Of a stretch of 24,000 nt of DNA, positions 1 through 24,000 are shown piece by piece. This DNA comes from an uncultured Thermoplasmatales archaeon (lineage in GTDB: Archaea; Thermoplasmatota; E2; DHVEG-1). The notes under the pieces were generated by a model. That model saw only the letters and a program-made list of their open reading frames with translations, was not told the DNA's origin and did not search any database. The DNA lies in the NCBI GenBank assembly GCA_964640555.1, contig CAZXHI010000093.1:45-24044 (forward strand). Direction: 5' to 3'. How positions within the stretch are numbered: position 1 is the stretch's first letter; every line of letters begins with the position of its first letter. Made by a program: the position numbers and the translations under genes.

Positions 1-1054
1 GACTTTGAAGTGTTAGTTTCATTATCTTCATATCTTCTTCCATTTTTTTCATCTGTTCATCTTTCTCTGATAACTGTTCTTGAACCTTGCTTATATCCTT
101 GTTTTCCCGTTCAAATACTAACAAACTGTTAACCCCTTTCATATAATACTCTCCCATTTGTTTTTCACTGTATCGCCTGTATGCCTCAGATAAATAAGCA
201 TCATGCCCTGCCAGGGCCTCCGCTACAACCTCAGGGATTTCCAACTTCATAAGGCTTAAGAAGTATTTTCTTAGTACATGTATGTGCATTTCATGTCGTT
301 TCGTTGATTTATCCAACTGGTTATACCCTGCTTTTTCTAAACAGTTATTCCAAAGGTATCTTACCAAAACAGTAGAAATGGGAAAAACCCTTTTGTCGTT
401 TTTCTTTGAAAATGTTTTATTGAGACTTCTTCTATTCCATGAGTTCTGAATATATTTATCCCTAACATTCAACCATTGATTAAGGGCCTCTGCTGCCTCA
501 TGCGATATAAATACGAATCTCTTATTACCGCTTTTTGTGTAGTTGGCCCTTATGTCAATCTTAACGGGGTTACTATCCCAGTCTATATCATCTAGTTGTA
601 TTTTTGTGATCTCTCCTATTCTCATGCCACTTGATGAAAGTATAAGACCTATTGCCCTTGTCTTAATGTCACCATGCAAAAGTATCTCTTTTAACTGTTG
701 GTTAGTTGGTGCTTTGTCTATTGTTACCGCTTTGTTTCCTGTTCTAAGGTTTTTCAGATCTTCCCATATGTAACCTTTTAGTTCTACGTCATTACGCATA
801 AGGAATTTTTTTATCACACTGGCTGTAACGTTGAATGTCTTTGCAGGTGCTTTCTCCATTGTCTTAAAAAACTTTTCAACATCTTCCTGGTAGTTTCTAC
901 CATCGGTAAAATATTGATCTGGGTTTATGTTATAGTATGCAAAGTATTTTCTTAATAAGCATCCATATGTCGTTTGTGTGCTTTTGCTTTTGTATCTCAC
1001 CAAAAATTTATTGATCGTTGGTGATTCATAATAATCATATTTTCGTTCTACCAT
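1..1054 (-). CDS. Tyrosine recombinase / phage-type integrase; the C-terminal end runs off the left window edge (absent from the supplied ORF track)
   Basis: Manual translation of the minus strand from ATG (1054-1052) stays open for 351 codons to position 2. I checked every in-frame triplet and found no tta/cta/tca on the + strand. An in-frame stop lies just upstream at 1061-1063. Protein begins MVERKYDYYESPTINKFLVRYKSKSTQTTYG... Catalytic signature is present: 'SSSGMRIGEI' (box I Arg), 'HVLRKYF' (His-x-x-Arg) and 'LAGHDAYLSEAYRRY' (His plus Tyr nucleophile region). A K/E/M-rich tail follows (ENKDISKVQEQLSEKDEQMKKMEEDMKIMKLTLQS...). Confidence 0.85.
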   Translation of the reverse strand, partial: MVERKYDYYESPTINKFLVRYKSKSTQTTYGCLLRKYFAYYNINPDQYFTDGRNYQEDVEKFFKTMEKAPAKTFNVTASVIKKFLMRNDVELKGYIWEDLKNLRTGNKAVTIDKAPTNQQLKEILLHGDIKTRAIGLILSSSGMRIGEITKIQLDDIDWDSNPVKIDIRANYTKSGNKRFVFISHEAAEALNQWLNVRDKYIQNSWNRRSLNKTFSKKNDKRVFPISTVLVRYLWNNCLEKAGYNQLDKSTKRHEMHIHVLRKYFLSLMKLEIPEVVAEALAGHDAYLSEAYRRYSEKQMGEYYMKGVNSLLVFERENKDISKVQEQLSEKDEQMKKMEEDMKIMKLTLQS

Positions 1055-1227
1055 TTCAATTCACAAAAATGTAATGTACTCTGTTGTATTTAAATGTTTG
1101 TAAAAAGTAACGTGGTTATTAACCTCGTATAAAATCATTAAAAAGGTAAACATTGAATTATCATCTAAAGAAGATGCAGAGGACATTCATACTGTGATGA
1201 AAATCAAATAAAAACATCTCTTGCAAT

Positions 1228-1437
1228 CTATCCACCACTTATCATATGAATAACATCAACCCGGGAGTTATCAGGTACAACCACGTCCGGAAAATCTTTC
1301 CTAGGAATGACTTTTTGGTCAATTTTTACAACAACAAGAGGAAAAGTATATCTCATTCTCCTAAGCAATTGCTTGATGGTTTCATTTTCCACCCAGTCAA
1401 TCTTTCTACCGTTTACTTCAATACCCACTGTCTCCAC
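1228..1437 (-). CDS. thiS: ThiS/MoaD-family ubiquitin-like sulfur carrier protein (69 aa, C-terminal Gly-Gly)
   Basis: Small beta-grasp-like protein ending ...VDVIHMISGG followed by stop. Its start overlaps the 3' end of the upstream ThiF-like gene by 20 nt (1418-1437), suggesting one operon. Confidence 0.8.
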   Translation of the reverse strand: METVGIEVNGRKIDWVENETIKQLLRRMRYTFPLVVVKIDQKVIPRKDFPDVVVPDNSRVDVIHMISGG

Positions 1438-2020
1438 CTAGTATGATCTCAAGTGCCAGATCTGCCTCCCAGTTTGCCATAAGACAAACACGTGGGGCCA
1501 AAAGTACATCATCTTCACTAGACTTGGCCTGCTCATCATAGCACATATACAGTGCGCCAAAACGTTTTGTAACAATTCTATCGGAATTTCCATACCCTGC
1601 CACCCCCGACGCAGCAACAACTGGTTTATCCGGAAGTTTCAAAAGTATCTCTTCTACAAATTCTGTCTTTGTTTCAGCATTGTCTAGAGCTTCTATAACT
1701 ACATCAACGTCATGGAATGGCTGTTCCATCGATCCTTTCTCCAGTTTTTGGTTGAGAATTTCAACTTTAACTGCCGAGTTAATTCTTTTTATGTTGTCCT
1801 TTAAAGCTTCGACCTTGATTTTTCCAACTTGGTCCAAGAAATAATATTGCCTATCTAGGTTGCTTTCCTCAATTTCATCAAAATCAACCAGCACAAGTCG
1901 CCCTATTCCAGCACGAGCAAGAGCAACAGCTGCATTAGAACCGAGACCACCAGCCCCTGCAACACCAACACTTGACTTTTGAAGTTTTTCCTTTATTTTA
2001 TCAAATTTTTGTTTGTCCAT
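1418..2020 (-). CDS. thiF: Short ThiF/E1-like adenylyltransferase (200 aa)
   Basis: Rossmann nucleotide loop 'VGVAGAGGLGSNAA' and the E1/ThiF/MoeB signature 'LVDFDEIEESNLDRQ'. It lacks the C-terminal Zn/rhodanese regions of MoeB/UbaA-type enzymes. Translationally overlapped with the ThiS-like gene. Confidence 0.8.
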   Translation of the reverse strand: MDKQKFDKIKEKLQKSSVGVAGAGGLGSNAAVALARAGIGRLVLVDFDEIEESNLDRQYYFLDQVGKIKVEALKDNIKRINSAVKVEILNQKLEKGSMEQPFHDVDVVIEALDNAETKTEFVEEILLKLPDKPVVAASGVAGYGNSDRIVTKRFGALYMCYDEQAKSSEDDVLLAPRVCLMANWEADLALEIILGGDSGY

Positions 2021-2873
2021 AGAGTTGACATTTCTCCTATTTACTTATACCAGTAACCTTTAATCATTTTTACTTCTTTTTCTGGATTTAAACTCCACAT
2101 CTAGTTAATTTGTTTTTTGAGCGCTGGTCATTCCAACTAATACTAATTTAACTAAAGTTCAAAGGGATACTAAAATTTGGTGAACGCTAAGAAGGCTTTT
2201 TTCCATGGTATCTCCCTTTTCTATCGAGGGCTTTGGAAAATCCTTTATAGAAGTCTCTTTATGGTCATCACCATCACTTATGTACAAGGAGTGAGAAATG
2301 GATGAGTTTTAGCAGTTTTATCCTAAAGCAACAGGATCAAAAAAATGAAAGGTTTTGGAGACCGTCCTGCTCTGATGAAACAACAGATAGGTTGGAAACT
2401 TTTTATTCCATTTGTTTGCTTTAGAACGGAAACGGTTAAGCAGAACCTAGGAAAAAATCATAATCTATGGAGAAAAAGGGTCAAAAGTCATTGGAAATAC
2501 GTGAAAAAATCAGGGAAATATAGGAACTTAGCATGATTTCACGTAAATAAAATGGAAATAAAAAAACAGAAGATTATCCAAACCGCTCTATAGATTGTAT
2601 GCTTCAGCCAGATGAAGGAGAACCCAAAGAATACTGTGCTGTAAAAACAAAAAAGAATAGTTTTATCTCTAGTGTTCTTAAAAAATTCGATAGAAAACCA
2701 AAAGAACCTAAAATTAATTTTTCCCTCGATGACATTCTCCTTGTAAATGGCCCGCCACTGGAAAAATAATTAGATTCCATAATAAATCGTCTTTTTTAAA
2801 ATACATCACACAAAGCAAATATTTAAGAAGGTGATTTTTATATGACCCCCCATTAGAACATAGGAGCATAAAA

Positions 2874-3068
2874 ATGACAGAAGGAACAGTAAAATTCTTT
2901 AACATGAGAAAAAACTTTGGGTTTATAACCGGGGACGATGGAAAAGATTACTTCGTCCATACAAGCGGATTAGCCGAAGGAACTTCATTAAATGAAGGAG
3001 ATAAAGTCTCTTTTGAAGTTGTCGAAGGAGATAAAGGCGAAAAGGCTGAGAAAGTTAAAAAGCTTTAA
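2874..3068 (+). CDS. Cold-shock domain protein (CspA family, 64 aa)
   Basis: MTEGTVKFFNMRKNFGFITGDDGKDYFVHTSGL... carries RNP1-like 'KNFGFI' and RNP2-like 'YFVHT' motifs. SD-like 'taggag' lies about 8 nt upstream of the ATG. Confidence 0.9.
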   Translation: MTEGTVKFFNMRKNFGFITGDDGKDYFVHTSGLAEGTSLNEGDKVSFEVVEGDKGEKAEKVKKL

Positions 3069-3154
3069 TCCCTTTTTTAAATTATCCATATAAGAACATG
3101 GATTTGTTACAAATCAATCTTGAGGTTGAGTTGTAATAGTTGTTTGTCGAAAGA

Positions 3155-3185
3155 GTGGGTGCTAATGCCCACAGACGTTTTTTTT
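3155..3185 (+). terminator. Hairpin plus T8 tract, about 90 nt downstream of csp
   Basis: GTGGG (3155-3159) pairs with CCCAC (3168-3172) across an 8-nt loop, followed by agacg and TTTTTTTT (3178-3185). A T6 run also lies directly after the csp stop (about 3072-3078). Oligo-T tracts are archaeal termination signals. Confidence 0.4.
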
Positions 3186-3339
3186 ATCCATCAAAACCCC
3201 CATTTAGAGTATAAACAATAGTGGCGATAAGTTATATCCCCATTGAAGATATTCGCCAATAGTTAAAGTGTGAACATTGAACCATTAGCAGGTATTCCTA
3301 ACGAGAATATACTATTTATTAACATGATTAGTTTATGAA

Positions 3340-3627
3340 ATGGAAAATGGAAGATTATTTATTATCTATTGTAACCAAAGTAGTCGTCTCAGTAGCTGGA
3401 AACTAGATGAAAGTACAATCAACTTTGACATAAATCTAAGGGATTTTCAATTAGATGAACAGCGAAATTTATCAAAAATCGACAATCTCCGAATTGTTGC
3501 TAAATTACCCACATCAAACAAAGGCATCAAAAAACAACCCAATATTATGCGTTTACTCGTTGCTGGTAGTATTGAGTTCATCAAATATTTAGGGACAAAA
3601 AAAACGATTCTCCATCTTCACAAGTAA
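3340..3627 (+). CDS. Hypothetical protein (95 aa), no recognisable motif
   Basis: Only the ORF-track entry supports it. It lies in a gene-poor, AT-rich stretch and I see no clear SD. Confidence 0.3.
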   Translation: MENGRLFIIYCNQSSRLSSWKLDESTINFDINLRDFQLDEQRNLSKIDNLRIVAKLPTSNKGIKKQPNIMRLLVAGSIEFIKYLGTKKTILHLHK

Positions 3628-3810
3628 AACAAGATTTCAAACTATTTTTATTACATATGAAAATATGCCCCCGTTGGGAATTACATTGTTCACCAGGAGC
3701 AAATTTTAGGAGAATTTTGTAAAATAGATAGAGTCTTGTTTTATATTAATTCTGTTCAGATCGTGGAATGAATATCAATTTGAAAAAATACATATGTTAA
3801 CAGTATTTAC

Positions 3811-3945
3811 TTAATGTTTGGCTAATGCACTAAGTGTTTTTTTATGTCCATTTGCTATTTTAACGATTTCTCGAAATTCTTCATCAGCAATTTTTTTCCT
3901 AGTTTCTTCTGAAATGTTATCTTTCAAATTTTTTGATTTTGCCAT
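3811..3945 (-). CDS. Candidate 44-aa ORF overlapping the 3' end of doc (speculative antitoxin candidate)
   Basis: Manual translation gives ATG (3945-3943) ... TAA (3813-3811): MAKSKNLKDNISEETRKKIADEEFREIVKIANGHKKTLSALAKH. It is in the +1 frame relative to doc, overlaps doc by 29 nt, and is too short for the ORF track to report. No homology recognised. Confidence 0.2.
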   Translation of the reverse strand: MAKSKNLKDNISEETRKKIADEEFREIVKIANGHKKTLSALAKH

Positions 3946-4315
3946 TCATAATCCACTCTTTTATTTCATTTTTAGAATAATAATTTTCTCTTATACCAAT
4001 CATTACCTTAACATTATTTATCGTATCAGGTATATTAAATTTTCCTCCATTATTGAGGACAAACTTTTTTGTTGAGAGAAAAGCAGTTCGTTTATTTCCA
4101 CTTTCAAAAGCATGTATGCGTGTTAATTCAATGAGTAATCGTGCCGCTTTATCATAAATGTCCCCTGGATCTATTTTTGTTTTATCTATAGTTCTTTGTA
4201 TATATGAAACACTAATCGTTTTTGCTTGATCACTTTTACTTTTTCTAAACATTTCAATTGCAATAGTGTTATAATACTGAATCTCATCAATAGTAGGATA
4301 CACAATTACAACCAT
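3917..4315 (-). CDS. doc: Doc (death-on-curing) / Fic-family toxin
   Basis: Fic-fold active-site motif in its Doc variant: 'IHAFESGNKRTAFL' (H-x-F-x-[DE]-x-N-K-R, with Lys where AMPylating Fic proteins have Gly). Size (132 aa) is typical for Doc. Confidence 0.8.
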   Translation of the reverse strand: MVVIVYPTIDEIQYYNTIAIEMFRKSKSDQAKTISVSYIQRTIDKTKIDPGDIYDKAARLLIELTRIHAFESGNKRTAFLSTKKFVLNNGGKFNIPDTINNVKVMIGIRENYYSKNEIKEWIMNGKIKKFER

Positions 4316-4452
4316 GAAAGAGTTGAAAGAGAGGGAAGCGTATAATCTTTACGTTTATTTATAAAAAATATCTAAATTTTCTACATTATGCTAATCAAAC
4401 TATTGTTGGATTGAAATCAAATATCCCTCTCCTATGCCCATACTAAAGTTAG

Positions 4453-4527
4453 TGCTCCCGACGGGATTCGAACCCGTGTAGCCAGCTCGAAAGGCTGGAA
4501 TGATTGACCGGACTACACCACGGGAGC
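4453..4527 (-). tRNA. tRNA-Glu (anticodon UUC), 75 nt, no encoded CCA
   Basis: Reverse complement: GCTCCCGTGGTGTAGTCCGGTCAATCATTCCAGCCTTTCGAGCTGGCTACACGGGTTCGAATCCCGTCGGGAGCA. Folds with a 7-bp acceptor stem (GCTCCCG/CGGGAGC), anticodon stem CCAGC/GCTGG, loop CTTTCGA (U33, anticodon TTC), T arm ACGGG-TTCGAAT-CCCGT and discriminator A. Confidence 0.93.
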
Positions 4528-4535
4528 AAATTGAG

Positions 4536-4607
4536 CAGCCCTGTCCAGATTCGAACTGGAGTCGCTGGCTCCAAAGGCCAGCATGTTAACCACTACACCA
4601 CAGGGCC
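4536..4607 (-). tRNA. tRNA-Gln (anticodon UUG), 72 nt, no encoded CCA
   Basis: Reverse complement: GGCCCTGTGGTGTAGTGGTTAACATGCTGGCCTTTGGAGCCAGCGACTCCAGTTCGAATCTGGACAGGGCTG. Folds with acceptor GGCCCTG/CAGGGCT (G1-U72 wobble), D stem GTGT/ACAT, anticodon stem CTGGC/GCCAG, loop CTTTGGA (anticodon TTG) and T arm TCCAG-TTCGAAT-CTGGA. Only 8 nt separate it from tRNA-Glu, so the two are probably co-transcribed. Confidence 0.9.
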
Positions 4608-4894
4608 TAGCTGTCATGAATGTAGCGGGAAGGATTACAATAATCATATATAGCGTTTTGGATATTTCAATGTTTTATTCCATGGAGTATCGTCGCTTGT
4701 CCAAAACATGCTCTTTTCGCATATTTTTGTATATGAAACGAAAACTTCGATTTATTGGCAACAGTTCGTTTTTGGCAATCCCTAAATAAGTATGTGATTT
4801 ATATAATTTTCAGCACGAAGATAAAACGAGCATAGAATCAATTTGGTATATGTAAACCCTTTATATATTTAGATTCTTATTTCCATAGGAGGTA

Positions 4895-5380
4895 ATGCGT
4901 TTGATAAATGGGGAACTTCCAGATAAAATTTCTAATATGCTGAAAAATCAAAAATTAGTAATTGCAACAGCTGAATCTTGTACAGGTGGTCTTATTGCAC
5001 ATACATTGACAAATATTTCTGGTAGTTCAGAATATTTTGATAGAGGAATTGTTTCATATAGTAATAGGGCCAAAATGGAATTGTTAGATGTTCCTGAAGA
5101 TATGTTGAAAAAATATGGTGCTGTTAGCATGGAAGTGGCAAAGAGTATGGCAAAAGGTGTTAGAATTAAATCAAATGTGGATATTGGTATATCTACTACA
5201 GGCATTGCTGGCCCTACAGGTGGTTCTAAAGAAAAGCCAGTAGGCCTGGTATTTATTGCTGTTTCAACGGAGAGAAACACAGTTGTTAAAAAATTTAATT
5301 TTTCAGGAGATAGATCGCAGAACAAAAAAAGCACCTGTGACGCAGCACTTGACATGCTTCTAGATTTTCTGACCAGATGA
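4895..5380 (+). CDS. CinA C-terminal domain protein / nicotinamide-nucleotide amidohydrolase (PncC-like)
   Basis: 'VIATAESCTGGLIAHTLTNISGSSEYFDRGIVSYSN' and 'GISTTGIAGPTGG...KPVGLVFIAV' are hallmark CinA-C/PncC motifs. Strong SD 'ggaggt' lies about 3 nt (2-7 nt) upstream of the ATG. Confidence 0.9.
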   Translation: MRLINGELPDKISNMLKNQKLVIATAESCTGGLIAHTLTNISGSSEYFDRGIVSYSNRAKMELLDVPEDMLKKYGAVSMEVAKSMAKGVRIKSNVDIGISTTGIAGPTGGSKEKPVGLVFIAVSTERNTVVKKFNFSGDRSQNKKSTCDAALDMLLDFLTR

Positions 5381-5392
5381 TGGTGATATCGA

Positions 5393-6439
5393 TTGTTACA
5401 CATAGATGGTTCATATGGTGAAGGCGGTGGGCAGATTCTACGTACTGCCGTTGCACTTTCAGTTTTAACAAAAAAACCAGTTGAAATAACTAATATCCGT
5501 GCTAATCGATCAAATCCAGGTATAAAACCACAGCACTATGCAGCCATAAAAATTATAGGCGAACTATGCAACGCAGAAACAAGTGGATTAAACATTGGGT
5601 CATCCAGTTTAACATTCTCACCTAGGGAAATCACAGGCGGAGAGTATAATTTTGATATAGGTACTGCAGGGAGTATTATGCTAGTTTTTCAGGCATGCAT
5701 ACTATGTTCAGTAAAGACAAAAACACCAATAACACTACAAGTAATCGGTGGGACAGATGTAAAATGGTCGCCATCATGGGATTATTTCAAACATATTTTT
5801 CTACCATTGATGAAAAAAATGGGATTACCGGTAAGTGCACATTTGATAAGACGAGGATATTATCCAAAAGGAGGAGGCGAAGTCGTACTCACCATCCAGC
5901 CATGCAAAGACATCCAACCATTAAAACTAGATAAAAAACAGGAATTTACAACAGTTGAGGGTATTATCAATATTGCAAATCTTTCAGAACACATAAGCAA
6001 AAGGATGAAGCACACAGCAATAAAAACATTGCTCAAAAAAAACCTGGAAGCATCATTAAAAATAGAAAAGGCTACATCACTCTCTGCAGGTACCGGAATT
6101 ACTGTATGGACACAAACACACAATGTCATTCTTGGTGCAACAGTTCTAGGGGAAAGAGGACTGCCTGCCGAAAAAATTGGAGAAAACGTTGCAACAGAGC
6201 TCATCCGTGAAATCGAATCAGGCGCAACACTTGATACCCATGCCTTTGACCAGATACTACCGTATATGGCCTTGGCAAGAAATAATGAGCAGTCTTCATG
6301 TATTGTGAAAGAGATAAGTAGTCATGCGCAGACTAACATGTGGCTTATTCGTCAATTCTTCAATAATCAAGATATGTTCCATATAGAAAATAAAGAAGAT
6401 TTTAAGATCATTAGAGTTAAAGGAATCGGCTATTTATAA
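5393..6439 (+). CDS. rtcA: RNA 3'-terminal phosphate cyclase
   Basis: N-terminus 'IDGSYGEGGGQILRTAVALSVLTKKPVEITNIRANRSNPGIKPQH' is the RtcA signature. The start codon is TTG (5393-5395): an in-frame stop at 5384-5386 excludes the upstream ATGs, and SD-like 'ggtga' lies 6 nt upstream. Starts 12 nt after the cinA-like stop, so likely one operon. Confidence 0.92.
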   Translation: MLHIDGSYGEGGGQILRTAVALSVLTKKPVEITNIRANRSNPGIKPQHYAAIKIIGELCNAETSGLNIGSSSLTFSPREITGGEYNFDIGTAGSIMLVFQACILCSVKTKTPITLQVIGGTDVKWSPSWDYFKHIFLPLMKKMGLPVSAHLIRRGYYPKGGGEVVLTIQPCKDIQPLKLDKKQEFTTVEGIINIANLSEHISKRMKHTAIKTLLKKNLEASLKIEKATSLSAGTGITVWTQTHNVILGATVLGERGLPAEKIGENVATELIREIESGATLDTHAFDQILPYMALARNNEQSSCIVKEISSHAQTNMWLIRQFFNNQDMFHIENKEDFKIIRVKGIGYL

Positions 6440-6510
6440 AAGTGTTTTATGTGAAATATCGCACCTACAATATACAGGAAAAATTCTAGTAATAGAAAAA
6501 ATTCGATGAT

Positions 6511-6530
6511 TGACGTATTAAAATACGTCA
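6511..6530. repeat. Perfect 20-bp palindrome TGACGTATTAAAATACGTCA
   Basis: 9-nt arms tgacgtatt / aatacgtca around a 2-nt centre, in the 323-bp convergent spacer between rtcA and the PrsW-like gene. Could be a bidirectional terminator hairpin or a dimeric protein-binding site. Confidence 0.6.
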
Positions 6531-6762
6531 CATTTATAAACCACTATTTAATAGTAATTTCTGAGTCGGAGGTCGGATTTATAACAATTAGGTTTACTTT
6601 TTTGTGTATAGACTCACCCACCCCCCCTAGACCTCCTACTTTCCTCCTATTTTTATAATATTGAAAGAAATATTTACTAATTTGTGTTTTCAATAATTTT
6701 GTGCCATGAGGTTGATGAAAAATTGAATGACAACAGTGAAAATAAGGTTAGCGTCATAAATT

Positions 6763-7470
6763 TCATCTGTTTAACATATCAAGGGACTTTATCTTATTCC
6801 TAACAAGACGTATCGATATTGCCACAAATATCAAAGCAGCAAATAGACTTACTACCAATCCCACAATGTCAAGAGAAACGAGAAAATTATAGAAGGCATG
6901 AACAAAAATTGCCAGTACAAAAAATGGAAGTACCCGCAATATTGATTTTCCCAGGATAATTGTTTTTCCATACCCATACCCAGTTAATGCAGTTGCAGAG
7001 GCATGCAGCAGACATCCACCAAAACTTCTGATTATAATCAAAACAAGGAAAACAAATAGCCCTTCAGATAAAAAACACCAACCATATAGCAAATTTTCTG
7101 TTGCCGAAAAACCTAGTCCCGCAACTGCACCATAAATAAGTCCATCCTCAAGTTCGTCAAGCTCTTTTTTAACCGTTTTAGTTCTTAGTGCAAGGGGTTT
7201 TGTCAATTCCTCAGCAAAAGGAGCGATAATTATTGCCGTTACAAGACCAAGAATATTACCATCATCAAAGGAAATAGCAAGAGAAATACCAAGGATCAAC
7301 TCTAAGATTATCGAGGCGACTATAGCAATAGTTGCCCCCCATAAAAAACATACGATTATCGGTTTCCATTTCTCCCTATTGTACTTTTCTGTGTTTCTAA
7401 TCCAAATTGCATATAGTATTGGAGGTAAAAACGCAAAGGAAAACAATAAAATCGTCTCTAATAAGTGCAC
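6763..7470 (-). CDS. PrsW-family intramembrane metalloprotease
   Basis: Polytopic membrane protein with the PrsW motifs 'PFAEELTKP' (EExxK) and 'HAFYNF' (HxxxN). The start codon is GTG. Confidence 0.75.
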   Translation of the reverse strand: MHLLETILLFSFAFLPPILYAIWIRNTEKYNREKWKPIIVCFLWGATIAIVASIILELILGISLAISFDDGNILGLVTAIIIAPFAEELTKPLALRTKTVKKELDELEDGLIYGAVAGLGFSATENLLYGWCFLSEGLFVFLVLIIIRSFGGCLLHASATALTGYGYGKTIILGKSILRVLPFFVLAIFVHAFYNFLVSLDIVGLVVSLFAALIFVAISIRLVRNKIKSLDMLNR

Positions 7471-7601
7471 AATATAGGAAAACCAGTAATAGTTTATTTA
7501 GTTTTTACTTTCTTAAAATATATTGTAGAGTCCAAAATCATTTCCCACTTTAAAAATTGTTGAGATAAGCATATAAGGATGGGAAGGATTTATCGCGATT
7601 T

Positions 7602-8378
7602 ATGAAAATCGCACATATATCCGACATACATTGCAATTATGGTAGTGATTTCAACAGCAAGGTTTTCGATAGTGCCGTAAAACTTTTAAACAAAACTGAT
7701 TCGGATCTAGTTTTTATTTCAGGAGATTTAACTACTTGCGGACTCCTTTCAGAATATAAACTTGCTAATGAAAAGTTAAAGGAGATAAATGGTAAAATCG
7801 TCATCGTCCCAGGGAACCATGATGAACGGAATCTTGGATACAAACTATTCCCAGAGTTTTTCGGTGATCCAAGTTTTATACACACTTACAAGAATCTAAG
7901 CTTTGTCGGTCTGCCATCAAGCGAACCGGATAAAGATGACGGAAGACTTGGGAGAAGAAGACACAGACTTATAGAAAGGGGGATAAAAAAAGGTAAAAAG
8001 CTTACAATTGTTGGGTTTCATCATCATCTCATTCCAGTACCTAACTCAGGCAGAGAAAAAAACATCATTGAAGATGCTGGCGAAACTCTGGACATCATCT
8101 TAAAAAATGAAATACCACTTGTTCTTATGGGACACAGACACGTTCCCTATGGTGTTAAAATTCATAAAACACTACTTGTGAACGCAGGTACTTTTTCTTG
8201 TAACAGAACCAGAGCGCATTTTGGACACACCTTTAACATCATTGACATAAACAATGAGAACATCACAGTCACGGTTGTCAATATTACAAATAATAAACAG
8301 AAAAAAATGATTAAGTTTAACCTAGAGAATAGACATTATAAAAATAGATACTACAATCCAGACACCAGAATAGAGTAG
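7602..8378 (+). CDS. Calcineurin-like metallophosphoesterase
   Basis: Motifs in order: 'ISDIH', 'ISGDLT', 'VPGNHD', 'GFHHH', 'GHRH'. Confidence 0.85.
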   Translation: MKIAHISDIHCNYGSDFNSKVFDSAVKLLNKTDSDLVFISGDLTTCGLLSEYKLANEKLKEINGKIVIVPGNHDERNLGYKLFPEFFGDPSFIHTYKNLSFVGLPSSEPDKDDGRLGRRRHRLIERGIKKGKKLTIVGFHHHLIPVPNSGREKNIIEDAGETLDIILKNEIPLVLMGHRHVPYGVKIHKTLLVNAGTFSCNRTRAHFGHTFNIIDINNENITVTVVNITNNKQKKMIKFNLENRHYKNRYYNPDTRIE

Positions 8379-8456
8379 CTGTTTTTTTCGTAATGCTTAT
8401 TTACGGAAATTGCAATTCAGGTCTAAATATCACGTTAACTGAGGTGGAGGTTCTCG

Positions 8457-9695
8457 TTGGATCCAACGTTACTGTTCATTGCGGGTGGTGCAGCTGCTAT
8501 CGGTTTTTACATGGCATGGAGCATCGGTGCAAATGATGTGGCCAATTCCATGGCTACTGCTGTAGGTGCAAAGGCAATCACTTTCAAGCAGGCAGTACTC
8601 ATTGCAGGCATTCTAAATTTTGCCGGTGCCATACTTTTAGGCCCTCATGTTGCTGGAACAATCAAAGGCGGCATTGTAAAGGGCAGCATGATTGCAGATC
8701 CTCACACTTTACTACTGGGTTTTGTAGCATCGCTTCTTGCAGCTGCATTGTGGGTAACTCTATCAACTTGGAGAGAACTACCAATTTCCACAACGCATTC
8801 AGTGGTTGGTGCATTGATTGGCTTTGGCATAATTGCAGGAGGTGTATCCTCAATTGATTGGAGCGTCATGGGAAAAGTTGCATCGAGTTGGGTACTTTCA
8901 CCTGTTGTTGGTTGCATAATCGCTTTTTTTGTGTTCAAAGTCATAGTAAAAACAATTTTTGCCAAAGACAAACCTGTGAAAGCCGCTAAGATTGTTGGTC
9001 CACTTGCTATCGGCGTTACTGCATTTTTAATTGTTTCATCTCTATTTTTAAAAACCAAATTGAGTGAAATGAGTGGGGTATCGGATTTACCTCAGGTACT
9101 TTTAATTTCGACAGTTATTTCTGCAATTGCTTGCATAATAGCATTGTTTTTACTTAGAAATATTGAAGCCAAATCTGTCGAAGATTATATAACTGTTGAA
9201 GGTATTTTTAGGAAATTGCAAATTGTTACCTCTTGTTATGTTGCGTTTTCACATGGTGCAAATGATGTGGCCAATGCTATAGCCCCAGTCGCAGCAATTA
9301 TTCCTCTTGCCAATGGGGAAATGAGTTTAACTGCAGGAATACCTACTGAACTATTGGCACTTGGTGGAATCGGAATAGCATTTGGATGCCTGACCTGGGG
9401 GCGTAGAGTTATGAAGACAGTAGGGGGAAGGATTACAAATCTTACCAATACAAGAGGTTTTTCAGTAGATTTCGCAGCTGCCACAACAGTACTTGTGGCA
9501 TCAAAACTAGGTCTCCCTATCTCCACATCACATACGGTTGTCGGGGCAGTTATTGGAGTTGGACTTGCTAGAGGTTTGGAAGCCATTGATTTAAGTGTAA
9601 TTAAAAAAATTGTTGTTTCATGGTTGCTTACAGTACCCATTGCTGCTGCCACATCAGCGGTAATTTTTATATGTCTAAGAGCAATAGTAGGATAA
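8457..9695 (+). CDS. PiT-family inorganic phosphate transporter
   Basis: The PiT signature 'GANDVAN' occurs twice (N- and C-terminal halves), with 'STTHSVVGA' and 'STSHTVVGA' in a polytopic protein. TTG start (8457-8459) with strong SD 'gaggtggagg' 6 nt upstream. Confidence 0.92.
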   Translation: MDPTLLFIAGGAAAIGFYMAWSIGANDVANSMATAVGAKAITFKQAVLIAGILNFAGAILLGPHVAGTIKGGIVKGSMIADPHTLLLGFVASLLAAALWVTLSTWRELPISTTHSVVGALIGFGIIAGGVSSIDWSVMGKVASSWVLSPVVGCIIAFFVFKVIVKTIFAKDKPVKAAKIVGPLAIGVTAFLIVSSLFLKTKLSEMSGVSDLPQVLLISTVISAIACIIALFLLRNIEAKSVEDYITVEGIFRKLQIVTSCYVAFSHGANDVANAIAPVAAIIPLANGEMSLTAGIPTELLALGGIGIAFGCLTWGRRVMKTVGGRITNLTNTRGFSVDFAAATTVLVASKLGLPISTSHTVVGAVIGVGLARGLEAIDLSVIKKIVVSWLLTVPIAAATSAVIFICLRAIVG

Positions 9696-9711
9696 GAACT
9701 AGGTGAGAAAA

Positions 9712-10410
9712 ATGGAAAATAAAAGAAATCATTTCAGAGCACCAGTTGCTGATACCTTTAGGAGGAAGTCACCTTTTGGTCAATTACTAGATCACATGGA
9801 AAAAGTTAGGGAATGCATTGATATTCTTGGAGATGGATTAACTAGTTATTATAAAGGAGACTATAAAGGATTTTCAGAATTAGCTGAGAATGTATCAAAA
9901 ATTGAGCATGAAGCCGACCTTATAAAAAGAAATTTACGCAATCATCTTCCCTCTTCACTTTTTATGCCTGTGGATAAAGGTAAATTTTTGTGGGCGTTAA
10001 GAGAGCAGGATGCAATTTTAGATCATGCAGAAAACCTAGCCAAAATGCTTGATATGCGCCATACAAAGATTCCGAAAAAACTGCAGGATGTGTTCATTGA
10101 ACATGCAAAGCTCGTTATGAAAACAGTAGAGGCAATGCAGGATGCAGTTGGAAACATTAGAGATTTGATTGAAACAAGTTTCGTAAAACGTGAGCGGGAG
10201 CAAACTAAACAATTTATTTACAAGGTTCATGAATATGAGTGGAAGGCTGACCAGAAAAAACTTGAGGTGACAAAAGGAATCTATAAGCTTGAAAAGAAAC
10301 TTGATCCTATGGATGTGTACCATTTGCTAAAGATCGCCGACTGGGTTGATGATATAGCAGATCATGCAGAGAATGTCGCTGATTGGCTAAGAGCAATGAT
10401 AGCAAAATAA
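9712..10410 (+). CDS. DUF47 / PhoU-like PiT accessory protein (TIGR00153 type)
   Basis: Helical protein with 'HEADLIKR' and 'DDIADHAENVADWL' motifs, directly downstream of PiT, which is the usual pairing. I prefer the ATG at 9712 over the track's GTG at 9703 because 'aggtgag' (9701-9707) then serves as the SD. Confidence 0.85.
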   Translation: MENKRNHFRAPVADTFRRKSPFGQLLDHMEKVRECIDILGDGLTSYYKGDYKGFSELAENVSKIEHEADLIKRNLRNHLPSSLFMPVDKGKFLWALREQDAILDHAENLAKMLDMRHTKIPKKLQDVFIEHAKLVMKTVEAMQDAVGNIRDLIETSFVKREREQTKQFIYKVHEYEWKADQKKLEVTKGIYKLEKKLDPMDVYHLLKIADWVDDIADHAENVADWLRAMIAK

Positions 10411-10463
10411 GATTGTAAAACCCTACAAAAGATTGATAAAACATTCTTTATTAATCTTTTTTA

Positions 10464-11105
10464 ATGCTTGATACGATTCTAATAGCATTTCCAGCTGTGT
10501 TCATTCCTTTATTTATTATTGTAAATCCTTCATCAACTCTTGCACTTTTTTCAGCAATAACAAGTAATTATACAAAAAAAGAAAGAAAAAAAACTGCAAG
10601 AAGTGCTGTTACTTATGCTACAATTCTTTTATTTATATTTGCAATAGCCGGATCAGCTATTCTATCATATCTCCAAATAGAGATTTATTCCCTGAGAATT
10701 GCTGGTGGAATTCTCCTTGCTTTTGTAGGTCTTGATATGACCAGAAGAGGACAACAGTTTGGAGAAGGCGATCCAGGTAAAGAGCAAAAGGTAGATTATG
10801 CACTTGTTCCACTTGCAATGCCATCTTTATCTGGGCCAGGGGCAATAACTGTTACAATTGTAAGCATGCAGAATCCTGATTTCAATCTTTCATGGTGGAT
10901 CTTATTACTTATTGCATTTGCAGCAATCATACTTACAATGATTATAACATATTTAATTTTTTTAAGCTCAACATATATTATTAAAGTCCTTGGAAAAAAA
11001 GGAATGGACGCATTTACAAGAGTAATGGGGCTTCTGACAGTTGCTATTGCTGTTCAATTTACTTTGACTGGAATTGCATCCTGGGTTCAAACACTTAATC
11101 TATAA
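10464..11105 (+). CDS. MarC-family (UPF0056) integral membrane protein
   Basis: About 210 aa with 6 TM segments. It has the characteristic 'FIIVNP' N-terminus and the 'VPLAMPSLSGPGAIT' motif. Confidence 0.8.
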   Translation: MLDTILIAFPAVFIPLFIIVNPSSTLALFSAITSNYTKKERKKTARSAVTYATILLFIFAIAGSAILSYLQIEIYSLRIAGGILLAFVGLDMTRRGQQFGEGDPGKEQKVDYALVPLAMPSLSGPGAITVTIVSMQNPDFNLSWWILLLIAFAAIILTMIITYLIFLSSTYIIKVLGKKGMDAFTRVMGLLTVAIAVQFTLTGIASWVQTLNL

Positions 11106-11110
11106 TTTTT

Positions 11111-11989
11111 TTATTTGTAAAATTTAACAGCATTTATATTAATAGGAATACCCAATGAATTAGCGATAACATCACATTTTGTTCTCATAAGATATACTAT
11201 AGGATGATAATCTGTTTCTGAAAAAGATTCATAGTTTGCCATTCCCTTGCAAAGTATCAAATCAACCGGTTTCAATGCCTTATCAAGTTCAGATGGGAGT
11301 TTGTTAAAATCCACGCCAACTGCAAAGCACCCTGTTGTCAGAATTTTGTCTACAACTTCTTCAAACTGTAGCTTCTCAGCATCCTCCATGGTAGCATCAC
11401 TAAGAACTGGTTCACCTTTGACAACTAAAGTCAGAAACATTTTTGGGTTGAACTTCTTTAGTTCACGACAAAGAATCTTATCAAATACTATCTCCCCACA
11501 GTTATCTGTAAATAGCAAGACATTTTTTGATTTTTTTAATAATTCCTTTAACCTTGCCGAGTCATCATATCCAAGTCCATCAGCTACTGTTTTTTCAAAG
11601 ATATCTTTCAGCATCTCTGGATGTGTACTTGCCCCCTCAATTCCAAAATCCATAGTGTTCCCAACAATTGAACATAACATACTCATTTTCAATGGATCAT
11701 TGGACTCTTCAACGAGTTTTTCAACCTGTGGAACAAGTGACATCGCAACTTTGTTGCTTTGGTTTTTTAAATCCTTGTATGGATCATCATCACCAAGTGT
11801 TTCATAAACCAGTTTGTGCACCTCTGTAGCAATTGTTGCACTGCATCCATTTGGATCATAAAGCTCAGAGAGAGCCTGGCAGGCATTACGTATAACCTTG
11901 GTTTTAATCTTAGGATCCTTAGTGCTCTGTTCTGCTTCAAAAATAATACGTTTTATTAGACATGGCACACATTGCGTTTGAATCTTCAT
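11111..11989 (-). CDS. DUF89 / ARMT1-like damage-control phosphatase
   Basis: N-terminal 'CVPCLIKR' cysteine motif, 'FTDNCGEIVFDKIL' (metal-binding DN...D) and 'KGMANYES'. The stop lies 5 nt from the convergent marC stop. Confidence 0.85.
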   Translation of the reverse strand: MKIQTQCVPCLIKRIIFEAEQSTKDPKIKTKVIRNACQALSELYDPNGCSATIATEVHKLVYETLGDDDPYKDLKNQSNKVAMSLVPQVEKLVEESNDPLKMSMLCSIVGNTMDFGIEGASTHPEMLKDIFEKTVADGLGYDDSARLKELLKKSKNVLLFTDNCGEIVFDKILCRELKKFNPKMFLTLVVKGEPVLSDATMEDAEKLQFEEVVDKILTTGCFAVGVDFNKLPSELDKALKPVDLILCKGMANYESFSETDYHPIVYLMRTKCDVIANSLGIPININAVKFYK

Positions 11990-12028
11990 ACAAAACCCCT
12001 AGAAACAAAACTATCTATTATAGTCTTA

Positions 12029-13633
12029 CTACTGCAGTTGTTTACAGAGATATATCCCATCATCCATGAAACCATGTTTTCTATAATACTCCTTAACTCC
12101 AACACCGCTTAGGACAAATAAATGTTTTTTATCGAATTCTTCAAGGCAAATGCATTCTGCCTCATCAATGAGTTCTTTTCCAAATCCCTTATGCTGCCAT
12201 CCCTTTTTTGTTTTTTTTCCAATTGAAAGCTCCCTTCCAAGCACTTTCAACTCCCGTATGATCATACAAGGATTTTTTAAGAGTTCATAACGGTGAGGAA
12301 GAGTGACATCACGCAGGCGAAGATAAGCAATAAGCAAATCATGTTTTCTCTCAACAAGGGAGATAAAAATTTCCTCTCCACCGCCAGCATCATAATGAAT
12401 GCTTTCAAGACCGATGTCTCCATCATCTATCTCAATTTTTTCTTTTAATAATCTATGACCAATCTCTCGACATCTAATGCACCTGCATGTTTCACCATGT
12501 TTTTTCATCTCACTTTCTACCAGCTGACGTAGATTACTCTTGTCAACACCTGCATCAATATATGGTGCTGGAATATCTCGTTGAATCCTTTGTATGCGAA
12601 CCCATTCTGGAACATAACCCTTAAGTTTTGCAACCAGCTTTACTGCCCCCTCATTAGAAAGTGGCTCATATTCACCTTTTTTCCATAAATCATATAATTG
12701 AGTTCCTTTGATCGTAAGCGTTGGGTAAATCTTAATCATATCTGGCTTAAAGTCAGGATCCTCAAAAATAGTTTGAAATGACTCAATATCCCTCTCTGTG
12801 TCAGAGCCAGGAAGACCAGGCATCATGTGATAGCATACCTTAAAACCACATTCCTTGGCAATACGGGTGGAAGATATGGAATCCGTAACTGTATGACCTC
12901 GTTTCATACCATACAAAACATCGTCAAATACTGTCTGAACTCCCAGTTCAACTCGAGTTGCACCAAGTTCCAAAGCATTGTCAGCATGCTGCAGTCTAAA
13001 CCAATCTGGCCGGGTCTCAACAGTGAGCCCTACACAACGAGATAAGGCAGTTTCATTCTTCTTTTTGGCCATTTCCAACGATGGTGATGCCTCTCTGTTG
13101 AGAGCATCAAAACACCTTTTGACAAACCATTCCTGATAAAAAGGAGTTCTGGATGTAAAAGTCCCACCCATCAAAATAAAGTCAATTTTATCAACAGAAT
13201 GACCAATTACTTTCAGCTGTTCTATCCTGCTTTCAGTCTGCAAAAAAGGGTCAAAATCATTTAATAACGCCCTCATGGCTGCGGGTTCATGACCAGTATA
13301 GCTCTGAGGAGTATTGATTTCAGGTCCACCAGGACAAGGAACACACCGTCCATGTGGACACTCCGCTGGAGAAGTCATAACCGCAACGATAGCAACACCA
13401 GATATTGTACGCATTGGCTTCTTACGCAGTATATCAGTAGCAGTTTCTCTTTCTAATTCCGAAAACTCAGAAGGCAAACAAGCTAGTATCTCACTATCTG
13501 GGGGAACACTATTGAACTTGTATTTCTTGCAGAGCTTGACTTTAGTCTTATGTAACTCTTCCTTAGATTGAATCTTTTTGGAGAGGATAAGATCTATGAT
13601 TTCGGAATGGAAAGACATCAAAAAGCCCATCAT
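12029..13633 (-). CDS. elp3: Elp3-type radical-SAM / GNAT tRNA wobble-uridine modification enzyme
   Basis: 534 aa. It has a radical-SAM half ('AVMTSPAECPHGRCVPCPGG', 'ILMGGTFT', 'RVELGVQT') and a C-terminal acetyltransferase half ('WQHKGFGKELIDEAE'). This is the standard archaeal Elp3 architecture. Confidence 0.92.
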   Translation of the reverse strand: MMGFLMSFHSEIIDLILSKKIQSKEELHKTKVKLCKKYKFNSVPPDSEILACLPSEFSELERETATDILRKKPMRTISGVAIVAVMTSPAECPHGRCVPCPGGPEINTPQSYTGHEPAAMRALLNDFDPFLQTESRIEQLKVIGHSVDKIDFILMGGTFTSRTPFYQEWFVKRCFDALNREASPSLEMAKKKNETALSRCVGLTVETRPDWFRLQHADNALELGATRVELGVQTVFDDVLYGMKRGHTVTDSISSTRIAKECGFKVCYHMMPGLPGSDTERDIESFQTIFEDPDFKPDMIKIYPTLTIKGTQLYDLWKKGEYEPLSNEGAVKLVAKLKGYVPEWVRIQRIQRDIPAPYIDAGVDKSNLRQLVESEMKKHGETCRCIRCREIGHRLLKEKIEIDDGDIGLESIHYDAGGGEEIFISLVERKHDLLIAYLRLRDVTLPHRYELLKNPCMIIRELKVLGRELSIGKKTKKGWQHKGFGKELIDEAECICLEEFDKKHLFVLSGVGVKEYYRKHGFMDDGIYLCKQLQ

Positions 13634-13779
13634 ATCAACAGATAAAAATCTTTGTTATTTTGTTATATTAAAAGATGTCATTAAGATATCTTTGTGGTAA
13701 AATGAATAAATCTGGAGGAAACCAGGACCAAACATTAAAAAGAGTGTCTTATTTACCAATTAGGAATTGAGGCATATCT

Positions 13780-14202
13780 ATGAAAACTAATTCGATAATA
13801 GAGTTGATGTTAAAGGATCATGAAAAAATTGTCGATTATCTCAATAAAGTTGAAGAGAGTGGTCATCCTGATATTGAAGCTTTTTTAAAATTCGAATGGC
13901 ATCTCAAAAAACACATATTTATTGAGGAAAAAGCAATATTTATTTCTTATCAACCTAGTGATGATTCTGAGGAAGAAAAGATATTCAATAAACTTTCAAA
14001 AGAACATACAGTAATTATGGATTTACTTGATAAAATATCAAAAGAATCGTTCCCAAGAGGCAATATCAACTTTAACAAATTAAAGAAACTGCTTGCAGTA
14101 CATAAAAAATTTGAAGAAAATGAAGTCTATCCAAAACTGGAAGAGAAATTAAATGAGAAGAATAAACAAGAGATTATTGAGAAAATAACCGAGATAATTT
14201 AA
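13780..14202 (+). CDS. Hemerythrin HHE cation-binding domain protein
   Basis: 'LMLKDHEKI', 'HLKKHIFIEEKAIF', 'LSKEHTVIMDLL' and 'HKKFEENEVYP' give the repeated H/E metal-ligand spacing of hemerythrin-like domains. Confidence 0.7.
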   Translation: MKTNSIIELMLKDHEKIVDYLNKVEESGHPDIEAFLKFEWHLKKHIFIEEKAIFISYQPSDDSEEEKIFNKLSKEHTVIMDLLDKISKESFPRGNINFNKLKKLLAVHKKFEENEVYPKLEEKLNEKNKQEIIEKITEII

Positions 14203-14394
14203 ATTATCTAATAACTTGGTTTTGGACAGATTATTTTAAGATTTTATTTTGAGTATATTTATAGTTAGAAAGGTTTTTTAAGAATTGGCTGTTGTTTGCC
14301 TCAGATAGTAATCAGGATAAATTAAATATAGAAAATTTCTTAAATTTATTAACAAAATTAATATTGTAAGCGAAAAAACAGGGGACAAGAACCA

Positions 14395-15384
14395 TTGGAC
14401 ATAATAAAAACAAATAATTTGACAAAAAATTTCGATGGTCTTACAGCAGTTGATAATATATCATTCTCTGTAAAAAAGGGAGAAATCTTTGGTTTTCTAG
14501 GACCCAATGGTGCAGGCAAAACAACCACAATAAAAATGCTTACTACGTTGTTACATCCAACGAAAGGTTCTGCTGAGATTGCTGGATTTGACATTACTGC
14601 TGCAAGAGATAAAGTTAGGCAAAATATAGGGGTTGTATTCCAGGAACCTGCTCTTGATATAGAGCTTACTGGAGGAGAAAATCTCGAATATCATGCAAGA
14701 ATGTATGGTCTTAATCGAGATAAAAGAAAAACTAGGATAGATGATGTTCTAAGCTTAGTCGACCTTGAGGATAAAAAAAACGTTCTTGTGAAAAATTATT
14801 CTGGCGGGATGAAGAGAAGACTTGAAATAGCACGTGGTCTGATGCATTATCCAACGGTTTTGTTTCTTGATGAACCCACGCTTGGTCTTGATGCACAAAC
14901 AAGAAGAGCCATATGGAATTATATTGGGAAGATGAATAAAGAAGAAGGTACCACTATTTTTTTAACAACACATTATATGGATGAAGCTGACTTTCTTTGC
15001 GATAGAATTGGAATTATAGATCACGGTAGCATCCTTGTTATCGATTCAGTTACAAATCTTAAAAATTCTGTTGGTAATGATGTAATAACGCTTTCATGTT
15101 CAGATATGGTCAAATTAGTTAAAAGATTGGAAGAAGAATCATGGATTAGTAATATAGAACAACATGACTCGTTTGTAACACTGGGTGTAGAAAAAGGAGA
15201 GGAAAAGATACCCGTTATAATTGAGATTGCTCAAAGTCTGAATATAAGGATTAAATCAATCAGTGTCAGAAAACCAACACTTGATGACGTATTTCTCCAT
15301 TTTACAGGTAGGACAATGCGCGACCAAGAGGCAGCAAATACTGCTAGAAGTGTACCTCCTAGATTCCATGGTAGAAGGAGATAG
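14395..15384 (+). CDS. ABC transporter ATP-binding protein (ABC-2 / DrrA-like exporter subunit)
   Basis: Walker A 'GPNGAGKTT', Q-loop, signature 'YSGGMKRRLEIA', Walker B 'VLFLDEPTLGLD' and H-loop 'TTHYMDEA'. TTG start (14395-14397). Confidence 0.92.
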   Translation: MDIIKTNNLTKNFDGLTAVDNISFSVKKGEIFGFLGPNGAGKTTTIKMLTTLLHPTKGSAEIAGFDITAARDKVRQNIGVVFQEPALDIELTGGENLEYHARMYGLNRDKRKTRIDDVLSLVDLEDKKNVLVKNYSGGMKRRLEIARGLMHYPTVLFLDEPTLGLDAQTRRAIWNYIGKMNKEEGTTIFLTTHYMDEADFLCDRIGIIDHGSILVIDSVTNLKNSVGNDVITLSCSDMVKLVKRLEEESWISNIEQHDSFVTLGVEKGEEKIPVIIEIAQSLNIRIKSISVRKPTLDDVFLHFTGRTMRDQEAANTARSVPPRFHGRRR

Positions 15385-15386
15385 TT

Positions 15387-16160
15387 ATGAAATCTGTAGA
15401 ATTTCAAGCAATCTATATTATGTGGCTACGACAGATGAAACGTTTTGTCCGGTCCAAAAGCAGACTTGTCTCTTCCATAGTACAGCCATTGTTTTTTCTT
15501 TTTATTCTTGGATCAGGTTTCAGAGTAGCTACATTTGCGGAGGTGGATGATTACTTGTCTTTTCTTGCCCCGGGCATCATTGCAATGGCAATCTTGTTTT
15601 CTTCTATGTTTACTGGTATTTCAGTGTTATGGGATAAGCAATTTGGATTCTTGCAAGAAGTTTTAGTAGCGCCAGTTAGCCGTTTTTCAATAATAATTGG
15701 ACGTACACTTGGTGGTGCCACAGTAGCATTAATCCAGGGATTTATAATTCTACTAATTGCTTTAGGCCTTGGTGTGAAGATATCTGGAGTTTTTGGTTTG
15801 TTGTTAACTTTTGTTTTCATGATCCTTATAGCTTTCACAGCAGTTGGATTTGGTCTCGTAATTGCTTCTAAAATGGAAGATTTTCAAGGTTTCCAACTTA
15901 TAATGAATCTGCTTATCATGCCTCTGTTATTTCTATCATCAGCGTTTTTCCCGGTTACTGCTGATCCCAGGCAACTGATTCCAATGGATAAAATATGCTT
16001 TTTTAACCCTTTGTTTTATATGGTTGATGGTCTACGTGGCAGTCTAATAATAGGTACAGCTACCGTAAATCCCCCTCTGTTAGATCTTCTAGTTGTTTTG
16101 GTGGTATGTATCATTATGATGGGGCTTGGTAGCTATTTCTTCAGCAAAAGCGAGGTGTGA
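15387..16160 (+). CDS. ABC-2 type transporter permease
   Basis: Six-TM protein starting 2 nt after the ATPase stop. Typical ABC-2 permease N-terminus 'IYIMWLRQMKRFVRSKSRL'. Confidence 0.85.
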   Translation: MKSVEFQAIYIMWLRQMKRFVRSKSRLVSSIVQPLFFLFILGSGFRVATFAEVDDYLSFLAPGIIAMAILFSSMFTGISVLWDKQFGFLQEVLVAPVSRFSIIIGRTLGGATVALIQGFIILLIALGLGVKISGVFGLLLTFVFMILIAFTAVGFGLVIASKMEDFQGFQLIMNLLIMPLLFLSSAFFPVTADPRQLIPMDKICFFNPLFYMVDGLRGSLIIGTATVNPPLLDLLVVLVVCIIMMGLGSYFFSKSEV

Positions 16161-16250
16161 TACGCTTTTAATTTATATTGGGGAAAAAAGTTAAATAAAC
16201 AAGGTATTCTGCACAAAATTGAAATAAAAGTAGCAACAAATAACACCTAT

Positions 16251-17120
16251 TCACTTTGTTTTCTCCTCTACACAGTTTCTAAATGTTTTAATCATGTTTA
16301 TCAGAGAACATGCCACTGTTACTGGTCCAACTCCTCCAGGCACAGGTGTAATTTTCCCAGCTTTTTCCTTCACAGAATCAAAATCTACATCTCCGCATAT
16401 GCCATCCTTTGTATTCACTATTCCAACGTCTATTACAAAAGCGTTTTTCTTTACATACTCACTTGTTATTATCCTTGGTATCCCTGTGGCTGTTACAAGA
16501 ACATCTGCCCTAGATGCATATTGTTTTGTATTCTTTGTGAAAACATGACAAACGGAAACCGTGGCATTCCTGTTAAGAAATAGAGCAGAAAGTGGCTTTC
16601 CCACGACATTACTATGGTTAATAATAACTATGTCCTTTCCTTTGAGATCCATGTTTTCGTGTTCCAAAATAGTAAGCACCGATAGCGGGGTACATGGCAC
16701 AATATATTCATCACCGATTAGAGTTCTACCCATATTATATGGAGTAAATCCCTCCACGTCCTTTTTGGGATCTATTGCATTCATCAGTATATCTGAAGAA
16801 ATATGACCTGGTATAGGAAACTGTATCAGAATTCCATGAACGCTTTTGTCTTCATTTAATTCAGATATGGAACGTAAAATTTCATTTTCAGAAACATTCT
16901 GTGGAAACTCTAGATGATTTGACACTATCCCTGCCTTTTTACAGGCATTATCCCTTAGCCTCAAATAAAGAGCTGATGTTTGATCCTCACCAATTTTAAT
17001 TGTGGTTATATTCGGCGTAGTTTTGTATCTTAATTTTAATTGTTCTACTTCCTCAGCAGTTTTTCCGTGTAGGTTACCTGCTATTTCCCTTCCATCAATA
17101 ATTTTTGCAGTCATTTTCAA
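16251..17120 (-). CDS. folD: Bifunctional methylenetetrahydrofolate dehydrogenase / methenyl-THF cyclohydrolase
   Basis: 'AKIIDGREIA', 'YLRLRDNACKKAGI', 'GILIQFPIP', 'DPKKDVEGFTPYN', 'PCTPLSV', 'VVGKPL' and 'ITPVPGGVGPVT'. The track start (17120) is TTG. The ATG at 17114-17112 (MTAKIIDG...) is the more likely start. Confidence 0.93.
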   Translation of the reverse strand: MKMTAKIIDGREIAGNLHGKTAEEVEQLKLRYKTTPNITTIKIGEDQTSALYLRLRDNACKKAGIVSNHLEFPQNVSENEILRSISELNEDKSVHGILIQFPIPGHISSDILMNAIDPKKDVEGFTPYNMGRTLIGDEYIVPCTPLSVLTILEHENMDLKGKDIVIINHSNVVGKPLSALFLNRNATVSVCHVFTKNTKQYASRADVLVTATGIPRIITSEYVKKNAFVIDVGIVNTKDGICGDVDFDSVKEKAGKITPVPGGVGPVTVACSLINMIKTFRNCVEEKTK

Positions 17121-17145
17121 TTCAAAAAGTAAAATTTAGGTGGGG

Positions 17146-17153
17146 TTATAAAT
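17146..17153 (-). promoter_or_regulatory. TATA-box-like element upstream of folD
   Basis: The minus strand reads ATTTATAA, 32-39 nt upstream of the folD ATG (17114). It directly abuts the core of att-like site A. Confidence 0.3.
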
Positions 17154-17187
17154 CCTCTGGTTATAGTTTCAGCTTGGTTACAAAATC
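17154..17187. repeat. att-like site A: core CCTCTGGTT plus right arm Z
   Basis: cctctggttatagtttcagcttggttacaaaatc matches 18299-18332 at 32 of 34 positions. Lies between the heliorhodopsin stop and the folD start. Confidence 0.85.
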
Positions 17188-17236
17188 AGGAAACTTTGTA
17201 ATACAATGTCTTGTATACATATGAAGGTATTCTTTT

Positions 17237-18166
17237 TTAAACTGGCCTTAGTGTTCCTGCAAATACCTGCCATGCTAAAGCTGATTTTGCAATTAAACTT
17301 AGGACAATATACATTCTTTCCCCATATAGATAATCTTTCCATTTGCCAATTTTTTTGTATTGGAGAAACATGTTTATTGCAAATAAGTTAAAGAATATTG
17401 CAATAGTAATAAATATTACAATTACAAAATCAGGAACTGATTCTGCAGTTATTAGTGGAATGAAGATAACAATCCATGGAATAAATCCTGAAATACAGCC
17501 AATAGAATAGGATGTCCAATTTGTTTTTTCGGTTGTTTGATTATGTAACTCCATCATTAATCCCATTAGATTCATTACAGCGGTTAATGTGAATAATGCG
17601 ATGATTGTACCAATATCGTAAATTGTAACAAGCATTGAAATAATAACTATCATTAGAGATGCACTTAATGAATATTCAATCCATCTTGCCGGATTCATAT
17701 GTTTTTTAAGTTTTTTTACATACCACTTATAAAGAACAGTTGCAATAAGAAAATGTGCTGTTGCAGACATAAATATAAAAAGTGCTACTAATGGCCCAAT
17801 ACGAACATCGATAAATGATACTGCAACTGGGATAATTGTTTGAGTTGTTGTGTTATATTCCGGTGTTGAATAAGTTAACGGTAGAGCAAAATCCTTACTG
17901 AGAATTAGTATTAAACAACCTTGGATAAAATGAAAAAAACCCATGATTGCATTGAACCTTCTTAATCTGGTAAAACATTCTTCTCCAATTTTAGTAAAAC
18001 AATCTACTGTTTTTGAATTTGTTTCTTCTGATGGAAAAGTAAATTTTCCATATGTATTACAATTTGGACAACTTAATTCAATTGTTTGATTAAGTCCCCC
18101 TTTTACATTAAATTGATGTTTACAATTTGGACAACTTATTTCCTTTTCAATAAATTTAGCTTTCAT
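17237..18166 (-). CDS. Heliorhodopsin with N-terminal zinc-ribbon domain (309 aa)
   Basis: Matches heliorhodopsin family blocks as I recall them from the prototype 48C12: 'RRFNAIMGFFHFIQ' (TM1 His79), 'SATAHFLI' (His138), 'NPARWIEYSLSASLMIVII' (counterion Glu164) and 'QYKKIGKWKDYLYGERMYIVLSLIAKSALAWQVFAGTLRPV' (Schiff-base Lys294, codon 17287-17285). Residues 1-66 are an extension carrying C12-P-N-C15 ... C33-P-N-C36 (MJ0042-like CPxC-x17-CPxC zinc ribbon) plus C56 and C64. There is no internal Met before residue 75, which lies inside TM1. Confidence 0.93.
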   Translation of the reverse strand: MKAKFIEKEISCPNCKHQFNVKGGLNQTIELSCPNCNTYGKFTFPSEETNSKTVDCFTKIGEECFTRLRRFNAIMGFFHFIQGCLILILSKDFALPLTYSTPEYNTTTQTIIPVAVSFIDVRIGPLVALFIFMSATAHFLIATVLYKWYVKKLKKHMNPARWIEYSLSASLMIVIISMLVTIYDIGTIIALFTLTAVMNLMGLMMELHNQTTEKTNWTSYSIGCISGFIPWIVIFIPLITAESVPDFVIVIFITIAIFFNLFAINMFLQYKKIGKWKDYLYGERMYIVLSLIAKSALAWQVFAGTLRPV

Positions 18167-18277
18167 ATTTTCTATCCAAAATTTATGAATTCAGTTATGA
18201 TAAAAGAATGTATCGATTTTTACCTAATATCAAATCTCCATCAAAATCAGCAAGTAATAAAGTTACTCTTTTTATTT

Positions 18278-18332
18278 TATACACAATAAATAATTAAACC
18301 TCTGGTTATATCTTCAGCTTGGTTACAAAATC
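18278..18332. repeat. att-like site B: left arm X plus core plus right arm Z (the complete site)
   Basis: tatacacaataaataattaaaCCTCTGGTTatatcttcagcttggttacaaaatc. The left 30 nt match 19537-19566 at 29/30. The right 34 nt match 17154-17187 at 32/34. Confidence 0.85.
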
Positions 18333-18340
18333 TGTTTAAT

Positions 18341-18373
18341 TTTTTGAAATATAAACAATAAATAATTAAATCT
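18341..18373. repeat. Extra copy of arm X without a core
   Basis: tttttgaaatataaacaataaataattaaatct matches 19528-19560 (tttttaaaatataaacaataaataattaaacct) at 31/33. Lies 8 nt from the end of site B. Confidence 0.8.
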
Positions 18374-18553
18374 ATTTATCTTCCCCTTCTTTAAGATTAA
18401 TAATGACTAGCTTCACTTACCTCCTTTTATGTTCAGCTTCTAAATTTCTAAATAGTAGGACAGACCATATTTTTTCCACCTTTTAGAACACTGTAAAAAG
18501 GGTTAAGTTAATAGCATTGAAAAAGCCTATTCTGGGTATCCAACAAAATTTTT

Positions 18554-19429
18554 TTATGGAAGTGGCATTTCCACAATTTTTACATGCTGTGCATAACCAA
18601 GATAATAACAAGATAATCCGTTTTGGATAACTGTCCCACGAAAATCAGTTATACCAACATACCAGTATCCCCATTCTAACATGTCTCCAAAACCTTTCTT
18701 CCGAATGTTTCCATACATTGAGGTGTCATTCCAACTAACCTCTCCGTTTTGTCCAGATGACCACAACCATCCCCTTGAAGGATTATAATATGTATCATCC
18801 CCTCCGAATGTTTCAGAATATCCTATACCTATGGTGGCATTTATATCAAATGGAAATAAATTTTCAATTTCATCTAGATCAAAATCAAACAACCATTTGA
18901 AATAAGGTGATAAAAACCCTAGACTATTAATCAGAAATAATTCAAAGTTAGTAAACCTACCCCAAACACGAGTGTTTGAAATTTCTCCACAAATTTCGCA
19001 ATCCCAGTTTTCATTTTCACCGTAGGTAATAACATCAGAATGAGATATTTTTTCTAATAATCCATTTCCCCCTTGATTTGGGTTTATCCTAAATGGTATA
19101 TCAAATGTTTCTTTGGTAAGTAACCATGAAATTAAATTAAGTTTATTTAGCTCTATTATGGTATCAATAAATAAAAATTCTTCTTTTTCCATATTTGTTT
19201 TCTCATCCAATTTGTTATACAATTTATCAAAAAGCGCATCGAGTCTTTCAACATCTTCTGTAGACAATCTCACATTATATTTTTTTATTCCATTGACATT
19301 ACATATTTGAACTGTTGTAATCACATGATCCTGTTTTGATATTGGTGGATGTATATCATAAGCTAACGTTTGAGTAATAAATAACCCAATAACGATAATC
19401 ACGATTCCTGGAGTTAACATATTCTTCAT
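18554..19429 (-). CDS. Hypothetical secreted or membrane-anchored protein (291 aa), W/Y/G-rich C-terminal domain
   Basis: N-terminal hydrophobic signal/anchor 'GIVIIVIGLFITQTLA'. The rest has no motif I recognise (…YYNPSRGWLWSSGQNGEVSWNDTSMYGN…EWGYWYVGITDFRG…). Confidence 0.6.
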   Translation of the reverse strand: MKNMLTPGIVIIVIGLFITQTLAYDIHPPISKQDHVITTVQICNVNGIKKYNVRLSTEDVERLDALFDKLYNKLDEKTNMEKEEFLFIDTIIELNKLNLISWLLTKETFDIPFRINPNQGGNGLLEKISHSDVITYGENENWDCEICGEISNTRVWGRFTNFELFLINSLGFLSPYFKWLFDFDLDEIENLFPFDINATIGIGYSETFGGDDTYYNPSRGWLWSSGQNGEVSWNDTSMYGNIRKKGFGDMLEWGYWYVGITDFRGTVIQNGLSCYYLGYAQHVKIVEMPLP

Positions 19430-19527
19430 TTACGCATCCATTGTATTATAAGGAACGTAATAAAATATAAATGTTATGCAAAAGTAAATCAGTCAGAATT
19501 ATTACTTACATCTTATTCATTTTATGG

Positions 19528-19566
19528 TTTTTAAAATATAAACAATAAATAATTAAACCTCTGGTT
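19528..19566. repeat. att-like site C: left arm X plus core, overlapping the methyltransferase stop codon
   Basis: tttttaaaatataaacaataaataattaaaCCTCTGGTT. The minus strand reads ...AAA CCA GAG GTT TAA (K P E V stop) of the 19553-20383 gene. Confidence 0.85.
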
Positions 19567-20383
19567 TTCTGCCTATCGCATAGAATTGTGGAAAGAAGTT
19601 GAGTTGTACGCCCTCATCAAGTGATTTTAGATATTCATATTCCCATTTGTCGATTTCTTCTTCGGAAAGCCCTGCACCTTTCAGTGCTTTTACATAGAAA
19701 TCCCTTGCGTGTAGGTAATATGATTTATCCTCTTCACAACTCCATATACGATTGTTTCCTATGCCTACTTTAGTTTCAAGTCCTGCCCTTACAAATAGCA
19801 AACGAAGTTTTCTACCGATGTGTGGATCCCCTCCCCGCTCTTTGATTGCTTTACCAGCAAATACTACATCAATCTTTGGGTTTTCAGGATAGTGTAATTT
19901 GCCACCGTAATCAGGTTCAAGAGATGCAAGTACTCTACCACCAGGTTTTGTAACACGCGTCATTTCATTGACTACCTTCTGTGGATTGTCTACCCACATA
20001 AAAAAAAGATTGCAGGTGACAATATCAAAAGTATTATCTCTAAATGGAATGGTTTCCGCACTACCAACGTACAGATCCACGTTTTTATAGTCTTTGAGAA
20101 TGTTTTTTGCTACTTCTATCATATCGCCCGACCCATCTATTCCAATCACTTTACCCTTCGTAAGGTGAGCAATATCCTTTGTAACGGTTCCTGATCCGCA
20201 GCCCACATCTAAAACATTTTCTGCATCCTTAAGCCCCACTTCTAGATACAGAGGTATCCTTTCTTCTGCTGTTTCCAATGCCTGCAGTTCCAATTTTTTA
20301 ATGAAATCATTTAGATCCTCTTTTGATCTTTTATGAAATTCAATATTCTTCTTTTTCTTCATTTTAATGACAAAAACAGACAT
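19553..20383 (-). CDS. Class I SAM-dependent methyltransferase
   Basis: Motif I 'VLDVGCGSGTVT', then 'VIGIDGS', 'FDIVTCNLFFMWV' and 'MTRVTKPGGRV'. An alternative start is the ATG at 20362 (MKKKKN...). Confidence 0.85.
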   Translation of the reverse strand: MSVFVIKMKKKKNIEFHKRSKEDLNDFIKKLELQALETAEERIPLYLEVGLKDAENVLDVGCGSGTVTKDIAHLTKGKVIGIDGSGDMIEVAKNILKDYKNVDLYVGSAETIPFRDNTFDIVTCNLFFMWVDNPQKVVNEMTRVTKPGGRVLASLEPDYGGKLHYPENPKIDVVFAGKAIKERGGDPHIGRKLRLLFVRAGLETKVGIGNNRIWSCEEDKSYYLHARDFYVKALKGAGLSEEEIDKWEYEYLKSLDEGVQLNFFPQFYAIGRKPEV

Positions 20384-20458
20384 TACTCTGTTCAGTATAA
20401 ATTTTTCTTAAAATCAACCTCTACTTTTTTAAATAGATGACTTTTATTCAGTATCCAT

Positions 20459-21757
20459 ATGAAAGAAGTTATCCTTCAGGTTGCATTAGACCTTCTAAAT
20501 GAACATAGAGCACTTTCTATAGCCCAAGATTCAGTAAAGGCCGACAAAGACTGTTGGCTAGAAGCAGGGACCCCCCTGATCAAAAGCGAGGGTATGGACA
20601 TAATAAGAAAACTCAAGCAAACATTTCCAGATAAAACAATCGTTGCTGATATGAAAATCATGGACACTGGTGCGCTTGAGGTTGAGATGGCGACTAAAGC
20701 TGGAGCAGATGTCGTATGTGTGCTCGCTGCATCTGACGATAGCACAATAAAAGATGCATTGAAATCTGCAAGGAAATATGGCTCAAGAATCATGGTTGAT
20801 CTAATCGGCGTTAAAGACAAGGTAACTCGTGCAAAAGAACTAGAAAAACTAGGTGCCGATTACCTATGTATACATATTGGTATAGATGAACAAATGATTG
20901 GAAAAAAACCTATTGATGTTCTTACATCTATCGTTAAAAAAACCGAAATACCAGTCGCCGTTGCTGGCGGACTAAACAGCGAGACTGTTGCAGAGATTGC
21001 CAAGGCGGGTGCAAGTATAATTATTGTAGGTGGTGCTATCACCAAGGCCAAAGATGTAATCAAGGCAACAAAACAAATAAAAAAAGCAATAATCGAAAAA
21101 AAACCTATTGAGTCTACTCTTTTTAATAAATACGATAAAGCTCACCTGAAAGAAGCATTTTCAATGGTTTCTACGCCAAATATCTCCGATGCGATGCATA
21201 GACAGGGCGCAATGCAAGGCATTAAACCTGTTGTTTCTGGCTTCCATATGGTTGGCAGGGCACTCACTGTTCGTACGATTGATGGAGATTGGGCAAAACC
21301 TATAGAAGCAATAGATGAAACAAATAGGGGCGAGGTTGTAGTAGTGGACGTAAATGGCGGAAAAACAGCAATCTGGGGAGAACTCGCAACGTGGAGTGCA
21401 AAGCTTAAGGGACTTGCTGGCGTGGTGATTGATGGAACAGTTAGGGATCTTGACGATATCGTGAAAATGGATTTCCCAATTTTTTGTAGACATATTGCCC
21501 CAAACGCTGGTGAACCAAAAGGTTTTGGAGAGATCGGTGCTGAAATAAAATGTGGTGGTCAAACCGTAAGAACCGGTGATTGGATTATCGGTGATGATTC
21601 AGGAGTCGTTGTGGTACCGCAGGAAATATCCCAGGAAATTGCCAACCGTTCATTAGGTGTTAAAGAGACTGAGAACCGCATCAGAGAAGAAATAAAAAGC
21701 GGCGGTTCACTTGGAAGTATCCTTAAATTAAAGAAATGGGAGAAGAAAGTGGGATGA
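20459..21757 (+). CDS. Fusion protein: 3-hexulose-6-phosphate synthase (OMPdecase/HUMPS fold) plus RraA-like domain
   Basis: The N-terminal half shows HPS features: 'LQVALDLL', 'IVADMKIMDTG', 'GADVVCV', 'MVDLIGV' and 'VAVAGGLNSET...IIIVGGAITKA'. The C-terminal half shows RraA / HMG-aldolase features: 'NISDAMHRQGAM', 'GRALTVRT', 'GEVVVVDVNGG...AIWGELATWSAKLKGLAGVVIDGTVRDLDD' and 'GDDSGVVVVP'. Confidence 0.85.
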   Translation: MKEVILQVALDLLNEHRALSIAQDSVKADKDCWLEAGTPLIKSEGMDIIRKLKQTFPDKTIVADMKIMDTGALEVEMATKAGADVVCVLAASDDSTIKDALKSARKYGSRIMVDLIGVKDKVTRAKELEKLGADYLCIHIGIDEQMIGKKPIDVLTSIVKKTEIPVAVAGGLNSETVAEIAKAGASIIIVGGAITKAKDVIKATKQIKKAIIEKKPIESTLFNKYDKAHLKEAFSMVSTPNISDAMHRQGAMQGIKPVVSGFHMVGRALTVRTIDGDWAKPIEAIDETNRGEVVVVDVNGGKTAIWGELATWSAKLKGLAGVVIDGTVRDLDDIVKMDFPIFCRHIAPNAGEPKGFGEIGAEIKCGGQTVRTGDWIIGDDSGVVVVPQEISQEIANRSLGVKETENRIREEIKSGGSLGSILKLKKWEKKVG

Positions 21758-22740
21758 GTAAAGTTATATTTTTTACGGTTTTTAAAAAATTTCATGATGC
21801 GTTAGCCCATTTTAATATCGAGAGTTTTGCCGGAAAAAAAGTTCCTGTCAAACTTCACATGGGTGAACTCAAAAACAAGTATTTTCCCAAACCTGAATTT
21901 GTAAAACACGTGATTGACGAGTTGAAACTGGCACATGTAGAACCATATCTCTTTGATACAACTGTTGCTTATCCTGGACTGAGGCATTCTAAAACTGGCT
22001 ATCGCAAACTAGTTGAAATACATGGTTTTACCGCAAAAAAAGTCGGTTGTGACGTAGTGATAGATGATAAAGGCGTTCCAATTACTGTTGAAAACAGAGA
22101 GTATAAGGTTGCTGAGCATCTCGTCGAGTCGACCCATATCTTTGCTTTGTCTCATGTAAAGGGCCATGTTGCAACAGGAATGGGTGGAGCCATTAAGAAT
22201 TTTGGTATGGGTGGTGTAACAAAAGAAACGAAAATGCGGATGCATCACGGCAGCAGACCCATTTATCAAAAAGACGCTTGCACATATTGTGGTGCCTGTG
22301 CCGAAGTATGCCCGTTTAATGCTTTAAAAGTAAAGGAGAATAGTTGGAAACAAAATATGAAATCTTGTTTTGGATGTGGAGTATGCGTTGATGCATGCAA
22401 GAGTGGTGCCTTAACATATAAGGATGCTGATTTTCAATATGTCCTTGCGTGTGCAGCAAAGGCATGTGTTCAAGATAAAAATGTGATCTACCTAAATGAA
22501 ATAAAACGGATTGCAAGAAGCTGTGATTGTGACCCATTTGCAGGACCAGTTATATGTCCAGATATTGGTTATCTTGTATCTGATGATCCCGTGGCAATAG
22601 ACAAGGCATCTTTAGATCTTGTCAATGATGTTAAAAAGGATGTTTTTGAAAAAGAAAATAATATTAGTCCATTAAAACAAATAAAATATGGTGAGGAGAT
22701 AGGACTAGGATCTCCCTCATACCAACTTATTGAAATTTAG
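21754..22740 (+). CDS. DUF362-domain protein with 2x[4Fe-4S] ferredoxin insert
   Basis: 'VPVKLHMGE', 'FDTTVAY' and 'SHVKGH...GMGGAIKNFGMG' are DUF362-like. Two cluster motifs are present: 'CTYCGACAEVCP' and 'CFGCGVCVDAC'. I prefer the ATG at 21754, which overlaps the upstream stop as ATGA (translational coupling). The track ORF begins at 21736. Confidence 0.8.
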   Translation: MSKVIFFTVFKKFHDALAHFNIESFAGKKVPVKLHMGELKNKYFPKPEFVKHVIDELKLAHVEPYLFDTTVAYPGLRHSKTGYRKLVEIHGFTAKKVGCDVVIDDKGVPITVENREYKVAEHLVESTHIFALSHVKGHVATGMGGAIKNFGMGGVTKETKMRMHHGSRPIYQKDACTYCGACAEVCPFNALKVKENSWKQNMKSCFGCGVCVDACKSGALTYKDADFQYVLACAAKACVQDKNVIYLNEIKRIARSCDCDPFAGPVICPDIGYLVSDDPVAIDKASLDLVNDVKKDVFEKENNISPLKQIKYGEEIGLGSPSYQLIEI

Positions 22741-22755
22741 AAGATGGTTTTTCGC

Positions 22756-24000
22756 CTATTTCTTTACAACCTGTGGTTTATAGATAAATGCTATGATTGC
22801 TGCTATAAAACACAATGCTGCTGCAGGATAAAATGCATATGTGAAACTCAATCCTGCATCTTGAACAGTTCCTGCAAGAATTGGTCCAACTATTCCACCA
22901 ATTCCATATGCTGTAAATACATATCCATAGTTTAAACCAATGTTTTCTGCACCAAAACTATCAGCTGTCGCTGATGGGAATAATGCAAAGTTTCCACCAA
23001 AGTTAAAACCAATAAGAGCAGCTGCTACATAGAAGAACATTGGATTTGATGTTGTATAGAAAAATGCAAGCACCATAAACCCTTGGAAAACACACATTAT
23101 TATTAGTGCCTTTCTTCGTCCGATATTATCAGAGATTTTACCCCAGATTATTCTTCCAAGACCGTTAAAAATAGGGAGACATATAGCAGCACCAACCACA
23201 GCAATATCGGCTGCTTGAGCAGCTAATGGATTTGCAGGGTTGGCAAAACCGTCAACTGGGCTTTTTGCAAAGTTTTGAATGTTACCAATAACCATTAAAC
23301 CTGCAAGTGCACCTATTAGAAACATCATCCATAGTAGGTAAAACTGGCGTGTTTTAAGCATCTCTTTAGGTAACAAGCCACCTGATTTCTTACCAGTTTT
23401 TTCCTCAACAGGGGGATTGTATCCTTTTGGAAGCCAACCAGCAGGTGGGTTAATCATAACAAGACTTCCAATGGTGACAAGCACTAGAAATGCAATTCCA
23501 TATATTATGAACGCTCCATCAACATTTGCAACTGTATATAAACCATTTTGAAGGGTAATTAAGCCATTAAAACCAAGGATGGATGGTGGTCTGGCCATAA
23601 GTATCCATATAAATGCTCCAAAACCAAAACCAGCAACGGCTAGACCGGATACAAGTCCTTTTTTATCTGGGAACCATTTAATTCCAACACCAATTGGTAC
23701 AACATACGCAAGACCAATACCAGCACCACCCATAAGGCCTAAGAATATTAGTTTCAATGGGAAATTAGCACCAGTAAATCCTGCTAATATATATCCAATA
23801 CCAAGCATTGCACCACCTAGTAGTGCTATGTTTCTAGGTCCATATTTCTTCTGAAGTCGCCCACCTATTATTGTGAAGATTGCAAATGTCACTAGACCTG
23901 CACTAAATATTGCTTGTGTTTCTGTTGATGAGAATGCATATTCACTAATAATTGCTGGTGAAGTTGTTGTCGCTGGAACGCCTTTTAATGGTGTTGTAAA
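22756..24000 (-). CDS. MFS transporter, oxalate/formate antiporter (OFA)-like; the N-terminus runs off the right window edge
   Basis: Polytopic protein with 'WFPDKKGLVSGLAVAGFGFGAFIW'. The track ORF starts at an internal GTG (23892). The same frame stays open to position 24000 (...FTTPLKGVPATTTSPAIISEYAFSSTETQAIFSAGLVTFAIF...), so the gene is 5'-truncated by the window. Confidence 0.85.
   Translation of the reverse strand, partial: FTTPLKGVPATTTSPAIISEYAFSSTETQAIFSAGLVTFAIFTIIGGRLQKKYGPRNIALLGGAMLGIGYILAGFTGANFPLKLIFLGLMGGAGIGLAYVVPIGVGIKWFPDKKGLVSGLAVAGFGFGAFIWILMARPPSILGFNGLITLQNGLYTVANVDGAFIIYGIAFLVLVTIGSLVMINPPAGWLPKGYNPPVEEKTGKKSGGLLPKEMLKTRQFYLLWMMFLIGALAGLMVIGNIQNFAKSPVDGFANPANPLAAQAADIAVVGAAICLPIFNGLGRIIWGKISDNIGRRKALIIMCVFQGFMVLAFFYTTSNPMFFYVAAALIGFNFGGNFALFPSATADSFGAENIGLNYGYVFTAYGIGGIVGPILAGTVQDAGLSFTYAFYPAAALCFIAAIIAFIYKPQVVKK

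Follow-up and report, generated by a model that had tools for sequence, protein, structure and literature searches.

The window, a 24-kb stretch of DNA, comes from a sediment archaeon of the Thermoplasmatota whose lineage group includes the MAGs SG8-52-3 and SM1-50. It carries two cargo genes between a methyltransferase gene and folD, and all four genes are on the minus strand. MT (19553..20383) encodes a class I SAM-dependent methyltransferase (Pfam Methyltransf_11/25/31), and folD (16251..17114 from its ATG start; Pfam THF_DHG_CYH and THF_DHG_CYH_C) is the downstream flank of the array. As listed, the folD open reading frame starts from TTG and extends to 17120. Cargo gene 1, SEC (18554..19429), encodes an orphan protein of 291 amino acids with a hydrophobic N terminus, and cargo gene 2, HeR (17237..18166), encodes a Zn-ribbon heliorhodopsin (Znf-HeR; Pfam PF18761, E = 5.6e-96). 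The folD promoter region, or W arm (17115..17153, minus strand), contains a TATA-like ATTTATAA box at 17146-17153, 32-39 nt upstream of the folD ATG. MT and folD are directly adjacent in 72 of 80 related species representatives, and 50 of these 72 have a TATA-like box upstream of the folD start (median, 37 nt).

Repeated sites and cassette boundaries

A 9-bp core (O), which reads AACCAGAGG on the gene strand and CCTCTGGTT on the plus strand, is present in exactly three copies in the window. Copy C (19558..19566) is the junction between MT and the first cassette and encodes the last codons of MT (K-P-E), copy B (18299..18307) is the junction between the two cassettes, and copy A (17154..17162) is the junction between the last cassette and the folD promoter, where it abuts the TATA-like box. 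The core-to-core spacings are 1145 and 1259 bp. By chance 0.11 copies are expected, and three copies were reached in 1 of 100 shuffles. The Z arms (17163-17187 and 18308-18332) match at 23 of 25 positions (chance expectation, 0.00), and the X arms (18278-18298 and 19537-19557) match at 20 of 21 (chance expectation, 0.01). The three sites are genuine and stand far above chance. The earlier note, made from the sequence alone, had claimed three sites that share the core, with the Z arm common to B and A and the X arm found only in C and B; this held apart from the word "only". The X similarity reaches about 30 nt and occurs three times on the minus strand: as X'c, the AT-rich, TATA-box-like 5' arm of the SEC cassette (TTTAATTATTTATTGTTTATATTTTAAAAA; 19528..19557), as X'b, the 5' arm of the HeR cassette (TTTAATTATTTATTGTGTATAAAATAAAAA; 18269..18298), and as X'4 (18341..18370), an extra copy without a core that lies, on the gene strand, 8 nt upstream of the Z' of site B and is identical to the X of site C over 21 of 21 nt (18350-18370). 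Upstream of X'4 there is weak similarity (p about 0.02) to Z'-core; it is possible that these are decayed remnants of it.

Cassette 1, the SEC cassette (18308..19557, minus strand), and cassette 2, the heliorhodopsin cassette (17163..18298, minus strand), measure 1259 and 1145 bp when one core copy is included. Their conserved 3' ends are Z' of cassette 1 (GATTTTGTAACCAAGCTGAAGATAT; 18308..18332) and Z' of cassette 2 (GATTTTGTAACCAAGCTGAAACTAT; 17163..17187), both on the minus strand. Together with two cassettes from relatives, PAD and UNK21, four cassettes are known, from 1145 to 1601 bp long and two per array; they are usually single-gene units, and their open reading frames are intact. All four have the same 34-bp 3' end, which consists of Z' (25 nt) and the core, and their aligned 3' ends show the invariant block GATTTTGTAACCAAGCTGAA..TATAACCAGAGG. 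The 5' ends diverge right after the core, and X' is kept in only some cassettes; the PAD cassette has a similar AT-rich stretch ahead of its Z', as X'4 is in the SEC cassette. The shared "attP" had been proposed to be Z'-O-X'. This held in part: because the 5' arms of the cassettes differ, the shared part is Z'-core. The proposal that the modules lack a recombinase held for all four cassettes, none of which contains a recombinase gene, an integrase fragment, or another backbone remnant. The junctions are of the types M-O-X, Z'-O-X, and Z'-O-W, each with the 9-bp direct repeat, which by itself cannot separate a target duplication from a recombination core.

Outside this locus the site was not found. 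Neither the X nor the Z arm recurs elsewhere in the window, in 837 kb of related loci, or on viral contigs, so the arms did not turn out to be a common motif, the outcome that would have refuted the original claim. Z'-core had no match elsewhere in one genome scan and two viral scans, and one metagenome scan returned five contigs, every one of them this locus. All of these Z'-core scans demanded exact matches, and diverged sites would escape them.

Several known kinds of site were considered. An attC hairpin is rejected by folding: six junction sequences of 65-131 nt, each folded on either strand, formed no attC-like hairpin, z-scores against shuffles ranged from -1.26 to +0.35, and no structure was common to the junctions. 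The earlier caution that the sites are not attC sites therefore held. A dif-like 11-6-11 symmetry is also rejected, since the best 11-nt inverted arms (spacer, 4-10) match at 6-8 of 11 positions and were equalled or beaten in 287-499 of 500 shuffles. The text of PMC2958812 does not give the dif sequence of Thermoplasmatota. A tRNA-derived att site is rejected as there is no tRNA near the site, and no Rfam family matched the region up to E = 1. A bacterial promoter and terminator scan of the region was uninformative, the host being an archaeon.

These results bear on the explanation that the locus is a canonical integron cassette array minus its integrase (CALIN), as reported in archaeal MAGs. 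Integrons have been reported in archaea and archaeal MAGs (Ghaly et al. 2022, PMC9668308), and the tandem, single-gene, mostly co-oriented cassettes with a conserved 3' site and insertion at the first position would fit such an array. However, neither strand of the site folds better than shuffles, the R''/R' pair with attC spacing is absent from the site, and no intI lies beside the array, whose flanking genes are MT and folD. Furthermore, the cassettes bring their own upstream regions, and the end of a housekeeping gene serves as platform in place of an attI beside intI. The CALIN explanation is all but excluded.

Alleles at the locus in related genomes

Two sister genomes (L028 and L030), about 96% identical in DNA, have an empty allele. 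Its sequence is ...ggcagaaAACCAGAGGatttataaccccacc...ATG, MT ends in GRKPEDL, and the TATA box of folD contains the MT stop, which is 31 nt upstream of the folD ATG. The empty site has the core and neither Z' nor X'. In occupied alleles the C terminus of MT is KPEV or KPED, in place of the ancestral KPEDL; more distant MT homologues also end in KPE[D/A]L. An allele with only the heliorhodopsin cassette (MT-HeR-folD) is present in L001, L003, L004, L006, and L013-L015, and the two-cassette allele (MT-SEC-HeR-folD) is present in the window, L002, L007, and L010. The earlier note had reconstructed the empty locus by joining the outer arms, with MT ending in GRKPEDL and its stop in the folD TATA box, and had predicted variants with 0, 1, or 2 modules. 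Both predictions held, the first of them with the exact sequence in the sister genomes.

The HeR-only and SEC+HeR alleles co-occur in populations and come from independent assemblies (JGI, ENA, and Logan). The identity of their flanks is 99.8% or more, and MT does not differ between L001 and L007 (100% identity). Two contigs (L009 and L011) break off precisely where the two alleles diverge. The alleles are also distinguished by a linked SNP, which indicates separate lineages and not on/off switching within one clone.

A relative lineage that is about 92% identical has other cargo at the same core, a cassette with a PAD_porph deiminase gene (L018 and L112). L110 and L021 have, ahead of the PAD cassette, the 1.6-kb UNK21 cassette with the same core and the same Z'. 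The difference between L110 and L112 is exactly one cassette, UNK21, whose junctions share just 9-10 nt, not enough homology for ordinary recombination. The cassette that varies is, in both two-cassette arrays, the one next to MT. The sequences themselves show where the cassettes are bounded, which site is conserved, and that alleles exist with no cassette, one, two, or alternative cargo. Insertions between MT and folD in more distant relatives (L080, L095, and L101/L102) were rejected as cases of the same kind; where resolved, they are rearrangements or unrelated DNA without Z' or the core.

It could be argued that no dedicated machinery is needed, and that homologous recombination in the MT and folD flanks and at short repeats produced these alleles, the repeats being duplicated regulatory DNA. 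The core plus X' is identical over 25 nt at sites C and B, which could permit deletion of SEC, and by itself the presence or absence of SEC beside HeR could be explained in this way; this also counts against our main reading, given below. The linked SNPs separate the alleles, and, as we read the sequence, the core plus X' and the core plus W resemble an archaeal BRE/TATA promoter. However, this explanation does not account for four unrelated inserts that have the same 34-bp end and start exactly after the same 9 bp, for the precise presence or absence of UNK21 on so little identity, or for an empty site with a core and no arms. Moreover, other genes in the window and in 837 kb of related DNA have neither Z' nor X' in front of them. 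We consider it very unlikely, and the evidence already disfavors it. An old local duplication or a common regulatory motif is likewise rejected, on the uniqueness of the arms in the same DNA and on the empty and variable alleles.

Cargo genes and their probable sources

In HeR, PF18761 covers residues 68-306, and a CPNC...CPNC motif at residues 12-37 gave weak zinc-ribbon hits. The protein thus fits the criterion for Znf-heliorhodopsins, an N-terminal CxxC-(17)-CxxC zinc ribbon together with a heliorhodopsin domain; such proteins of the Thermoplasmatales have been described (bioRxiv 10.1101/2021.02.01.429150). A stretch of cassette 2 (17216..18266, minus strand) has 88% DNA identity to the HeR locus of a relative, which occupies a different genomic position from the MT-folD site. 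The homology takes in the gene with about 100 nt ahead of it and 21 nt behind it; it starts just past X'b and stops 28 nt short of Z'. The HeR cargo appears to be a copy of an ordinary chromosomal locus of a related archaeon, including its own upstream DNA, although the direction of the transfer is inferred.

SEC has no family match in Pfam, PHROGs, PADLOC, or NCBIfam, and its homologues form only two clusters among 5.8 billion proteins. A stretch of the SEC cassette (18544..19433, minus strand) has 96% DNA identity to an unrelated locus, L116, and this match is limited to the SEC open reading frame plus 4 nt ahead of its start and 10 nt past its stop. A link between the integrase of L116 and that of the window is rejected (24% identity over the catalytic domain). 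UNK21 and PAD have no PHROGs or PADLOC family match, and no viral relatives of UNK21 or HeR were found. A viral or plasmid origin is rejected for the cassette region, which had no relevant match in phage and plasmid collections; the sole match there was an unrelated heR on a Lactococcus plasmid. The GC content of the cargo genes is 0.30-0.32, compared to about 0.37 in their neighbours, and lies inside the range of native genes, and their codon-usage distance is unexceptional. In composition the cargo is only weakly foreign.

The cassettes might instead have decayed from larger integrative elements, such as viruses, plasmids, or islands with an integrase, that entered at the core by means of their own integrase and later kept just one cargo gene and the att sites, as in the CIME route. 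Bacteria offer well-known cases of integrase-less elements that accrete in tandem at one attB with direct-repeat att sites (review PMC5704250), and of Tycheposon arrays (bioRxiv 10.1101/2020.12.28.424599). The UNK21 cassette holds iteron-like repeats, and X'4 and the possible Z'-core remnants hint at past events. Against this, all four cassettes are compact (1.1-1.6 kb) with intact open reading frames and without any trace of an integrase or backbone, and between its short X' and Z' the HeR insert cleanly reproduces a chromosomal locus. Besides, no autonomous element with Z'-core turned up in the viral, metagenome, and genome scans for exact matches. We consider this origin unlikely.

Proposed cassette movement and related systems

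We favor, by a modest margin, the view that recombinase-less cassettes are inserted and excised site-specifically by an enzyme acting in trans; neither this enzyme nor circular intermediates have been observed. In this view, the MT-folD junction would be a dedicated insertion site for small cassettes without their own recombinase. A recombinase supplied in trans, most likely of the tyrosine type acting on double-stranded DNA, would join a circular cassette (Z'-core-5' arm) to the chromosomal core, so that after insertion a core borders the insert on each side. MT would be kept intact except for its last one or two residues, folD would retain its core-plus-TATA promoter, and the cassettes would carry in their own promoters. 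Later cassettes would enter at the MT-proximal copy of the core, giving a tandem array, and the reverse reaction would remove a cassette precisely. That a cassette passes through a circle, what kind of enzyme acts, and which way each event went are inferences. The original proposal of circular intermediates and a recombinase has thus not been shown: no recombinase is tied to the site, and no circular junction of Z'-core with a cassette's own 5' arm was seen. Four further points count against this reading. No second chromosomal Z' site turned up in the exact-match scans, and simple core sites of tyrosine recombinases usually show an inverted-repeat symmetry that this site does not have. The cargo is only weakly foreign in composition, and the linked SNP places the HeR-only and SEC+HeR alleles in separate lineages.

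The main rival, which remains possible, is that the cassettes are non-autonomous transposons with a transposase elsewhere and one preferred target, as Tn7 has at the end of glmS, the core being a target-site duplication. Nine base pairs is a typical length for such a duplication. Every insert is bordered exactly by the core, the elements have no enzyme gene, Z' as the one conserved end resembles a transposon end, and the absence alleles could be uninserted ancestors. Transposition does happen here, as an IS66 transposase is inserted in the MT-folD region of L029. However, there are no terminal inverted repeats, X' is unrelated to the reverse complement of Z', and the left ends are wholly different among cassettes, with the 3' end alone conserved. 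All of the independent insertions, at least five in number, hit the same 9 bp, the collections scanned yielded no Z' outside this locus, and the window has no Tn7-like or other transposase genes. Tn7-like transposons do share with this system a fixed position at the end of a conserved gene that is not inactivated and a short direct duplication; Tn7 differs in its terminal inverted repeats with multiple transposase-binding sites, its 5-bp duplication, and its own transposition genes.

Under site-specific recombination in trans, the cassettes follow an integron-like logic and yet are not an integron. As in integrons, there is one fixed platform with tandem small recombinase-less cassettes, usually single-gene; the recombination site is conserved at the 3' end of the cassettes with few shared bases at the 5' end; and the variable cassette is platform-proximal, with cassettes differing among strains. 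Unlike integrons, which have an attC hairpin and an adjacent intI, this system seems to use its site in double-stranded form, with a 9-bp identity core, and has the 3' end of a methyltransferase gene as its platform; its cassettes have promoter regions of their own.

CIMEs and accretion of ICEs and IMEs are known, for example, at the 3' end of fda in Streptococcus thermophilus (see the review PMC5704250). CIMEs and helper-dependent mobilisable islands resemble our cassettes in having no recombination genes and direct-repeat att sites at the 3' end of a protein gene, and CIMEs also in their tandem arrangement with hybrid att sites and presumed mobilisation in trans. The CIME criterion, recombination-gene-less elements with direct-repeat att sites that share a core with the empty attB, is met here. 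CIMEs and accretion elements are several kilobases or larger, derive from ICEs or IMEs, and have a known helper, whereas the units here are single genes of 1.1-1.6 kb in an archaeal host with no known helper. The dif modules of Acinetobacter plasmids and Xer-dependent elements (PMC6449649, PMC13141974) are also small recombinase-less modules of one or two genes, bounded by short conserved sites, with shuffling thought to be due to a host recombinase. A pdif site is a 28-bp inverted repeat of the form 11-6-11, and the sites alternate in orientation, whereas the sites here are direct repeats without such symmetry, are chromosomal, and occur at one locus. Prochlorococcus Tycheposons (bioRxiv 10.1101/2020.12.28.424599) and Dehalococcoides ssrA islands (PMC3146451) show repeated integration into one attB with older elements pushed inward, partial-target repeats between cargo units, and populations heterogeneous in content; unlike our cassettes, they have their own tyrosine recombinase, target tRNA or tmRNA genes, and are much larger.

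A bolder reading, against which we lean slightly, is that the locus is an undescribed archaeal gene-capture platform, a functional analogue of the integron in which an unidentified trans-acting recombinase would use a double-stranded Z'-core site of about 34 bp to insert and excise single-gene cassettes at the 9-bp core in the last codons of a housekeeping gene, and ordinary chromosomal genes, heliorhodopsin among them, would be placed between short X' and Z' sequences. Few examples exist where empty, one-cassette, two-cassette, and swapped-cargo alleles are known together, and here they are found in an uncultured archaeal lineage where the mechanisms of gene mobility are poorly known. Integron-like arrays are apparently possible without attC hairpins or IntI, and they would therefore be missed by standard integron finders. 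The heliorhodopsin cassette shows a light-sensor gene in the form of a small mobile unit, a concrete way in which the patchy distribution of rhodopsins could come about. The identifiable donor locus for one cassette makes the old question of cassette origin testable, and the 34-bp site with its 9-bp core is defined well enough for read-level searches and recombination assays.

The only recombinase in the window is a tyrosine recombinase (1..1056, minus strand; Pfam Phage_integrase, E = 5e-15), the C terminus of which is cut by the window edge. No relatives of it were found on viral contigs, and no tRNA-derived repeat was found near it. It is possible that this is the enzyme, although it is a mere candidate with no link to the cassettes shown, and it may belong to another element. 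It lies about 16 kb from the site, and its neighbours are tRNA genes and a Fic gene.

Repeats and cassettes between the methyltransferase gene and folD

All genes of the region lie on the minus strand, in the order SAM methyltransferase (MT; 19553-20383), SEC, a 291-aa ORF with a hydrophobic N-terminus and no family match (18554-19429), zinc-ribbon heliorhodopsin (HeR; 17237-18166), and folD (16251-17114). The window contains exactly three copies of the core CCTCTGGTT (+ strand), at 17154 (site A), 18299 (site B), and 19558 (site C), with 0.11 copies expected by chance. Sites A and B have a 25-nt arm, Z, directly after the core (23/25 match; chance expectation, 0.00), and sites B and C have a 21-nt arm, X, directly before it (20/21 match; chance expectation, 0.01). 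The three att-like sites described in the earlier note are confirmed. Its account of X, as a 21-nt arm present only at B and C, had to be corrected: a third copy without a core, identical to the C copy, lies at 18350-18370, 8 nt from the Z arm of site B, and the similarity reaches about 30 nt.

On the gene strand, where the core (O) reads AACCAGAGG and M and W are the MT-side and folD promoter flanks, the order is M-O-X'c [SEC] X'4-8nt-Z'-O-X'b [HeR] Z'-O-W-folD. The SEC cassette starts in its 5' arm X'c with TTTAATTATTTATTGTTTATATTTT and ends in Z' ...GCTGAAGATAT and the core; the HeR cassette starts in X'b with TTTAATTATTTATTGTGTATAAAA and ends in Z' ...GCTGAAACTAT and the same core. X'c carries a diagnostic T at the position of a G in X'b. 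The extra X' copy without a core spans 18341-18370, 8 nt before the Z' of site B, and just upstream of X'4 there are two weak resemblances to the Z'-core end, GGAAGATAAATAGA and AAGCTGAACATAAAAGGAGG (18371-18383 and 18420-18440; p only ~0.02). Possibly, these are decayed junctions or an "empty" 72-bp cassette.

Occupied and empty arrangements of the site

Exact-protein look-ups in independent JGI, ENA, and Logan assemblies showed an allelic series at this site. The underlying runs and assemblies are SRR8556257, SRR8557366, SRR23674764/68/70/84, ERZ27252234, ERZ27251135, and JGI 3300030616 and 3300031276-3300031537; genomes with cassettes include the Ga0272442 strain and the MAG of a 30.6-kb NCBI contig. 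Seven contigs (L001, L003, L004, L006, and L013-L015) read MT-O-X'b-HeR, with SEC absent and the MT stop 127 nt before the HeR start; only four of them (L001, L003, L004, and L006) extend far enough, and these run on through Z'-O into folD. SEC followed by HeR is present in the window and in three other contigs, of which L007 and L010 start in MT and L002 starts inside SEC. Only the MT-O-X'c junction is visible in L012 and L016, while L009 and L011 stop exactly at ...AACCAGAGGtttaattatttattgt, the final base common to both alleles, as expected from an assembly-graph branch between them. One- and two-cassette alleles share flanks with an identity of at least 99.8%, which indicates that the difference is recent, and MT is 100% identical between L001 and L007. 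The HeR-only and SEC-plus-HeR alleles also differ by a linked SNP, A or C, in the HeR 5' region, which shows that they are distinct lineages and do not result from switching inside one clone. All alleles keep the MT-HPS-DUF362-MFS block on the upstream side; at 20459-22740 of the window, a fused HPS (OMPdecase-family)/RraA-like gene overlaps the start of the DUF362/4Fe-4S gene.

A scan of JGI metagenomes for Z'-core returned five contigs, every one from this locus, including a lineage with flanks about 92% identical. In this lineage, L018 and L112 have a single 1448-bp cassette at the site; its product is a PAD_porph-type (agmatine deiminase-like) protein that has a hydrophobic segment at the N-terminus. 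In L110 and L021 an additional 1601-bp cassette (UNK21), with a 43-aa ORF and a 273-aa orphan ORF on the opposite strand, precedes the PAD cassette. UNK21 is the sole difference between L110 and L112, and its two junctions have only 9-10 nt of core in common, which is too short for ordinary homologous recombination. An origin of the arrays by homologous recombination alone is for this reason very hard to sustain. Near both ends, UNK21 carries iteron-like short repeats (GAATTTAGGTGCAA twice and ATTTTAGGTACA twice; L110 1700-1740 and 265-300, minus-strand reading), reminiscent of a small replicon or a regulator-binding array. In another strain (L029), an IS66-family transposase gene on the opposite strand (896-2039) starts 10 nt after the core; there, MT ends in KPEV and the gene is apparently inserted into an X' arm.

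The empty site was also found. MT homologues that are 96% identical terminate in GRKPEDL (P0017, a cluster of 80 member sequences), and more distant ones in KPE[D/A]L. The contig encoding P0017 (L028) reads ...gcgataggcagaaAACCAGAGGatttataaccccacctaaattttactttttgaattgaaaATG, with the MT stop 31 nt ahead of the folD ATG. The empty M-O-W junction that the earlier note had reconstructed therefore held, as the same sequence is present in L028. The site is empty in the same way in a sister genome, the GTDB representative L030 (JAUWOO01, Thermoplasmatota archaeon CSMAG_2452). Among 80 Thermoplasmatota species representatives, MT lies at most 100 nt from folD in 72, 50 of which have a TATA-like box ahead of folD (median distance to its start, 37 nt); 3 of the 80 have the exact 9-nt core, and all three are empty. 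Insertions between MT and folD in distant relatives (L080, L095, and L101/L102) were rejected as cassettes, being unrelated rearrangements where resolved. This limits the cassette phenomenon to a narrow clade with an MT identity of at least 94%.

The conserved site and the proposed mechanism

Comparison of the cassettes shows their boundaries and a conserved 34-bp site. Alignment of four cassette 3' ends gave the invariant block (C)A/T-GATTTTGTAACCAAGCTGAA-[AC/GA]-TATAACCAGAGG, in which GATTTTGTAACCAAGCTGAA belongs to Z'; upstream of the block little is kept. The 5' ends differ beyond the core: X'c and X'b are similar over 30 nt, the PAD arm has 13 nt in common with both, and the UNK21 arm has none. 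The functional site is therefore the Z'-core that closes each cassette on its 3' side, and beyond the core there is at most a preference for WTT. Neither Z' nor X' was found elsewhere in the window, in 837 kb of related loci, or in viral contigs, so that within this scope the arms are not a common promoter or terminator motif, the outcome that the earlier note had named as a refutation. There was no Rfam family match for the region, and no tRNA was found near the site.

In its logic the system resembles an integron, with a single platform, 3'-site cassettes that lack a recombinase, and the newest cassette closest to the platform. However, the cassette site has no hairpin and there is no adjacent intI, so the defining integron tests are failed and a canonical integron can be practically dismissed. 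Folding of six junction sequences on both strands was no better than that of shuffled sequences (z, -1.26 to +0.35) and gave no structure in common, which rules out an attC. A dif-like site is ruled out as well, as even the best 11-nt inverted arms match no better than chance and the 11-6-11 symmetry of dif modules is missing. Tandem accretion at the 3' end of a gene recalls cis-mobilisable elements (CIMEs), but the cassettes differ from CIMEs, tycheposons, and ssrA islands in unit size, host domain, and the lack of a known helper. We place the system with site-specific cassette arrays. In the open-access papers and preprints searched, we came across neither cassettes of this kind in Thermoplasmatota nor heliorhodopsin as their cargo. 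Should the recombinase turn out to be distinct, the chance that this is a new type of gene-capture platform is substantial, although we would not yet quite expect it.

The best-supported reading, toward which we lean without being certain, is that a recombinase acting in trans would insert and excise recombinase-less cassettes at the 9-bp core. As far as it could be put to the test, the earlier note's interpretation, two single-gene modules integrated in tandem at one attB, is supported; what is inferred is a circular intermediate, the class of the enzyme, and the direction in which events ran. The polymorphic cassette is the MT-proximal one in both two-cassette arrays, possibly reflecting insertion at the first core copy, but there are only two cases. 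Such a layout is economical: the core encodes K-P-E at the MT end and is thus held constant by coding constraint, and occupied MT is altered only in the last one or two residues (KPEDL to KPEV or KPED). Because insertion would regenerate the core next to W, folD would keep its core-plus-TATA promoter, which core-plus-X' appears to resemble, an inference from sequence alone.

Target-specific transposition, with the 9 bp as a duplication, is the main competing explanation. We consider this unlikely, as the cassettes have no inverted termini and their left ends vary, but the sequences cannot exclude it. Decay of larger integrative elements is, like homologous recombination alone, less likely still.

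The sole recombinase gene of the window, for a tyrosine recombinase (Phage_integrase; 1-1056, minus strand, cut by the window edge), lies 16 kb from the site, near tRNA-Glu/Gln and a Fic gene, and a link to the cassette site cannot be made. Also in the stretch 1-4607 are a short ThiF-like ORF, the Fic/DOC gene (3917-4315), and the two tRNA genes, tRNA-Glu and tRNA-Gln (4452-4607). This stretch may be an element of its own that integrated at a tRNA gene; no att repeat for it was found inside the window.

Origin of the cargo genes

Zinc-ribbon heliorhodopsins, a family already described (bioRxiv 10.1101/2021.02.01.429150), are widespread in Thermoplasmatota, where hundreds of homologues are 70-89% identical. 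The closest one outside a cassette, P0135 (89% identical), is encoded at a different locus, next to genes for a short-chain dehydrogenase and a pyrimidine-dimer glycosylase. The two loci are 88% identical in DNA over a stretch that begins 33 nt past the core, shortly beyond X'b, and stops 21 nt downstream of the stop codon, indicating that the HeR cassette consists of the gene, together with roughly 100 nt of its own upstream DNA, flanked by X' and Z'. The orphan SEC has two clusters of homologues in a set of 5.8 billion proteins. Its sole other copy (L116) shows 96% DNA identity across the ORF alone, in an unrelated context beside a tRNA fragment and a small integrase. The cargo genes have a lower GC content (0.30-0.32 versus ~0.37), and both their GC content and codon usage are inside the range of native genes.

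Several minor observations concern these genes. In L116 (1-2320), SEC comes after a beta-helix-type secreted-protein gene, with a duplicated NxWNxNYWNR-encoding segment on either side, and adjoins the tRNA 3' fragment (~1505-1560, minus strand; not called a tRNA by ARAGORN) and a 178-aa tyrosine recombinase. Within HeR, a 23-nt direct repeat (18057-18079 and 18120-18142; 96% identical) encodes both CPNC knuckles of the N-terminal zinc ribbon. A 24-nt motif in the HeR 5' region, CTCCATCAWAATCAGCAAGTAATA, is present in the cassette (18236-18259, + strand) and at the native locus (L113 ~415-440); two more copies, in direct orientation, sit on either side of the PAD gene within its cassette (L018 6294-6317 and 7539-7562), and a different short hairpin comes after each copy. 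Finally, the mobilisable 10.5-kb Lactococcus petauri plasmid NZ_CP141705.1 carries an annotated heliorhodopsin gene (4175-4593) and, on the strength of that annotation, is an independent case of such a gene on a mobile element.

Follow-up and report, generated by a model that had tools for sequence, protein, structure and literature searches.

Heliorhodopsins (HeRs) have their N-terminus on the inside of the membrane, and in haloarchaea a small zinc-finger protein, Brz, regulates the bacteriorhodopsin gene. The attachment of a zinc ribbon to an HeR was described in 2021, when Bulzu et al. (mSphere 6:e00661-21; PMC8612252) presented "Znf-HeR" (ntv1) from six Thermoplasmatales sequences with a CxxC-17x-CxxC motif; the extension was matched to zinc_ribbon_4 by HHpred, modelled as cytoplasmic and proposed to be a downstream-signalling or partner-recruiting domain. 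The same paper ties HeRs to light-induced oxidative stress, gives zinc binding as reported for TaHeR and 48C12, and contains the other described fusion of an N-terminal cytoplasmic domain to an HeR, MORN-HeR, which is likewise a proposed interaction surface but is built of MORN repeats and comes from haloalkaliphilic Firmicutes. No experimental follow-up of Znf-HeR since 2021 was found in the searchable literature. As far as their titles tell, other papers have an HeR binding and regulating glutamine synthetase, helping photolyase in DNA repair and modulating an ABC transporter with light; going by these titles, the characterised HeRs would act through the binding of partner proteins.

Two further systems provide points of comparison. 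TaHeR, from Thermoplasmatales archaeon SG8-52-1, is the nearest ribbon-less relative of the protein analysed here and has been crystallised (PDB: 6is6, 7clj, 7u55). Among membrane proteins, cytoplasmic ribbons at the N-terminus have been characterised in the bacterial, bitopic proteins ZitP and GltJ (AgmX), in which the ZnR domain (zinc_ribbon_5, PF13719) takes up residues about 1–40, with a linker and then TM helices after it; the ZitP ZnR binds PopZ (PMC5182065), and that of GltJ acts as a switch that binds MglB and its own linker (PMC11135422).

Here we analyse a 24,000-nt stretch of DNA from an uncultured Thermoplasmatales archaeon (the window), which encodes a further member of the Znf-HeR group. 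A first-pass annotation of the window had been in doubt as to how well known such a fusion is, a doubt that the 2021 description resolves against novelty; what goes beyond that description is the portability of the ribbon, the position of the ribbon-less TaHeR as nearest relative, a recurrent orphan neighbour and a strain-variable cassette.

The Heliorhodopsin Gene and Its Reading Frame

The Znf-HeR gene occupies positions 17237..18166 on the minus strand and comprises 309 codons plus a stop, with an ATG start, according to the list of open reading frames and to Pfam and NCBIfam HeR matches; this is the frame, with an in-frame N-terminal extension before TM1, that the first-pass annotation had proposed. 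The 7-TM domain (residues 68–306; 17249..17965, minus strand) matches Pfam Heliorhodopsin PF18761 over its full length (profile positions 1–242 of 242; 321 bits, E = 5.6e-96, cut-off 26.7), and the protein matches NCBIfam HeR NF038020 at 346.6 bits (cut-off 100). Every residue that had been singled out beforehand (C12, C15, C33, C36, C56, C64, H79, H138, E164 and K294) is found at its given number, and those that mark the HeR family, i.e., the retinal Schiff-base lysine K294 (codon at 17285..17287, minus strand, aligned with the TaHeR lysine), the counterion E164 and the two histidines H79 and H138, are unchanged across 71 aligned homologues. By position in the alignment to 6is6_A, H79, H138, E164 and K294 correspond to what we take to be H23, H82, E108 and K238 in TaHeR numbering. 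Given that the domain is 73% identical to TaHeR and that the basic residues RLRRFN directly precede TM1, the protein would have the inverted topology of the family (N-terminus cytoplasmic), bind retinal and run through a slow photocycle, and the ribbon would be cytoplasmic because the HeR N-terminus lies inside.

Upstream of the ATG, the stop-to-stop frame leaves only 8 more codons. The annotation had found no ATG before residue 75; a scan from codon 1 to M75, which is inside TM1, found no in-frame ATG and no GTG or TTG either. Exactly the same 309-aa protein is encoded on 6 metagenome contigs.

TaHeR is 71–78% identical to Znf-HeRs generally and shares with them all functional residues and the FRKFRIFN entry into helix A, but has no ribbon. 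The idea that it is a truncated, mis-annotated Znf-HeR can be ruled out: at the related locus L019 a stop codon directly precedes the gene and no ORF for a ribbon lies nearby, and none of the ribbon-less HeR loci yielded such an ORF. In a neighbour-joining tree with 100 bootstraps, from which the frameshifted L019 was left out, strict monophyly of the Znf clade was recovered in 21/100 replicates and nesting of TaHeR/L016 within that clade in 48/100; on this tree TaHeR may be either sister to the Znf clade or nested in it. As TaHeR and L016 hold such a position and have no ribbon, the ribbon is dispensable for basic HeR function.

The Zinc Ribbon

Within residues 1–66, the extension has the motif C12PNC15-x17-C33PNC36, with the first knuckle at 18122..18133, the second at 18059..18070 and a ribbon core of residues 5–45, as delimited by AlphaFold2 pLDDT, at 18032..18154 (all minus strand). 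C12, P13, C15, G23, C33, P34, C36 and G40 are invariant across 35 diverse N-termini. The CxxC pairs are in frame, with all four Cys invariant, in 120/120 of the closest homologues (Thermoplasmatota MAGs), and the CxxC-17x-CxxC spacing is identical in all homologues listed. Where the 2021 paper had six sequences, the ribbon is carried here by all 120 closest clusters and by 6–8 GTDB species, and the nearest genome loci (L008–L013) all belong to Thermoplasmatota, Thermoplasmatales or "Euryarchaeota UBA33" MAGs, in agreement with the source names of the homologues. Because four Cys, two Pro and two Gly are invariant and the CxxC pairs are in frame throughout, the ribbon is more than a chance occurrence; whether its Cys are kept among orthologs, which the annotation had left for homologues to decide, is answered in its favour. 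Sequence comparison and fold prediction support the reading that the window gene encodes a true heliorhodopsin in which a conserved zinc ribbon with four Cys precedes TM1 in the same frame.

Two further Cys that had been listed along with the ribbon, C56 and C64, are present but are not core ligands. They fall in the linker and N-terminal extension of helix A (residues 46–66; 17969..18031, minus strand), a segment of low pLDDT and variable Cys: C56 is at least 90% conserved, C64 is often Arg, two extra Cys are usual in homologues (at 56/64 or about 49/56), and several homologues have neither. AlphaFold2 predicts the ribbon as four β-strands (residues 5–11, 18–24, 28–32 and 39–43) with the knuckles at the turns (pLDDT about 77–89, and about 81–89 for the core of residues 5–45 in both models), i.e., with the CxxC knuckles at the tips of β-hairpins as in a generic zinc ribbon, and the Cys4 set would be expected to bind zinc. 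In the linker, pLDDT is below 50 for residues 48–57, and a helix starts at residue 57; the full-length model has a pLDDT of 65.8 and does not place the ribbon against the HeR loops with confidence. The charge of the ribbon is low (6 K/R vs 3 D/E over 46 residues, net about +3). Between the window and L008, codons 5–45 differ by 10 non-synonymous vs 4 synonymous changes, whereas the HeR domain differs by 28 vs 68; by these counts the ribbon positions other than Cys evolve fast, which is not predicted for a conserved interface.

The description of the ribbon as "MJ0042-type" in the first-pass annotation is approximately right, in that HHpred gave zinc_ribbon_4 (Bulzu et al.; PMC8612252) and a precomputed PF13717 match exists for P0088, a cluster of homologues, but every zinc-ribbon HMM stays below its cut-off here. 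The best single Pfam match of the N-terminus is Zn_ribbon_Brz (24.7 bits vs 27.9), which covers residues 30–54 and profile positions 5–29 of 58, i.e., the second knuckle and hairpin only; it is followed by Zn_ribbon_4 PF13717 (hmmscan, 22.9 bits vs 30.3), MJ0042_CXXC TIGR02098 (19.6 vs 20.9, limited to the first knuckle, residues 10–22), PF13719 (zinc_ribbon_5; 18.6 vs 29.3 bits) and NCBIfam Brz NF041795 (16.1 vs 100). Brz (PF23454/NF041795) resembles the domain as a small Cys4 ribbon of archaea with a link to rhodopsins and differs in being a free-standing soluble protein, the match being below cut-off over half the domain. Among PDB sequences the ribbon profile found only generic zinc fingers, the ribbon model found no PDB structural match at E ≤ 0.001 (the best being Tim15, at E = 0.25, S27e and ZitP, whose ZnR is a weak structural neighbour at rank 10), and a word-indexed search with the 72-aa N-terminus alone found nothing beyond one candidate. 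The ZnR domains of ZitP and GltJ are comparable as N-terminal CxxC-x19-CxxC ribbons ahead of a linker and TM helices; sequence similarity to them is likewise below cut-off, and they differ in the domains downstream and have one strand fewer than a classical ribbon, whereas the window ribbon is predicted to be four-stranded (PMC5182065; PMC11135422).

It had also been observed that a 19-nt stretch at 18120..18138 is identical to 18057–18075, the two copies encoding the (I/L)SCPNC(K/N) of both knuckles. This lineage-specific repeat is real, 63 nt apart, and extends to 23 nt at 96% identity (18057–18079 / 18120–18142, 19 nt exact), but the origin of the ribbon by internal duplication, which it had been taken to suggest, is not supported: in six relatives the knuckles share just 10–15 of 18 nt, and the probability of identical knuckle codons, given identical peptides and the codon usage of the window, is ∼0.015 (0.0045 with flanking bases). 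Because the knuckles of the relatives diverge and the second-knuckle Ser is seen only in the closest of them, the identity arose recently within this lineage, by coincidence or micro-conversion, in a domain that is far older, and on this comparison it is uninformative on how the ribbon arose.

The Ribbon in Other Proteins

A profile of the ribbon retrieved 332 proteins at E ≤ 1e-3 among 1.8 billion representatives. When the best 150 of the 332 were sorted heuristically by motif and hydropathy, 32 had an N-terminal ribbon and an ABC-ATPase-like body and 29 an N-terminal ribbon and at least two TM helices; the small membrane proteins with the same N-terminal ribbon have 4–5 TM helices. Four full-length ABC examples are ABC_tran by Pfam, with DrrA1-3_C in two, and one ribbon ABC ATPase, P0183, lies in an operon with an ABC-2 permease, the named members of its cluster being Thermoplasmata/Thermoplasmatota MAGs. 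Over about 40 residues, the ribbons on ABC and small-TM proteins are 46–79% identical to those on HeRs, as high as among Znf-HeRs themselves, and the GxPGE loop, the FTFP strand, four Cys, two Pro and two Gly are conserved over the three architectures. No ribbon-bearing genes beyond the HeR genes were found in the window and 87 loci, and the DrrA-type ABC ATPase of the window itself (14395–15384) is without a ribbon, its ABC_tran domain beginning at residue 20. Found also at the N-terminus of DrrA-type ABC ATPases and small 4–5-TM proteins, the ribbon is a portable module and not an HeR-specific invention, and a function proposed for it has to make sense in all three settings.

Gene Neighbourhoods and the Insertion Site

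Photolyase, UvdE and carotenoid genes adjoin Znf-HeR in two loci (L005–7 and L089), as they flank some of the Znf-HeR loci in the 2021 paper (PMC8612252), and L090 has a carotenoid gene nearby without repair genes. The other Znf-HeR loci have FolD, ABCE1, Hyp or sulfur-transport genes as neighbours, and in one locus only, L089, a CDF cation-efflux gene (Cation_efflux, ZT_dimer) is adjacent. An orphan secreted protein of ∼215 aa is a recurrent neighbour; neither it nor a 291-aa ORF in the window had a Pfam, NCBIfam or PDB sequence match. The window gene, in contrast to the flanked loci, has no photoprotection genes beside it and lies in a cassette that varies between strains.

The cassette in this strain consists of the HeR gene alone and occupies an insertion hotspot whose content differs between strains. 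The junction 5' of the gene (18283..18332, minus strand) consists of GATTTTGTAACCAAGCTGAAGATAT and then the 25-nt AACCAGAGGTTTAATTATTTATTGT, and the 3' junction (17154..17187, minus strand), GATTTTGTAACCAAGCTGAAACTATAACCAGAGG, is directly upstream of FolD. A second copy of the 25-nt sequence (19542..19566, minus strand), at the end of a methyltransferase gene, forms the left boundary of a polymorphic 1.26-kb insertion that carries the 291-aa ORF (18554..19429, minus strand; hydrophobic N-terminus) and is missing from three contigs that carry the identical HeR (L001, L003 and L004). Four arrangements of the methyltransferase–FolD interval occur; AACCAGAGG bounds all of them, and every unit has GATTTTGTAACCAAGCTGAANNTAT at its end. 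With its single-ORF cassettes in tandem at a fixed site, their content variable and a conserved recombination sequence closing each one, the interval resembles an integron; a canonical integron attC at the junctions is nevertheless ruled out, since no hairpin was found at the conserved junction, whose folding was on both strands no stronger than that of shuffled sequences (z −1.6 to +0.2). The junction motif holds direct, not inverted, TAACCA repeats, and no integron integrase or recombinase domain was found among the scanned ORFs of at least 90 aa in the 24 kb. A sequence with copies at this hotspot is GATTTTGTAACCAAGCTGAANNTATAACCAGAGG.

Discussion

We tentatively favour, at somewhat less than an even chance, the reading that the ribbon is a protein-docking or regulatory module on a heliorhodopsin photoreceptor. 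Light would isomerise the retinal on K294 and alter the cytoplasmic face of the 7-TM domain, a change that we infer for this protein because it is established for other HeRs and because the domain is so close to TaHeR. The ribbon would hang beside this face on a flexible tether of about 15–20 residues, where it may hold a soluble or peripheral putative partner at the receptor or may itself be masked and released by the receptor, and the light signal would then pass to the putative partner protein. The suggestion of a "built-in output or partner-binding module", made in the first-pass annotation, is the hypothesis already published in 2021 (PMC8612252), and it is a plausible one. It fits with the complete HeR domain, with a probably cytoplasmic ribbon that is invariant at four Cys, two Pro and two Gly in all homologues examined and is predicted to be four-stranded, with the recurrence of this ribbon on ABC ATPases and small membrane proteins, and with the small net charge; by analogy, the ribbons of ZitP and GltJ are protein-binding modules, and partner docking may be expected of this one. 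Against it stand the gene neighbourhoods, which vary between loci, the fast-evolving non-Cys positions, the lack of confident loop packing and of a significant PDB structural match, and the existence of TaHeR and L016 without a ribbon.

Poor conservation of the ribbon surface would also suit a structural or biogenesis role, in which a fast-folding domain would stabilise the protein, set its N-in orientation or promote clustering or oligomerisation and take no part in signalling. In every case the ribbon forms the very N-terminus of a membrane protein or a membrane-associated one, and close ribbon-less relatives are functional, TaHeR having been crystallised. ABC ATPase subunits, however, need no topology determinant, and the retention of the four Cys, two Pro, two Gly, GxPGE and FTFP over three architectures suggests more than a passive plug, so that we regard such a role as unlikely.

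We find it harder still to credit the ribbon with nucleic-acid binding, which would turn the protein into a light-controlled regulator tethered to the membrane or let it bring damaged DNA to neighbouring repair enzymes. Nucleic-acid binding is common among zinc ribbons, Zn_ribbon_Brz is the best of the Pfam matches below threshold, and photolyase and UvdE adjoin Znf-HeR in L005–7 and L089 as well as in Bulzu et al. (PMC8612252). Yet the Brz match is partial, the charge is just about +3, the membrane tether is short, and nucleic-acid binding is hard to rationalise for the ABC ATPases and small membrane proteins that carry the same ribbon.

A redox or metal sensor, in which the Cys4 set and the variable Cys pair release zinc on oxidation or sense zinc and so join stress or metal status with light, is very improbable. 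The oxidative-stress link and the zinc binding of TaHeR and 48C12 (PMC8612252), the CDF gene in L089 and the two extra Cys that are usually present point this way, but they are circumstantial, the CDF neighbour is confined to one locus, several homologues have no extra Cys, and Cys4 ribbons are usually structural. That the ribbon is an annotation artefact, not co-translated with the rhodopsin because of a downstream start or a separate small gene, can be dismissed, since, for all that the model HeR of the clade, TaHeR, has no ribbon, a single open frame with invariant Cys runs through 120/120 homologues (69–99% identity), possible starts are absent up to M75 in TM1, and gene callers give the same 309-aa product on 6 independent contigs.

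The docking reading can be taken further, in a form that we hold to be distinctly doubtful as a whole: the ribbon would be a lineage-specific handle on three Thermoplasmatota architectures, for a common hub or for each other, and the HeR gene would in addition move as a cassette. Ribbon–ribbon or ribbon–hub contacts would bring together HeR, DrrA-type ATPases and small 4–5-TM proteins; as a separate part, the Znf-HeR gene would move between strains in an integron-like site-specific system without attC hairpins. Were the handle real, light would control ABC export or other functions of the membrane by way of Znf-HeR and its dedicated docking domain.

That the HeR gene is strain-variable cargo argues for an accessory, niche-dependent role. 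The orphan secreted neighbour and the photolyase and UvdE genes are concrete candidates for co-expression, and with the ribbon in three contexts a shared binding partner can be sought. TaHeR, crystallised and spectroscopically characterised, provides a 73%-identical natural control without the ribbon. Few clues to HeR output are built into the protein itself, and a covalently attached cytoplasmic domain is one of them.

Results

The gene at 17237–18166 (minus strand) starts with ATG and encodes 309 aa. Residues 68–306 match the heliorhodopsin (HeR) families PF18761 (Pfam; 321 bits, E = 5.6e-96) and NF038020 (NCBIfam; 346.6 bits) end to end, which bears out the identity given in the first-pass annotation, and the residue numbers given there (C12, C15, C33, C36, C56, C64, H79, H138, E164, and K294) are all right. 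H79, H138, E164, and K294 show no variation across 71 homologues and, by position in the alignment with 6is6_A, correspond to what we take to be H23, H82, E108, and K238 of TaHeR, the crystallised, ribbon-less heliorhodopsin of Thermoplasmatales archaeon SG8-52-1 (PDB: 6is6). The ATG at 18166 stands as the proposed start: only 8 further open codons lie upstream in frame, and the frame from codon 1 up to M75, a residue within TM1, has no ATG, GTG, or TTG.

HMM matches of the N-terminus are to zinc-ribbon families only, each under its curated cut-off (Zn_ribbon_Brz, 24.7 bits, cut-off 27.9; Zn_ribbon_4, 22.9 bits, cut-off 30.3; MJ0042_CXXC, 19.6 bits, cut-off 20.9). Despite these scores, the zinc-ribbon identity claimed for this region is settled by conservation: all four Cys of the CxxC...CxxC motif are kept in frame in 120/120 best database clusters (69–99% identity; mostly 305 aa long; Thermoplasmatota wherever named), and C12, P13, C15, G23, C33, P34, C36, and G40 are invariant across 35 diverse N-termini. 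The ribbon–heliorhodopsin fusion is confirmed. AlphaFold2 predicts ribbon strands at residues 5–11, 18–24, 28–32, and 39–43, with the CPNC knuckles at turns and a pLDDT of 77–89 in the full-length model and the isolated domain alike; residues 48–57 follow with pLDDT <50, and a helix continuing into TM1 begins at residue 57. With a mean pLDDT of only 65.8, the full-length model gives no reliable reading of how the ribbon might pack on the intracellular loops. Between the window and locus L008 (83% identical), codons 5–45 carry 10 non-synonymous and 4 synonymous differences, as against 28 and 68 in the HeR domain; strong constraint in the ribbon is limited to the metal-binding scaffold.

Outside the knuckles, C56 is conserved in at least 90% of homologues, C64 is often Arg, in which case another Cys usually lies ∼7 residues ahead of C56 (AGTCDPNKVECF), and both are missing from several homologues; because of this variability, C56 and C64 are regarded as accessory. 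When homologue N-termini are compared over residues 45–65 (17972–18034), the extra Cys seem to move in pairs, with DCF...xCF (positions 56 and 64) in most homologues and none in a few, and the pair may mark an optional further site for a metal or a disulfide.

Such fusions are already a known, published kind of system. Six Thermoplasmatales sequences in which HHpred matched HeR N-terminal extensions to zinc_ribbon_4, with a "CxxC-17x-CxxC" motif, were named Znf-HeRs; the ribbon was placed on the intracellular side in a model, carotenoid, photolyase, and UvdE genes and one histidine kinase were noted as neighbours, and partner recruitment with downstream signalling was proposed (Bulzu et al., 2021, PMC8612252). 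That paper is cited by Cho et al. (2022). In the literature covered, which does not extend to most subscription journals, we found no experimental study of a Znf-HeR or of heliorhodopsin and zinc.

The first-pass interpretation was largely right; its inference about how the ribbon originated is not supported. The 19-nt identity of the stretches encoding the two knuckles (C12PNC15 and C33PNC36) is real, as a repeat analysis of the window shows. Conditional on the given peptides and the codon usage of window genes, the expected probability of identical codons for (I/L)SCPNC(K/N) is ∼0.015, or 0.0045 with flanking bases. The internal duplication read from this identity fails in six relatives, where the two knuckles match at only 10–15 of 18 nt, and only the closest relatives have the Ser that precedes knuckle 2. 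Since the ribbon dates back to the 70%-identity clade, the 19-nt identity cannot stem from its origin and is due to chance or recent micro-conversion.

A ribbon profile run against 1.84 billion representatives gave 332 matches at E ≤ 1e-3, the best 150 of which were sorted by simple motif and hydropathy rules. These 150 include 32 with an N-terminal ribbon on an ABC-ATPase-like body, 29 with an N-terminal ribbon and at least two TM helices, 39 tandem-ribbon proteins (at least three ribbons), and 20 sequences of ≤100 aa that are either fragments or stand-alone ribbons. Pfam confirmed ABC_tran in four full-length ribbon-ABC proteins, two of them also with DrrA1-3_C; the gene for one of the four, P0183, shares its operon with that of an ABC-2 permease, and the named members of the P0183 cluster come from Thermoplasmata or Thermoplasmatota MAGs. 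The small 4–5-TM ribbon proteins have no Pfam family. HeR ribbons are 46–79% identical to the ABC and 4–5-TM ribbons over ∼40 residues, which matches the identity among Znf-HeR ribbons themselves, and an M-x-x-K-x-I start, a GxPGE loop, and an FTFP strand are common to both sets. Such identity across different protein bodies marks the ribbon as a shuffled N-terminal module with a restricted lineage range. DrrA-type ribbon-ABC ATPases, the named ones all from Thermoplasmata or Thermoplasmatota MAGs, and small 4–5-TM ribbon proteins are found among matches P0130–P0270 and at L092:4899–5960, and tandem arrays reach 7 matched stretches in 620 aa (P0121) and 18 in 4066 aa (P0122).

GTDB species genomes gave 442 loci that encode an HeR, and of the best 80, six (L008–L013) carry the ribbon; L014 and L015 belong to the same clade, with genes cut by contig ends, and all eight are Thermoplasmatota. 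The nearest relative without a ribbon is TaHeR, whose 7-TM domain shares 71–78% identity with those of Znf-HeRs (73% with that of the window protein). Neighbour joining groups the Znf-HeRs in 69/100 bootstraps, 48 of which place TaHeR/L016 inside the group and 21 outside it; the ribbon-less state would fit either gain then loss or a sister relationship. No split ribbon gene was found upstream of ribbon-less HeRs. A TaHeR-like HeR of MAG CSMAG_1140 (L019:8001–8781) has several frameshifts and a stop after ∼45 residues; the gene is a pseudogene or else was misassembled.

Neighbours of the window HeR gene are all ordinary. FolD lies on its downstream side, an orphan ORF of 291 aa and the gene of a class-I methyltransferase on its upstream side, and farther out come a DrrA-type ABC transporter that lacks a ribbon, a hemerythrin, and an ELP3-like radical-SAM protein. 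Other Znf-HeR genes lie near UvdE, photolyase, and dodecin (L005–7); phytoene desaturase, phytoene synthase, UvdE, photolyase, a CDF transporter, and a PAS-histidine kinase (L089); phytoene synthase within 5 kb (L090); ABCE1 and folate enzymes (L088); or Hyp genes (L091). Folate one-carbon enzymes adjoin Znf-HeR in two different arrangements, FolD in the window and FTCD and FTHFS at L088:9793–12921. The FolD product 5,10-methenyl-THF is the antenna cofactor of many photolyases, and the adjacency may be a coincidence.

At six independent loci, a gene for an orphan ∼215-aa protein, with a signal peptide and a mature N-terminus HVPY(I/L)E, adjoins Znf-HeR, and its orientation varies: L090:5324–5968 on the plus strand, and L089:5224–5931, L005:6754–7404 (in L005–7), L008:8959–9534, L013:7224–7841, and L011:2445–3041 on the minus strand. 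It is absent from the window and from every ribbon-less HeR locus retrieved. The protein has no family match in Pfam or among PDB sequences; its family has 412 members, and the named ones are all Thermoplasmatota. For ten clusters of this family, the longest contig is equal in length to that of a Znf-HeR cluster.

Comparison with L001, L002, and L095–L098 places the window HeR gene in a strain-variable array of one-gene units (17154–19566, minus strand) between the methyltransferase (19553–20383) and FolD (16251–17120) genes. Its units start with (A/T)TTAATTATTTATT, end with GATTTTGTAACCAAGCTGAANNTAT, and are bounded by the 9-nt AACCAGAGG, which lies on each side of the HeR gene; the HeR 3′ junction (17187–17154) is GATTTTGTAACCAAGCTGAAACTAT+AACCAGAGG. 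Upstream of HeR, a 1.26-kb segment with the 291-aa ORF has a perfect 25-nt direct repeat on both flanks, its right end being of the same 25-nt type; it is present in the window, L002, and L097 and missing from L001, L003, and L004, and the HeR protein is identical in all. In L095 (flanks ∼91% identical to the window), one 370-aa PAD_porph (agmatine-deiminase family) gene replaces HeR between the same two genes, with the same boundaries; L096 (∼90% identical) has a cassette end of identical type beside FolD, and in L098 a further unit, X, is joined to the PAD_porph cassette. Four arrangements result: HeR alone, the 291-aa ORF plus HeR (the window), PAD_porph for HeR, and X plus PAD_porph. G+C is 0.30–0.31 in the cassettes versus 0.36–0.38 in the flanks.

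The organisation is like that of an integron, and archaeal integrons have canonical attC sites (Ghaly et al., 2022, PMC9668308). The hotspot differs in that folding the cassette junctions gave no attC-like hairpin and the window ORFs scanned (≥90 aa) contain no recombinase domain, and membership in the integron family was rejected on both grounds.

Elsewhere in the window, a single 432-aa ORF (20459–21757, plus strand) joins an OMPdecase/HUMPS-family domain (residues 6–207) to an RraA-like aldolase domain (239–385), as in L001 and L095. tRNA-Glu(TTC) and tRNA-Gln(TTG) lie 7 nt apart (4452–4607, minus strand) beside a short Fic/DOC-domain ORF (3917–4315, minus strand), and 2000–3900 is nearly devoid of ORFs of at least 90 aa.

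Discussion

The best-supported reading, which we favour tentatively, is that the ribbon would serve as a protein-docking or regulatory module, flexibly tethered to the cytoplasmic face of a photoreceptor that acts by regulating partners. This fits the known action of characterised HeRs, for which binding to glutamine synthetase, to photolyase, or to an ABC transporter has been reported. It likewise fits the only N-terminal ribbons of membrane proteins known to have been characterised, that of ZitP, which binds PopZ (PMC5182065), and that of GltJ, where ZnR, linker, and MglB form a switch (PMC11135422). It explains the presence of one ribbon on three unrelated protein bodies, and the small net charge of the ribbon also counts for it. 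Against it stand the lack of an identified partner, the varying neighbours, the fast-evolving ribbon surface, and the lack of any confidently predicted packing. A structural role, or one in biogenesis, is rather unlikely, nucleic acid binding by the ribbon is somewhat more doubtful again, and a redox or metal sensor is improbable. That the fusion is an annotation artefact is hardly credible.

Beyond the published fusion, four results are worth passing on: the distribution of the ribbon as a portable module, the control that TaHeR provides, the neighbouring orphan gene, and the hotspot for cassettes. The strain-variable content of this hotspot means that Znf-HeR is accessory cargo in the window population.
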